Below, one piece after another: positions 1 to 64,000 of a DNA stretch of 64,000 nt. The first letter of the stretch is position 1; each line of letters starts with the position of its first letter. The DNA is from Nitrososphaeria archaeon (GTDB lineage Archaea > Thermoproteota > Nitrososphaeria > JACIWG01): the NCBI GenBank assembly GCA_963752255.1, contig CAVVXT010000019.1, positions 224,001-288,000 of the forward strand, given 5' to 3'. The position numbers and the translations under genes were made by a program. The notes below the pieces were generated by a model. It made no database searches and was not told where the DNA came from. It worked only from the letters and a program-made list of their open reading frames with translations.

Positions 1-135
1 TCTCTGCCTTTTGCCTCCCTGCAGAATAAGATATTTTGAAGCATTGTAGAGAGACTTTGGCTCTCTGTCAAAATATTTTGCGACATATTCGTCGATCTTC
101 AAAGAAAAGTACTTCATTTCATCGTATAAGGACAA
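1..135 (-). CDS. Polyprenyl diphosphate (GGPP) synthase, N-terminal part; runs off the window
   Basis: Manual translation from TTG at 135: MSLYDEMKYFSLKIDEYVAKYFDREPKSLYNASKYLILQGGKRQR, with the GGKRxR motif; GGTGA SD; follows fni as in the conserved cluster. Confidence 0.85.
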   Translation of the reverse strand, partial: MSLYDEMKYFSLKIDEYVAKYFDREPKSLYNASKYLILQGGKRQR

Positions 136-140
136 TGAGT

Positions 141-1202
141 TCACCTAGAAATCCAAGTGTGAAGATAGTGATCTATAAAATATCTTACTCTATGAAGCTC
201 GTCAACCTTCTTGCAACCAGTTAAGAACATAGCTGTCTTGAATTCAGAGGAAATCTGATCAACATAAGACGAAAGACTTGATTTAGATTTTTTAGCTAGC
301 TTTAATACAGGAAGAGCTATTGAACCGTACTTAGCGCCAAGCACCAGCGCTTTAGCTAGGTCCAGTCCATTTCTAAGCCCGCCAGAGGCTATAAGAGGAA
401 TCTTTACAGTTGAGGCGCATTCAATCAATGAGACCACCGTCGGAATACCCCAACCCGAATAAGCGGCGCCTAGACTGCTTTTTGACTTGTCGCCCAGCAT
501 CTTAGAACGAATCGATTCAACAGTCGCCCAATTTGTACCTCCTAACCCAGATATGTTGATACAGGATACTCCAGCGAGTTCAAGTTTTGCAGCAGTCTCT
601 TTAGAGATGCCGGTTCCGACCTCTTTAACAACGACAGGAACACCTATATTTTTGGTAAGGAATTCAATTTTTCCATACACACCTTTAAAGTTGGGCTCCC
701 CTTCGACCTGAATAACCTCTTGCAAGGGGTTTAGGTGCACGGCAATCGCGTTCGCCTTAGTGTCTGAAACAAGTGATTTGAGTTTGTCGATGTCGAGCCC
801 TTTAGACAGCTGTGCTGCTCCGATATTTAAGGCAAGAAAGATATTTGGGGCAACATCCCTTGCAATAGTATAAGTATCTTTTACTGAGGTGTCTTCCAAT
901 GCTGCTCTCACGCTACCAAGGAACATTCCTAATCCCTTTTCTTCTGCCACCTGAGCAATAGTTTGGTTCAGTGACCTTGCTTCTTCGAAGCCTCCGGTTA
1001 ATGAATCAAATAATAACGGATACTTTAAAGTCTTTCCAAAAATGTTTGTTGAAGCATCTAACTCTTCAAAATTTATTTCGGGCATCGCGTTATGTACTAG
1101 ATGAATATATTCAAAACCAGGTGAGACACCTTTAGATTCAACATCTTCTTTAAGGCATATGGAGATGTGATCAGCTTTACGTCCCCGTATTTTTTCACTC
1201 AT
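141..1202 (-). CDS. fni: Type 2 isopentenyl-diphosphate delta-isomerase
   Basis: RKADHI, (S)LTGG, HLNPLQE, KEVGTG, GGTNW, SGGLRNGLD motifs; ATG at 1202 overlaps the IPK stop (ATGA). Confidence 0.95.
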   Translation of the reverse strand: MSEKIRGRKADHISICLKEDVESKGVSPGFEYIHLVHNAMPEINFEELDASTNIFGKTLKYPLLFDSLTGGFEEARSLNQTIAQVAEEKGLGMFLGSVRAALEDTSVKDTYTIARDVAPNIFLALNIGAAQLSKGLDIDKLKSLVSDTKANAIAVHLNPLQEVIQVEGEPNFKGVYGKIEFLTKNIGVPVVVKEVGTGISKETAAKLELAGVSCINISGLGGTNWATVESIRSKMLGDKSKSSLGAAYSGWGIPTVVSLIECASTVKIPLIASGGLRNGLDLAKALVLGAKYGSIALPVLKLAKKSKSSLSSYVDQISSEFKTAMFLTGCKKVDELHRVRYFIDHYLHTWISR

Positions 1203-1963
1203 CTTCTTCCCTTCATGCATGTTCCCATGCCGATAACGCCATTTAAAGCTTTGAACACTACATCGGGTTTGAGACCGTTAACAAAGAACACGTCTGTCCC
1301 AAGTTTAGAAATTTTAAGGGCGATCTTCAACTTTCTTGTTATGCCACCTGTAACGTCATATTTCTTGTTGGTTCCAACAAAATTCTTTACAGCCCTAGAA
1401 TCTAGTTCACATATAGCATCACCCTCCATCTTCGAAGAAGGGTAGACACCATCAACATCCATACAGAATATCATGCGATTAGGCTTAATCATTGAGCAGA
1501 CACTGTACGCAATATCATCACCGGAGAGTATCTTGAAACCGCCATGGCACGGTATGACATCACCAAAAAGAACAGGTGTAAAACCCTGGTTCAAGAGATC
1601 TAAAAAAAATGATTTCATAACAATAGAATTTCCCCGGACAAAAAAAGGTGCTATAGTGTATGGTTTAATACCTCTTGAGCTCAGCGATCTAACAATTTTC
1701 TGATGTAGATCAAACATACTTTTCCTAGTCAAATACACGCCTTCAATATCGCCGATTTCTTTACATTCGGTAGAGAGCCCTGCTTTCTTAGCGTAATAGT
1801 GGCCGAATGATCCACCGCCGTGTATGATAATTTTTCTAGAACGATGTTGCGTCATCACCTTTGATAACTGATCTAGGGCTTTAATTCTTAAAGTCAGAGG
1901 GCGATCTTTGTGGGTTATGACAGAACCTCCAAGTTTTATGACCACAGTCTCTATTCTGTCCAA
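1199..1963 (-). CDS. ipk: Isopentenyl phosphate kinase
   Basis: KLGGSVIT, HGGGSFGH, SGDD, DVTGG motifs; between mvk and fni. Confidence 0.93.
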   Translation of the reverse strand: MDRIETVVIKLGGSVITHKDRPLTLRIKALDQLSKVMTQHRSRKIIIHGGGSFGHYYAKKAGLSTECKEIGDIEGVYLTRKSMFDLHQKIVRSLSSRGIKPYTIAPFFVRGNSIVMKSFFLDLLNQGFTPVLFGDVIPCHGGFKILSGDDIAYSVCSMIKPNRMIFCMDVDGVYPSSKMEGDAICELDSRAVKNFVGTNKKYDVTGGITRKLKIALKISKLGTDVFFVNGLKPDVVFKALNGVIGMGTCMKGRR

Positions 1964-2898
1964 GTTTTAAGACCTCCGGAGGGGATGGTCGTAACAAATA
2001 TATCAAAGGCCTCGAGCTTCCTTATTACATTCCCAAATGAAGACTGATCAGGCAGTACTATTACACATCCGCCTCCTCCGGCACCGGTCAACTTCGCGCC
2101 CAAGGCTCCGCCTTCAATAGATAGATTTACTAAATTATCTAAAGGCTTGCATGATACGCCGAAGAAAGATAGGATAGCATGCTGATAGTTTAGGAGGAGA
2201 CCAAATTCGTTTAACATACCCTTACTCAAGTAATCTGAGCCCAAAACGGCGATATGTGAGGATGCTTTAACGACTCCATCAAAATATGATGGAAAAATAT
2301 TCCTGTAAGATGAAAATTTTGAAACCAGATAAGAAGTTGAGCGCCTAATTCCCGTGTTCACGACAATTACTTTGACGGGAGCCAATAAATTCACATTTTT
2401 TTTTGATCCATCTCTTTTATAGAGATGCACTCCACCTTCAACCCCGACAAAGACATCTACACCAGATGGATTACCGTGTGTTACACGCTCAGACTCCATG
2501 GCGATATCAAATATCCTGCCAGAATCAGCATCACTATCTAAGAGCTTTAGGACTGATGCGACGTAGGAGACTGAAGTAGAACTGGATGAGCCCAGTCCTG
2601 CAGAAAGAGGTAGGGTTGTGCTGATCGAAGATCTTATCTTCTTCGATACAGGAAACTCACTTCTAATCCTTTCTAGAGCCTTCTTATAGGGAAGAAGTTC
2701 CTTAGGGACGGGGTCACCTTGCCTCCATCTAAGGTTAAGGTTTTCACTCACTATTTCGTCTACGTCGGAAAGTGACGACTTAGTTGTAGACCCCTGCTCG
2801 ATCGCGGCGACAAGCGCATAGGCGCCATGGACGACAAAGTGTTCGCCAAGCAGTATGACTTTTCCAGGAGAGAAAGCACACGCGTACAAAACTACCAC
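1951..2898 (-). CDS. mvk: Mevalonate kinase
   Basis: PGKVILLGEHFVVHG, GLGSSS GHMP motif, HGNPSGVD, KLTGAGGGG. Confidence 0.95.
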   Translation of the reverse strand: MVVLYACAFSPGKVILLGEHFVVHGAYALVAAIEQGSTTKSSLSDVDEIVSENLNLRWRQGDPVPKELLPYKKALERIRSEFPVSKKIRSSISTTLPLSAGLGSSSSTSVSYVASVLKLLDSDADSGRIFDIAMESERVTHGNPSGVDVFVGVEGGVHLYKRDGSKKNVNLLAPVKVIVVNTGIRRSTSYLVSKFSSYRNIFPSYFDGVVKASSHIAVLGSDYLSKGMLNEFGLLLNYQHAILSFFGVSCKPLDNLVNLSIEGGALGAKLTGAGGGGCVIVLPDQSSFGNVIRKLEAFDIFVTTIPSGGLKTWTE

Positions 2899-3743
2899 TT
2901 TCCAAGCGCTATCGAAGCATAGCCTACAACTTGGTCGTATTCTCCGATGATTTCACCGCTTGTCATATAGACTAGAAGCTTTCCACCAGAGGCGCCGATC
3001 TTCTTCGAAAGTGTCATAAGAGTCGCGATGGGCCCAAAACCACAGACCGATATCTTATTTTCATCGATGCAGCCGTAGAAGCCTTCAACATCAAGCTTTT
3101 CAATGTATGTTATGAGCTTTTTATCTTTCCTTAGTGCAACATTGTGAGGTTCATAGTGGGTAAAGTCAGAGGAAGCAACCAAGATATCTCTGCCGGGGAC
3201 AAATAAATCTGCTATAACGCTACCGAGTTCTGTTGCAAAGTGTTTGTCCTGGGCCATCATGCAGATTGGAAGGAGCTTAAAGGTGTTCCCGTACGTGTAC
3301 TGGAGAAGTGGAAGTTGAACTTCAATAGAATGTTCATATTCATGCGCCAGATCATCCAGATCCACTAACTTGGAAAGGTTCGACAGTTTTCTAACCCCTT
3401 CAAGGTCGACTGAAACTGTTCCTAAGGGTGTCTGCCAGCCTTCTTTTGTAGAGGAAGCGATTATGCTCCCCAGTCCCTGATGGTTAGGGCCGAGAATAAA
3501 AACACGCTCAGGAGAAGGGATATGCGTCTTTAAAAAGGAATAGCCTTTTGCGGCAACATATCCCGAATACTGATAGCCTGCATGAGGAGAAACTATACCG
3601 AAAACCTCTTTCATGTCAGGAGGAGTGTATTTACTTAAATTGTCCGGAGGAAAGGTAAAGAGCCGGTCCAGAATTTCTTTCAGACTTCTTTCGCTGCCGG
3701 GGTAAAAGGTTCCGGCCGCTGCAGGTCTTCGATTAACACCCAA
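2892..3743 (-). CDS. MEMO1 family protein (AmmeMemoRadiSam protein B)
   Basis: AGTFYP, PHAGYQYSG, GPNH, EHSIEVQLP, SSDFTHY, CGFGP, VVGY motifs. Confidence 0.93.
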   Translation of the reverse strand: MGVNRRPAAAGTFYPGSERSLKEILDRLFTFPPDNLSKYTPPDMKEVFGIVSPHAGYQYSGYVAAKGYSFLKTHIPSPERVFILGPNHQGLGSIIASSTKEGWQTPLGTVSVDLEGVRKLSNLSKLVDLDDLAHEYEHSIEVQLPLLQYTYGNTFKLLPICMMAQDKHFATELGSVIADLFVPGRDILVASSDFTHYEPHNVALRKDKKLITYIEKLDVEGFYGCIDENKISVCGFGPIATLMTLSKKIGASGGKLLVYMTSGEIIGEYDQVVGYASIALGKW

Positions 3744-3783
3744 ATTTGATCAAATATATGGTCTTTGAAGGAAGTTTATAAGT

Positions 3784-4443
3784 TTAAGAAGATTCTTCTT
3801 CAGTCTTCGTTTCAAAATCGTCAATAGAATACTTCATAGATTCGTTCGGTGGAAGTGCCTTTGTAGCTGACAGAACACTTCTGGCAAGAAGCCAGTAGAC
3901 CGCTGCCAGAGCCTTGCGCCCGTTGTTGTTTGCGGGTATAATCACGTCCACATTAGAGATGATGTTGTCCGTGTTACATATGGCAATTATTGGGATGCTC
4001 ATACTTGATGCTTCATCTATAGCCTGCTTGTCATAAAAAGGATCCGAGATGATCACCAATTCAGGTTCGAAATAATTTTTGAGCAGAGGGTTTGTTATGG
4101 TGCCGGGAAGGAACCTCTTTATTACCGGAGTAGCGCCGGTCAGCTCGCAGAACTTTTCAACAGGAGTTTCAGCATAAGGTTTACGGGAGTACACAATAAC
4201 GTTCTTAGGATTAGAACGGGATATCATTTTAGAAGCAACGTCAATTCGTTCAAGGGTCTTGTTGATGTCTATGATATTTAGACCGGACTGTTTTGTTGCT
4301 GCAATAAACTTTTTCATGTACGCTGTCTTCGCAACGCTACCTATTCTAATACCTGACGAAAACAAGTCTTTTTCACTAATCCCTGTAGTTACCATCTTTT
4401 CGGAGGAACCTTCCTCATCTATTGCTTCCTTTTCTTCTGTCAC
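3784..4443 (-). CDS. rps2: 30S ribosomal protein uS2
   Basis: RFLPGTITNP, DKQAIDEA, IPANNNGRKAL motifs; probable GTG start at 4443 after a GGTGAT SD. Confidence 0.95.
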   Translation of the reverse strand: MTEEKEAIDEEGSSEKMVTTGISEKDLFSSGIRIGSVAKTAYMKKFIAATKQSGLNIIDINKTLERIDVASKMISRSNPKNVIVYSRKPYAETPVEKFCELTGATPVIKRFLPGTITNPLLKNYFEPELVIISDPFYDKQAIDEASSMSIPIIAICNTDNIISNVDVIIPANNNGRKALAAVYWLLARSVLSATKALPPNESMKYSIDDFETKTEEESS

Positions 4444-4448
4444 ACATA

Positions 4449-5694
4449 TCACCAATTAACATCCATCATCTTAAAGGGTCCATAAGCTTCATCAATTCTG
4501 ATGAGCTCGTTAAGCTTCGCTATCCGTTCTCCGCCGACAACACCAGACTTCATGATTTCTGCGGAAACGCCGAGAGCGATGTGAGCCAAATGTGAGTCAA
4601 CTCCCTCCCCAGACCGGTGTGATGCTATTATAACATATTTCTTCGCTTTGGCAGTGTTAGCAAAGTCGATCGCTTCACCGAGAGGACCGATTTGGTTAAC
4701 CTTTAATATTGCACCGTTACCGGCTCCAATCTTAGCGCCTTCGAGCAGCCTTTTACTGTTTGTCACGAACAGATCGTCGCCGACTATGAACGTGTGCTTC
4801 ACCCGTTTTGTCAGAGCGGCAAAACCCTCATAGTCGTCTTCGAACATCGGATCTTCCACGTAAGCTGGAGAAAATCTGTCTATTACCGAGAGAACAAAGT
4901 CGATCTGCTCCTCTCTCGTTAGTCTCACACCTCTGCGTTCATAGTTGTATGTGCCAGACTTAGGATCGAAGATTCGACCCCGAGGCGAAATCTATTCCCA
5001 TTTTCACCTTGAAACCCACTTTATCACTTATATTATTCACTGCGACGCTAACGACATCCAATGCCTCCAAATCGTTGAGATGAGGGGCCCATGCGCCTTC
5101 ATCACCCTTACCTCCCGTGAACGTGGGATCTTTCTTCTCGATAAGCCTACGAACTTCTTTGTGGACTAAAACGTTAGCATAAATAGCATCGAAAATCTTC
5201 CTGGAACCAACAGGCAGCGAAAGGAATTCCTGAATGTCGGTAGAACCTTGACCGGCATGTTTACCCCCGCCAAGGACGTTACCCAATGGAAACGGATGGG
5301 CGAAATTGATGCTACCGCCGATGAACTTGAACATTGGAATGCCGAGAGACTTTGATGCGGCATCAGCTGAAGCTAATGTTATAGCAAAGGCGGCGGAGCC
5401 ACCGATATTCTCAAAGAAAGGGGATGCATCAATTTCGTGTAATAGCTTTGCTAATCCTTTGATGTCACCCGCATCAAATCCGACGATCTTCTTAGAATAC
5501 TGTTTGAAAGCTTGAACCGCACCTTCCGGGCCTGAAGCTGGGAAGGCGACAGCTTCACCTCCTCCGGTACTTGCACCGGCTGGAGCAGAAGACCGTCCAA
5601 CAACATTTCCAACTATAACATCAACTTCTATCGTCTTTTCCCCTCTGCTGTTAAAGATTATTCGAGACTTTAGATCCCGGATCTTTGTGTCCAT
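4449..5694 (-). CDS. eno: Enolase, split by a +1 frameshift near 4978-4981 (probably a sequence error)
   Basis: N-half has NSRG..TIEV, PAGASTG, GGGKH, QEF, GDEGA; C-half has VGDDLFVTN, LKVNQIG, SHRSGE, RIAKLNEL; removing one base of the C4 run gives continuous DFASGRIFDPKSG. Confidence 0.9.
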
Positions 5695-5697
5695 GAC

Positions 5698-5931
5698 TTA
5701 CTTCACCGTCTGATACTCCTTACCTTTTCTTGTTACAGATTCCTCGTAAGGCAGTATCTGGTCAACAATATCAACGTTGGAAACGAACATGCGCCTGCAG
5801 CAATATCTCTTTACTCCAAGCTCGTCCAAAACCTTACCCGAATCTTCTCCTGTACCAACCCTTTTCTTGTATTCTTCGTACTTGTCAGCTATGAGGGAAC
5901 CGCAGGTGAAACATCTGACAGGAATCATCAT
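5698..5931 (-). CDS. rpo10: RNA polymerase subunit Rpo10 (N)
   Basis: IPVRCFTCG and RYCCRRM zinc motifs. Confidence 0.97.
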
Positions 5932-5937
5932 ACAACA

Positions 5938-6789
5938 TCACCTGTAAGACTTCTGTTTCCTCCTTCTAGGGCCTGGACCACCGAACTTTTTCGGCTCTGC
6001 CTGTCTAGGATCGCCCACGAGAAGGAAACGATCGTATTCCATGAATCGTTTTTTGACGTCTTCTGAACCACTCCATCCAACGATAGATCTAGATATGGCC
6101 ATAGCACTTGCTTCAGCCCTGCCCATGTAGCCTCCGCCTTTAACCTTAACTGCGATATCAACCTTGTTAGCCACTTCCTTAGCAAGAGCTAAAGCGGTCA
6201 TAATCCTCAATCTGGCAAACTCCGGCTGCAGAATCTCAACCGGCACATTGTTTATCCAGACGCGACCCTGACCTGAAGATACCACTGCCTGTGCGTATGA
6301 AGTCTTCCTCCAACCATCAAACTGCCGGGCTTTTTTCACCATCAGACTAGCAACCCCTTTACCTAGAACTTCAGCTATTTCCTCCACTTTAGTGTAAAAC
6401 GATAAAGGTTTTGTCGCTTTTGCCTTAAAAAAGGTTGTCCTAGCATCTTTTTCAAATTTTGCTGGGATCCCGACAAAAACCCTTAAGCGATCGAAAGCGA
6501 TCGCACCCTTGCTCTTTCTCATGGGCAACATACCTCTAATCGTTCTAGAGACAATGTTTTCCGGCCGCCTTGCATGATAAGGTCCATAGATAGGATTGGT
6601 CCTGCTGCTTATTTCAAGCTTTAACAGGTAACTTTTAAGATTAGATTTCCTGTTACCGGAAAGTAGAATTTTCTCCGCATTAACAACAACAACCCTGTTA
6701 CCTTTCAAAAGTAGTTTAGAAACCTCGGAGGCTAAGCGACCGAGGATCTGATTTTCGCCGTCTATAACGATTGGTTTCCGAGCAGACAT
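5938..6789 (-). CDS. rpl13/rps9: Single ORF encoding uL13 followed by uS9 (apparent fusion; internal uS9 ATG at 6342)
   Basis: uL13 motifs ILGRLAS, NAEK, RTIRGMLP, then uS9 motifs GxRKT, GGGYMG, PKKFGGPGPRRRKQKSYR with no intervening stop. Confidence 0.9.
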   Translation of the reverse strand: MSARKPIVIDGENQILGRLASEVSKLLLKGNRVVVVNAEKILLSGNRKSNLKSYLLKLEISSRTNPIYGPYHARRPENIVSRTIRGMLPMRKSKGAIAFDRLRVFVGIPAKFEKDARTTFFKAKATKPLSFYTKVEEIAEVLGKGVASLMVKKARQFDGWRKTSYAQAVVSSGQGRVWINNVPVEILQPEFARLRIMTALALAKEVANKVDIAVKVKGGGYMGRAEASAMAISRSIVGWSGSEDVKKRFMEYDRFLLVGDPRQAEPKKFGGPGPRRRKQKSYR

Positions 6790-6791
6790 AT

Positions 6792-7154
6792 TCAACCACC
6801 CATTACTATGATTTTGGAGCCGTCAGGATACTTTTCAGCGAACTCCACTAAATTAAGGACGCAGCCACCTGCGTCTGCGATCTTTTTACCAGCACTCTTG
6901 GACGTAAATAGGGCGCCCACCGTTATGGTGTGATCAACTAAACCGTCACCCAAGATCTTGCCTGGAATTAGTACTATATCGTTTTCTTTTGTAAGCTGGG
7001 AGACCTTGCCCACGTTAACTATCGGCCTTCTAGAGTTGGGACGGGAAACCATATCTATTACACTGGTCCAAAAAGTTTTGTTTTGTCCTTTTGACAACTT
7101 TTCCAACTTCTCCAACGTTTCGGTTATAATCGGATTACTACTTCTCTTTTTCAA
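6792..7154 (-). CDS. rpl18e: 50S ribosomal protein eL18
   Basis: VNVGKV, IPGKILGDG, SKSAGKKI motifs; operon position. Confidence 0.95.
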   Translation of the reverse strand: MKKRSSNPIITETLEKLEKLSKGQNKTFWTSVIDMVSRPNSRRPIVNVGKVSQLTKENDIVLIPGKILGDGLVDHTITVGALFTSKSAGKKIADAGGCVLNLVEFAEKYPDGSKIIVMGG

Positions 7155-7968
7155 CGGTAATCACCTCACCCGAATATTTTCCAATAACTTCATCGACTTG
7201 GGACATGACCTCTTTAATAGATCGAAGTAGAATATCCCTTGCAGACATGCTACCAACACTTTCTATTACAAGGATGAATTTATCCTCTGACTCGCTAACA
7301 CTAATACCCTTAGGCTCAGTATCGCATCCCTTTAGACATTCAAGGCAGAGGTTACAGCTAAGGGGATTGTCGATATTAAGTAGACCATCGCGCATAAGAA
7401 AGACGTTCCTTGGACACGCGTCAACGCATGCGCCACAATTATTGCAACTCTTATTCTGAACTATCACAGGATACGATTCTAAAACTGATACCGATGCCAC
7501 CTGCCATTTGGCATGTGCCTTACCTCTACCAAGTTTAGCATACGCTTCTAACTTAATCTTCTGTCCAGGTGCAAGCTTTAAGATAGGTATGTTCTGGGAG
7601 ACAGGTTTAACTTCTTCATCTTCTGAGACGAGCTCAGCAGAGTACACTTCTCTGACCCTATCAGTCGCTTCAGCATCTAATACAAACAAAACCCTGCACT
7701 TAGGACAGCCAAGGGCACTCTTACAGTCACATTCTGAAGGAAGAAGATACTTGTCAGCAGGAGTTTTAAGCGGAATAAGTCCTAGACGATGAGATATTAC
7801 TTCATCATAGAAAGAAGAAGTGTTCTCTAATATTACAACATCGTCTATCGCCATAACGGGAACAAGTGATATAGCCGCACGTCGTATAGAGTTAACGTGC
7901 ATCCTTGAAAAACCGTCAAAAAGAACCTTTATCCTACCAAAGGACTCCTCTAAAACTTGAACAGACAT
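7138..7968 (-). CDS. rpo3: RNA polymerase subunit Rpo3 (D) with ferredoxin-like Fe-S domain
   Basis: DEVISHRLGLIP, HAKWQ, CNNCGACVDACP and CNLCLEC motifs. Confidence 0.96.
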   Translation of the reverse strand: MSVQVLEESFGRIKVLFDGFSRMHVNSIRRAAISLVPVMAIDDVVILENTSSFYDEVISHRLGLIPLKTPADKYLLPSECDCKSALGCPKCRVLFVLDAEATDRVREVYSAELVSEDEEVKPVSQNIPILKLAPGQKIKLEAYAKLGRGKAHAKWQVASVSVLESYPVIVQNKSCNNCGACVDACPRNVFLMRDGLLNIDNPLSCNLCLECLKGCDTEPKGISVSESEDKFILVIESVGSMSARDILLRSIKEVMSQVDEVIGKYSGEVITVEKEK

Positions 7969-8376
7969 CTAAGCTCTTCTACCTCTTCTTCCGCCAGCCT
8001 TCCTTGTGGTATCATGCGGTAAAGGAGTTACATCTTCGATTCTAGCAATCTTGAAACCAGCTCTCGCAAGAGCTCTGAGGGCTGCATTTAAACCAGGTCC
8101 AGGCACCCTAGGCCCTGTGCCACCTACGGCCCGAACCTTAATTATTATCGAAGTTATACCTTTGTTCTTTGCTTCTTCAGATGTAGCCATAGCCGATTTA
8201 ATTGCAGCGTAGGGTGAGGACTCGAATCTGTCCGCTTTAACATGTCTACCTCCAGAACTTATTGAAATAGTCTCAGCCCCTGATAGGTCTGTAAAGTGAA
8301 GGATGGTATTATTATAGGAACTGTAAACGTGGACAATAGCCCATTTTTCTTCCTCAACACCCGAAGGCTTAGACAT
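7969..8376 (-). CDS. rps11: 30S ribosomal protein uS11
   Basis: [32 protein letters not shown]. Confidence 0.97.
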
Positions 8377-8894
8377 TATTTACCAGCCTCCGGTTGAGCT
8401 CCGACTAGAGCCTTCAGAGGGCTATCATCTCTAATCTTGACGGATTCTTCATCCTGTGCTCCTACGAACATGCTCGGACGCCTAACGACATGATCTCTCA
8501 AAGAAACATGGCCATGAACTATAAACTGCCGGGCCTGAGTTGGTGTCTTAGCTAGACCCTTCCTCCATATAAAAGTCTGAAGTCTCCTCTCCAAAATGTC
8601 TTCAACTGTCAGGCTCAGCACATCATCTATAGTAGAATTTTTATCAATTAAAGCCCAATTTAAAAGCTTATTTAAAAGAAACTTTTCCTTTACCTTACGC
8701 TCAGTCTCTGGCATAGCCAAAAGAAGCCTTGCGTGTTCCCTTGTATTGGAGAGCAGGGTTTTTGCCTTCCATAACTCACGTTTGTTCCTAAGCCCATACG
8801 TTCCCACCAGTTGGAGTTCTCCAACAAGAACGTCACTCCTCCAAGGCATTCGGGGAGTACTATATTTTCTCCTAGGTTTTTTAGGATCTCCCAT
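8376..8894 (-). CDS. rps4: 30S ribosomal protein uS4
   Basis: [40 protein letters not shown]. Confidence 0.97.
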
Positions 8895-8983
8895 AACTAT
8901 CCCCTAAAAGCACACCTGCGTCCGCATAACCTTAAAATTAAGTTATAAACGTTTGCATTTGAAGAGCGCATTAAACAGACACC

Positions 8984-9508
8984 CTACTTTTTAGCTTCTT
9001 CGGGTGCGGGTTTGGCCGAGGGCGCTGGAACCCCCTGTCCAGCGACTGCAGCAGGTCTAGCAACCCCTTTTCTCACACCAACTGTCAGCCCTTTCCTGCC
9101 CGTCGTTCTAGTCCTCTGCCCCCTGACTTTTAATCCAAGAGAGTGTCTTATACCCTTCCAGCTCATCGTATCTCTCTCCCTTCGAACATCATCTTTTATG
9201 ATGAAATCCAAGTCGGAGCCTATTAGATGCATATTGGAACCAGAAGATGGATCTTTTCTTCTGTTCAGAAGGTATGCGAGCTCCAACTTGCTTTGAAGAT
9301 TTTTTGTATATTCATCTATCCTATTTAGGTCAGCTTCGGAAAGCGAACCCAACCTCGTATCAGTGTCAATATTTAGCTTGTTTAAAATGGCGTTTGCAGT
9401 GTTAAAACCTATACCTTTAATATCCGCTAGAGCGGCTAGAAGCTTCTTTTTACCGTTAAGGTCTTTGCCACCTAACCTGACTATTTGTCTAAACTCCGAT
9501 GATGACGT
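8984..9508 (-). CDS. rps13: 30S ribosomal protein uS13, inferred ACG start
   Basis: Frame extends upstream of the ORF-track TTG (9352) through EFRQIVRLGGKDLNG..IKGIG to ACG at 9508; in-frame TAA at 9521-9523; C-half has GIRHSLGLKVRGQRTRTTGR. Confidence 0.93.
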   Translation of the reverse strand, partial: TSSSEFRQIVRLGGKDLNGKKKLLAALADIKGIGFNTANAILNKLNIDTDTRLGSLSEADLNRIDEYTKNLQSKLELAYLLNRRKDPSSGSNMHLIGSDLDFIIKDDVRRERDTMSWKGIRHSLGLKVRGQRTRTTGRKGLTVGVRKGVARPAAVAGQGVPAPSAKPAPEEAKK

Positions 9509-9580
9509 ATTCTCCTCGCCTTACAAACTCCCTAAATTACTCCTTATTAAATAGTTTTTTGTCAAAACCAGAAAATAGAA

Positions 9581-9877
9581 TCAAAACTTTTGATATTTCC
9601 ATTCTATGACATCGTCAGCTGAGAGGACAGTCTTAAGTGCGCCCGAATTGGATGCGACACCGTTAACGTACAAGGACCAGAAACGTGAGGAACCTACATC
9701 GTTTGAAATGCCAAAGAAGCTAGAAATAACGAAATCCCCGTACTCGGCGGAGTAATTATAGTCTACGATATCACCAAAAGCCAACAGTGTAGCATTAAAT
9801 GCTGAAAAACCGTTTCCTGCGATAAAATGAACTGTCTTTGCTTCCATGGTTCCGTTATTAAAATTTACGACGACTAA
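9581..9877 (-). CDS. DUF4430 (transcobalamin C-terminal-like) domain, N-terminally incomplete
   Basis: YGDFVISSFFGI, FWSLYVNG, GA...L...DVIEWKY pattern; domain-like sequence (LVVVNFNNGT) starts right after the upstream TGA; first ATG at 9847. Confidence 0.65.
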   Translation of the reverse strand, partial: LVVVNFNNGTMEAKTVHFIAGNGFSAFNATLLAFGDIVDYNYSAEYGDFVISSFFGISNDVGSSRFWSLYVNGVASNSGALKTVLSADDVIEWKYQKF

Positions 9878-10354
9878 TCATGGAGATGGGAGATTTTTAG
9901 TATTTTCGAAATACCATGCAACGATGTCGTTATTCTTTAAGCTATAAGCATCCGCCCCTACCGATCCAAGTGTCCAAGAGTGTGAAGCGCTATTCCAGAC
10001 CCACCAAATCCAATAATAAGACACTGTGCTTGACACCCCATTTATTGCAGTGATAAACGAAGGCCCATAGACAGACGAGTAGTTAACATTCCCATTTGTT
10101 ACTTTGACGGTTGCATTATAGAGCGACCACCCTATGGGTATTAGCGTTTGGTTGTACCATGTTTTTGTCCCATTATTATCTAATAATATGTTTACAGTAT
10201 ATGAAACAACTCCCAACTTTGCAAGTTCCTCATTGTACTGTCTCTTCATGGTCACGTATTCTTGGTGATAGTATATTGTTGTTGCTGCAGTGATTATCGA
10301 AACAAGTAGGAAAGCAATTAGCCCTATAGTCAGTATTCTTTCGTGTTGACTCAT
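9878..10354 (-). CDS. Membrane-anchored DUF4430 domain protein (putative ECF-associated substrate-binding protein)
   Basis: N-terminal TM helix; YGPSFITAING, YWIWWVWN, GADAYSLKNNDIVAWY. Confidence 0.75.
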   Translation of the reverse strand: MSQHERILTIGLIAFLLVSIITAATTIYYHQEYVTMKRQYNEELAKLGVVSYTVNILLDNNGTKTWYNQTLIPIGWSLYNATVKVTNGNVNYSSVYGPSFITAINGVSSTVSYYWIWWVWNSASHSWTLGSVGADAYSLKNNDIVAWYFENTKNLPSP

Positions 10355-10923
10355 GCCTTGCCACCTCCTGTAAAAGTTCTTATGGCTTTAGTTAAGGGAT
10401 AGACTGCAGAAAAGAATAGGATAAAGTTACTCGCCTCATGCAGGATTCCAAAAAAGGGAGGAATAAACCACCCCACCACAATTGCGGTTACTAGTGGCAC
10501 ATCGAAGACGACTGCGAAAACAATGTTCGTGAACAGGTCGTAGATTATGGTGAGGACTAGACCCCACAGACCTATCTCAAGGCTGAATCTGAAGACGTTA
10601 AAGGTTTTTTCTGTGGTTTTATAGCTTATTCTTCCTAAGATTCCGCCCACAATTCCAAAGACAGCCTCGCCAACCATGGTCGACATCCATACGGGGAAAC
10701 TGAAGCCAAAAGGGTTTATAGCACCATACACTATCCACACCAATGCTCCAGTAGTTGCGCCTATGGATGCGCCAAATACAAAGCCGGTGATGAAGACCAC
10801 TAGATCCATGATTTTTATGTTTGGTAACCCTATGAGGGCGTAGTTCCCACCGACGCATAGGGCTGTGAGTACCGTGATTAGGCTTATGTCTCTGACCGTT
10901 AAGTGAGGGAATAAGATGTTCAT
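10351..10923 (-). CDS. ECF transporter S component (cobalamin-type by context)
   Basis: 190 aa, about 6 TM helices, PNIKIMD motif, coupled to a DUF4430 gene. Confidence 0.75.
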   Translation of the reverse strand: MNILFPHLTVRDISLITVLTALCVGGNYALIGLPNIKIMDLVVFITGFVFGASIGATTGALVWIVYGAINPFGFSFPVWMSTMVGEAVFGIVGGILGRISYKTTEKTFNVFRFSLEIGLWGLVLTIIYDLFTNIVFAVVFDVPLVTAIVVGWFIPPFFGILHEASNFILFFSAVYPLTKAIRTFTGGGKA

Positions 10924-10930
10924 AGGATGT

Positions 10931-11008
10931 TCATAACCATTGCAACGCTACGGCAGTAGCAGTTATGCTTGATATTAGCGCTATTTTTTTTATTCTATTT
11001 TCCATCAT
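10931..11008 (-). pseudogene. 25-codon leader ORF resembling the first helix of an ECF S component
   Basis: MMENRIKKIALISSITATAVALQWL* is similar to VRDISLITVLTALCV of the downstream S component; TATA-like TTTATTAA about 25 nt upstream. Confidence 0.45.
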
Positions 11009-11026
11009 GGTTGGATTATCCAACCA
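11008..11026. promoter_or_regulatory. Perfect 9-1-9 inverted repeat, putative operator of the ECF operon
   Basis: TGGTTGGAT-T-ATCCAACCA; a second half-site ATGGTTGGATT at 11067-11077. Confidence 0.6.
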
Positions 11027-11084
11027 GCTTAATAAAGTATTAAACATCTAAACCCTAAAATGAAAGATGGTTGGATTTATAAGA

Positions 11085-12434
11085 TTAGAAGGGTTCGGGA
11101 TGAATTGTAACCATGCATTCTCCGGTGTATTTCTTGATCATGTTTTCGATAACATTGATTTCTTTATGGACTTCTTCAATAGAATCTATGCCATTGAATG
11201 AGCATGTGATGTCCACATATTTGTTGCCCTTACTCTTGTAAATTTTTATTGAGGAAATCTTCTTTATCTTTTGATTGGAGGCCAGTATCCTGGTAATGGC
11301 GCTGATATCTTTCTCTTCATGAATGATTTCTCCTCTGCTTGTGTCAGATGAAGCTTCTATGTGAACTGTTGTCTTTTGAATGTTGGGGAAAAAGAGTTTA
11401 ATATCTTTTTCAATCTTTTCGGAAATCTGATGAGCCTCTGACAATGGAAGATTGGGATTAACTTCAATGTGGAGGGTTAAGAGCGTCCCTTCCTCTGTTT
11501 TTGTCGAAATTATCTGATGAACGCCTTTAACATTTTTGTTCTTCATAACAACTTTTTCGACTTTATCTGAAAAAGGCAACTCTTCCTCTGCCGGTTCGTA
11601 ATGAACCATAATCGTAGCGTTTTTAACTAAACTTTTAATCCTCTCTTCTACGGTTGACGAAATATTGTGGGCGCTCTCTATGTTGATCGTAGAAGACAAT
11701 AATATTGTAACATCAATGAAATATTTTGTTCCAACCTTCCTCATCCTAAGCGACCTAAATCCCTTAAGTCCTTCGATATTCTCTAGCAAGGATTCAACAG
11801 CTTTATACTCTCTAGCAGGAGCTATATCGCTCAATTCTATGGAAGCGTTATAGATCAGCTTTAAACTTAGAAATCCGAGCATACAGCTCAGAAACATTGA
11901 GCCAAGCGCGTCGGTGAAAACAAAGCCTAAGGATGAAAGAGTTAGACCAAATAATGCCACTATCGTTGAAGAAAAATCCGCAAGGGCATCAAAAAAGCCT
12001 ACTCTGGCAGAGATCGAGTCGCTGACATTTCTTAGAATCATGATTCTGAAAACATCTATACACAGAGTGTAAAACACAGCGACAAAAGCTAAAGCCGTAA
12101 ACTCTCTGGTTAAATGCGCGCCTTGAGAGAACCTAATTATTGATTCATAAAACAGTAGGGACGCGATTCCAAAAAGCGCAATACCTCCAAATTGTCCGCC
12201 GAGCGTTTCGATCTTCCCATGACCGTACGTATGGTCGATGTCAGGAGGCTGCAATGAGACTTTTAAAGCGTAGAGCAACACCACTGTTGTTACGGCGTCA
12301 AGGGAAGCGTGAGCTGCGTCGGTAATTACAACCAAACTATTAGCTAGGAAGCCTCCTGCGAATTCGAAAAGAGCCACTGATGAAATAGCGTAGAGAGACC
12401 ATTTGATCGCTCTAACTTTATCAAAATCGCTCAT
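11085..12434 (-). CDS. Cation diffusion facilitator with three C-terminal dimerisation domains
   Basis: DAAHASLD, PPDIDHTYGHGKIE; three repeats ending VHYEP, VHIEA, IHPEP. Confidence 0.9.
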   Translation of the reverse strand: MSDFDKVRAIKWSLYAISSVALFEFAGGFLANSLVVITDAAHASLDAVTTVVLLYALKVSLQPPDIDHTYGHGKIETLGGQFGGIALFGIASLLFYESIIRFSQGAHLTREFTALAFVAVFYTLCIDVFRIMILRNVSDSISARVGFFDALADFSSTIVALFGLTLSSLGFVFTDALGSMFLSCMLGFLSLKLIYNASIELSDIAPAREYKAVESLLENIEGLKGFRSLRMRKVGTKYFIDVTILLSSTINIESAHNISSTVEERIKSLVKNATIMVHYEPAEEELPFSDKVEKVVMKNKNVKGVHQIISTKTEEGTLLTLHIEVNPNLPLSEAHQISEKIEKDIKLFFPNIQKTTVHIEASSDTSRGEIIHEEKDISAITRILASNQKIKKISSIKIYKSKGNKYVDITCSFNGIDSIEEVHKEINVIENMIKKYTGECMVTIHPEPF

Positions 12435-12488
12435 GCGACCCTTTCTTCTCCTAAAGCAGGAGTTTTAAGTGAGAGATTTAAGGATATT

Positions 12489-13109
12489 TTATAAGTTCAG
12501 TGTTAATGCAGCCGCAAAACATCCTAGGTACGCCTGCTGAATCCTTTCAGCACCACAGATTATTATGATATCTCCATTATTAGGGGATGTCGAAATCCTG
12601 ATCTTCTCCCATGTCTCTTGTGGGTACAGAGCTTCGCAGTCTTCTCCCCCTGGAATTTTAAAGTGCTCATCTTCATATAATAATGTTATGGCACCCTTAG
12701 CTCCATACCTTATGGATTCATCTCTTTGTTCAATTCCGTAGGACACTCTTCCTCCACCCTTATCAACTCTAACTATAACACTAAACTTACCTAAAGAAAG
12801 TGAACCAAAGGATCCTTCTTTGAGCGTTGGAAATACAGACTTTAGCTTAGAAAAAAATGTTAAACCGCTTTCGCTTAATCGGACACCTTCCCTAGTTATG
12901 TTAACTATGCCCTTCTTCTTTAACCTTCTAAGCATAGTCCTAACAGAACCTTCACCAAGTCCAAGGAAATCAGAAATTTCAGAACGACTCTTGGGAGAAA
13001 ATTTACCCAACCAATAAATAAGAAGGCCTATATATATGTGGTCAAAGGATTCCATAGGACCAGTGTATTTTTTTTGATAAATATCTTGAAGCTCACTTGT
13101 TATGGTCAT
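12489..13109 (-). CDS. wHTH plus DUF4443-type putative transcriptional regulator
   Basis: LGLGEGSVRTMLRRL HTH; GIEQRDESIRYGAKGAITL motif. Confidence 0.75.
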   Translation of the reverse strand: MTITSELQDIYQKKYTGPMESFDHIYIGLLIYWLGKFSPKSRSEISDFLGLGEGSVRTMLRRLKKKGIVNITREGVRLSESGLTFFSKLKSVFPTLKEGSFGSLSLGKFSVIVRVDKGGGRVSYGIEQRDESIRYGAKGAITLLYEDEHFKIPGGEDCEALYPQETWEKIRISTSPNNGDIIIICGAERIQQAYLGCFAAALTLNL

Positions 13110-13343
13110 GATATTTTAAGAATGATGACCTGTAAGTTTATAAGGCTTAGTGTTTTTTCTTTTTAATTAAAGAATTCTCCTTTTTCTGAGTTAGAGCAGA
13201 CTTGTGATCGCAAAATTATTTGTTTTTATCAAAATACACTTAAACATAAAAGTTTTAAAAAAGAGCGGAGCATCTAAGATCGTATGTTGGCATCGACAAT
13301 TGGGAAACATCGGTTTTAGCTAATTATTAGGTCTACACTGGGC

Positions 13344-14342
13344 TTATTGAGTATCGACTATTACATAATCATTTGGGTTAGGAGTGGAGTAGCTAAGTAT
13401 AGTCAATGGTTCACTAGAGGAGACCTTGTGCTTCTTAAGGGGAAGGATGTGGATTACATCTCCTTCGCTGACCTTGATCTTTTCGTCATCCAGATCGAGG
13501 TACCCTTCACCCGAAATAATATGGATCGTCTCATCCCTTTCCCCATGATAGTGCATGGGAATGGAGCATTCTTTCATAACATAGTACTGCGTTGTCATAT
13601 ACTTGTCCGAAATCGCTATACTTTTTTCGTACCCCCAAGGCTTGTCTATTCTGTTAACGAACTCCTTTTTAACTATCTCAAGATCCTTTTGGGAGTCAAC
13701 TGATTGCCAGAATGCACCTTCTTCCATATAGTAGTTGAGCAGACCTTCTTTAGCGAGAGACGGAAACACTGCCTTTTCAACAGCTCCTTCATCAAAAGCC
13801 AGAAACCGATCTTTTATGCTACCGTCTATAATATAAATGCCTGCGTTAATATAATATGGTAAAGTAGGCTTTTCTTTGAAACCGGTTATTTTACCATTAG
13901 AAAGTTCAACTATACCGAAAGGGGAAACAAGTTTTGTTACGGCAATGCTTACAGTGTTAACAGTAAAATGATCAAGCATCTGTCTGATGTTCATGTCGGT
14001 TACAATATCACCGTTCATTACAAGATAACGTTGGAAGTCATATTCCTTAAGGAGGCTATTTATCGCATATAATGTGCCACCTGGCTTCTCCTCTATTGAG
14101 TATGTGATTTTCATGCCGTTCCAGTTTTTTCCGTATTTTTCTTCTATCTTCTCATGAAGATAACCAGAAAGAAGGCAGACCTGCCTGATCCCAGCATATT
14201 TCATTTGGAAGAGTTGTCTGTCCAAAATAGAATAATTGTCTTTTATCTCAATCAGTGACTTGGGAGTATAATCGGTAATAGGTCTTAGCCTCTTGCCCAG
14301 CCCTCCACAAAGTATTCCACCTATTATATTATTAAACATCAC
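13344..14342 (-). CDS. Sugar-phosphate nucleotidyltransferase with C-terminal cupin domain
   Basis: CGGLGKRLRPIT..PK, NGDI, EKP, INAGIY; KPWG and HYH..RDET cupin motifs. Confidence 0.88.
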   Translation of the reverse strand: MMFNNIIGGILCGGLGKRLRPITDYTPKSLIEIKDNYSILDRQLFQMKYAGIRQVCLLSGYLHEKIEEKYGKNWNGMKITYSIEEKPGGTLYAINSLLKEYDFQRYLVMNGDIVTDMNIRQMLDHFTVNTVSIAVTKLVSPFGIVELSNGKITGFKEKPTLPYYINAGIYIIDGSIKDRFLAFDEGAVEKAVFPSLAKEGLLNYYMEEGAFWQSVDSQKDLEIVKKEFVNRIDKPWGYEKSIAISDKYMTTQYYVMKECSIPMHYHGERDETIHIISGEGYLDLDDEKIKVSEGDVIHILPLKKHKVSSSEPLTILSYSTPNPNDYVIVDTQ

Positions 14343-14369
14343 GTGTACACTTTTATGTAATTCATTTTA

Positions 14370-15587
14370 CTACTTTTTTTCGAGAAGCTCTTTTACAGCC
14401 TTATTGATTCTGGCTACACCCTCCTGTATAGCTTCTGAGCTCGATGCAAAAGATAATCTGATGAAGTCGTATCCAGCTTTATCCGGAAATACAGAACCAG
14501 GCAAAGTTACAACGTAATATTTGTTTATCAGGCGCTCAACAAGATCTTCCGATGAAATTCCTGTCTCTTTAGTAAATTTGGATACGTTCGGAAACATATA
14601 GAATGCACCTTTACTGGGCCAGACCTCAAAGCTTGGGACCTGCCTAAGCAACTTTGCCATTAGATCCCTGCGTTTTTGGAAAAGCTGTATCATGCTCTTA
14701 ACAGGTTCCCACGTGCCTGTGATTGCTGCAACCGCGCCCTTCTGTGCGAAGCTTGTCGGGCAGGAGTATACATTCACGGCGAGCCTTGTTAGCTTTCTTG
14801 CGACATCTTCTTTAACGACCGTGTACCCTAAACGCCAACCTGTCATTGAGAACGTCTTGCTAAATCCATTTAAATAAACGACATAATCTTTCCAGTCGCT
14901 TTCTGTAAGAATGCTTTTAAACTCTGCATTATCGTATATGAAGTTATCGTATATTTCATCGACCAATAAAACTAAATTATTTTCCTTCACTATTTCATAA
15001 ACTTTTTTCACTTCGGAAGGTTTAAACAAAGCTCCGGTAGGATTTTGGGGGCTGTTCAAAACGATCATCTTCGTATTCTTTGTTACCGATGAGCGAATCT
15101 TCTCTACATCAAGACCGAAGCCCATTTCTGGCCCCAACCACCTGAGAGGCACAAACACCGGCTTAGCACCTACAAAGTACGCTACTTCAGAGTACGCTGG
15201 GAAAGCTGGTTCAGGGATAATGATCTCTTCACCGGGATTAAGATATGAAGCAACACTTAGAAATATAGAAGCTTTGCCACCAGGTGTGACTATGATTTCC
15301 GAGGATTTAACACCAGCTGCATACCGCCCATTAAGATATGACGCTATGCCGTCTCTTAGTTCTGGAATCCCAGCTGTTTCAGTGTAACCAGTAAAGCCTT
15401 CATCTAAAGCCTTCTTTGCTGCTTCAACAATATGAGGAAAAGTTGGAAGGTCAGGCTGACCTACGCCAAATGTGATCACGGGGAGCCCTCTGTTTGCAAG
15501 CTCTCTGGTTTTGCCTACGTAGATAAAGGCAGCTTCACCTATTAATTTTGGAATAATAGGCTTAATATTTTCGGTTGGAGATTTCAA
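14370..15587 (-). CDS. PLP-dependent class I aminotransferase (aspartate aminotransferase-like)
   Basis: GQPD, NSPQNPTG, DEIY, GFSKTFSMTGWRLG, GAFY. Confidence 0.93.
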   Translation of the reverse strand: MKSPTENIKPIIPKLIGEAAFIYVGKTRELANRGLPVITFGVGQPDLPTFPHIVEAAKKALDEGFTGYTETAGIPELRDGIASYLNGRYAAGVKSSEIIVTPGGKASIFLSVASYLNPGEEIIIPEPAFPAYSEVAYFVGAKPVFVPLRWLGPEMGFGLDVEKIRSSVTKNTKMIVLNSPQNPTGALFKPSEVKKVYEIVKENNLVLLVDEIYDNFIYDNAEFKSILTESDWKDYVVYLNGFSKTFSMTGWRLGYTVVKEDVARKLTRLAVNVYSCPTSFAQKGAVAAITGTWEPVKSMIQLFQKRRDLMAKLLRQVPSFEVWPSKGAFYMFPNVSKFTKETGISSEDLVERLINKYYVVTLPGSVFPDKAGYDFIRLSFASSSEAIQEGVARINKAVKELLEKK

Positions 15588-15666
15588 TCCAATACGCCTC
15601 TGTCTATGATGAATTTTAAGTTAATAAATTTTTGCAAAAAAGATGCAAGAAAAACTATTTTTAATA

Positions 15667-16605
15667 CTACATTGTTACATAATCTTTAGCAACATTCAAA
15701 ACGGCTCGCAAGAGATTCTGTAGTTCGTCTCCTATCATGTAAGTCATAGGCTCTAAGCCGAAGGCTCCTTCATCAAAGACAACAAACAAGGGTTCATTTT
15801 TTGATTTGATTATGTTCTTCACACCTTCTATGACACTATTCTCACTAAGCTTTCCACTATGTTCGGTCTTAGCGTAGGGAAGCTTTATTGATTGAACAAC
15901 AGACTTCAGCTTTTCATCGAACTTTACATTGATCACGGCTTTATAGTTTGGGTTCGTTCGTTGAATTTCAAGTAAAAGTTTTGCTATATGACTCTGAATT
16001 CCGAATTCAGGGGATGAAGTAGCTTTAGCCAGATTTCTAACCCGCACGATTCTTCCCGGTACCGTTGCGATATCGTCGATGGTTTCTGCTGAGCCCGATG
16101 ATGCCGCAATGTTAACGTAAACCTCAGGTATTATCGCAGCAAAGTAAGGAGACGTTTCAATTGAAGAAATAGCTCTTATCATGGATTTTATGAGCTCTCC
16201 CTTTTCCTCATTATATCTGGTGAATGAAAAGAGCTTCACACATGCTGTACAATCTTTTAAGGCAGATACTTTCTTTCTGTGTAAAGCGCAGACCTGTCCA
16301 CCTATTACAAGTTCACGCCAGATGGCGTGCAACGTTTCAACTGATCGAGGAATGTTTGATACGACATCATCCGCTAACATTTCTATATCTCTGTCCATCG
16401 ACTTCTCGTTCAAACCTATTTCCACTAACTTCTTTCTAAAGTAAGAAGGGTTTTTTCCAAGGTAATAGCTTATAGATGGCTGAGTGATTCCAAGTGACTG
16501 TGATATCTGAGTCTGCGAATATCCTCTGCCTTTCAGCTTATGGGCTACGAGGCCTCGCATGTTCGGAAGGAAATCCTTTGACATAATTTCACAAAACGAG
16601 AACAT
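15667..16605 (-). CDS. HTH regulator fused to a ThiN-like thiamine-phosphate synthase domain (ThiR-like)
   Basis: N-terminal YSQTQISQSLGITQPSISYYL, CxxH..CxxC, C-terminal IPEVYVN, VPGRI, PEFG..SH, DEGAFGLEP. Confidence 0.8.
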   Translation of the reverse strand: MFSFCEIMSKDFLPNMRGLVAHKLKGRGYSQTQISQSLGITQPSISYYLGKNPSYFRKKLVEIGLNEKSMDRDIEMLADDVVSNIPRSVETLHAIWRELVIGGQVCALHRKKVSALKDCTACVKLFSFTRYNEEKGELIKSMIRAISSIETSPYFAAIIPEVYVNIAASSGSAETIDDIATVPGRIVRVRNLAKATSSPEFGIQSHIAKLLLEIQRTNPNYKAVINVKFDEKLKSVVQSIKLPYAKTEHSGKLSENSVIEGVKNIIKSKNEPLFVVFDEGAFGLEPMTYMIGDELQNLLRAVLNVAKDYVTM

Positions 16606-16825
16606 TTAATAATCTATTTATAAAGTGGGTTATAAAAACTTAGCTTAAGAAGAATACGTTTAAGGTTACTGGTTAAACTTCTAAAAAAGCAGAATTATAT
16701 TAGAAGAGTTCGAGATTTACAATGGTTCTTTTAAGATAGGAAGTTTAGATTCCTACAATATAAATCCTATCCATTCAGACCTGCACGAAAAGATTATATT
16801 TGAATAGGATTCTGAGAAAAAGTTA

Positions 16826-17887
16826 ATGCTCTACGTCATCCACACAACGGGGCAGTGCAACCTAAAATGTGCCTATTGTGGTGGAAGTTTTCCAAAACAG
16901 ATCGTGCCATGGGAGATAAAGTATAGTATCAGCTCTCTTAAAGAAATCGCTAAACGAGAAGAAATAGACATCTGCTTCTATGGAGGAGAACCGCTATTAA
17001 ACGCGGAGTTCATAAAAGAAGTGATCAAATGTGTTCCTGCCAAGAGGTTTATTGTACAGACGAATGGCCTTCTAGTAAAGGAATTTGATCCAAAATTCTG
17101 GGAAAACTTCGATACAATTCTTCTTTCAATAGACGGCGTTAGGGACGTCACAGATTTCTATCGTGGTGAAGGCATCTACGATAGAGTAGTTGAAGCAGCG
17201 CACATTCTCAAGGAAAGTGGGTATAGGGGCGATGTTGTTGCGAGAATGGCACTGGCCGAGGAAGGAGATATTTTTAGAGACGTAACCCATCTCCTTTCTC
17301 TAAACCTTTTCGATCACGTACATTGGCAATTGAATGTGGTTTGGAGCCAAGCTTGGAAAAATTTCGAAAAATGGGCTGAAACTAATTACATGCCAGGCAT
17401 AAAAAAGCTGGTCTATTATTGGATAAGTAACATGCAAGAGGGAAGAGTGTTGGGGATCGCGCCTTTCCAGGGTGTTTTAAGAAGGATGATCTATGGGGGA
17501 GTGGTACCACCGTGCGGTGCAGCTACTGACATGCTTTCAATATCAACAGATGGGCGAATTCTAGCATGCCCGATAGCTTTCGAAGAAAGATGGGCCGAAC
17601 TTTCCACTTTGGATGGGAATAAGAAGAATTTCAGAACATGCTTTATCAAAGAACCGTGTACTGACTGCGATGTCTTCAAAGAATGTGGAGGAAGATGTCT
17701 TTACGCCTACATGGAAAGGTTTTGGGGGGAAGATGGATTCAATAAGATCTGCGAAATAACTAAGGAACTAATATTTATGATCAGAAGCGAAAGGAACAAA
17801 ATACTTTATTTAGTAAGCAGAGGAAAAATCAAGGAGGAAGAACTCTTTTACCCAAGCTATAACAATTCAATAGAAATAATCCCTTAG
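16826..17887 (+). CDS. Radical SAM/SPASM protein (AF0577-like)
   Basis: CNLKCAYC, YGGEPLL, QTNG; C-terminal CGA..ACP..CTDC....CGGRC. Confidence 0.88.
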   Translation: MLYVIHTTGQCNLKCAYCGGSFPKQIVPWEIKYSISSLKEIAKREEIDICFYGGEPLLNAEFIKEVIKCVPAKRFIVQTNGLLVKEFDPKFWENFDTILLSIDGVRDVTDFYRGEGIYDRVVEAAHILKESGYRGDVVARMALAEEGDIFRDVTHLLSLNLFDHVHWQLNVVWSQAWKNFEKWAETNYMPGIKKLVYYWISNMQEGRVLGIAPFQGVLRRMIYGGVVPPCGAATDMLSISTDGRILACPIAFEERWAELSTLDGNKKNFRTCFIKEPCTDCDVFKECGGRCLYAYMERFWGEDGFNKICEITKELIFMIRSERNKILYLVSRGKIKEEELFYPSYNNSIEIIP

Positions 17888-18102
17888 ACAAAATTTTTTC
17901 TTCTAATTTCTAACTGAACCGCTAAGAATTCCCGTCTCCTTTCCACTAAAGTGTCATCGGGGTCTAATGTATATAGTGTACAAAAAGGTTGATAAAATCA
18001 AAACAGGCCTAAGGTTTAAACATGATACGTTGACAAAAATTCTTGCGTTGACGTTTACGGAATGTCAGCTAAATGTTAGTGCTAGAATTTCCAGGTTCTC
18101 AG

Positions 18103-18206
18103 CGCCGGAAGGGGGAGTTGAACCCCCATGACTCTTTCGAGTCAATGGCTTTCAGTCAATCCTGTTGATTCCAGGCCATCGCCCTACCAGGTTAGGCGAT
18201 CCCGGC
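18103..18206 (-). tRNA. tRNA-Ser(GGA) with an 18-nt intron (18151-18168) at position 37/38
   Basis: Acceptor GCCGGGA/TTCCGGC plus discriminator G, anticodon stem ATGGC/GCCAT, long variable arm TGACTC-GAAA-GAGTCA, T arm GGGGG-TTCAACT-CCCCC; CCA not encoded. Confidence 0.93.
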
Positions 18207-18748
18207 ACGAGTATACCTAACATATTTCTGCTAGTCTTCACTATTACTGTGAGAGTCGAAGTGGTGGGTATAAAACTTTTTTAGAGGTGTCTAGGAAATC
18301 AGCGCGTAGTAGAAGCGCTATTTTCTTTAGAGCTTCCGGTAATCTCTATCTACTGCCAACAGCTTATGTATTATAGTAAGATTGTTAATTTTTGATAGGA
18401 ACTCTAGATATCTAAAACAAACTGAAGTGCAGCATCATTTCCTTAAATCTTATAAGAATACTATAAGATAAAAATTTTTAAAAATGCCTAATAAAATTAA
18501 CAGATATCCCAGTACAATATTTAGAATCGTAAAGCCTGCTAAAGGAACTTAGAAGCTTATGCCACCCTTGAAAGCAAGAGCCTAAACTGTGTACATAAAC
18601 GACATTTACCTTAACAGATCTTCGGGAGGAAGGGACGTTCAAAGTTAGAAGGAAATCAGCACATAGATTCCATATCGATTTCTATATAGAATCCATGTAT
18701 AGATATGCAGATATCTATAGATAGAGGCAGACAGCTATATGTAATTGT

Positions 18749-19023
18749 ATGTCTGCGATAAAAAGAGGGAAGAAAGGGAGAACACACTATCCCCAATCCT
18801 ACTACCAATACAATGAAAGAAAATCAGGCATTTTTATCCGGCTTACAAAAGAGAAAAAGGAAGCATTAGATAAGTACAAGGGAACGATGAGCTACGGAGA
18901 AGCTATTGGAATTCTGGTGGATAGTTATAATATAAATAAAATAATTATGAAGAGGAATATATAAACTTCAAGAAACAAGCTTTTGACGAAAAAATGGAGG
19001 ATATAACAAATAAACTGTTCTAA
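18749..19023 (+). CDS. Small putative DNA-binding protein (RHH/antitoxin-like); probable frameshift near 18938
   Basis: IFIRLTKEKKEALDKYKGTMSYGEAI beta-alpha-alpha pattern; the -1 frame continues NYEEEYINFKKQAFDEKMEDITNKLF*. Confidence 0.45.
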
Positions 19024-19127
19024 AATCAGCCTTAAGTGATAATAAAAGCAGATGATAGCTGAAGTAATATAGAACAATAAAACTTTATTAATTGCAAGAA
19101 TTGTTTTTTTTATAATAGTGAGTATAT

Positions 19128-20126
19128 TTGAAGTATAAGCGTCTTGGAAAATCTGGAGTGAATGTATCCGAAATATGTCTGGGTGCTATGGGTTTTGGAG
19201 CTGAGGTTGATGAGACTACTGCTGCGACAATTATTCGACGGGCCGTCGATTTAGGGGTCAATTTTCTTGATACAGCAGATGTTTATAGTAAGGGCAAATC
19301 TGAGGAAATTGTTGGAAGAGCGATAAAAGATATGAGAGAAAGTATCGTGTTGGCTACAAAGGTTCGTAATCGTATGGGGGATGGCCCTAATGATGAAGGT
19401 TCAAGCCGAAAGCACATAATGTTTGCCGTTCAAGAAAGTCTTCGAAGACTTGATACAGATTATATTGATATTCTATATCTTCATAGACCAAGTAATGTGA
19501 ATATAATGAAGGGGTTTGTCGGCGAACCTGTTCCTTTGACAGAGACTTTGAGTGCTCTTACCGATTTGGTGCGATGGGGGAAAATTCGATATATAGGTTG
19601 TTCTAACTTTCCTGCATGGCTCCTTTGCAAGGCTCTTTGGACAAGTAATGTCCATGGTTTTGAAAGCTTTGTTGTCAGTCAACCTCGATACAACCTCCTC
19701 CAAAGGGAGATCGAACGCGAAATTATACCTCTATGCGTAGACCAAGGAATTGGAATTGTCCCCTACAGTCCTTTAGCAGGTGGAGCCTTGTCTGGTAAAT
19801 ATAAACCAGGTAGTCCACCTCCCGAAGGCAGCCGAGGAGCTATTAAACCAGATTTCTTTACAAGGCTCCGTTTCCACTGGGAAGACCCATATAACCTGAA
19901 GGTAATTCAGGGTTTAGAAGCCTTCTCTAAAGAAATTGGTAAGCCAATGGCGCAGATCGCTCTAGCCTGGATGCTTGCTAATCCTGCCATAACCTTGCCC
20001 ATTATAGCTGCCACTAGTGTAAAGCAACTTGAAGAGAATTTAGCCTCAACTGAACTTATTCTCAGCAAATCAGACTTAGAAAGGATTAATCAGATAGCAC
20101 CGACAATGGGCCCATACTTCACCTAA
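19128..20126 (+). CDS. Aldo/keto reductase
   Basis: LGKSG..VSEICLG, DTADVY, LATK, SLRRLDTDYIDILYLH, PYSPLAGG. Confidence 0.95.
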   Translation: MKYKRLGKSGVNVSEICLGAMGFGAEVDETTAATIIRRAVDLGVNFLDTADVYSKGKSEEIVGRAIKDMRESIVLATKVRNRMGDGPNDEGSSRKHIMFAVQESLRRLDTDYIDILYLHRPSNVNIMKGFVGEPVPLTETLSALTDLVRWGKIRYIGCSNFPAWLLCKALWTSNVHGFESFVVSQPRYNLLQREIEREIIPLCVDQGIGIVPYSPLAGGALSGKYKPGSPPPEGSRGAIKPDFFTRLRFHWEDPYNLKVIQGLEAFSKEIGKPMAQIALAWMLANPAITLPIIAATSVKQLEENLASTELILSKSDLERINQIAPTMGPYFT

Positions 20127-20369
20127 ATCGATCGGATGTGAATTTTTAAGGACTATTATCAGGCTATATTAATATTAACTATCCCATTCGTGTACATATT
20201 TGATAAGAAAACGTTGTCATGTTGGAAATGTTGTCAAGCTCCTTATTCTTTACTAAAAAGCCTTTCAAAATGACCAAAGTTCTTTGGTTAAATCTCATTT
20301 CATCATGAAATTCAAACGAAACGCATTAAACGCTAAAAAATGACCTGTAATCAAATATAGCGATTAAAA

Positions 20370-22039
20370 TTAATTATTCACTGTCCTACTCGCTATCATA
20401 TTGAAACCTTTCCCAAGAAGATCTTTCACAATAATGTCACCAGCTTTTATAGGAGCTTTTACCTTAACCTTGGAAAGTTCCTTAAGTAAACGCTCTAAAG
20501 TTGCTTAGGTACAGGCTTATCAGACCTTATGGGTAGAACACCTATCGTTGAAGCTCCCTCGATTGGAACCACTGTAAACAATATCCTTACAGGGCAGGTG
20601 GCTTCCTGTCTTATAAACTCCAAACCTCTACCACATAGAGCACCCTGTATCTCCTTCACCCGATTACCATCCATTATTACTGTCGCCTGACATCCAATAG
20701 GGCACACAATACAGATAATACTCTTCGTAGCTATCCCTTCACATCCTTTTACAATTTTAGATTTCTTTGCTACACTACCTGTTACCTTAACCTGAAAAGT
20801 TAAATTATCACACTTTAAAAGATCCTTTCTAAACTTTAATTTTACCATTTCTGGAGGTCTGAGAACCCTATTAAAGGAACGTACACCAATTTCCGGAAGT
20901 TCAATGTAAGCATTTTCAGTAGGTTCCTTAATACGTATATAGAACTTAACATCCGTTGTACCACTAAATTTTTGTGGAACAACAGACTTTATACCATTAC
21001 CTAAAACAACATGTTTCCATTGGATTCCCTTGGGAACAGCTCCCTCCAGAGCTCTTACCGCCGATAAGGCAGCGATTTCACCTTGTGAGGTTACATCGTC
21101 GACAATATCATTAACCGCAAGAAAGTTACCTGCTGCAAAAATATTTGGCACACTTGTCTCTAGAAACTTGTTCACAACGGGGCCTCCAGTACCTAAGTCA
21201 ATTTCGAATCCAAGTCCTTCAGGTAGCATTCTGGGGAATCGCAAATCAGGGATAAGACCAGTTGCTAGAACAAGAAGATCACATTTTATCTCCTCCTCTG
21301 TCCCAAGAATAGGAACAAGATTTTCATTCACCTTCGCAACAACAACACTTTCAATTCTCTTCTTCCCCTTTATCTGAACCACAGTACTTCCTAAATAGAG
21401 AGGAATGTCAAAGTCTAAAAGACATTGAGCTTGATTTCTTCTTAACCCACATGTATAAGAAAGAATCTCATGGACACCTTTGACATGTGCTCCCTCTTGT
21501 GAAAACCTTCTTGCCATTATGAGGCCAACATCTCCAGAACCAACTACAACAACTTCTTTGCCAGGAAGATAACCGTAGATATCCATATACCTCTGCGCGG
21601 TACCAGCTGTCATAACGCCGGCAGGCCTATCTCCTGGAATATTTAATTCATCCCTTCCTCTTTCCCTACAACCGGTCGTTAAAATAACCGTCTTAACATA
21701 AATCTTCATAAAACCGTTTTCGGAACTGATAATATCTACAAAATGATCGAACGAAGACTTTGTTTCTATTCCTATGGCCATTGCTTGAGTCAAAGTTTCA
21801 ATATCATAGTTTGATATCTTATCAATGAATTTCTGCATATATTCAGGACCTGTCAAATTTTCGTTAAAATATTCTAGACCAAAGCCGGTGTGCACGCATT
21901 GAAGGAGAATTCCTCCAAGTTCTTTAGCACCTTCAACTATTGCTACCCTCCTTGCGCCTTCTTCGTATGCTTTACAGGCAGCAGCTAGTCCTGCGGCACC
22001 ACCGCCAACAATCAGAACATCCGCTTCTTTGTTAATCAT
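20370..22039 (-). CDS. FAD/NAD(P) oxidoreductase fused to a DUF1667 (CxxC) domain; -1 frameshift at 20497-20499
   Basis: GGGAAG, GGILLQCVHTGFG, GCRER, GSGDVGLIMARR; C-terminal CIVCPIGC..CGRG; adding one base restores LLERLLKELSKVKVKAPIKAGDIIV..ASRTV*. Confidence 0.85.
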
Positions 22040-23522
22040 TTGAGTCACCAAAAAGATCCTTTATCTTGCAAAGAAGCACTTCACTTCCTTCAGATTTTAG
22101 TAGAATCTTATTAGGAGGAACTCCAAGTTCCTTACTCAGTATTTCAACTATCTTCGACTGGCATGACATCCCTTGGCATCTGCCTAGACCAGCGCGTGTC
22201 CGAAAGGCGACACCTTGGAGAGTCCTAGCACCTCTTCTGATAGCTTCAACAATTTCTCCTTCAGTTATACCTTCGCACCAACATACTAGATTAGCAAATT
22301 TGGGATCGTCGTGGTATAACATCTTCTTACATTCTATAGTTTGTGCTAATATTCTTGGAATACATTTTCTGTAAGGATCCCAATGGGACTTCTTCACACC
22401 AATAAAACCTTGACTTTCCATTATCCTTATAACATCTATAGCAATTGCAGGAGAGGATGCGAGACCCGGAGATCTAATTCCAATAACATTAATGAATCTC
22501 GAAGGCTTACTGTATCCTTCAATTATGAAGTCTGAGTGAGGAGGCTCAGCTCTCAGGCCAGCGTAATTTTTAATACACTTATTTTTTGGAGGAAGTATGG
22601 GACCCCATTTTTCGATAATATAGTTATAGACCTTTTCAAGGCCTTCCCTACTAGTGGCAGTGTTTTCTTTTTGATCCTTTAGCATATCCTCAGAGGTGGG
22701 CCCAATCAGTGTACTACCTTCAGTGTCAGGGAGTATACAGATACCCTTACTTATTTGCGAGGGTGCTGGGAAGATTATATGGTTAACTGGGCAACGATAT
22801 TCTGATGGAAATATCCAATATTCTCCTCTTCTAGGATGTATTTCGATGTCTACGTTGTTATTGGTCATAGTAACACCGAGCATGTGAGAGATCTTATCAC
22901 CGTATAATCCGGCAGCATTGATTATCCAGTCTGCTTCAAAAATCCCTTGGTTTGTCTTTAAAAGGAAGAAGTCTTTACTTTCCTCTATACTAATCACTTC
23001 ATTTTGCAGCTTAAGTAAGACGCCGTTAGAAACAGCGTTTTCTATAACAGCTATGTTAGCGTAGAAGGGGAGAACAGAGCCTTCCGTAGGAGCATATAAT
23101 GCGGCAATAATTCCATTAAGATTGGGTTCCATTTTTCTAGCTTCTTCAGCTGTTAGCAGCTTTAAGTTTGGAACATCATTTAGCAGTCCTCTCTTGTAAA
23201 GAGAACCGAGGATTGCAATCTCACCGTCCTTTGTCACCTCAACCAGAGCCCCACACCAGTTAACGGGAATCTCAAGCTGGCCAGCTATTGTGTGCCAGAG
23301 CATATTTCCTTTTGCGCATAATCCTGCTCTAATTGGCTGCCTTTTTGGATCATCGTCATATCCTGCGTGTATGATGCCTGTGTTTGACTTCGATGTACCG
23401 CATGCCACATCAACCTCTTTTTCGAAAATTGTAACACGTAAATTTTCATATTTTGAAAGTTCTCTAGTTATAAAGCTACCAACAATACCTGCACCGATAA
23501 TAGCCACTCTCTCAAAAGACAT
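22032..23522 (-). CDS. FAD-dependent glycerol-3-phosphate dehydrogenase (GlpA-like) with BFD-like [2Fe-2S] domain
   Basis: GAGIVG, SNTGIIHAG, NAAGLY, PRRGEY, SPGLASSP; CWCE..RTRAGLGRCQG..C; next to glycerol kinase. Confidence 0.85.
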   Translation of the reverse strand: MSFERVAIIGAGIVGSFITRELSKYENLRVTIFEKEVDVACGTSKSNTGIIHAGYDDDPKRQPIRAGLCAKGNMLWHTIAGQLEIPVNWCGALVEVTKDGEIAILGSLYKRGLLNDVPNLKLLTAEEARKMEPNLNGIIAALYAPTEGSVLPFYANIAVIENAVSNGVLLKLQNEVISIEESKDFFLLKTNQGIFEADWIINAAGLYGDKISHMLGVTMTNNNVDIEIHPRRGEYWIFPSEYRCPVNHIIFPAPSQISKGICILPDTEGSTLIGPTSEDMLKDQKENTATSREGLEKVYNYIIEKWGPILPPKNKCIKNYAGLRAEPPHSDFIIEGYSKPSRFINVIGIRSPGLASSPAIAIDVIRIMESQGFIGVKKSHWDPYRKCIPRILAQTIECKKMLYHDDPKFANLVCWCEGITEGEIVEAIRRGARTLQGVAFRTRAGLGRCQGMSCQSKIVEILSKELGVPPNKILLKSEGSEVLLCKIKDLFGDSND

Positions 23523-23564
23523 TGGACTGTAAAAGAATTTTAGAACATATAAATCTTTTAGAAA

Positions 23565-25103
23565 CTAAGATACCTTCCTAAGCCACCCCATCGAAAGTTT
23601 GACTGCTTCTTTCCATCCAATATAAAGATGCTCTCTTTTATTATCTGACCATTCTGGTTCGAAGATTCTGTCCATTTTCCAAAGTTTAGCAAGCTCATTT
23701 GTATTTTTCCAAAAAGACACAGCTAAACCGGCAGCGTATGCTGCTCCTAAGGAACTAGTTTCAAAAAATTGGGGTCTAACAACCTTGGTTCCAAGAGTGT
23801 CTGCTTGCAACTGCATCAGATAATTATTCGCAACGGCACCGCCATCAACCTTCAAGATTTCAAGCCCAGCTCCTGAAGCTCTGGCCATGGTCTCAAAAAC
23901 ATCTCTGGTCTGCCAGCATATTGATTCTAGTGCAGCATGCACTAAATGGTCCCTTTTAATAAACGAGGTCAAACCACAGATGATACCCCGTGCGTCAGAA
24001 TCCCAATAAGGTGCATAAAGCCCATTAAATGCGGGTACAAAATAGACACCACTCGATCCTTCATCTTTAATGGATTCAGCTATCTTCTCTGTCTCCGAAG
24101 CGGAACCAATGATTTTTAGATTATCTCGAAGCCACTGAACAACAGAACCAGCTACAGCAATTGACCCTTCCAAAGCATAAACAGTCTTCCCCTCTTCAAA
24201 GCTGTATGCACAAGTTGTCAGTAGACCTTCCTTCGACAGTTTAGGTGAATTACCAATATTCGAAAGCATAAAACATCCTGTGCCATATGTATTTTTTGAT
24301 TCACCTTCCCTGAAGCAAGACTGACCAACCAAGGCAGCCTGTTGATCACCTAAGTCGCCGCAGACAGGAATCTTCGAACTAAAAATACTATCCTCTCTTG
24401 TATATCCATAAAAATTCTTGTCAGAGGATGGTTTAAGTTCAGGAAGGATTTTTTCTGGTATTTTAAGAAGACTGAGTATTTCTTGATCCCATTCAAGTTT
24501 GTTTATATCCATCAACATCGTCCTTGAACCATTTGTATAATCTGTGACATGTGATCCACCTTTAGGACCTCCTGTTAGCCACCATATCATCCAAGTATCA
24601 ATATTACCAAAAAAGACCTTACCAAGCCCAGAATACTCCAGGACTTTAGGAATATTTTTAAAAATCCATTTAATTTTAGGGCCTGAAAAATATGTGGATA
24701 AAAATAATCCTGTATTAGGTTTTATAAGTGACTCATCATACCCTTGAATCTTGAGCTTTTCACATATCTCTTTAGTCCTTGTATCCTGCCATACAATTGC
24801 GTTATAGTAAGGTTGACCGGTTTCAGGATTCCATAGAACAACCGTTTCCCTTTGATTTGTAACACCAACAGCCACGATTTCTTCACTCTGAATCTTTGAA
24901 CTCTTAACAGCTTCTTTTATCACTGCAAACATGTTGTCAATTATCTCCAATGGATCGTGTTCAACCCATCCTGGATAGGGATAGATCTGCTTATGTTCAA
25001 GATAACTTGACGAAACCTTGCTCCCTTCATGATCAAAGATTATACATCTTGTACCAGTTGTCCCTTGGTCAATCGCTAAACAATATCCATCTTCTGCTAC
25101 CAT
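23565..25103 (-). CDS. glpK: Glycerol kinase
   Basis: DQGTTGTR, GWVEHDP, TNQRET, WQDTRT, GDQQAAL, KNTYGTGCF, ALEGSI, VDGG. Confidence 0.96.
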   Translation of the reverse strand: MVAEDGYCLAIDQGTTGTRCIIFDHEGSKVSSSYLEHKQIYPYPGWVEHDPLEIIDNMFAVIKEAVKSSKIQSEEIVAVGVTNQRETVVLWNPETGQPYYNAIVWQDTRTKEICEKLKIQGYDESLIKPNTGLFLSTYFSGPKIKWIFKNIPKVLEYSGLGKVFFGNIDTWMIWWLTGGPKGGSHVTDYTNGSRTMLMDINKLEWDQEILSLLKIPEKILPELKPSSDKNFYGYTREDSIFSSKIPVCGDLGDQQAALVGQSCFREGESKNTYGTGCFMLSNIGNSPKLSKEGLLTTCAYSFEEGKTVYALEGSIAVAGSVVQWLRDNLKIIGSASETEKIAESIKDEGSSGVYFVPAFNGLYAPYWDSDARGIICGLTSFIKRDHLVHAALESICWQTRDVFETMARASGAGLEILKVDGGAVANNYLMQLQADTLGTKVVRPQFFETSSLGAAYAAGLAVSFWKNTNELAKLWKMDRIFEPEWSDNKREHLYIGWKEAVKLSMGWLRKVS

Positions 25104-25190
25104 TATCTTTCTTAGATAACATTTTTCTTAAAAACTTTCCAATATGCAAAAAAAGTATTATTTAGAAACAATACCATCTTAGATATAAAA

Positions 25191-25499
25191 TTATGCTTTA
25201 GTCTTCTCCAAATCGCCTCTTGCTCTTAAGCCAATCACATTATGAATATGCACATATTCTCCAGCATCTATATCGTTAGTCGCTTTACCTATTACTTCGC
25301 CATATTTGATGATCTTTTCACCCTTGGATATTTTTTTTGTGGCGAATTTATGACCAAAAGGAATATTAGATTTTATTAAGAGTCTAAAATACCTTTTTCC
25401 AATTTCTAACCTCACAAAATCACCTTTCTTGATATCTACCAAAGCATTTGCAACATTATCTTTGACATTAATGATTATAGCTTTTCTTATAGACATCAT
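25191..25499 (-). CDS. SAF-domain small subunit of a UxaA/SuyA family hydro-lyase
   Basis: DNVANAL, IPFGHKFA, KYGEVIG, VHIHNV. Confidence 0.88.
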   Translation of the reverse strand: MMSIRKAIIINVKDNVANALVDIKKGDFVRLEIGKRYFRLLIKSNIPFGHKFATKKISKGEKIIKYGEVIGKATNDIDAGEYVHIHNVIGLRARGDLEKTKA

Positions 25500-26662
25500 A
25501 TCACAGGCCCCCTACAGTATATGTCAAAATTACCATCATAACCAAGAATTTCTGCTTTTGTTAGCTTACCTGATGAGACATCAATAATTTGATTCAGAAT
25601 CTTTTTCGCTGCACTATCAATTGTTTCATAACCATAGAAAACAGAACTAAGGTCAGCGTCAATATGTTCTGATAAATTAGAGCATACATCAGGATTTCCT
25701 GATGCTTTTATTACGGGTACGATTGGAAAGCCTTGCGGAGCACCACTACCTGTTGAAAAAAGCATTATTTGACTACCTCCTGCCGCAAAACCAGTAAGGG
25801 CTTCTAGCTCCCTTCCCGGTCCATCCATAAATATCAGTCCTTTTTTTGTAACCCTATCCCCATAATCAATGACATCTATGAGCTTTGAAGAACCTGTTTT
25901 ACAAATTGCACCAAGTGACTTCTCTTCTATCGTTGTTATACCACCTCTTATGTTCCCCCCTGTTGGTTGACCGCCTCTCATATCCACACCCATGGACATA
26001 GCCCTCTTTTCAATAGCACTTACAGTAGAATACAATTTTTCAGCTACTTCCCTGCTCACAGCTCTCTGAGCCAAGACATGTTCAGCACCAATCAATTCAG
26101 TTGTTTCTCCAAATACTACAGTTCCACCTAATTCTATAATCAAATCTGCAACCCTACCGGCAACAGGATTTGAAACTATCCCTGAAGTTGTATCAGAAGC
26201 ACCACATTTTATTGCCAATTTGAGTTCTGACAGATCAAAATTCTTTCTTTTAATTCTCTTAGATTCTGTACACATTTTTTTGACAATCTCAAGTCCTTTG
26301 GAAACGGCTTCGGACATACCTCTTTCCTCAATTGTAACTGTTTTTACATCTTTCACCTTAGATATAGCATCAGCTATCTTCTCCAGAGATGTACTTTCGC
26401 ATCCAAGATTTACTAATAGTACAGAAAATAAATTAGGATTCAATGCAAGGTTTATCAAAACATTTTCTACATTAACAATATCTGGAGGGGTCTGAGCACA
26501 ACCTTGGTGATGCACAATTGGTTTTACTTCTGGATTAAGTTGAGCCATCTTCTGAACAACATCTGCTGAACAACCAACCGTTGACATTATCCCAACATAG
26601 TTTCTAATACCAACACCATTTTTCCTCAGATAACCTTTAAACTCCATATCACCCAAGGACAA
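25496..26662 (-). CDS. UxaA/GarD/SuyB family dehydratase or sulfo-lyase, large subunit
   Basis: GIRN, HHQGC, LGCE, KCGASD..SG..SNP, GETTE, GNIRGGITTIEEKSLGA, FSTG. Confidence 0.88.
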   Translation of the reverse strand: MSLGDMEFKGYLRKNGVGIRNYVGIMSTVGCSADVVQKMAQLNPEVKPIVHHQGCAQTPPDIVNVENVLINLALNPNLFSVLLVNLGCESTSLEKIADAISKVKDVKTVTIEERGMSEAVSKGLEIVKKMCTESKRIKRKNFDLSELKLAIKCGASDTTSGIVSNPVAGRVADLIIELGGTVVFGETTELIGAEHVLAQRAVSREVAEKLYSTVSAIEKRAMSMGVDMRGGQPTGGNIRGGITTIEEKSLGAICKTGSSKLIDVIDYGDRVTKKGLIFMDGPGRELEALTGFAAGGSQIMLFSTGSGAPQGFPIVPVIKASGNPDVCSNLSEHIDADLSSVFYGYETIDSAAKKILNQIIDVSSGKLTKAEILGYDGNFDIYCRGPVI

Positions 26663-27129
26663 ATAGGATGATATTTAGTTTTTTCAATTTTTTTATAATC
26701 ACAATATTTTAAAGTAATGAAGGACGATCTGATTCTTTTACCTCTTCCAAAAAATATACAAAATCTTTGTATAAAATGATAAGGTATGTCCGCTTAATCC
26801 AACAGTCGATGAACTTATTTATCAAGAACGTTTCGGGTAAATATGTCATAAAAGATATTATAAAGTATCCACAGATCATCATAGAACTCTGAGAAAATCA
26901 CGCCACTCCCTATCGTTCCACTGCTACCAGCTCATTAATCTAACTCTCCAACCGATCAAAGCTAGGTAGCATGCTAGAGCGATCAAAAGATGTACTTTTC
27001 ATTGTGATGCAATGTGCTCCCATGTGGGGATTTGGAACAAGAATGGCTCCTGAGTGGGTCAAAGCGGATGTTTACTCTCGCATGTAAACCAAAAACGATG
27101 CTCACACGTGGACGCCCAAAGGGATTAAT

Positions 27130-27158
27130 AATCGCTATGTTTATATAACATAGCGATT
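27130..27158. promoter_or_regulatory. 12-5-12 perfect palindrome overlapping the TATA box; ModE-box-like operator
   Basis: AATCGCTATGTT-TATAT-AACATAGCGATT, 20 nt before the W/Mo-binding protein start. Confidence 0.75.
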
Positions 27159-27178
27159 TCAGATGAAGGAGATATAAA

Positions 27179-28375
27179 ATGAAAGTGGAAAAACGCAACC
27201 GAAGCACTATGGTGTATTCGTTTATTATCATCGGTCTAATAATTGGAGCCGTTATAGGATTTGGATTAGGTTACTTAACTTATGAACCTCAAATCAGCTC
27301 GCTAAATTCACAAGTAACGAGCTTTAATTCAGCAGCAGACCTCCAGAACTCTTTAATCACTACAGCTTCTAATTCGCCGCCCTTTGCAGTCGGTGCAGCT
27401 GGCACTTTATCATATGCGTTTGGCTCAGTTCTCAATGCCTATGAGGAACAATACCCCAACATTAAAGTCGCACCCGCTCTGTTTGAGGGAAGTAGTGCAG
27501 TTGCCCAATCGGAGAACACAACAAAACAGTTTAGTTTGGAAGCCGCTGCTGACACGACCACTATGCCGAGTGTCATCTTTCCTAATCTCGCAAATTACGA
27601 AATTGCCTTTGGCCAGACAAAAATGGTCATTATTGTCAATCTATTATCACCCGCTGGACTCAAACTCTACAACATGTGGGAAGGCGTTCAAGGACTTCCC
27701 ACAATGTCTACTCAGTGGAATCAGACTTGGCAACAGATGTTCACCTTGATTGCCCTTAACTCGACCACTAAAGTTGGTGTTTCGAATCCTTTCACCGATC
27801 CTAGCGGTTATCAGGGTGCTGGCATGATTCGATTGGCTGGCTTAACTTTCTTTGGAAATATATCATACCTATACAACGCGATATACAACAACCAGAGTAA
27901 ATACTACATGGCAAACACTGAAACAAATCTAGTTACGCTTATGCAGACCCAACACATAGATTTCATAACTTCATCTTACCTGTCCAACGCTATACCGCAG
28001 ACGGGAAACTCAACTCAAACACACCTCGCCTACATCACACTACCCGACGCAGTTAGCCTAGGGGTCTTATCGAACGTCAGCTATTATCACAAAGCCAACT
28101 TCAAATACACGGAACTGGGAACGACCAAATCATTCACCATCAACCCCGTCATCTACACGCTAACGATTCCAACACCCTCCACCAACACAGCAGCAGCTAC
28201 CCTATTCATCCAAACCTTATTCAGTCAAACTGGCCAGAGCATACTAAAGAAAAACGGCATAACTCCCATTTTGCCGGGCATCGTCTACGGTAACTACACC
28301 AGTATTCCAAGCCTAATCAAACCATTCACTACACCGGTTAACGCAACATATTCACCTTTATTTCCCGGGAGCTGA
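27179..28375 (+). CDS. wtpA: Tungstate/molybdate ABC transporter substrate-binding protein (WtpA-like), membrane-anchored
   Basis: N-terminal TM helix; AAGTL, GS, SNPFTDPSGY, YLSNA motifs; GAAGGAG SD. Confidence 0.75.
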   Translation: MKVEKRNRSTMVYSFIIIGLIIGAVIGFGLGYLTYEPQISSLNSQVTSFNSAADLQNSLITTASNSPPFAVGAAGTLSYAFGSVLNAYEEQYPNIKVAPALFEGSSAVAQSENTTKQFSLEAAADTTTMPSVIFPNLANYEIAFGQTKMVIIVNLLSPAGLKLYNMWEGVQGLPTMSTQWNQTWQQMFTLIALNSTTKVGVSNPFTDPSGYQGAGMIRLAGLTFFGNISYLYNAIYNNQSKYYMANTETNLVTLMQTQHIDFITSSYLSNAIPQTGNSTQTHLAYITLPDAVSLGVLSNVSYYHKANFKYTELGTTKSFTINPVIYTLTIPTPSTNTAAATLFIQTLFSQTGQSILKKNGITPILPGIVYGNYTSIPSLIKPFTTPVNATYSPLFPGS

Positions 28376-29166
28376 CCAAGTTTCAAGGAACATTCAGAGC
28401 GATATTGATATTCTGTGGCGCAGTAACGATCCTTTTTTTTCTCTATCCAATCCTACTTATCGTAGTACTTGGTGCTGAAGATATCATTTCCGCGCTCACG
28501 ACAAGTTCTTTTCTGGCTTCGGTTGAGGTTACTTTCATAATTGCCACAGCCGCAGCGATCCTTTCTGTGCTAGTAGGTACGCCTTTCGCTTATCTTCTGG
28601 CTAGATCAGACTTCAAGTTGAAAGAAGTTATCGACGCAATCATCGACATACCTATTATGATTCCTCATGTTATAGTTGGCATAATGGTTGTGTTAGCTTT
28701 CTCCTCAACATATGGGTTAGGTCCATTTCTGCAGGGAATCGGAATAAATATGATCGATACGTTGATAGGCGCCATAATTACAGTTACCTATCTGTCAGCA
28801 ACTTACTCTATTAGGGTGGTTGAGTCGTCGATAAAGATGATTAACCCTGATGTCGAGCTGACGGCTCGAACACTGGGTTCCTCACCAACATTTACGTTCC
28901 TCCATGTTATAGTGCCTAGAATCTGGAAGTCAATAGCCAACGGAGCGATACTTACTTGGGCAAGGGCGGTTGCGGAGGTGGGAGCGCTGCTCGTAGTAGC
29001 TTATTATGTGTACTTCAACGGTAACGATGTGTATCCAGCTTCGATCTATATTTATGAAGGGTACATAGCACTAGGGTTAGCTGGTGCAATCAAGTACTCA
29101 GCAGCTCTTCTCATAATAGTCCTTGCTACATTCATCATTTACAGATTGGTTCTGAGACATGTCTGA
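28372..29166 (+). CDS. wtpB: Tungstate/molybdate ABC transporter permease; start is CTG 28372 or TIG-track TTG 28405
   Basis: GTPFAYLLAR, IDIPIMIPH, ARTLG EAA loop, WARAVAE. Confidence 0.85.
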   Translation: MTKFQGTFRAILIFCGAVTILFFLYPILLIVVLGAEDIISALTTSSFLASVEVTFIIATAAAILSVLVGTPFAYLLARSDFKLKEVIDAIIDIPIMIPHVIVGIMVVLAFSSTYGLGPFLQGIGINMIDTLIGAIITVTYLSATYSIRVVESSIKMINPDVELTARTLGSSPTFTFLHVIVPRIWKSIANGAILTWARAVAEVGALLVVAYYVYFNGNDVYPASIYIYEGYIALGLAGAIKYSAALLIIVLATFIIYRLVLRHV

Positions 29167-29171
29167 AAGAT

Positions 29172-30215
29172 GTGGATATGTTGCTTCAATTACTTAATGT
29201 TAATCTCACACTAGGAACTTTCAGGCTGAACTCTGTCACCCTAAATGTTAATCAGCAAGAATACCTGATTATAATCGGACGGACTGCCAGTGGCAAGACA
29301 ACGCTTCTTAAGACCATCGCAGGAGCCTACAGACCATCCAGCGGTAAAATACTGATTGATGGCTCAGATATTACAACCGCGCCTCCTGAAAAAAGGAATG
29401 TCGCTTACGTATCACAGATTTTCTCCTCATTTGATCCGATGAATGTCCAAGACAACATAGAGTTTGGGCTCAGAGCTAGAGGCGTGACAAAGTCGGAGAG
29501 AAAACAGCTGGTGAACGGGATTGTTAGAGACCTAGGCATTGAACATCTACTGGATAGGATGCCAGCTACGTTAAGCGGTGGTGAACAGCAGCGCGTTTCG
29601 TTGGCGAGAGCGTTGGTTACCAGCCCAAAGATATTACTATTGGATGAACCGCTTTCGATGATAGACCCCGAGACTAAAGGGTCAATCATAAGGCTACTGA
29701 AAGCAATCCCTGAGAAGTACAACATTCCAGTGGTCCATGTTACTCACGAATGGGACGAGGCTTACACATTAGCAAGTCTAATCGCTGTAATACATGAGGG
29801 CAGGATAATTGAGGTTGGTGATCCTGAACAAATATTTAATGAACCAAGGAACTATCATACGGCGAAGCTTGTAGGTTTCTATGATATGCACAAAGGAATA
29901 GCTACTCTTACTGATTCCGGATCTACAATAAAGTTGGAGAACGGTCTAGAACTGAAGTCGCGTATGAAAATTGGCGGTTCAGTTTACGCCTGTGTAAGAC
30001 CAGAACGAGTTAAACTAAACACCAGTAACGAGTTCAATAACCTTAAGGGAAGAGTTGTAGACGTGTTCAGAGAGAGATTTGGGTTTCGCATAATCATAAA
30101 TATAAACACTATTGAGTTTACAGCACTTGTTGGAAGCAAGCCTACTAGGGGAGATGTTGTAACAATTACCATACCAGAAGACAGCATATACGTGGTACCT
30201 ACTACAGGAATCTAA
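29172..30215 (+). CDS. wtpC: Tungstate/molybdate ABC transporter ATPase with TOBE domain
   Basis: GRTASGKT, LSGGEQQR, LLLDEP, HVTH, VRPE. Confidence 0.88.
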   Translation: MDMLLQLLNVNLTLGTFRLNSVTLNVNQQEYLIIIGRTASGKTTLLKTIAGAYRPSSGKILIDGSDITTAPPEKRNVAYVSQIFSSFDPMNVQDNIEFGLRARGVTKSERKQLVNGIVRDLGIEHLLDRMPATLSGGEQQRVSLARALVTSPKILLLDEPLSMIDPETKGSIIRLLKAIPEKYNIPVVHVTHEWDEAYTLASLIAVIHEGRIIEVGDPEQIFNEPRNYHTAKLVGFYDMHKGIATLTDSGSTIKLENGLELKSRMKIGGSVYACVRPERVKLNTSNEFNNLKGRVVDVFRERFGFRIIININTIEFTALVGSKPTRGDVVTITIPEDSIYVVPTTGI

Positions 30216-30515
30216 TAGCGCGTCTGTACCGATGAAGATCAATGGAGACTTGTGGTCGTAATCGATGGGTGTTCCAAGTAAGCACATGGTTTCAGATCGA
30301 ATCGGTTGATATTTAGAGATACTACTGCAAGTCTTGTGGGAAATGGTTTCATCAACTTTTTCTATTCCTGAAAAAGTTAGAGAATAGTATACCTTATTCT
30401 AAGTTTGGGCAAGGGTCTCTGAACAGATAGTTGACTTTCCTAGTAAAAACATGTGGTTTGACAGAACAACGGATAAATAACGGTATTGAGGTTATTAAGA
30501 GTAAGGTGGCATTTA

Positions 30516-30899
30516 ATGGCTAAAATCGCATACATGCCTTGGCGGGAAATAATTGTTCATGAGATCACAGAACTCGATACGCAACGCTTCTTCGAATCAA
30601 TCGTATCACAGCTTCAGGCACAAGGCCAAACAGGCCTCGTCCCAGGTTGCAGCTGGATCGATGGAATCGCCTTCGTCTTAGGTTTTTTCCCAGATACCCA
30701 AGAAGTGGTAAAGGACAGATTAGAAGGCAAACTACACTATGCAGCTGTTAATTTCACGAGAATGAGTTACCAACAGGAGAAGAGAACAGTTGTTGGAGGA
30801 AGAGAATACACAGTGAAGTTATTTAAGGCGGATGACAACCCTAATTTTGTTGATCTGATTAAGTTCATAAAGGAAAATTTTAAGGAAAAAACTAGTTAG
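30516..30899 (+). CDS. Hypothetical protein
   Basis: AAGGTGG SD before ATG 30516; plausible globular composition (PWREIIVHE, WIDGIAF). Confidence 0.7.
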   Translation: MAKIAYMPWREIIVHEITELDTQRFFESIVSQLQAQGQTGLVPGCSWIDGIAFVLGFFPDTQEVVKDRLEGKLHYAAVNFTRMSYQQEKRTVVGGREYTVKLFKADDNPNFVDLIKFIKENFKEKTS

Positions 30900-31038
30900 C
30901 ACGCTAATTTCAACAATTTCTGTTTTAATATAATTCTTACACAATAGAATGGATAAGGGCAAATGAATAACTGCTCCTTTGAATTTAGATGAAAATGGAA
31001 GTATGAGTCCATAAAGAGGACGATTCCTCTAATGGCTG

Positions 31039-31209
31039 CTACATATGTACCACATACGGTATCTTGAAATTGGCAGTCTTCCCCGCGCCGTTGGGACACA
31101 GTAATCCAACGCATTTTGACCCCCTAATTTTCAAGTTTAGGTCTGAAATGGCGACGAAAGAGCCGAAATATTTGGAAAGATTTATGGCTTCAAGGGATGA
31201 ATTTGTCAA
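31039..31209 (-). pseudogene. Truncated ABC ATPase relic
   Basis: Manual translation MTNSSLEAINLSKYFGSFVAISDLNLKIRGSKCVGLLCPNGAGKTANFKIPYVVHM*; degenerate Walker A then early stop. Confidence 0.75.
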
Positions 31210-31231
31210 AGCAACCACAGCTAACTCATTT

Positions 31232-32431
31232 TTAAGCTGTCATCATTCTTCTGAACACAGGCACAGCAATCGCGATCATGACCGCTCCAAACACTATCAT
31301 TATGATCAACTCATTTGATATTGCGGGTATCCCTGCGCCTAGCACCATAACCTTCCGGAGAGCCTGAGACGCGTAGGTTAGCGGAAGGACTTTGGATATG
31401 TCCTGCATGTACCATGGCATCTGCTGTATCGGGAAGAACACGCCGCTAAGGAACATCATCGGGAACATCAGCGTCATCATAAGCATCTGTGCTGTCCCTT
31501 GGTCCTTTGCGAAAGATGTTATTACGATGCCTAGGCCGACGAAGCTGAATACGCCAAGCAAGAGCAGGCCGAATACCAGCAGAATGCTTCCTTGAATTAT
31601 TACACCGAACAGGCCAATAGATAATGCGAGTATTATGACTCCTTGGAGCAGGCCTCTTGCAGTTTGGCCTAGGGTTTTCCCAAGTATTATGCTTAGCCTG
31701 TTAATCGGTGAAACCATCATCCCGTCCATTGTGCCAATTTCCCTCTCCTGAGATATTGCGACAGGGAGTCCTGTCATGACGCTCATCATCACAGTCATAG
31801 CCATTATGCCTGGTGCGATGAAGTTAAAGTAACTGGAAGTTCCGGCAACAACTCCTTCAGTCTGAACATTGTAGGGTTTCACGATGGCAAGAGAATTGTT
31901 TGCGTTAACTGCTGGATTCAGCGATTGAACTTTCTGCTGAGCTAACATAGTGCCCATTTGGTTAAAAACAGCGGTTAAAACTTCCTGAATGGTCGCAGAT
32001 ATTTGTGGGTTAGACTGGTCAGTTATAATAATCAGAGTCCCCTGTTGCCCGGTCATGATGCTTGTAGAGAAATTGCTGGGGATGACTATACCGCCGTCAA
32101 TATCGCCCCTCTGAATCATATTCTTGATATCGCCAACATTCGACGCGTTAGATAAAACCATCATCCCTGTCTTTTTGTTGATCTGCTGCAAGACTATGGT
32201 AAAAGTTTGGCTTGCAATAGTGGAATTGCGATAACCAACATCCTCATTCACCAACGCGACAGGCAAGTTGCTTACCGTGCTGCCGTTGGACGGATAAATA
32301 AAGCCTACCATACCCATCATGAATATCGGCATTAGCACAAGTAAGACTAACCCCAGTCGGTTCCTGAACAGCTCCGTTAGATCTTTCTGAGCGATCCTAA
32401 TACTGTGTAAAAGTAGAGACTTTGCTCCCAT
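31232..32431 (-). CDS. ABC-2 type exporter permease
   Basis: TM helix, large extracellular loop, APGI, EREIGT, FLSGVFFP, PLTYA. Confidence 0.92.
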   Translation of the reverse strand: MGAKSLLLHSIRIAQKDLTELFRNRLGLVLLVLMPIFMMGMVGFIYPSNGSTVSNLPVALVNEDVGYRNSTIASQTFTIVLQQINKKTGMMVLSNASNVGDIKNMIQRGDIDGGIVIPSNFSTSIMTGQQGTLIIITDQSNPQISATIQEVLTAVFNQMGTMLAQQKVQSLNPAVNANNSLAIVKPYNVQTEGVVAGTSSYFNFIAPGIMAMTVMMSVMTGLPVAISQEREIGTMDGMMVSPINRLSIILGKTLGQTARGLLQGVIILALSIGLFGVIIQGSILLVFGLLLLGVFSFVGLGIVITSFAKDQGTAQMLMMTLMFPMMFLSGVFFPIQQMPWYMQDISKVLPLTYASQALRKVMVLGAGIPAISNELIIMIVFGAVMIAIAVPVFRRMMTA

Positions 32432-32437
32432 TCTGCC

Positions 32438-33460
32438 TCACCTTATCCTCCCCTGCGGCGCCCCAAAGCGCCGATGACCCGCAGCAATCGGTATCTTCTG
32501 GTCGGCGCTATCTCTAACCTGATGACCCGTTAGATGCAAGAATACATCTTCAAGCGTAGGTTGGAGATTTTCAATAGAATTTATCTTTCCGTTTTTCGCC
32601 CTCACAGTGTCGATTACAGAGTCGAACGCCTCGTCGCCATGGACGATAACCCTCAAATGCATGGAATTTTCTTGACTGACAGCGTCCACGCATCCACATG
32701 AGCGGATGCCCTCGATAATATCGGCTGATAGATTTCCGATCTCTAGTTCCATTATAGTTGTATCAGCTCCTGAAATTAGTTTTTTCAAATTTGTTGATGT
32801 ATCAAGCGCGACAATTTTGCCGTGGTCCATAATACCTATGCGATCACACAACAAATCAGCATCAACCATCATATGCGTCGTTATTATAATGGTGGTTTTA
32901 TTTTCTCTATTGATTTTCTTTATGAACTCCTTGATCTCAACAGACGATTGAGGATCCAAACCCAGTGTTGGCTCATCCAAGAACAGCACTTGGGGCATGT
33001 TAAGGAGGGCCCGTATCACGTTTATCCTCTGTCGCATGCCTGTCGAAAACGTGCCCACTTGAGCGTTCTTCCATTTGGTGAGTTGGACCAGCTCTAGCAG
33101 TTCGTCAATTCTCTTCGTTAAGAGATCTTTGGGAATGTCGAAGAGATTTCCAAAAAATCGCAGGTTCTCTGTGGCCGTCAAACGATTGTACATTATCATC
33201 TTTTCGGAAACTATACCTATCAATTTTCGCACATTGGTGTCGTTTTTCACGATGTCGTAGCCGCCAATCGTTGCAGTTCCCTTTGAAGGCCTTGCTAATG
33301 TAGAGAGCACACGTAAGGTGGTGCTCTTGCCTGCCCCGTTAGGACCGAGTAGGCCGAAGATCTCGCCTTTCTTAACGTCAAATGAGATGTCGTCAACCGC
33401 TGCGAAATCGTTGAATGTTTTAGTAAGGTTCTTTACTTCGATTATTGACTCAGTTTCCAA
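32438..33460 (-). CDS. ABC exporter ATPase (DrrA-like)
   Basis: GPNGAGKST, FSTGMRQR, FLDEPTLGLDP, TTH, TLEDVFL. Confidence 0.94.
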   Translation of the reverse strand: METESIIEVKNLTKTFNDFAAVDDISFDVKKGEIFGLLGPNGAGKSTTLRVLSTLARPSKGTATIGGYDIVKNDTNVRKLIGIVSEKMIMYNRLTATENLRFFGNLFDIPKDLLTKRIDELLELVQLTKWKNAQVGTFSTGMRQRINVIRALLNMPQVLFLDEPTLGLDPQSSVEIKEFIKKINRENKTTIIITTHMMVDADLLCDRIGIMDHGKIVALDTSTNLKKLISGADTTIMELEIGNLSADIIEGIRSCGCVDAVSQENSMHLRVIVHGDEAFDSVIDTVRAKNGKINSIENLQPTLEDVFLHLTGHQVRDSADQKIPIAAGHRRFGAPQGRIR

Positions 33461-33480
33461 CTTTAAATCACCTTTACCGG

Positions 33481-33515
33481 AATATTATTCGTTGAAATAT
33501 TATTCATTGCAATAT
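33481..33515. repeat. 15-bp tandem repeat in the divergent ABC/PadR promoter
   Basis: AATATTATTCGTTGA AATATTATTCATTGC AATAT. Confidence 0.6.
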
Positions 33516-33576
33516 ATCTCCATGGGAGCAAGGCAAAAATAAGTAAAATATAAATATTCCTAAAGACAATAATAAT

Positions 33577-34182
33577 TTGGTAACGCACATGCAAACAGAA
33601 TTCGAAGAAGAGACAACTGTGCACTGGCTGAAGGAAGCGCAAAAAGGTTACATCCGCGTTGCGGTACTCATTCTCCTCAACAAGAAGCCGTCTCACGGCT
33701 ACGAAATCATGAAAGAAATCAAAGACAAAACCAGAGGCTTTTGGAAACCGACAGCCGGCGGCGTATACCCAATCCTTAGAGACCTAGAAAAAGATGGATA
33801 CATCGAAGGGAAATGGTCCACCCAAAATAACAGAAAAATAAAGGTCTACAAAATCACCCACACAGGCAGTATTATTCTCAAACGTGCAATTGTCAAGCAA
33901 AGCAAAATCGCTAACAGCATGAACGCCCTGTTTCAAGACTTTGCGAAAGACGTTTTGAGCATAAAACCAGAAACATTACCAATGCTAGTTATACCAACCC
34001 CTTTCTCCCCCTTCTTTGAGGAGAAAAATCAAGAACAGGAATTGGACATAAAAAACTTAAAACAAAAACGCAACAATCTTAAAGGCACAATCAGGATGTT
34101 GCAAAAAGAGCTTCAAACAACAAATAAAAAATTAGCCAAACAAATAGCTGTGAAAGAACCAAAGAAAGTGAGCTCATCATAG
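33577..34182 (+). CDS. PadR family transcriptional regulator with C-terminal coiled coil
   Basis: HGYEIMKEI, GGVYPIL..LE..GYI, KVYKIT..G; ATG 33589 is an alternative start. Confidence 0.92.
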   Translation: MVTHMQTEFEEETTVHWLKEAQKGYIRVAVLILLNKKPSHGYEIMKEIKDKTRGFWKPTAGGVYPILRDLEKDGYIEGKWSTQNNRKIKVYKITHTGSIILKRAIVKQSKIANSMNALFQDFAKDVLSIKPETLPMLVIPTPFSPFFEEKNQEQELDIKNLKQKRNNLKGTIRMLQKELQTTNKKLAKQIAVKEPKKVSSS

Positions 34183-34530
34183 TAGTTGGACTTCATGCTC
34201 AAATAAATACGCGATACTAAATATCTGAGACAAGCGCCTGCAATTAGCATGGTCTGTCTAAAACGTCAGAGGATAGTCGTTCTAAGTTCATGACTTAATC
34301 TGTTAAGTTCCATAACGAAAACCCGGCAAATAATCATAATCACCCTGATACTTTGAATTCTGCTAACTCATTAAAGAGAACCTTGAACTTAACAAATGCA
34401 TTTTATTTAAAAAGCGTCTAAGAAAGAGAATAAATTAACTTATCATGTATGCTTCTGAAATTAACTATCCCGTAAAAATTCGGGAAATTTTAATATTATG
34501 TACTTCCATGTATGGAATTTGGTGAAATTG

Positions 34531-34689
34531 ATGCCATACAAGAAGAAGATCGTGTTGGGGACAGCGGTCGTTAGCGGCCTAACGGTCGGTGGAATATTAG
34601 CGTACAGAAAGTTCAAGAAAAACATCATCATAGGATTAGTCATCGCCCTACCTTTGTGGGCAATGCTCATTTATTTTTACTTCCTCTAG
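34531..34689 (+). CDS. Small two-TM membrane protein
   Basis: GGTGA SD; MPYKKKIVLGTAVVSGLTVGGILAYRKFKKNIIIGLVIALPLWAMLIYFYFL. Confidence 0.55.
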   Translation: MPYKKKIVLGTAVVSGLTVGGILAYRKFKKNIIIGLVIALPLWAMLIYFYFL

Positions 34690-35031
34690 AAAGGTCTCCA
34701 CACATACGATATATTGATATATAAGAAATCTTATTTAAATGTCGCTATAATAGCGGACATGTGGGTTTTCGACCATAAAAACGCTCATTTTTCGACCACT
34801 CTTTTATAAATATTCCATGATATATCGATAGTTATATATCTTTTCTGAAAGGAAATATTTGAAAAAGTAAATCTAAAAGGGAAGAATCTCGCTCGTAAAT
34901 ATCCGCACTGCCTTAAACGGTTATCGATGAGCCGACAGTTTACAGCCAGACAGATGAGCCGTTATCTTGACAGAACCCAAAAAAAGGGAATCCATAAATA
35001 TGTCCTAATCAAAAAATAATAATGAATACTT

Positions 35032-35547
35032 ATGTCCAAAGAGAAAAAGGGAGCCCTTGCAGTTAAAAAGACAAATAAGCCTACGATTGCCGTTAAAAAA
35101 CCTCAACCTAGTGAAATTCAAGAGTTCAACAAGTTGTTAGACACGTTCCGGAGTGAGTTAATATGGGACCCCTTCCGAGGATTCGAGTGGCCTATTGAAT
35201 ATGAACTCCCGACGCGTATACCCTTTGTTGATGTTATCGACTCAGGTAACGAGTATGTTGTGAAAGCAGAGATTCCGGGGTTGAAAAAGGAAAATGTTAA
35301 GATTGAGGTTGGGACGAACGAGTTGTCACTGACTGCCAAATCTGATGTTGAGAAGGAGGAGAAGGAAGGAAAAACCTATTTGCACAGGGAAAGAGCTTTC
35401 TCCGCATTCCGCAGATATATAGGATTCGCTGAAAGCGTAGATGTAGACAAAGTTTCAGCTAACATAGCTGAAGGTATCCTCGAAGTAAAACTTCCCAAAC
35501 TCGAGCACAAGCCTGAAAAGGAAAGAAAACAGATAACAATCCCATAA
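35032..35547 (+). CDS. Small heat-shock protein (Hsp20)
   Basis: PFVDVID, AEIPGLKKENV, ER..SAFRR, GILEVKLPK. Confidence 0.93.
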   Translation: MSKEKKGALAVKKTNKPTIAVKKPQPSEIQEFNKLLDTFRSELIWDPFRGFEWPIEYELPTRIPFVDVIDSGNEYVVKAEIPGLKKENVKIEVGTNELSLTAKSDVEKEEKEGKTYLHRERAFSAFRRYIGFAESVDVDKVSANIAEGILEVKLPKLEHKPEKERKQITIP

Positions 35548-36362
35548 ACCTTTTTTTAACCATCATTCGTATATGCCAGAATTATCTTTGTATTTAGTTA
35601 CAAACTTTGTTAACTAATAGTATTTTCCGGGATTATCGAGTTGTCAACTTCTAATATACATTAAATCTCTATTTAACTGATGGATAAGGGCTTTTTTATA
35701 TAGTAGGACCACTTCTTATAGTCGATAGCGATGTGTCTTAGTAGATTTGTTACTAGCATGTAAGGAGATCTGATTAGGAGCAAAGGCTATCAGAGCCGAC
35801 CTAGAAATTTTAGGAACATCTAGCGAATCATGTTTGTGGTCCACCTTGCCTTACCATGTCAGATAAGGTAAAAGTTATTAAGACTTGGCATGTTGTTGAT
35901 CTATTTTTAACTTGATCTTATGGTAAACCACCCACTAAGAATTTCTAAAACAGATCCAATTTAGCGTTCTTGCCATGGGTCAAGATGGCTTATCAAAATG
36001 ACCCCTGCCTATAAGTTGAAAGAAGTTGCCCAGTTAGAAACTTTTTTTGGGATTCACTTAATTATTTAATTGTATACTGGCTAACCCACCAAAAAGTAAC
36101 TGATAGTCTTTAGTTAATTTAAGTGATCCTACGGTTATCATGTCACTTCTCCTCGAATCTCGTGAACCGTAGTATTGTTATGATTACTCGCCTAGATTTA
36201 CTATGGTGTTCCTATTCCTCCTGAACAAAAGAACCATGTATTGTATCTGACATATAATAATTGGTTCCTTGGTTATTTATATTATGGGTTAAGTCACAGT
36301 CTGAATGGGATAGCTAACCGCTAATAATAATAGCAACTCCATATTATATATGCGGGAGAAAA

Positions 36363-37718
36363 ATGGCTGGGCTCATATTCTATGGCGGAGTCAACGAGAT
36401 CGGCGGCAACAAGATCCTTCTGAAAGACAAAGATACGAAGATCTTATTTGACTTCGGACAGGCTTTCAATTTTGGCGTAGATTATTTTACAGGGTGGCTT
36501 TGCCCACGTGCAGTAAACGGTTTAGGAGACCATTTTGAATTTGGCCTTTTGCCCAAGATACAAGGATTATACGCAAAGGAACAGTTAGCCTTCACTGATC
36601 TTCCTTACTCGGAGCCAGAGATCGGAGCAGTCTTTCTCTCCCACGCTCATTTTGACCATGTTGCGCACATCTGTTTTGTGGACCCGCAGATCCCCGTGCA
36701 TCTTGGTGTTGGTACAAAGCTTTTTCTTGAATCGATGGAAGAAACCAGCAGTTTTTGTGACTACGGCGAACACAAATACCGAACTTTCCGCACTGGAAAG
36801 AAAATTAGGATAGATGGCATAGAAGTAAAACCTGTGCATGTTGATCACTCGATTCCCGCAGCGTATGGCTTCGTCATACACACGTCCGAGGGAACAGTCG
36901 TCTACACTGGGGACGTTAGGATGCATGGTCCAAAAAAGAATCTTACCGAAGAATTCATAGAGAGAGCAAGAGGATCCAAGCCGGACGCTCTGATCTGCGA
37001 AGGAACAAGGATGGCACTGAAAGAAAAACGTAAGAACTACACCGAGTTCCAGGTGGAACAGCTGAGCAATAAAATTGTCTCTTCAACCGACAAGATTGTA
37101 CTCGTGGCGCATTACAGTCGTGACATGGACAGGTTCAGAAGTTTCTACAACGTAGCAATCAAGAACGAAAGAAAGATTGTGGTCTCACCAAAAACCGCTT
37201 ACCTGCTCAGCAAGCTTATCCACGATGAACACCTTGACCTGCCAGATCCTTTGAAGGACAGCCGCATTCTAGTATATTACAAGCGCAAGAAGTCTGGAAC
37301 CTACGACGACGCCGACTATTATGGATGGGAGAGACAGTTCATGGACAAGATGGTGACATACAAGTTTGTCCATGAGAACCAGAGTAGGCTCATCATGGAC
37401 CTAGACTTCTATCAGTTTGCAGAGTTGATAGACATAAAACCGGAGCAGGGTAGTCACTTTATTCACAGTATGAGCGAGCCTTTCAGTGAAGAGGATGTTG
37501 AAGATGAAGTTCTGCACAACTGGCTTGACCATTTTGAAATACTGTTTCACCAACTACACGCTTCAGGCCATCTGAACAGAGAGCAAATAGGACATCTGGT
37601 TACTGAGATAGATGCAAAGAGGGTCTTTCCTGTTCACACAGAAAACTCGCATTTGTTCAAATACATAAGCGAAAATATTCAGAAGATAGAATGTGGGAAA
37701 GAATACAGGATTAGCTAA
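36363..37718 (+). CDS. MBL-fold beta-CASP nuclease (RNase J-like)
   Basis: GGVNEIGGN, SHAHFDH, VDHS, YTGD, CEGT, HASGH, PVH motifs. Confidence 0.88.
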   Translation: MAGLIFYGGVNEIGGNKILLKDKDTKILFDFGQAFNFGVDYFTGWLCPRAVNGLGDHFEFGLLPKIQGLYAKEQLAFTDLPYSEPEIGAVFLSHAHFDHVAHICFVDPQIPVHLGVGTKLFLESMEETSSFCDYGEHKYRTFRTGKKIRIDGIEVKPVHVDHSIPAAYGFVIHTSEGTVVYTGDVRMHGPKKNLTEEFIERARGSKPDALICEGTRMALKEKRKNYTEFQVEQLSNKIVSSTDKIVLVAHYSRDMDRFRSFYNVAIKNERKIVVSPKTAYLLSKLIHDEHLDLPDPLKDSRILVYYKRKKSGTYDDADYYGWERQFMDKMVTYKFVHENQSRLIMDLDFYQFAELIDIKPEQGSHFIHSMSEPFSEEDVEDEVLHNWLDHFEILFHQLHASGHLNREQIGHLVTEIDAKRVFPVHTENSHLFKYISENIQKIECGKEYRIS

Positions 37719-37770
37719 ATTTGAAGCAAATTGTGGATATAAAATTTATGTTTGACAAAGGGATGTTTAG

Positions 37771-37959
37771 ATGGTTGAATATTTCCACTTGAGTGGTTCC
37801 CTAACGAGTGTTAATACTGACAAAAAGGTGATGATAATAATGGTTGATGGCAATGAACGAACTTTTAATTACCAAGTAGAACTTCCAGAAGAATGGATCG
37901 TTAAGAATGTCGGTGAAGAAATAAAGGTCGTTATAAAAGACAGAGTAATAAATAATTAA
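37771..37959 (+). CDS. Small hypothetical beta-rich protein
   Basis: ATG ORF with AGGGATG SD-like motif; no recognised family. Confidence 0.45.
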   Translation: MVEYFHLSGSLTSVNTDKKVMIIMVDGNERTFNYQVELPEEWIVKNVGEEIKVVIKDRVINN

Positions 37960-38323
37960 AGTTAAATAATAAAAAATCAGTTAGCACCTTTTCCCTTTTT
38001 TTAATATTCCATCTGTTCCGAAGACGATAATTTAATAAACGGGAACATTATAGGAAATTAAAATACTGACCCTTATCGCTCAGCTTTATTGGTCAAAATG
38101 TTTCAAGATGATGAGAAAAGCTGGAAAGCTCTAACTACATATTGCCAGTATGTAAATAATTATGCTCTTCTTCTAGGAAAAAGGTAGTAAATTTTCTTAG
38201 GAAATGGGATCAGTAGCATGTATTTTTATAAAAAAGGATTTTATAGATATAACTATCTTATGATAACACAACCGCCTCTGAAATTCAAAAGTTAAATAGA
38301 GAGATTGGGGGTTAAATCATTCT

Positions 38324-38701
38324 ATGAAATGTTCCTGTTGCGGTATATGTTGTCAGAAAACCAAGATGATGCTTTCATTTGAAGACGTTAAACGATTGGA
38401 AAGGTTAGATTATGATTGTCAGAAGTTCATATTTCGTGATAGACAAGGTTTCTTTTGTTTGCAGAATGATCACGGGCACTGTTTTTTCTATGATGTCTGG
38501 AATCATAGTTGTAATGTCTATAAGGATAGGCCTCTGGGATGCTACATTTATCCAGTGATCTATCAGGTAGGGAAAGGAATCAAGGTCGATGATATTTGCC
38601 CAATGAAGTATACTGTATCCAAGAGGGAACTGAAAAGAAAAGGTAAAGAGTTATCAGATCTTATTCAAAGATTATCACAAGAGTCTAAAGTTGACTTTTG
38701 A
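38324..38701 (+). CDS. YkgJ family cysteine-cluster protein
   Basis: CSCCGICC, CFFY, CNVYKDRPLGCYIYP. Confidence 0.88.
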   Translation: MKCSCCGICCQKTKMMLSFEDVKRLERLDYDCQKFIFRDRQGFFCLQNDHGHCFFYDVWNHSCNVYKDRPLGCYIYPVIYQVGKGIKVDDICPMKYTVSKRELKRKGKELSDLIQRLSQESKVDF

Positions 38702-38887
38702 GGAATTTTAAATAGGTAGGTACTAATTTTTCAGGGAAACTGTTGGAGCAGATATTGGAACATCATCCGAAGCTGGGCGATCTTGGACAGCTAAACAGGG
38801 TGAGAGCTTCTAACCGTGTGTCGTATAAACGACTGTACGGCACTAAAGGTTTTAATTATACGGACTCCGTTGTTCCCTCGTAGGTAG

Positions 38888-39406
38888 ATGAGCAGCACTT
38901 ATTCTCTCCTTGAAGTCAACAATCTCGTACTTAAGAAGAAGATACTCTCCATGCGTGAGCATTATGATCTGGAGGGTGTGACAGGAATGAAATTGGGAGA
39001 AGCTGATGGTAATCTGTTTCAGTTTCCCACCAAGTTCGTCATCATAGATACAAATCGTTCTGAGTTGATGCATCTTACAGGGAAAGTATTGTCGCTCCGA
39101 AACCAGTTCACTTTCTATGACAATACTGGAGTGGAACTGGGAACCATAAAGAAGAAGATAGTCAAATTGATCGGGGAAGAGTACTGGGTGGAAAAAGACG
39201 GGCTTGAGTTCATGCGCATTTACGGTAATTTCACGGAGCACGACTATCAGATACAGGTCAACGGGGTTCAGGTCGCCTCTGTGCACAAGAAATGGGTCTC
39301 GGTGCGAGATCAGCTCGGCGTCTCGATAACAGGAGAAGCAGATCACCGAGTGATAATCGGAGCAGTGATTGTGATCGAACATGTGGAGGTCACGGAGAGT
39401 CGATGA
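38888..39406 (+). CDS. LURP-one/Tubby C-like (scramblase-related) protein
   Basis: LKKKILSMREHY, GKVLSLR, GNFTEHDY, VHKKWVSVRD pattern. Confidence 0.8.
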   Translation: MSSTYSLLEVNNLVLKKKILSMREHYDLEGVTGMKLGEADGNLFQFPTKFVIIDTNRSELMHLTGKVLSLRNQFTFYDNTGVELGTIKKKIVKLIGEEYWVEKDGLEFMRIYGNFTEHDYQIQVNGVQVASVHKKWVSVRDQLGVSITGEADHRVIIGAVIVIEHVEVTESR

Positions 39407-39436
39407 AAAACTTTAAGCGCTGTTTAGAACCGGAAG

Positions 39437-39762
39437 ATGGAAAACTTGAAGACGATGGTAATCTATATGTCTATTTCTCATAATAAAACTGAGAAATTGG
39501 CAAAGGTTCTAGTTGATACTTTATCTACAGATTTGAAAAAGGCAGATCAAATCGATCCAAGCAGTCTTTCAGATTATGACCTTACTGGTTTTGGTTCAGG
39601 AATCTATAATGAAAAACACCAAAAAGCCTGCTTAATTTAGTTGAAAGCCTGCCTCAAAGCAACCAGAAGGCATTAATCTTTTCCACAGCAGTTTACGTAA
39701 CAGAAAAGAGAGCGCAGAAATATCATGATCCCGGCACATACATGAACAAACTCATAGGCTAG
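39437..39762 (+). pseudogene. Flavodoxin-like gene, frameshifted and truncated
   Basis: YMSISHNKTEKLAK, YDLTGFGSGIY; the -1 frame continues SLLNLVESLPQSNQKALIFSTA and then degenerates. Confidence 0.7.
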
Positions 39763-40573
39763 AAGTGATGAAAATGACGTCTCAAGTTGCTGACGAATTT
39801 TTGTTTAACAATACCACTTTATGTAAACTTCATCAAACTGGTAAATGTTGCATTAGCCTTTCTGGTAAATAAAATATCGTTTGACAATACAGAGATAATC
39901 TTGGCTCATGCAAAAATCTGACGGCACAATTAACACAAACATTCCACTGATATGCTCAGACAAATCCCCCTGAGAATTATTTAGCATCACGTTGCTCTCA
40001 TACAGGACGCATTTAAATCGAGCCAACCAAAAGAACTTGCTAAAATTTTTGCCCATTTACTATCTGAGCCGACCAGTATTGGACCTAGTTGGCTAATTGG
40101 TTGCACATTAACCGTAACGGTAAATGCGTCCGATGGCATGAACCTGCTTTTATCAATTGGTGATTGTTGACCTAACTGGTCTGCGTTCCAACTGTCTTAT
40201 GGAACTTGGACATGTTTTAAGACGGAAAAAAAGTTATCATGACCGCAATGAATGGAACATCCCTCCCATTTTATCCATAAACAATACCATGTCACTTTTG
40301 GTCTACTAGAATACAAGACAAGAGACGTATACAGGATTCCGAGACATTTTTGCAAATAAATATCAACAGATGACCAATAATAGGTAAACGTAGCAAACAT
40401 TGATATGATTAACTATGACACAGCCTTTATGAATTCATCGACAGAATTGAAGAAGAAATATAGAAAGCCCAAATAAAATCATAAGAGAAGCTCCGGATAA
40501 GGTTGCTAAAACGATCATGATAACGGCCTCTGGACCTGAAAGCGAATAAAAAGGGTAACTTTATTTTATATCC

Positions 40574-40592
40574 GGCAGACCATTGGTCTGCC
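40574..40592. promoter_or_regulatory. Perfect 9-1-9 inverted repeat
   Basis: GGCAGACCA-T-TGGTCTGCC, about 18 nt downstream of a minus-strand TTTTATA. Confidence 0.45.
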
Positions 40593-40849
40593 AACTTACT
40601 TCATTTTCACTATAAAAGCATATTTAACAATTAAGACAATGTGGTTTTATAGTAAACGTTCCACGTTTCCGGCGTTCGGGCCGGACACCGGTTTATATGA
40701 ATCGCAAAAAAACAAAGCCACGCTTTCATTATCAGACGTCCTCTTCGGTACATCCGGTACGTTAGCGATAAAATTGCTTCCTCTCAAAGATAAACCATTT
40801 TAGAATAGCACGGCGTTCAGCGTTATAAGCCTTTTGGGATTTGGATAGA

Positions 40850-41872
40850 TCATCTTTCTTTGAGATTGGGGTTTGAAGTAGGTTCTACCTGATGCTTCCA
40901 CATCTTTGGATAGGTCTCCTGACTCATTATCACCCGTTCAGTCTTTACGGCAATCCCCTTTGTGCTTTCTTCTATTTCATCGGAATTCATTACAGCTTTG
41001 CCTAAAGCGACAAGCTCACCTTTCAAACTTAACATGACGATTGGATCACCTTTAGCAATGTTAATTGAGAACTTGGTCAGACCTGGAACAGCAAGCTGAG
41101 CGCCATGGCAAACTGCGTCGATTGCGGAATCCCTTACAACCACCTTCTTAAAAGGTTGGAGGACACCCTCAATCGGTCTAATAAGGGTGCGGAGATCGTG
41201 TTCGTCGTTTTTCTCTTTCCATCTGTGAACTGCTTCAGCAAACTCGTGCAACCTGACCAGTCCTTGATCTTCACTTAAGTGGTAGACCTTTGTTCTCCTC
41301 AGCTCGACCATGGTGGCTCCTACAGCCAGAACCTCGCCGATGTCGTACACAAGCTTCCTTATGTAGGTACCTGCTTCACAGTTGATTCTAATAACCATCA
41401 AGCGACCAACCTTCTCAATAACATCCATCTTGTAAATCGTCCTAGGTCTTATCACCCTCTTTACACTTGACTTTTGAGGGGGCCTCTGATAAATGGGGCC
41501 TGTAAATTCTTCCAAAACACTGTCAAGTTTAGCTTGAGGTACATCATTATGTAATCTAACAACGGACACATATTCTTTTGGACCTAACAGAAAAAGACCT
41601 AGAGCCTTTGTAGCGTTCCCTAGTGCGATTGGTAAAAGGCCTGAAACGCCGGGGTCAAGTGTTCCGCTGTGTCCAGCCTTCTCTTTGTTAAGCATCTTCC
41701 TGACCCAGGCTACAACTTCATGACTTGATGGGCCACGAGGCTTATCCAGTGGGATAAAACCATAATCAAGGTAAACCCCAATAGGCCTCTTGTCCGGATA
41801 AAAGCCATAACTCTCGTTCGTTTTATCCTCCGATAGAACGACCATCGATTCCTCTTCTATCCCAGCGGGCAT
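40850..41872 (-). CDS. cbf5: RNA-guided pseudouridine synthase Cbf5
   Basis: DKPRGPSSHEV, GHSGTLDP, QRPP, AGTYIRKL, PUA domain, YPKMW. Confidence 0.97.
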   Translation of the reverse strand: MPAGIEEESMVVLSEDKTNESYGFYPDKRPIGVYLDYGFIPLDKPRGPSSHEVVAWVRKMLNKEKAGHSGTLDPGVSGLLPIALGNATKALGLFLLGPKEYVSVVRLHNDVPQAKLDSVLEEFTGPIYQRPPQKSSVKRVIRPRTIYKMDVIEKVGRLMVIRINCEAGTYIRKLVYDIGEVLAVGATMVELRRTKVYHLSEDQGLVRLHEFAEAVHRWKEKNDEHDLRTLIRPIEGVLQPFKKVVVRDSAIDAVCHGAQLAVPGLTKFSINIAKGDPIVMLSLKGELVALGKAVMNSDEIEESTKGIAVKTERVIMSQETYPKMWKHQVEPTSNPNLKER

Positions 41873-41873
41873 C

Positions 41874-42434
41874 TTATTGTCCCAGATTGCTTAACCTTAT
41901 TTGAATATAGTATTTAAGTATCGAAAAAACTTCGTCTTCATTCAAACCCTGAATCGATAGAACGAGGTCGCACACGTTCTTAACATCGTCCAAAGTTATG
42001 TTATAATATCTTTTAAAACGATTCATCTCACTCGATTCTCTCCCAAGTGTCTCATTATAGGCTTCTTGGTAAGGTCTCCCATCCCTTTTTGCTATCCTTT
42101 CAATCCTAACGTTATCCGGCATAGTGAGGAATATTTTGATATTCGCTATACCTTCAAGAAACCACGTACCCAACATGGAATCTACTACAACGTTACCCTT
42201 CTTACTTTCCTCCACCATGGCACCGTCGATTGAACGGTCAATTTTATCAGAATTTTCCGCCATCTTCGACAAAGATAAAAGCGAGAGATTTTTTGATCCG
42301 GCAAGCCTTCTGAAGATCATGCCGCCTGACACATGTCTTAGGCCAAAGAATTCGGCCATCTTTTTTGCTTGAGTAGTTTTTCCTACACCGTGAAGACCGC
42401 TTACCGCAATAACAATGTTACGCGGGTTAGTCAA
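41874..42434 (-). CDS. cmk: Cytidylate kinase, archaeal type
   Basis: SGLHGVGKTT, GGMIFR, RIAKRD, RFKRYY; conserved position before cbf5. Confidence 0.88.
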   Translation of the reverse strand: MTNPRNIVIAVSGLHGVGKTTQAKKMAEFFGLRHVSGGMIFRRLAGSKNLSLLSLSKMAENSDKIDRSIDGAMVEESKKGNVVVDSMLGTWFLEGIANIKIFLTMPDNVRIERIAKRDGRPYQEAYNETLGRESSEMNRFKRYYNITLDDVKNVCDLVLSIQGLNEDEVFSILKYYIQIRLSNLGQ

Positions 42435-42918
42435 GGCTTGTCCCAGCCAGCTTAGTAATCAAACTCGAGAAGGAGAAAGACGTTATTAGATACCACCAAA
42501 AGAGTTGGACGCCGCCGGCGGCAGTCACTATGAAAGGTATTTGTATCGGTGACTGTGCAACGACAGATGTAGCTCCGATCAGACTAGCTATAAAGTAGTA
42601 AATTAACATGAATGGGATTATAAAAAGGAAGGATGCCTTCAGACGCTGATTGGAGGATTTCATCTCCATTTCTCTAACACTTTTCTCCTTCTTTTTTAGC
42701 TTCGCCTCTTTTGCCTTGTCGCCTTTCTTTATCGCATCCATCAGTTCGCTTCTAAACTGCTTGGCTTCGCGGGCAACGCGCCTAGTTTCATCGACATTAG
42801 TGAGAAGACGCGTAGCGACCTGTGAAATTAGGTTTAGTCCAACGGACGTAGCAACAAGAAGTATAGTTGAATTGGGGATCTGGTTCCATACGATCTGAAA
42901 TACTAACTGCTCTAACAT
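42427..42918 (-). CDS. EMC3/TMCO1 (DUF106, Oxa1 superfamily) membrane protein
   Basis: TM, coiled coil, two TMs, WWYLITS motif; downstream of secY. Confidence 0.88.
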   Translation of the reverse strand: MLEQLVFQIVWNQIPNSTILLVATSVGLNLISQVATRLLTNVDETRRVAREAKQFRSELMDAIKKGDKAKEAKLKKKEKSVREMEMKSSNQRLKASFLFIIPFMLIYYFIASLIGATSVVAQSPIQIPFIVTAAGGVQLFWWYLITSFSFSSLITKLAGTSLD

Positions 42919-43011
42919 TTCACAAAACTCTCTTTATACTTCTTAAGGTTTACATCCTGTGAAAAATTATATATACTTTGTGTATGCATATATTTTATTA
43001 ACCTTAAAATA

Positions 43012-44439
43012 TCAGCTTCTACCAAGTAAACCACTTAATCTCGGCATAAGCTCTTCCATCTGCTCCTGCACCAGCGTCTGATAGTATTGGATACCTATAT
43101 CGACCATGAGAAGGATACCGATACCCGATCCAAGAACCGAGAACAGGTCGGAGAAACCGGCTAGAAGGCCTATAAAAAGGCCCCCTAATATTGTCAGCGT
43201 TGGAATATACTTGGCCAATATCTGGCTAATACTTACTTCAGATCTTCTGAAACCGGGAACCTGAACCCCCGCGTCAACGAGGTTTTTAGCGACCTTTTCA
43301 GGTGAGAGGCCACCAATTTCAACCCATATCTTTGCAAAAACAACGCAGAAGGCGATAATGAGTATTATAAAGAATAGACATTGAACTGGATCTTTCGTAA
43401 GCGAAGCAATACCTTTGGGCGCTGTTAGGTAGTAGGCTAACCCGCCTGTTGGCGTATTTGACGTGCTGTTATATTTTCCCAAAAGGTTGAGTAAAGAGTT
43501 ATTGTTCTGCGGATTAAACCTTAACCAAATGAACTGGAACAAGAAGTTTGCGTCGGTTAAAAGGGCGGATGTCAGTATTATTGGAATGTTAGACACGTAA
43601 AGGAATTTAATTGGATAGACACCACCGAATCCTCTGTATTTCGCAGAAGTGATAGGTATCTCAATCCTCAACCCTTCCACGTAGACGACGATAAGTATTA
43701 TAAGTATGGTGACGAGGACGGTCAGAATAGATGGATATCCTGAGCTCCTATAAAAGAGTCGGGCGAAGCTCGATGTTGAAGCCTTCGTAACCAAGAATGG
43801 AATAAGACCGTAGGCTGAGGTAACATTTTGTCCATTTACTACTTCCGTTACCGGAAGCGGACTCAATATTCCCCATATGATCTGTACCGCTGCACCGGCG
43901 AAAATGAAGAGACTTATACCACTACCTACACCCCAACCTTTCTGAACCATTTCATCCAACAACATGACGATAATGGTCGCAATGAAAAGCTGAAACATTA
44001 TGATGATGATTGTCTGAGGTGCAATCGATGTGCCAAAGACACCACCTAGTATGTACGCAAAAACCTCCATCAAAGCCACCAGAATCGTCGCGAATTTTGT
44101 AGAAGCCGTAAAGGTAGATCTATCTTCACTCTTGGTGAGATCCAGTTTAATTATATCCGCACCCTGAAGAAGCTGAACGATCAAACCCGCTGTAACTATT
44201 GGACCTATTCCAAGCTCCATCAAAGTGCCTTGAGCGGAAGCAAAGATTATTCTAGAATACGTCAGAATATCATTCCCTTGACTAACACCGTACAATGGTG
44301 TCTCAACCATAATGAAGTATATGACAAGTACGGCTGCTGTCCACAAAAGACGTTCATTGAGAGAAAGCTTTTTTATAGGCTTAGGAATTTCTGGTATTAT
44401 CGTAGAGAAGCTTGTGATGAAGTTGGAGAAAGCCCCCAA
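43012..44439 (-). CDS. secY: Preprotein translocase SecY
   Basis: GTLMELGIGPIVTAG, KGWGVGSGISLFI, YPIKFLYVSNIP, VPGFR, GSGIGILL. Confidence 0.97.
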   Translation of the reverse strand: MGAFSNFITSFSTIIPEIPKPIKKLSLNERLLWTAAVLVIYFIMVETPLYGVSQGNDILTYSRIIFASAQGTLMELGIGPIVTAGLIVQLLQGADIIKLDLTKSEDRSTFTASTKFATILVALMEVFAYILGGVFGTSIAPQTIIIIMFQLFIATIIVMLLDEMVQKGWGVGSGISLFIFAGAAVQIIWGILSPLPVTEVVNGQNVTSAYGLIPFLVTKASTSSFARLFYRSSGYPSILTVLVTILIILIVVYVEGLRIEIPITSAKYRGFGGVYPIKFLYVSNIPIILTSALLTDANFLFQFIWLRFNPQNNNSLLNLLGKYNSTSNTPTGGLAYYLTAPKGIASLTKDPVQCLFFIILIIAFCVVFAKIWVEIGGLSPEKVAKNLVDAGVQVPGFRRSEVSISQILAKYIPTLTILGGLFIGLLAGFSDLFSVLGSGIGILLMVDIGIQYYQTLVQEQMEELMPRLSGLLGRS

Positions 44440-44441
44440 GA

Positions 44442-44879
44442 TCAGTTCGACCCTTTAATCAGTCCACCTGTACTAACTATCTTTTCTTTTGCGCTTTCAG
44501 TAAACCTATCAACAACGACCAAATAAACGCCCCTAAGGGAACCTCCGCCTAGAAGCTTGTCGATGTCTAGGGCCGAAAGATCTAGTACGAGTTTACCCTC
44601 TGAGTTTTCAACTTTACCTTGGCTTGACAGCTTCTGGTAAAGCTTGTCCAGTGAGCCAACGTTAATCCAGAACCTTGGCTTCGAGCTTTGTGGAGGATGC
44701 ATGTCATCCTTTCCGAAATGATTTGGATCGTACTTCACTGTCCAGCTCCACCTATGTTTGTGGAGCCCTGCATTTCCTACGCCACCCCTCTGTCCTGAAG
44801 CTCTGTGTTGGCCTACCTGGCCCCAGCCGTGCGTTCTGGAACCACGGAGCTTCCTAACTTTTCTAAACCTTGTGGGCAT
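44442..44879 (-). CDS. rpl15: 50S ribosomal protein uL15
   Basis: RGSRTHGWG, GGVGNAG, HFGK, KLLGGG. Confidence 0.96.
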   Translation of the reverse strand: MPTRFRKVRKLRGSRTHGWGQVGQHRASGQRGGVGNAGLHKHRWSWTVKYDPNHFGKDDMHPPQSSKPRFWINVGSLDKLYQKLSSQGKVENSEGKLVLDLSALDIDKLLGGGSLRGVYLVVVDRFTESAKEKIVSTGGLIKGSN

Positions 44880-44898
44880 CTGATTATCACCTTTAGCT

Positions 44899-45390
44899 TT
44901 ATTTCTTATTCAATTTGATCTCCAAGATTCCGTTGTTATACGCCATTTGGATGGCTTTCGTGTCTGCTGTTGCGGGAACCGCTATAATCTTTTCATACTT
45001 TATATCCTTAGTATTGACAGATAAGCGAATCTCGCTCCCCTTGACACCTAGGTGAATGTCCTCCTTCTTGACACCGGGCACTTCTGCTATAATAACTACC
45101 TCCTTACCTCTGTCCATAACTTCGACTAAGGGCTCTCTGACCTCGGAGATTACTCTGCCCCGCCGTGTTCTGCGGACATTCCCAAATTCTCTTACCTCCG
45201 GTTTACCGTCAGGACCCACTGTGACAGAAAAACCGTATATGTAGGGCATCTGCTTCCTGTTACCTCCCTGCTCAGGTTCAACGTCAGCCGTATCAAAATG
45301 CTTAAACATTTCATCAACTAGCTCATCAAATTTATCGTCAAATTCATCAAATACGTCAAACCACTTCTTCCTTCTTTTATCCCAGCTCAA
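44899..45390 (-). CDS. Archaeal Hsp20 inserted in the spc operon
   Basis: PYIYGFSVTVGPDGKPEVREFGN, REPLVEV, AEVPGV, YNNGILEI; GGAGGT SD. Confidence 0.94.
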   Translation of the reverse strand: MSWDKRRKKWFDVFDEFDDKFDELVDEMFKHFDTADVEPEQGGNRKQMPYIYGFSVTVGPDGKPEVREFGNVRRTRRGRVISEVREPLVEVMDRGKEVVIIAEVPGVKKEDIHLGVKGSEIRLSVNTKDIKYEKIIAVPATADTKAIQMAYNNGILEIKLNKK

Positions 45391-45463
45391 ATTTCTTTAC
45401 CTCCAAACACCTGCACCATCATGCTATTATTATTATATTTTTCAGAAGCCCTTATTAACCTAA

Positions 45464-45937
45464 CTAAACCATTCTAGAAACCAAGGACAGTATTTCTTCA
45501 TTTTTGGCTAATACGCCACCAACCTTGTACGGCTTCTTTGTTGACCTCTTGAATCCTCCCCTAGGTGGGGCTAGATTAAAGTAATGCTTGACCGTATTAA
45601 GTTTATTTAATTGAACAGATCCCTCAACAATCCCGTTAACCATTTCGTCGAGGTTCTTGAAGCCTTCTGTCTTTGCGGTGGAATCGTCAACCGATTTACC
45701 GTAAATCGTTCTCCCTCTTTTTGTGATAAGCGTTTTTGCTGTGCTGAAGTTCAATTCTCCCCACGACAGATGGTCTTTTGCGAGATTTAGCATACCTAGA
45801 TAGTAATCGTTTTTTGGAACAATCGTAGCACTATACCTTCTACGGAGCTTCAATAGTTCAAATGTCTTTCTAACATCATAACGGATATTTACGGTTCCAC
45901 TGATTCTAATTACAATTAGCTGCGGCATCTTGGTCAA
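45464..45937 (-). CDS. rpl30: 50S ribosomal protein uL30
   Basis: VIRISG, TFELLKL, GML, WGE, LAPPRGGF; ATG 45928 is an alternative start. Confidence 0.94.
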   Translation of the reverse strand: MTKMPQLIVIRISGTVNIRYDVRKTFELLKLRRRYSATIVPKNDYYLGMLNLAKDHLSWGELNFSTAKTLITKRGRTIYGKSVDDSTAKTEGFKNLDEMVNGIVEGSVQLNKLNTVKHYFNLAPPRGGFKRSTKKPYKVGGVLAKNEEILSLVSRMV

Positions 45938-46611
45938 TCCCTGATATGTGAAAGAAGATGAAGACTCCTTAGTGCGTCATAGATGGCATATGCGACAGAA
46001 GGATAGGTGTTAGTGGCACCGTAGGTTCTTGTCCAAGCATCCTTTAAACCTGCAAGTGACAAAAGTTTTTTGACGTTCTCACCAGCTACCAGACCTAAGC
46101 CTCTCGGGCCTGGAATAATGTCAACGCGGACGCTTCCACATTTGCCGATGACCTTGAAAGGAATAGAATGCTGCTGATTGCATTTGCACTCCCAACTGCC
46201 GCATCCGAGCTCAACAGGCACAATGTTCATGAGAGAATCGGTTGTTGCTTTGTCGATTGCTATACGCATCGTCTTAGCCTTACCGGAACCTACACCGAAC
46301 CACCCGTTACCGTTGCCCACGGCTAGTATAACCCTGAATTTGGTGACCTCCCCAGCATCGGTCTGCTTTTGAACGACTGTAACGCCGATTACCTCTGTGG
46401 TTACGTCGCTAAGTAAAGTCCTAACTATTTCAGGCTCCTTTATCTTGTAACCTAATTCAAAGGTTTCGCGAAGGTCGGTTATCTTGCCTTCCGCAACAAG
46501 CTTGCCGAGTTTGGTCTTAGGAACCCATGACTTTAGAGCTTCTCTGGCGATTTCTTGATCACTCATTCTGCCTCCACTCATTCTGCCTCTACTCATTCTG
46601 CCTCTCATCAT
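45934..46611 (-). CDS. rps5: 30S ribosomal protein uS5
   Basis: WVPKTKLG, QKQTDAG, GCGSWEC, PGPRGLGLVAG. Confidence 0.97.
   Translation of the reverse strand: MMRGRMSRGRMSGGRMSDQEIAREALKSWVPKTKLGKLVAEGKITDLRETFELGYKIKEPEIVRTLLSDVTTEVIGVTVVQKQTDAGEVTKFRVILAVGNGNGWFGVGSGKAKTMRIAIDKATTDSLMNIVPVELGCGSWECKCNQQHSIPFKVIGKCGSVRVDIIPGPRGLGLVAGENVKKLLSLAGLKDAWTRTYGATNTYPSVAYAIYDALRSLHLLSHIRD
46561..46605. repeat. Three 15-bp tandem units in the uS5 5' end
   Basis: ACTCATTCTGCCTCC ACTCATTCTGCCTCT ACTCATTCTGCCTCT, encoding (R/G)GRMS three times. Confidence 0.9.
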
Positions 46612-47204
46612 TCTAGGACACCTTTTTTCTCAACTATCATCTTCTTAACTTTCTCAAATGTATCAGACAGTTCATCCATATTCAGTCCCTCCCGGATGTA
46701 ATTCGAGAACCTTTTGTTATAGAGGTCAGAGTCGGAAGACTTCAAGTTTTTAGCGTATTCCATTATATGTTCTCCCTTTATCTTGTGATCGTCTGGGAAA
46801 GTTTTTGCGTTAGCCTCAATCTTCAAGCCACTGTCGACAATTCCCTTGATCGCGGCAGCTGCTCTAGATCCCGCAATATAGGGTTCAACACCCATGTACA
46901 CGATCACCCTTGAATCAACCTTGCTCCCTGTCCTATATCCTAATATTAATCCACAAAGGTAACTTGCTGGGATACTCTTATGGGAAAAAGGCCAGCCGAA
47001 CTTCTGAAGCTGCCTAGAATGTACGGATTCGATAACGCTGTCGCCGGTTGTGCTAGCCTTGATCACCTGCAGGAGAATGTTCTTGTTCGAAACTCTTATA
47101 GTTACGAAGGGAAGGTGACTGACGACAATCTTTTTCCTAAGTTGATAGTCCGTCTTTCCTTCTCTTCTCCTCCTAAATATTTCAATGTATCTTACCTTCT
47201 TCAA
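46608..47204 (-). CDS. rpl18: 50S ribosomal protein uL18
   Basis: RRRREGKTDY, PASYLCG, IKGEHI. Confidence 0.95.
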   Translation of the reverse strand: MKKVRYIEIFRRRREGKTDYQLRKKIVVSHLPFVTIRVSNKNILLQVIKASTTGDSVIESVHSRQLQKFGWPFSHKSIPASYLCGLILGYRTGSKVDSRVIVYMGVEPYIAGSRAAAAIKGIVDSGLKIEANAKTFPDDHKIKGEHIMEYAKNLKSSDSDLYNKRFSNYIREGLNMDELSDTFEKVKKMIVEKKGVLE

Positions 47205-47206
47205 TT

Positions 47207-47632
47207 CTATACACCCTTTCTACCCATTCCTCTTGCGATTTCATCAAGCCTTTTGACAGTCCTTATCTGGCCACCTTTTATCCATAGATAAAGCTTCTTG
47301 TAATTTTCCTTACTTATTACCCCCTGTTTCAGCAAGTACCTAAGATGAATTCTAACGGCACGCACCTTTTTGACCCAGACCTGTTTCTTTCCCTGTCTAG
47401 CGCCCTTTGCACCCTTCCTTGATCCTGCACCTCTCTTACCCTTCTTAACACGGGAGCGTGACGTCCCTCTTCTTTGCTTAACAATTACTGCCTTCGAATC
47501 GATCAGCGATCGGATCTCCGCTCTTGTAATAGCATCCTGTATACGGTCTCTGGCTTCGGGCATCAGCTTTATTCTTGAAGCTCCTACGCCCAAAGTTCTC
47601 GCAATAAGTTCCTTTTTACTTTTGAGATTCAA
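47207..47632 (-). CDS. rpl19e: 50S ribosomal protein eL19
   Basis: LGVGASRI, DAITRAEIR, GSRKGAKGAR, W..KVRA. Confidence 0.95.
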   Translation of the reverse strand: MNLKSKKELIARTLGVGASRIKLMPEARDRIQDAITRAEIRSLIDSKAVIVKQRRGTSRSRVKKGKRGAGSRKGAKGARQGKKQVWVKKVRAVRIHLRYLLKQGVISKENYKKLYLWIKGGQIRTVKRLDEIARGMGRKGV

Positions 47633-48011
47633 CCTTCTTCAACCTCCTCGGGTTAAGTATGTGTATACCAAGTTCCTTAGCCTTCCTGACTATTTCAATC
47701 CTTTTCTTCCTACCTACTGTAGCAGCTATCCTTGCTGCTTCAAGCTTTGGATTAAGCCTTGACAGCTCTTCGACATTATGTATCAGAATATCCTTATAGC
47801 CGGACGGATGCAGCCCTCTAAGCTCTTTAGGAGAACCATAGCCTACCTTGACCCTCGCGGGCCAACCACTAAACTCCTTTCGAACCTTATTGTCTAAGCC
47901 CTTAGGCTTCCGCCAGTTAGGCTTTAACCTAACATATCTCCAAGATTCTGGTCTCAGAAATCTAGGCTTCTTTCTAACGTGAACCTTCTTTCCAACTTCA
48001 ACTTCGCTCAT
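47616..48011 (-). CDS. rpl32e: 50S ribosomal protein eL32
   Basis: WRKPKGLDNKVR, GYGSP, RGLHPSG. Confidence 0.96.
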   Translation of the reverse strand: MSEVEVGKKVHVRKKPRFLRPESWRYVRLKPNWRKPKGLDNKVRKEFSGWPARVKVGYGSPKELRGLHPSGYKDILIHNVEELSRLNPKLEAARIAATVGRKKRIEIVRKAKELGIHILNPRRLKKVESQK

Positions 48012-48528
48012 AGATATATACACCATCCAAAAAAACTCTTTGATCTTTCCTTTTAACAGTCGTTGCAGCTTCGATGTTCGCAGCAGTCTGACCTACATCA
48101 TCTTTCGAAAGTCCCTGAACCACGACGTCGTCGCCTTCAACAGAAACCTTACATGAGCCAACAATTTTAGCGATTCTTGGGGCTTTTTCCCCATAGAAAT
48201 TTTCTATCAGAACATCACTCCCCTTAACCTTCACGGAGATAGGAAAGTGCGCTGATACAATTTTGAGACGATACTTATATCCTCCTGTCACTCCATTGAA
48301 CATGTTCCTTATATGGGAGGAGGCAGTTCCAAGCACTGCAAGATCGCTTCTCTTATCACTATAGGACTTTATTTTGATCTCCCTATCAGACATTCCAATA
48401 TAGACCCTTACCTTTGAAAAGTCTTTCTTGATCGAACCTAGAGGACCACTTACCGTAAGTATGTTTCCTTCTAGGATAGCGGAAATCTTCTCGGGAATTG
48501 GTATTGAAACTTCGGACAAAACAGACAC
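47998..48528 (-). CDS. rpl6: 50S ribosomal protein uL6
   Basis: GPLG, AHFP, NFYGE, GQTAANIE, DQRVFLDGVY. Confidence 0.96.
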   Translation of the reverse strand: MSVLSEVSIPIPEKISAILEGNILTVSGPLGSIKKDFSKVRVYIGMSDREIKIKSYSDKRSDLAVLGTASSHIRNMFNGVTGGYKYRLKIVSAHFPISVKVKGSDVLIENFYGEKAPRIAKIVGSCKVSVEGDDVVVQGLSKDDVGQTAANIEAATTVKRKDQRVFLDGVYIYERS

Positions 48529-48531
48529 CCT

Positions 48532-48924
48532 CTAGTAAATGTACCCCAGAAGTTTTCCTCCTAAACCCTGTTTTCTAGCTTCTATCTGAGATGTTACGCC
48601 CTGAGGTGTGGTAACGATTAGCATTCCATAGTTGAACGATGGAAGATACTTTCTTTCCCAGACATCGTATTCGGTTTTTTGAATACTGTACCTAGGGGTG
48701 ATAGGACCGCACTTTACGATCTTACCCAGTAGCTGCACTCTGAACTTTCCTCCACGCCCGTCGTCTATGTGCTCGAATTCTCCGATGTACCCGTACTTTT
48801 GAAGAATTCGAAGGACTTCCCTTGCAAGGTTAGATGTTGGTGAGATAATGCATTCCTTCTTCCTTCTAAGTTCGTTGTTGTATATTGTGCTAAAAAGGTT
48901 TGGAATTATATTCTTGGCAGGCAT
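48532..48924 (-). CDS. rps8: 30S ribosomal protein uS8
   Basis: GYIGEFEHIDDGRGG, CGPITPR, TPQG, GGKLLGY. Confidence 0.96.
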   Translation of the reverse strand: MPAKNIIPNLFSTIYNNELRRKKECIISPTSNLAREVLRILQKYGYIGEFEHIDDGRGGKFRVQLLGKIVKCGPITPRYSIQKTEYDVWERKYLPSFNYGMLIVTTPQGVTSQIEARKQGLGGKLLGYIY

Positions 48925-48933
48925 CTTTTTCAC

Positions 48934-49098
48934 CTATTCGTATTTTCTAAAGCCGAGTTTTTCAGCTATTTCACTGAAACATTGTCTGCAATAGTTTAAG
49001 TCATACATCTGTATGATAGGACCATAAGCGCCACATCTCCTACATATTCTTGAACCCTTTCCAAACTTTCTTGGCTTACCATGACGTACCTTCACCAA
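48934..49098 (-). CDS. rps14: 30S ribosomal protein uS14 (zinc type)
   Basis: [23 protein letters not shown]. Confidence 0.94.
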
Positions 49099-49099
49099 A

Positions 49100-49624
49100 T
49101 CAAGCCACCTCAACATTAAAAGTATCCGTCATAAACTTAATCATTTCATCTCTAGTCACCTTATGTTTTTTGCCAATCTTCGAAGGACACAGCCTGCGTC
49201 TGGCAACCCTATAGCCAGGTCGCTCAAGCTTAACGTTAACGTCAAGCCCGAAAATACCGGTTTCAGGGTCATACTTTATACCTGGAATCTCGAGGTGTTC
49301 CTTGATTCCAAAAGAAACGTTTCCCTCATCGTCAAAAGAAGAAGATGGAAGTTTGAGAGCTCTGACTATTAGAAGTCTTTTTAAAAGTTGCACAGCCCCA
49401 TCGCGCATAACGGTCACCTTTACACCGATTGGCTCCCCTTTACGAACACCCCAGTCTCTGACACTTTTCCTAGCCTTTGTCTGAATAGGCTCTCTTCCCG
49501 TGATTTGCCTTAAAACTTCCTGCGCTTTTTCAACGATTTCTCCAGACTTCCCGACACCGATATTCAGCACAACCTTTTGAACGCGGATCTTTCGCATAGG
49601 ATTATCTGGCTTCTGAGCGCTCAC
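49100..49624 (-). CDS. rpl5: 50S ribosomal protein uL5
   Basis: [30 protein letters not shown]. Confidence 0.97.
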
Positions 49625-49627
49625 TTA

Positions 49628-50356
49628 CTATTCACCACCCAACGATATGAGAGGCTTCTCAGCACCCACAGCTAAAAGAATACGTACGGGAACTTTTACC
49701 GTTGAACCTTCGACATCGACCAAAGCAGACTTTTGGGAAGTTAGACCACCGGGTAATATCTTATTTACGACGCCTAGTTTACCTGATGCTTTACCTTTAA
49801 AGAAGATCACTAAGGAACCCTTATCCATCTTAACGTTTGAAACAATTTTATTGTCCGGAATACTTATTAGCAGACTGTCGTCGACGTTCACACCTGTATC
49901 TTCCTTAGAAAGGATTGTGCGACCGTCATGGAGCCCATAGGAGAAAATGTTTCCACGAACTTTCATCTTAGATTTAACCCTACAAAGTTTCATCTTAGCT
50001 GATTCCGAGTCTACGACTACAGGAAAGAGTATTGAACCCTTCGTGGGAAGAAGGCGAAAAATCTTGCCCATTGATGGAATATTTACGACATCCATTAAAC
50101 CTACAGGAAACTTTGCATCCCTTCTTACAACACCATCGACGATAATTTTGTTTGAATCAATCACGGACCGAGCGCCTCTCATCGTCTTTACGACCTTAAT
50201 GACATCCCTTAGGAAGGTTGCCAAAGAGTAGCTCCCGTTGATTGGATGAGGACCCGGAGACTGCTTTAATGCAAACTGGCCTTCTTTACGCGGTATTTTC
50301 CAGAATTTCGGTGCTGCACTTCTTTTCATGTGTCTTGAAGAACCCATGCTGCCCAT
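49628..50356 (-). CDS. rps4e: 30S ribosomal protein eS4
   Basis: HMKRSAAP, PGPH, DGVVRRD..FPVGLMDV, HDGR. Confidence 0.96.
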   Translation of the reverse strand: MGSMGSSRHMKRSAAPKFWKIPRKEGQFALKQSPGPHPINGSYSLATFLRDVIKVVKTMRGARSVIDSNKIIVDGVVRRDAKFPVGLMDVVNIPSMGKIFRLLPTKGSILFPVVVDSESAKMKLCRVKSKMKVRGNIFSYGLHDGRTILSKEDTGVNVDDSLLISIPDNKIVSNVKMDKGSLVIFFKGKASGKLGVVNKILPGGLTSQKSALVDVEGSTVKVPVRILLAVGAEKPLISLGGE

Positions 50357-50358
50357 TG

Positions 50359-50733
50359 CTAGGCACCTCTTGACGTGGGCGTCTTCGACTCAAAACGTGT
50401 TTTTCTAAGTTTATCCTCTAAGTTTAGCGAAGTTATCATAACCTTTGAGGCTGTAATCATCACAGGAGTCTGCTCTCCTTTTACCCTTTCCCTATAAACT
50501 CCTTCAACAGAAATCGTGCCGTTTTCTACATTAACACCGGTCACTTTTCCTTCGACTCCGGCATACTCGCCTCTGACAATTTTGACACTATCTCCCTTCT
50601 TGATGCGAACGGTTTTAAAGGCATATTTTGTGCGCAAGTCATCTGACAACCGGGCATTAATAATTTTACCTAACTTATGCAGCGGGGCGTTAAACATCCT
50701 ATTTCTAACCTTGGATGGTTTATCAGAGGACAT
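50359..50733 (-). CDS. rpl24: 50S ribosomal protein uL24
   Basis: APLH, KGDSVKIVRG KOW motif, SKVMI. Confidence 0.95.
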   Translation of the reverse strand: MSSDKPSKVRNRMFNAPLHKLGKIINARLSDDLRTKYAFKTVRIKKGDSVKIVRGEYAGVEGKVTGVNVENGTISVEGVYRERVKGEQTPVMITASKVMITSLNLEDKLRKTRFESKTPTSRGA

Positions 50734-50742
50734 GCCAATCAC

Positions 50743-51180
50743 CTACACGATTATAGACGAAAGGTTAGCGATGCGAGGCCATCTTTCAGCGGCCTCTGAC
50801 GCAACAGGACCCTTTATTTCGGTGCCTTTAACCTCACCCTCAGGAGTTATAATCACTGCTGCGTTATCTTCAAAAGACATTCTTGAACCAGAAATACGTC
50901 GTACAGGATACCTCTGCCTAACGACTATCGCTGTAAAGACCTGTTTCTTGAGATCAGGAGGACCCTTCTTGACAACAACACTAATCTTATCGCCTACTGA
51001 AGCAGATGGAATACGTCTAAGCCTACCATGGTACTGCAAGACCTGTACAACCCTCAAAGTCCTTGCACCCGTGTTGTCTGCACAGTTTATGACAGCGGTA
51101 ACAGGAATACCTCTCGTAACATGAGGTTTGAATTCTTGAGAGCCCTTTGCGGATACTGCTCTAGACTTACCGCTTGACAT
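50743..51180 (-). CDS. rpl14: 50S ribosomal protein uL14
   Basis: CADNTGA, FEDNAAV, KGPVA.EAAERWP. Confidence 0.97.
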   Translation of the reverse strand: MSSGKSRAVSAKGSQEFKPHVTRGIPVTAVINCADNTGARTLRVVQVLQYHGRLRRIPSASVGDKISVVVKKGPPDLKKQVFTAIVVRQRYPVRRISGSRMSFEDNAAVIITPEGEVKGTEIKGPVASEAAERWPRIANLSSIIV

Positions 51181-51181
51181 A

Positions 51182-51508
51182 TTACTTACTACCTCTGTTT
51201 CTTAGTACAACGAAAGATACTGTCTTAGAAAGAGGTCTACATTCACCTAAGGTAACGTTATCACCTACCTCAACAGTGATACACTGCGGAAGTTTCGCGT
51301 GAACCTTCTTTCTTAACCTATAGTATCTATTGAACTTGGTGGAGTACCTTGTAAGCTCTTTTTCGACAACCACAATATTCTTAGCCTCTACACTAGCCAC
51401 TTTACCGGTCTGCAATATTCCCCTAACAGGTAGACTCCCGTGGAAAGGGCACAGCGAATCACTGCACGTTCTTTCTGGAGGTTTTAGGGGGATACCAACA
51501 TTCCTCAC
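51182..51508 (-). CDS. rps17: 30S ribosomal protein uS17
   Basis: CPFHG, ECRPLSKTVSF. Confidence 0.96.
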   Translation of the reverse strand: MRNVGIPLKPPERTCSDSLCPFHGSLPVRGILQTGKVASVEAKNIVVVEKELTRYSTKFNRYYRLRKKVHAKLPQCITVEVGDNVTLGECRPLSKTVSFVVLRNRGSK

Positions 51509-51514
51509 AAAATT

Positions 51515-51784
51515 TCACCTTAACCTTAATAGTCTAATCTCAGGCCTCCCTAAGATGAGGGAGCCTGGAAGTTCTGTCAACTGACCTGAAGGCAGAGTGA
51601 ATTCAAACGTGCAGGCTGCCTTAGGTGCGGCAAGATTACTTCTTCCATTGTTAAAGTATATCATATTCTTGGTCTCCAGCACAACCTTCCCTTTTAAGCC
51701 AACTAAACTTTCAATCTTTGAGTCAACTATTTTAACGTTCAAACACATAAGCTCGTGATATCTTAGATTACTTGGTGTAATCAT
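51515..51784 (-). CDS. rnp1: RNase P protein component 1 (Rpp29/Pop4)
   Basis: HEL..L, G.V..ETKN, PK, GRPE.RL; between uL29 and uS17. Confidence 0.92.
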   Translation of the reverse strand: MITPSNLRYHELMCLNVKIVDSKIESLVGLKGKVVLETKNMIYFNNGRSNLAAPKAACTFEFTLPSGQLTELPGSLILGRPEIRLLRLR

Positions 51785-52020
51785 GCTTCCTTCTTCGCCT
51801 CATTTGTTTTGCTGATCTGCCTGAGACTTCTTGTAGTTTCTAGCCTCGCGATATTCCTTCTTACGCTCTTGATCATGCCAGTCTCCTTCTTCAGAGCACC
51901 TCTTGCTGACATACCCCGGAGCCTAGAGTATTCGTTACGGAGCTCAAGTAGCCTTTTTTCGAGCTCCTCTGCGGATAGATTAAGCAACTCCTTCTCCTTC
52001 AGCTTTTTCAACAACTTCAC
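51781..52020 (-). CDS. rpl29: 50S ribosomal protein uL29
   Basis: EL..RLLELRNE, VRRNIARLET; true start may be TTG 52011. Confidence 0.9.
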   Translation of the reverse strand: MKLLKKLKEKELLNLSAEELEKRLLELRNEYSRLRGMSARGALKKETGMIKSVRRNIARLETTRSLRQISKTNEAKKEA

Positions 52021-52648
52021 CTTCTTTCACAGGTTCAGCGACCTGCTTTAATTGGAATTCAGGAGTCATTCTACTCTTCAACGCGATTCTGACTTTAACA
52101 CCGAAAAGACCGGCTTTAAGGAGAACGCTCGTTGTACCCTTCAGAACAGCGACCCTAGCAATCTCTCCACTCTTCGGGACTACTCCTGCAACAAACTTTT
52201 GGTAGTGTGCGCGTTCACTCCTTATTTTACCAGAAATTATTATTTCACAACCTAAGGCGCCGGCGTTCATTATCTGATTTAGCGCCCAGATTGCGGTCCT
52301 CCTAAAAGGTGTACCCTTCTGCATAGATGCCGCGATCCTTTCACAAATCACTCTGGGGTTAGCTTCAGGGACTTCAATTTCAGCAACAGAAATCTGTATA
52401 TTATTCAGATTGAACTTCGAAGTAAGCTTATCTGAAATGTCTTTAATTCCTATACCTCTCCTACCGATGACAAGGCCAGGTCGAGTGACGTAAAGAGTCA
52501 ACCTTACACCTAATGGGCCTTCAGAAACTTGAACTCCACCGTATCCGGCGTCCTTCAATTCCTGCTCAAGGTATTCGTCTATCCCTGCGTAAGTCGTCTG
52601 TTTGACCAAAATCTTCTTAATCGGAGAACGCTCTATCTGTTCAGACAT
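51980..52648 (-). CDS. rps3: 30S ribosomal protein uS3
   Basis: AGYGG, RPGLVIGRRG KH domain, GALGCEIIISGK, GVKVRI. Confidence 0.96.
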   Translation of the reverse strand: MSEQIERSPIKKILVKQTTYAGIDEYLEQELKDAGYGGVQVSEGPLGVRLTLYVTRPGLVIGRRGIGIKDISDKLTSKFNLNNIQISVAEIEVPEANPRVICERIAASMQKGTPFRRTAIWALNQIMNAGALGCEIIISGKIRSERAHYQKFVAGVVPKSGEIARVAVLKGTTSVLLKAGLFGVKVRIALKSRMTPEFQLKQVAEPVKEGEVVEKAEGEGVA

Positions 52649-52652
52649 AATC

Positions 52653-53117
52653 TTACGCCATCTCCCTCCCAACAAGCTCTATATGAACTAGTACATGAAA
52701 ATTGGGGGAAGAGCGTCCCATAGCCCTTGGGACGAAATCCTTTACCACTAAACCCCTATACGCGTTAGCATGAACAACAGCAACCTTGTCAACATTCATA
52801 CCCTTAAATGAAGCATTATTTTCCAGATTATCTAAAAGCTTTAGAAAAACTTCGGCGGCTTTAACAGGATAACGTCCTGCCACATAGCCAGGAGTAGAAG
52901 ACTTGTGTGAGACCTGCTCATGGTAACGTGCAAAAGATATAGCGACCTTCTTTTTAATAACATCCTCCAAAAGCTTCCTTGCTTTTGCAATATTCATCCC
53001 CTTTATCGTTTTACAGATCTCTCTTGCATGCTTTGGTGAAATATTGACTTCACGAGCGCTAGCCCTAATGTATAAAAGTGGGTCTCCTACTTGGAAGCTG
53101 TACCCAAACTTAGGCAA
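52653..53117 (-). CDS. rpl22: 50S ribosomal protein uL22
   Basis: SPKHAREIC, GRYPVKAA, PRAMGR, HIE; TTG start after a GGTGA SD. Confidence 0.96.
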   Translation of the reverse strand: MPKFGYSFQVGDPLLYIRASAREVNISPKHAREICKTIKGMNIAKARKLLEDVIKKKVAISFARYHEQVSHKSSTPGYVAGRYPVKAAEVFLKLLDNLENNASFKGMNVDKVAVVHANAYRGLVVKDFVPRAMGRSSPNFHVLVHIELVGREMA

Positions 53118-53535
53118 ATATCATCACCGAGTAAGTTAACCCCAATTTCTATTAGCATAAATACTTTAATTAATTTGGGGGAAAAAAAGTTAAAGGGTAG
53201 CAATAAGACATTATATGAGAAAAAAAGGTTTAAGGACTTTGAATAACAATTGCTTTAAAACCAAGCTGGTTGTGGAGAATAGAGCAAACAGGTGCGCGGG
53301 GAAGATCTTATTCCTCCGGAACAGCAACCGAACCGACTTTAGACCTTTATGCTATATATCACTTTTTATAACTAACCAGCTTTTTCGAGGTCAACGATAA
53401 ATCTAGCCAAGGAGCTTCCTTCAAAATTTATACATACACAAGATAGTAAGATAACAGGGTACATTCCCTTTGTGATCGAAGTTATCACTGCACACAGCGA
53501 CCTTGAAAGAAAACGAGACCTCTATTGGACTTGAT

Positions 53536-53931
53536 CTACTTCAGAGGTACATACAGACTTGAACGGGATGCACCAATGCCTGGGGTGCCGTGAACAACCT
53601 TTTTGTTTGTTATCGCGTATTCTCCGAGATAGTGGCCTATCATCTCAGGTTTTATTTCTACAGGAAAGAACTCTTTTCCATTATGGACTTGAATGGTTGC
53701 ACCGACCATGAATGGTAGAATGATCATGTCCCTTGCATGAGTCTTTACAGGGTTCTTTTTGGGGATTTCCTTCGATTTTTTGACATCGTCGAGAAGTTTT
53801 GTCTTTTCTCTACTTAACCCTCTGTTGAGGGAACGACGCATCCGTGATGGCAGAAGACCGATGAAGATCTCATACGACATTTCCTGCAACTGTTCAAGCG
53901 TGTAACCCCTATACTTAAACTCCTTAGGCGT
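53536..53931 (-). CDS. rps19: 30S ribosomal protein uS19, inferred ACG start
   Basis: ACG CCT AAG GAG TTT AAG TAT AGG GGT = (M)PKEFKYRG; GAGGTGA SD; in-frame TGA at 53941-53943; [26 protein letters not shown]. Confidence 0.94.
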
Positions 53932-53935
53932 CCTT

Positions 53936-54670
53936 CTACCTCACCTCTAACATTCTCCTTATACGTTTCCTACCAGTTTTTCTCGGCGCTATGTGACCAA
54001 CTTTTCTGCCAGGTGGGGCATTTCTTGAAGTCGAAGTTGACTTTCCGGGATGCTGGTGTCTGCCTCCACCGAACGGGTGGTGTACGGCAGCCATCGCAAT
54101 ACCTCTCATACGCGGATAGAGTTTGATCTTTGCTTCCATCAAGTGATACTTCGCTCCGGCTTTAAGAAACGGTTTTTCTCCGAAGCCGCCCCCTGCTATT
54201 ACTCCCACTGTGGCTCTACACCTCCCATCAAGTAAAATCATCTTGCCGGATGGGAACTTTATAATACTGCCTTGAGCCGACTGCGAAAACAGTATTGCAG
54301 ATGTGCCGGCGGCTTTAACTAACTTGCCGCCATCTCCTGGATGTCTTTCAATATTACATATGGTGGAACCTTCGAGGACTTCTTTAAGCATCAAAATATT
54401 ACCATTTCTCATTCCGGCCTTCGGCCCCAGTTCGATATCTGAACCAACTACGGTGCCCTTGATTGCAGGAAGGTAATAGAACTTTTCTCCGATCTTCAAT
54501 TGAGCCAATGGTGCCATTCTTCCACGTTCATGTTGCAGTCTCATAACTGAGCCTACAGTCTTCTCTTCGCTAATAGGCGGGTAAAGCGTCTGACTAATTT
54601 TGCCAACCTTAGGGGCACGATACTGTGAATGCCCCATCCCTCTTCTCTGCTGAATCAACGACTTGCCCAT
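53936..54670 (-). CDS. rpl2: 50S ribosomal protein uL2
   Basis: [27 protein letters not shown]. Confidence 0.97.
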
Positions 54671-54682
54671 TTACAATCACCA

Positions 54683-54949
54683 CTATACTATACCGATCTT
54701 TGAAGCCAGCTCCGATGCGGGATACTCGTTCGCAAGACGCACATAAGCCTTTTTCCCCTTTTTTGTGATAAGAAGGTTAACCTTATCAACTTTAACATCG
54801 TATAGCGTTTCAACAGCATCCTTTACCTTATCCTTGTCACCCTTTCCATCGACAATGAAAGTTATAGTATTGTTATTGTTAATAAGTATCGACGTCTTTT
54901 CAGTAATATAAGGATATTTGACAACCTTCAAAGCTTCGATCTGGTTCAT
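54683..54949 (-). CDS. rpl23: 50S ribosomal protein uL23
   Basis: PYITEK, TFIVD, VKVDKVN, KKAYVRL. Confidence 0.96.
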   Translation of the reverse strand: MNQIEALKVVKYPYITEKTSILINNNNTITFIVDGKGDKDKVKDAVETLYDVKVDKVNLLITKKGKKAYVRLANEYPASELASKIGIV

Positions 54950-55743
54950 GATACAACACCTTTGAACTTCTCATCCAGCTTACTTAGCGCTGACTCGGTC
55001 CAAATAGCGAATCTTAAAGGATGACCTCCTGTAACAAAATCAAGAACAGATAGTGAAGAGACGTCAACAACCTTCACACCTGGAATATTCCCAGCGGCGT
55101 TCATTAGACCACTTTCCTTAGAGGACACTACTATAAGAGGCCCAACCGGAACACGTTTTCCACGACCCCTTCTTCTAGCATTTCCACTTCTCTTCTTTAT
55201 GCCATCCTTTATCCTCTGCATTTCTTCCTCCAATCCCCAGAGCTTGAAGGCGCTGATAATATCCTTAACCTTTGTAACCTGCTCAAAGTCTGACGTGACA
55301 ATGAATGGGAATGAGGGAACGTTCTGAACTTTGTGGCCTCTATTCTCCGCAACCTCCTTCAAAGAAGTAGCTGAGATTGCAGATGCTAAGGCCAGCAATC
55401 GTTCTTTCTTGTTAACTTTCCTGTAGATAACCTTCTCAGCCTTCAAGGGATGAGGCAACCTACCTTTAACAACGCTGGCAACTCCAGCTGCTTGACCTGA
55501 TCTGCTATATCTTTCACCTTTAACCCGTGGAACCCTCGCTACACCCCTGCCGGTTTGCCAAGAAATAGCGGAAGTCTTCTCACCAGCCCGTGGATCTCTT
55601 CCTTGAGGCTGCAGTGAATGAGTCCACTGCGCAAGATACACATTGTGTATTACATCTGGTCTGTAGCGTACTGTGAAAACCATAGGAAGGGATATCTGGG
55701 ACTTCTCGGAACCGTCAAGACCGTAAACTGGAACCTCAAGCAT
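54946..55743 (-). CDS. rpl4: 50S ribosomal protein uL4
   Basis: RPDVI, GRGVARVPR, NKKER, NIPGV. Confidence 0.97.
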   Translation of the reverse strand: MLEVPVYGLDGSEKSQISLPMVFTVRYRPDVIHNVYLAQWTHSLQPQGRDPRAGEKTSAISWQTGRGVARVPRVKGERYSRSGQAAGVASVVKGRLPHPLKAEKVIYRKVNKKERLLALASAISATSLKEVAENRGHKVQNVPSFPFIVTSDFEQVTKVKDIISAFKLWGLEEEMQRIKDGIKKRSGNARRRGRGKRVPVGPLIVVSSKESGLMNAAGNIPGVKVVDVSSLSVLDFVTGGHPLRFAIWTESALSKLDEKFKGVVS

Positions 55744-56768
55744 TAGGCGGCACCCTTAATCGAAATAGGCGATACACCCATCTGAATGATCTTGGGAGCC
55801 ACTGGCTTCTCAGACCTCTTCCTCATCGCGAACCTCATGACAACTGGACGTTTAGGTGGTCCCTGTACACTACCGTCGATGATCAAATAGTCTCCCTTGA
55901 CAACACCAAAGTGATCAAAACCTCCTTTGGGATTGAACATCGTGTCTGCGCCAGTGGAATCAGCCAATAGAACCCTCTTGCCATATTCCACCCTTTGACT
56001 GAAGCCCATCTGACCTGCTCTAGCAACAGTATAGACGACAGTAGCTGGATGCCATGGACCAATACATCCTACAGCTCTAACACTCTTTCTTGACTTGTGC
56101 TGTTTCTTCTTTATACCGAATCTTTTAACGGGGCCTTGGAAGCCCTTGCCTCTGGTTATTCCTATCGTGTCAATATATTCTCCTGGTCTGAAAACGTCTT
56201 TAGCGCGTATCTGACTGCCAAGAATCGATTTTGCATAATCCAATTTCTCCTTAAGAGATTTGCCTCCACCGACTTCTACTTCATAGACGATCGGATTCTT
56301 CTGAGACAGATTAGTTTGTGATGGTTCAGCACCTACAAAAATCATAACACGTTTAGTCTTTTCAGCAAAACTATCTAAAGCATTAACATCGAACTTCTTC
56401 TTCAAACAACCTTTTGGCAGCACACGCTCATAGACCTTTGGAAGCTTGTCAGAATAAACTTCAGTGATAGCATATTCACCTTTAACGTCTTTACCGTACA
56501 ATCTTATTCCACAAACAGTTAATGGAGGAGAAGAAACAATTGTTGTAACTCTGAAGACTGGTTTACCAAAAGTTGGAGTATTGGGATTATCTCCTGTGAC
56601 AATGGCATGTGTCGTGCCAGCTTTGAAGCCTACAAAACCCAATAAGATAGGCTTAGGGCTATCAATGTCAGCCCAGTTCTTTACACGCGGTGCGATATCA
56701 CCAGCCCTTCCTCTTGGGCGAAAAGCCAGCGAACCATGCCTCGGAGCACTCTGCTTTCTATGACCCAC
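55743..56768 (-). CDS. rpl3: 50S ribosomal protein uL3
   Basis: PRHGSLAF.PR, GFKAG, GKGFQGPVKRFG, GPWHP, RAGQMG. Confidence 0.97.
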   Translation of the reverse strand: MGHRKQSAPRHGSLAFRPRGRAGDIAPRVKNWADIDSPKPILLGFVGFKAGTTHAIVTGDNPNTPTFGKPVFRVTTIVSSPPLTVCGIRLYGKDVKGEYAITEVYSDKLPKVYERVLPKGCLKKKFDVNALDSFAEKTKRVMIFVGAEPSQTNLSQKNPIVYEVEVGGGKSLKEKLDYAKSILGSQIRAKDVFRPGEYIDTIGITRGKGFQGPVKRFGIKKKQHKSRKSVRAVGCIGPWHPATVVYTVARAGQMGFSQRVEYGKRVLLADSTGADTMFNPKGGFDHFGVVKGDYLIIDGSVQGPPKRPVVMRFAMRKRSEKPVAPKIIQMGVSPISIKGAA

Positions 56769-56823
56769 AGTGAATCACTTGCGTATCTTACCATTTCTAA
56801 AGTGTTTTTAAAGGTTTACCTTT

Positions 56824-57678
56824 TTATCCTCGAACTTTCTGGATCAAATTGATTATTGAGAGAGAGATAAGTATTGCTTCTTCAGACCTTACCGTCACCG
56901 TGCCCTGCCCTGGCACGAAGTTTAATGAAAAATCAGCCACTTTTTCCGGTGTCAGATTCTCCTCTTTTAAAATGTCGTAGAGGCCCTTTCTCGGCGAACC
57001 AAAGATCAGGGCAATGCTATCAAATTGCTTTGCGGCACTACATAATTCTCCAAAATGCTCCTCTGCAGGCGCACCTAACCTCGATGTGATAATTTTGAGT
57101 CCGCTGAAACCACTTTTCAGAGCACGCCCAATGGCACCCACCCTAACCACCTTGTAACCCCAATATTCCTTGATTTCCCCAGTAAAAGCCCGTCTACATA
57201 TTATTTCAGGGGTGAGTGCTTGCACGACAGCAGTTATACGTTCACCTTCGAAACCATGGCCATCATACTTGATAAGAGACTTTAGACCAACGTCAACGTA
57301 ATTTATACCACTCTTCTTTAGGACAACACCCTCCCTAACATCACCGACCTTAAGGTCCTCCAGATGAATGTACGGCTTGTGATGAGGAGTTCTAAGTGGA
57401 GGAAGAATCCCCGCTTCCCTAAGATTTTCATTCTTTGGGAAAAGATGCTTTCTGAGATACTGGGGGGCCTCTGCATACTCTAGGATAAGTTTCATGATCT
57501 TGAAGTCCTGCTCAAAGGGCCCAATTTCTTTGTAGATGTAGATCTTTTCCACTTTGAAGATCGAACAAGATCTTGCTATCGAGCCCAGCTTGAGAGTCTT
57601 ATCCCTCAGATTTGACTCCTCACAGAGAATAGAATCTGGAATATAGATTGACAGGACCATGTCAACCATGGCTAACAC
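56824..57678 (-). CDS. SPOUT RNA methyltransferase (DUF171/SPOUT1-like)
   Basis: IAR...IF.V, PQYLRK, AGILPPLRTPHH, YWGY, FGSP, QGTVTVRSEEA; conserved upstream of uL3; start uncertain. Confidence 0.92.
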   Translation of the reverse strand: MLAMVDMVLSIYIPDSILCEESNLRDKTLKLGSIARSCSIFKVEKIYIYKEIGPFEQDFKIMKLILEYAEAPQYLRKHLFPKNENLREAGILPPLRTPHHKPYIHLEDLKVGDVREGVVLKKSGINYVDVGLKSLIKYDGHGFEGERITAVVQALTPEIICRRAFTGEIKEYWGYKVVRVGAIGRALKSGFSGLKIITSRLGAPAEEHFGELCSAAKQFDSIALIFGSPRKGLYDILKEENLTPEKVADFSLNFVPGQGTVTVRSEEAILISLSIINLIQKVRG

Positions 57679-57721
57679 TTAATATTATATATGCTGTACT
57701 AGGAGGCTTAGTCGATAAAGG

Positions 57722-58102
57722 ATGTCAGAAGAGGATAACGAACTAAAGATACTTAAAGCAAGGAGGTACGCTGAGATGGCGAAAAAACTGCAAGAGCAGA
57801 CTAAAGTAACAAAGGTGAAGACGCCAAGGGACATATTGCTAGAACAATTAACAGACAGAGGAGACGAAGTCCTTTTCAAAGCGGAACAGAGCTATCCTAA
57901 GGAGATGCAGATTGTCGAAGAAAAACTTGCTGAACTCATCAAAACAGGTGAGATAAATCAGAAGATAAAAGGAGGCCAACTATTACAGCTTCTGAGGATG
58001 CTCGGTTTGAATGTGGCAATTGAAACTAAGATCGAATTCTATGAAGACGGAGAGTTTATATCCTTCCAGGATAAAGTCAAGAAATCCATTGAGAAAGACT
58101 AG
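57722..58102 (+). CDS. PDCD5-like dsDNA-binding protein
   Basis: D.EL..LKARR, ILLEQLT, I...QLLQLL pattern. Confidence 0.7.
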   Translation: MSEEDNELKILKARRYAEMAKKLQEQTKVTKVKTPRDILLEQLTDRGDEVLFKAEQSYPKEMQIVEEKLAELIKTGEINQKIKGGQLLQLLRMLGLNVAIETKIEFYEDGEFISFQDKVKKSIEKD

Positions 58103-58261
58103 AATTTTTTCATGCGCACTTTCCTTACAGGTTTAGTAGAGTTTCGCCTGTCCTTTCATATACAACCTTTAACAAAATCCTCACCTTAGAAAGTTCTCAG
58201 TCATCATTCTCTATACTATGCTGTTAATAATTTACTTAAACAAAAAAGAAAATGTTTCCAT

Positions 58262-59293
58262 TTATTGTTTGATATGGTTCATGGCCTTTTCAGCGATGGC
58301 TTTTGCCATACCAAGGGTGGAAGCGTTTCCTCCTAAATCGTATGACACGTTCTTTTTTTCGGCAATCACTTCTTCTGTAGCATCAAAGATCGCTTTGCCA
58401 GGCGCCATTTCACCAAGGTACATCAACATCCATGCGGCTGAGAGTATCATGGCTGTTGGATTAACTTTGTACAGGCCCTTATATTTCGGAGCGCTACCAT
58501 GAGCAGGCTCAAATAATGCATAACCATCCCCGAAGTTTGCGGAGTATATGCATCCAATGCTACCTACAAGACCGGAAGCTTCCTCAGATATGATGTCCAT
58601 GAACAGGTTTGAGCCTAGTATGATGTTCTGATTGAACCTTTGTGGGTTCTTAACAAGCTGCTGGGACATATTGTCAATATAATATTCTTCAAATTCTATC
58701 CCTCGGAAACTTTTGGAAATCTTGTCAACAGATTCCATAAAGATTCCATCACATTCTCTCATTATATTCCGTTTTGTGACAACAACTATCTTCGTCCACC
58801 CTCTTTCTTCGGCGAGCTTGAATGCCTTTCTTGCAACCTTTTCAGACTGTTTTCTAGTAATCTTTCTTATAGCAATTGCAGCATCATCGCCGATTTTATG
58901 CTCTAAGCCACTATAGAGACCTTCAGTGGTTTCTCTAACACATACAAAATCGACTTCACCAAGAGGACCTTCGAAGCCCTTGAACGTTTTAATAGGTCTG
59001 ACATTTGCATAAAGGTCAAATTTCTGTCGAATACTGACGACGACACTCCTAGGGGCGCCACTTATCGATGGGGTGGTTAAAGGCGCCTTCAGGCACACAT
59101 CTACTCCCTTAAGCTTTTCCCATGTTGCGTTGGGGATAAAGGATTCTCCTCCATGAGTCTGCCACCATTCGTAGCCTGCATCACATTCAATAAAATCGAT
59201 CTTCGGTTTTACAGAGTCAAAAACGATCTTTACAGCTTCAACTAGTTCAGGACCTACTCCATCACCCTTAATTAATGCAACTTGCTTAGCCAA
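58262..59293 (-). CDS. Isocitrate/isopropylmalate dehydrogenase family protein
   Basis: GDGVGPE, DLYANVRP, RETTEGLYSG, NLFMDIISE, FEPAHGSAP, DLGG. Confidence 0.93.
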   Translation of the reverse strand: MAKQVALIKGDGVGPELVEAVKIVFDSVKPKIDFIECDAGYEWWQTHGGESFIPNATWEKLKGVDVCLKAPLTTPSISGAPRSVVVSIRQKFDLYANVRPIKTFKGFEGPLGEVDFVCVRETTEGLYSGLEHKIGDDAAIAIRKITRKQSEKVARKAFKLAEERGWTKIVVVTKRNIMRECDGIFMESVDKISKSFRGIEFEEYYIDNMSQQLVKNPQRFNQNIILGSNLFMDIISEEASGLVGSIGCIYSANFGDGYALFEPAHGSAPKYKGLYKVNPTAMILSAAWMLMYLGEMAPGKAIFDATEEVIAEKKNVSYDLGGNASTLGMAKAIAEKAMNHIKQ

Positions 59294-59613
59294 CTATATA
59301 CACTATAAGAGCTCCGTATAGTTGTCAATTAAATCTTTCGCATAACATAATTATAAAATCTTAACTCGAAAACCAGTCGCAATAAAAAATAAGATTTCAT
59401 GTGAGAACCAAATTTTCCTGATATCGAAGTAATGACGTAAATAACGCATGCTTTGGCTTTCAAATAAATGAAAGGGAAAGAATGGATTTAGTTAAGCCTT
59501 TAATTACATTAAATTGTAAAAAAAGCTGGTGCTGCACTTGGAGGTCGTTCTAATGTTAGAACAATTCGTTCAAATTATAGAATTATCTCTACTACCATAC
59601 ATCACATAAAGCG

Positions 59614-60379
59614 ATGGAAATGAACAAAGAACAAAAGATATTGACAATCTCTATATTGGCGCTTGCGATAGTTCTTATATCAAGCTCCTTATATCCGATA
59701 CTAGTGAGCACTTCAACCACTGACACAAATATACCGGCGGAACATACTATTTCAGTTATCGGAACAGGGGATGTCAAAGTCAACCCTGACCTAGCAAGAA
59801 TCCTATTCAGCGCAGTTACCGAAGGAAATACAACAAAAGATGCGGTAGCGATGAATTCTGAAATCTTCAACAAACTTTTAGACAGATTAACGGGGATAGG
59901 CATAACCAAAGACCAGATACAGACAACTGGTTACAACATCTACCCAGTCTACGAATATCCAAAGGACAACAGTCAACCCTACATAATGGGATACACAGTT
60001 CAACACGATCTAAGAGGTGTCAGTTAATAATTCAGATGTGACACAACTAGGAGTGACCGCAGGAAATGTAATCGATGAAGCAGTTGCGGCTGGCATCAAC
60101 CAGGTATCGGGAGTACAGTTCACTGTGTCAGAGCAAAGCCTTAAGCAGTTAAATAGTCAAGTAATACAATTAGCAATATCCGAAGCTTCAGATAAGGCAA
60201 ACATTACAGCTAAAGCATTAGGTGTTAAGATCGTTGGTGTACAGTCAACTAGTGAGAGTTCACTGACTCCATATCCTGTCTTCAACACAGTAGACGCAAA
60301 GCAAGCACAAGGAACGATATTTATTCCGGGAACAGTCACAATATCAACTTCGATAAATATTGTATACATCATAGGCTAG
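59614..60379 (+). CDS. SIMPL (DUF541) domain protein, +1 frameshift near 60012-60017
   Basis: Signal/TM helix, ISVIGTGDVKVNPD, IQTTGYNIYPVY; second frame IDEAVAAGINQVSGVQF, A...AKALGV. Confidence 0.85.
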
Positions 60380-60648
60380 CGAAAAAACCTAACTATTCAT
60401 CAATGAAGGCAAATTGGATGATAAGGCCTTCCCTCCCTTTTTATTAACGAGCATTAATAAAAATGATACTGCAGCTAAAAGTCAACAAAAAAATACTCCT
60501 TGATTTGAATAAAAATGAGAACATATTTCCTGAAACAAATTCGTAATAAAAGAAGGAAAATTTATCGATGAGAAAGGTATAAAACCAAGGCAGACAAATA
60601 TATAGCTGAGTTGAGAGAAAAGATAGAGTTCAATGAAATAAAGGGTTT

Positions 60649-63439
60649 CTAAACTTTTTGTTTTATACTTCTTCTACGAAGTATTGCCTTTCTTATTTCT
60701 TCTAATATGAATATTACCGGCGCAAAGCTATAGAGGTAGATCCAATCGGATAAAGAAAGAGGTGTCGTTCCAAATAAGGTATTGAAGAACGGCACATAAA
60801 CTATAGTTATCATTATAGCCAATGATGAGACAATTCCTATTAAGATCCATTTATTCCTTAATGGACTTAATTTGTAAGCAGGTTCCAAATTGGTCCTCGC
60901 AGCCAGAAGGGTTCCAAGTTGTCCAGCTATTATTCCTACCATGACCATGGTTGTGCCTTTAGAATATAGTAAAGGATTAGCAACTGTATTTTGACCTAAA
61001 GACCATCCTGCTTGAGACCACTTGTTAAATGCGTTTAACATAGCCCATAAGGAGATAAGTAAGCCAACATAAAACGCGTGAAATAATGTTTTAAAATCTA
61101 TTAGCCTAGTTCCTAGACGCCTTGGAGGCTTAAGCATAACATGAGGTTTGGGAGGTTCAAGGGTGATGGCAAGGGATGGAAGAAGATCCATGCCTAGATC
61201 TATCGCTAAAACTTGGGATACAAGAAGAGGTAACGGAATACTGAATAATATAAAAGCGATGAATGTGACCAGTTCAGCCATATTATGTACAAATACATAG
61301 TAAACGAATCGCTTTAGGTTATCGAATACCGATCTCCCAAGCTCTATTCCTTTAACGATAGACACGAAGTTATCATCTAGGAGAACCATATCAGCTGATT
61401 CCCTTGCGACATCTGTTCCCGTTAGGCCCATTGCGATTCCGACATGTGCTTCTAATAGGGCTGGCGAGTCATTTACGCCGTCCCCTGTGACAGAGACTAT
61501 TTCACCCTTGGATTTTAGATTGCGAACAATTCTTAGTTTTTGCTCAGGAGCCGTGCGTGCGAATACGATTTCGCGTGCATCCAAGACCTTTGAGAGCTCT
61601 ACATCAGATAACCTTGTAAGATCGGGACCCAGAAACTATGATATAGTCAGGCGAAGTCAAAATACCAACCCTTTTTGCAATCGCTTCAGCTGTGAGCTCG
61701 TAATCGCCGGTGATCATGATGACTCTCATTCCAGCACCTCTCGCTTTCTCCACTGCCTTTTCAACATCCGGCCTGGGAGGATCGTGCAGGGCAACTAATC
61801 CCAAAAAGATTAGATCCTTCTCAATCGCTTCAGATTGAAATTCTTTTAAATCGTTCGGCAGAGCCCTCAAAGCTAGCGCAAGCACCCTAAAAGCTTCAGC
61901 AGCAAATTGATTTATCTGATGATTTATTATCTCCCTCATACCTGCATCTAATTCAATTACATCATTGTTGAAAAATATTTTAGTACATTTCGATAGGACC
62001 TCAAACGGAGCACCTTTTGTGTAGGCTGTGATTTCACCTGTAACATTCTTATGCACACTTGTCATCATCTTTCTTCTTGAATCAAAAGGAATCAGAAAGA
62101 TTCTGGGATTTTCAGCGAGGGCAAGTCTTAGGTTAAAGTCTCCTTTTGCCGAAAGAACTAGGAGGGCAGCGTCTGTCGTGTCCCCAATCGCTGTCCACTT
62201 TGGAATTCTATCGGATGGAGGAATTAGCTGAGCGTTGTTTGCAAAAGCTGCTGTTTCAAAAATTCTTAGAATATGAGGCATCTCTAGTGAATTTGTCTTC
62301 CTTCCATCGATTGTGACGAAACCTTCAGGTTTATAGCCGTCTCCTGTGACTTCAAATATGTGTCCAGAAGCCCAACCTTTCTTAACGAACATTTCACCGC
62401 TTGTTATCGTCCCCGTTTTGTCAACACATATTACTGTAGTTGAGCCAAGAGTTTCAACCGCTGATAGACGCTTGACGACGACTTTTACCTTCGACATCGC
62501 GACAGCACCAAGAGCTAGTGCTAGGGAGACTGTAACCTGAAACCCTTCAGGAACAAGAGAGACCATAACACCTATCGAAAACAGCATACTCTGTATTAGT
62601 GTTAGATTCAGGAAAGACGACGATATTACAAAGAATAAACCAGCAACAGCTACTGCGACTAGAAAGTTGATCCTTGCCGTATAATTTATTTCCTTTTGCA
62701 ATGGGCTCAAAGGATCCTTTATTTCTCGTGCTATAGACACTATTCTGCCAAATTCAGTATTTTTCCCTGTAGAGACAATTATACCCTTTGCAAAACCTGA
62801 GGAAATAGTAGTTCCGGCAAAAACAATATTATCATAATCTGAAATATCTCCTTCAGAGATATTTGGTAGTGCTTCAACGAATCTTCTTTGAGGTTCTGAT
62901 TCGCCGGTTAGGACAGAATTGTCTACAGTGACTTCAAACATCGTAGTCAGTCTTATATCAGCTGGAACTCTATCGCCTTCCTCAAGCACTATCAAGTCTC
63001 CCGGAACCACACTCGAAGCAGAGATTTGTATCGTCAAACTTCGCCTTACAACTTTCGCGTATTCAGGAACCAATTTTTTAAGCGCTTCAACAGCTTTTTC
63101 TGCTCTAAATTCTTGGAAAACGCTGAAGACCGAGTTAATTATTACAACTAAGAAAATGGCGACACTTATCTGAATCGAACCAGCGTTGTTATATAATAAG
63201 CCACTAAAGAAAGAGAGAAGTGAAGCAAAAAGAAGAAGAACATTAAAAAGGTTCTCGAACTCTTTTAGAAACCTTATAACGACATTAGCCTTTTTGGTAG
63301 AAGGAAATATGTTATACCCATATTTGTCTAATCTCCCTTCAGCTTCTTCAGTAGAAAGTCCTGAAGGACTTGTACCAAATTCTTTGTAAAGTTCCTCCAC
63401 ACTTAAGGAGGCAGCTCGCTTGTAAGACAAAACAGGCAC
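60649..63439 (-). CDS. Type II cation-transporting P-type ATPase, +1 frameshift near 61624-61630
   Basis: LTGES, VPEG, DKTGT, KGAP, DPPR, MITGD, then FARTAPEQK, TGDGVNDSPAL, LAIDLGMD; removing one base joins SGSDLTRLSDVELSKVLDARE. Confidence 0.9.
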
Positions 63440-63747
63440 CCAAGATTATAGACTCCCAACGCCCAACTTCATAAAGGCCTATTTAACCATTTAGTAGGTT
63501 AATACGATTGAAACCATACGAAATGATGTTTGATGCATATAGATTACAACTCTCTAATCGGCTCTTATGAATTCTCTGAACCAAGTTAATTAGTTAAAAA
63601 CGAAATTAAGTATCATATTAGATTGTTAAAGAAAAATGGAAATTATTAGGTTAAAGCATGCTTTAATGTCATGTAGTTTGGCAAAGAAATAAAATAGTAC
63701 TATGTAAGTAAAACAAATTTATATAGATTCAGCTAATTTTAGGAAGC

Positions 63748-64000
63748 GTGTCAGAAATACAAGAGAACCACATTTTGATAAAGGTTCATCGCCCTGATAT
63801 ATATGAAAAAATCTTTTTCTTCCTTTCAGGGATAATAATAAGCGTACCTCTCACACTTTTTGTAGAGACTTTGGGAAGTCAGAATTTTTTTGGAATCCCA
63901 GACTTCTTTTTCAGCATTTTTTCTGTAGCAATTTTAGCCCCCTTAATTGAAGAATTTGCAAAAGCCTACCCCATCTTCTATCGCCATGGCGAAACTGAGA
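63748..64000 (+). CDS. PrsW family intramembrane protease, N-terminal part; runs off the window
   Basis: Manual translation from GTG 63748: hydrophobic helices, then APLIEEFAKAYPIFYRHGETE (PrsW EExxK motif). Confidence 0.75.
   Translation, partial: MSEIQENHILIKVHRPDIYEKIFFFLSGIIISVPLTLFVETLGSQNFFGIPDFFFSIFSVAILAPLIEEFAKAYPIFYRHGETE

Follow-up and report, generated by a model that had tools for sequence, protein, structure and literature searches.

Translation initiation at near-cognate ACG codons is known in eukaryotes and their viruses, for example in AAV VP2 and Sendai virus C'. The rare start codons of prokaryotes are the ATT, ATC, ATA and CTG of NCBI table 11, exemplified by the AUU of E. 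coli infC, and E. coli has a handful of such rare starts. To our knowledge ACG is not among the start codons of table 11, and the usual gene finders accept ATG, GTG and TTG only. In plant organelles, ACG start codons are edited C-to-U to AUG.

For archaea, one review of initiation (PMC4705826) states that GUG and UUG starts are permitted besides AUG and that start selection is more relaxed than in eukaryotes, and the same review, together with a second paper (PMC6237735), describes the eukaryote-type factors aIF1, aIF1A and aIF2 that archaea share. Ribosome profiling of Haloferax volcanii found about 30% of putative alternative start sites to be near-cognate, and that study set these sites aside (PMC7261190). 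In the literature that we searched (main texts, largely outside the subscription journals), ACG starts in archaea or Thaumarchaeota were not described. Within that literature, near-cognate initiation is known in kind, and its use as the recurrent, conserved and sole start of core archaeal genes is undescribed.

Here we report on the gene for ribosomal protein uS13 (rps13) in a 64,000-nt stretch, referred to as the window, of the genome of a Nitrososphaeria archaeon, an uncultured inhabitant of soil and peat, in which translation very probably initiates at an ACG codon, as judged from the sequence and its relatives. Like ACG initiation in eukaryotes and viruses, the uS13 codon would be read by the initiator tRNA although its middle base is mismatched; unlike the eukaryotic codons, it would be placed by Shine-Dalgarno (SD) pairing on a short leader rather than by scanning and Kozak context, and unlike the ACG codons that open alternative isoforms in eukaryotes and viruses, it would be the sole start of an essential, highly expressed gene. 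It resembles the prokaryotic rare starts in being SD-led and one base from AUG, and differs from archaeal GUG and UUG in that the mismatch is at the second position of the codon instead of the first. The likeness to plant organelles lies in a genomic ACG at the Met position of conserved genes, whereas the lineage studied here also has ATT and CTG starts, which are inexplicable by editing.

The source genome (G000) comprises 2.1 Mb in 19 contigs, is 94.7% complete, and contains the window as G000:C19:224001-288000. The features of the uS13 locus, in window coordinates, are as follows.

8984 to 9508, minus strand: uS13 (rps13) coding sequence from ACG to TAG, 174 aa plus stop, with domain PF00416
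9506 to 9508, minus strand: ACG, proposed initiation codon, homologous to the ATG of orthologues
8984 to 8986, minus strand: TAG stop codon of uS13, to which the frame is open from the ACG
9521 to 9523, minus strand: in-frame TAA that closes the frame upstream, read from the codon string
9482 to 9484, minus strand: ATA, codon 9 counted from the ACG, the sole serious alternative near-cognate start
9350 to 9352, minus strand: TTG, first canonical start, codon 53 counted from the ACG, giving a 122-aa product minus the 52 N-terminal residues
9511 to 9522, minus strand: SD-like leader AAGGCGAGGAGA, with AAGGCGA at a 7-nt spacer and an overlapping GAGGAGA at a 2-nt spacer
9544 to 9551, minus strand: TATA-like box TTTAATAA, which, like AAAACTATTTAATAAGG, is conserved throughout the family

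An earlier note, made from the letters of the window, had proposed that uS13 starts at this ACG, and its codon string was reproduced letter for letter on the minus strand: TAA(9523-9521) GGC GAG GAG AAT ACG(9508-9506) TCA TCA TCG GAG TTT AGA CAA ATA GTC AGG. The in-frame TAA is where the note had placed it. No ATG, GTG or TTG occurs in the uS13 frame between this TAA and TTG 9352, and among the five codons that follow the TAA, the ACG itself included, only the ACG is one mismatch from ATG. When uS13 was read from the ACG, Pfam Ribosomal_S13 (PF00416) matched at 128.4 bits (cut-off 31; E 2.8e-37) over residues 11-139, spanning profile positions 1-128 of 128. The domain thus begins well 5' of TTG 9352, in agreement with the note, which had seen the conserved N-terminus upstream of the first canonical start; the coding N-terminus of uS13 lies upstream of any canonical start and is bounded by an in-frame stop. 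The gene is single copy in the source genome, and one copy per genome was found in 41 of 41 relatives. Downstream, on the same strand, follow uS4, uS11 and an RpoD-like ORF, named from their translations.

The leader of uS13 carries AAGGCGA at 9522-9516, 7 nt ahead of the ACG. The gene for uL15 (minus strand, 44893) has AAGGTGA followed by 7 nt and ATG, so that the equal spacing reported in the note for the two genes holds. Against the 16S 3' end of the source genome, GGATCACCTCCT, the best predicted duplex, that of GAGGAG, reaches -7.2 kcal/mol and ends 2 nt before the ACG, where the other cases described below have 5-8 nt, and the 7-nt register of AAGGCGA has a central mismatch to the 16S 3' end. 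A TATA-like box is present as noted, at 9551-9544, one base off the 9545-9552 originally given. In a leaderless mRNA the transcript would open with the start codon, at some 25 nt from the TATA box; the uS13 ACG stands 36 nt past the end of the box, and this distance, taken with the usual archaeal TATA-to-start spacing, suggests a leader of about 12-14 nt.

We compared the uS13 start among relatives, the family comprising 10 genomes. At the codon homologous to the ACG, all eight family genomes outside the genus, which belong to four other genera, have ATG (MSSSEFR, MSSTEFR, MSLAEFK), and the same-genus orthologue, from a second species (G001; uS13 94% aa identity), shares the ACG with an identical TAA GGC GAG GAG AAT ACG. 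The ACG with an identical leader was also found on metagenome contig L230 (93%), and metagenome contigs L229 (90% identical), L231 and L232 have ATG. Since L229 has ATG and L230 has ACG, the change from ATG to ACG falls on the branch between them. Across this branch, codons 2-9 differ from those of L229 by two synonymous changes and by no non-synonymous one; inside the ACG clade these codons are invariant, so selection on them is not measurable within the clade. Of 20 loci from the other families of the class, most carry TTG or ATG at the homologous position or close to it (L/M-S-x-Q-E-Y-R and similar), and the segment S-x-x-E-[FY]-R, which precedes IVR, is preserved from family to family within the class. 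These comparisons of orthologues, and of the reads described below, support the ACG as initiator and agree with the note in making it a substitution, with ACG in place of the orthologues' ATG, rather than an indel.

Two A-to-G changes distinguish the leader of the ACG clade from that of L229 (GGCAAAGAGAAT to GGCGAGGAGAAT), and the predicted duplex is -7.2 kcal/mol in the clade versus -2.9 kcal/mol in L229, its nearest ATG relative. Strengthening of the SD as compensation for the ACG was considered on this account and rejected as a general explanation, because other ATG orthologues reach -5.3 to -9.0 kcal/mol and the comparison rests on one event.

Indel-type breaks affect 8 of 481 compared genes in the source assembly, so that an error check on the ACG was needed; none of these breaks lies at the uS13 locus. 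Of 21 public runs listed, 20 contained the stretch in whole or in part, and no run is recorded as RNA. Contigs from four of four runs, from four studies, cover 9506-9508 and agree with the window, with no other letter there; the note had left it to the reads at 9507 to decide, and they gave ATG no support. Three of the four runs have a depth of 2.3-4.4, and one of them is possibly the source sample. The fourth run yielded a 26-kb contig at depth 40.8 in which 38 of 1001 positions differ from the window and the ACG is still there, a divergence that makes it a different strain or species. The ACG is kept in diverged genomes, namely G001, L230 and the diverged strain in run X8. The agreement of a second species, a metagenome contig and the contigs of four studies excludes a sequencing error at the uS13 ACG.

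A survey of start codons was made by comparing 2085 crude gene calls of the source genome with the 775-kb contig C3 of a sister-genus genome (G004) as stop-to-stop translations, which gave 481 best pairs at ≥45% identity. Rows were retained if the alignment continued for 5 or more codons on the upstream side of the first canonical start and bore a coding signature there, defined as ≥60% identity, two or more synonymous differences, and third-position changes equal to or exceeding the sum of first- and second-position changes. Twenty-six rows passed. The 18 rows on the G000 side consisted of 8 split-gene fragments, 7 intact start-less genes, 1 EF-2 gene and 2 short rows left aside; the 8 on the G004 side were 5 start-less genes, EF-2 and 2 left aside. 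Among the seven start-less genes of the source genome, ACG is found in uS13, uS19, a GalT/HIT-like gene and priL, and ATT in proteasome alpha and DUF655; the seventh, an ABC permease, has ATA or CTG in G000 and ACG there in G004.

An SD 4-mer lies within 20 nt of the start in all seven of these genes, versus 190 of 521 high-confidence ATG control genes, and the near-cognate starts overall stand 2-9 nt behind an SD-like motif. In long ORFs of the source genome, 0.96% of the codons are ACG. Opposite the first canonical start of G004 genes, 5 of 113 non-canonical partners are ACG, against about 1.1 expected from codon frequency, although two of these five are ambiguous in having a canonical codon next door. 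With hisF, which was added by the comparison described below, ACG occupies the exact start-homologous codon in five genes of the source genome (uS13, uS19, GalT-like, priL and hisF), which is more than chance. Start-less genes amount to 7/481 in G000 and 5/481 in G004, and to 2/198 in G013, which belongs to another family; the frequency in the source genome is above the handful of cases known for E. coli.

The eight split genes of the source genome, for example two PdaD paralogues (C19, C2) and hisB (C3), are broken by frameshifts, several of them at short homopolymers, and are probably assembly indel errors. A RibL-like gene (C14:70555-70902) was likewise examined as an ACG start and rejected: a conserved ATG GTG AAA lies 4 nt upstream in another frame, the A-run is one base longer than in G004, and the gene was not counted because a homopolymer indel (an extra A) explains it better.

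Gene by gene, with names taken from Pfam, canonical codons and ACG (TTG, ATG, GTG, ACG) were found to interchange at the same codon within the family. The second case in the window is uS19.

53536 to 53931, minus strand: uS19, with ACG at 53929-53931, behind GAGGTGA at 53941-53947 plus 9 nt

The homologous uS19 start is ACG in the source genome only, ATG in G001 and 7 others and TTG in G004, and the G001 gene has its ATG behind a leader otherwise identical to that of G000. This uS19 ACG may be a recent mutation or a base error. In the GalT-like gene, ACG is present in G000 and G001, ATG in G005 and TTG in six genomes. In hisF, ACG is shared by G000 and G001 though codons 2-3 differ, and the other six genomes have GTG, TTG or ATG. 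The priL gene (G000:C14:31092-32141) has ACG in G000, G001 and G004, TTG in G003 and, in four genomes, ATG two codons downstream. In G000 and G001 the priL leader contains an out-of-frame ATG just ahead of an A4 run, upstream of the ACG, and one more A would bring it in frame; the priL start in this genus could be an indel artefact. We kept priL as an ACG case, less certain for G000, because G004 has a clean ACG without the upstream ATG.

Two genes of the family have near-cognate starts other than ACG. In proteasome alpha (G000:C19:572407-573135; L096-L104), ATT stands 5-6 nt behind AGAGGTG(A) in nine of nine family loci, the first canonical codon lies 20 to 182 codons downstream of it, and the Pfam N-terminal signature falls at residues 8-29 counted from the ATT; in 21 of 21 loci from other families of the class, this position or its neighbour holds ATG or TTG. 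In DUF655 (G000:C14:6837-7391; L120-L127), the eight copies found have ATT (4) or ATC (4) behind A[AG]GGTGA plus 6 nt. Both genes fit directly among the rare prokaryotic starts.

As a control outside the family, 800 kb (C1 800001-1600000; L341-L380) of the complete 1.62-Mb genome G013, from family f5, gave 198 pairs with the source genome. In an Lrp/AsnC-like gene of G013 (offset + 572143 of the joined 800-kb piece), CAGGTG is followed by 6 nt and an ACG that aligned exactly to the ATG of the source genome, the first canonical codon being codon 73. In a PLP-enzyme gene (rc 569314), AAGGTGA is followed by 8 nt and CTG, and the first canonical codon is codon 53. With two cases in 198 pairs of another family, a restriction of non-canonical starts to the family of the source genome was rejected, and SD-led near-cognate starts are a trait of the class rather than of one family. 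From sequence comparison, then, starting about 1-1.5% of compared genes at near-cognate codons (ACG, ATT/ATC, CTG) behind an SD appears to be a habit of the class Nitrososphaeria.

The EF-2 row of the survey was of another kind. The gene, on the minus strand outside the window, is interrupted at about 563,950-564,030 of G000:C19 (also L087:2412-2482 and L381-L388): its N-terminus in the source genome, MPRYKSTTEALKIIGNKDQIRKA, runs into a stop, and the part with the P-loop lies in another frame without a start codon. The interruption measures 26-31 nt, stands between QIR and LGVVAHVDHGKTT, and was found in seven of seven family genomes with a locatable P-loop, with a frame offset that varies between genomes; in four other families, 20 of 20 loci have the motif QIRNF[GS][VI]IAHVDHGKTT unbroken. 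The stretch is predicted to fold into a helix, a 3-nt bulge, a 4-bp helix (UUCG:CGAA), a 3-nt bulge and a helix. For G000 the fold has a z-score of -4.57, with 0 of 200 shuffles as good; in G004 the centroid is exactly the motif, and the inner helix covaries between genera (GGCCUAG..CUAGCC versus GGUUUAG..CUAAACC). Cuts after the second base of each bulge would take 31 nt out in G000 and 30 nt in G004, yielding QIRNLGVVAHVDHGKTT. On this modelling, the interruption looks like a candidate bulge-helix-bulge mRNA intron that would be cut by the tRNA splicing endonuclease; the only such intron in a protein gene that we found in the literature searched is that of cbf5 (PMC2738675). Separately, EF-2 ORFs of about 1340-1370 aa without a contiguous P-loop motif occur in L387 (G008), L392 (G035), L393 (G010) and G036, and look like genes with an intein inserted at the P-loop.

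For uS13, the following course is proposed. An ancestral ATG would have become ACG by one T-to-C transition. The mRNA would be made from its own promoter (TATA 9544-9551) with a short leader of about 12-14 nt holding the SD-like stretch, which would pair with the 16S 3' end, fix the mRNA on the 30S subunit and place the ACG in the P site. The ordinary initiator tRNA (CAU) could then read the ACG, tolerating a C-A mismatch in the middle of the codon, and insert methionine, which would probably be removed to leave SSSEFR... The sequences establish the ACG in the DNA, its conservation and recurrence, its homologous position and the SD-like leader; its decoding as a start, by this tRNA and as Met, is what we infer. 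The initiator tRNA is ordinary (A1:U72, GGG/CCC anticodon stem, anticodon CAU), and the sole CGU tRNA is tRNA-Thr, an ordinary G1:C72 elongator. A dedicated ACG-reading initiator, defined by anticodon CGU, A1:U72 and three G:C pairs in the anticodon stem, was not found among the tRNAs of the source genome at its completeness of 94.7%.

The factor aIF1 bears on how efficient such starts might be. S. solfataricus aIF1 is reported to reject an AUU model mRNA (PMC4705826), from which near-cognate starts are not expected to be efficient, and R31, Y32 and K34 in loop 1 of P. abyssi aIF1 are reported to bind the 30S subunit or stabilise the 30S:mRNA complex (PMC6237735). We found the gene (SUI1) in 8 of 10 genomes of the family and in 39 of 41 relatives. 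Its loop 1 (L309-L316) reads RRFGKQ in all eight family sequences, versus mostly K-P in other families of the class, and the gene's own start is TTG or GTG. An altered or lost aIF1 as the cause of relaxed selection was rejected, the factor being present with no telling alteration seen.

It is improbable that the ACG is the wreck of a mutated ATG and that uS13 translation begins beyond it, at ATA 9482-9484 (codon 9) or TTG 9352. The ATA is also near-cognate, and since Pfam begins at residue 11 its product would retain the whole domain, yet it lies at least 26 nt behind the SD-like stretch and so lacks an SD at a usable distance. No canonical codon precedes TTG 9352 in the frame, but its product would be missing 52 residues, a loss that cuts into the S13 domain. 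S-x-x-E-[FY]-R is kept across the class, with only synonymous change across the ATG-to-ACG branch. Abandoned starts should, by reasoning, scatter over the one-base changes of ATG; instead, ACG recurs in five genes at the SD-spaced codon.

Very little probability attaches to editing of the C at 9507 to U in the mRNA, by which AUG would be restored. The change required is exactly C to U, but we know of no C-to-U mRNA editing in archaea, no editing machinery was found here, and ATT/ATC and CTG stand at start positions in the same lineage, where C-to-U editing cannot make AUG. An error of assembly or sequencing at the ACG, or a uS13 pseudogene, we regard as exceedingly unlikely: homopolymer-type frameshifts do occur elsewhere in the assembly and the uS19 ACG is confined to this genome, but the uS13 ACG is found again in a second species, on a metagenome contig and in the contigs of four studies, and it opens a frame of 174 codons in the only uS13 copy. 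Initiation at ACG 9506-9508 is thus the reading that we prefer for uS13. On the wider proposition that SD-led mRNAs of Nitrososphaeria, and perhaps of archaea generally, regularly use ACG as a start that is stable in evolution and swaps freely with ATG, TTG and GTG, we consider the case for and against to be evenly balanced.

For annotation, gene finders limited to ATG, GTG and TTG would drop 52 residues from uS13 and, in this lineage, would shorten or overlook uS19, HisF, PriL and proteasome alpha. Such calls can bias completeness estimates based on marker genes, phylogenies of ribosomal proteins and counts of pseudogenes. As to mechanism, the findings suggest that archaeal start choice behind an SD is less strict than the ATG/GTG/TTG rule allows for, with a hierarchy like that of near-cognate codons in eukaryotes. 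If ACG is indeed a regular start, about 1% or more of the genes in these lineages would be mis-annotated, the archaeal initiation complex would accept a eukaryote-like near-cognate set (ACG, AUU/AUC, CUG), and its efficiencies would suffice for highly expressed essential genes such as those of ribosomal proteins, primase and the histidine pathway.
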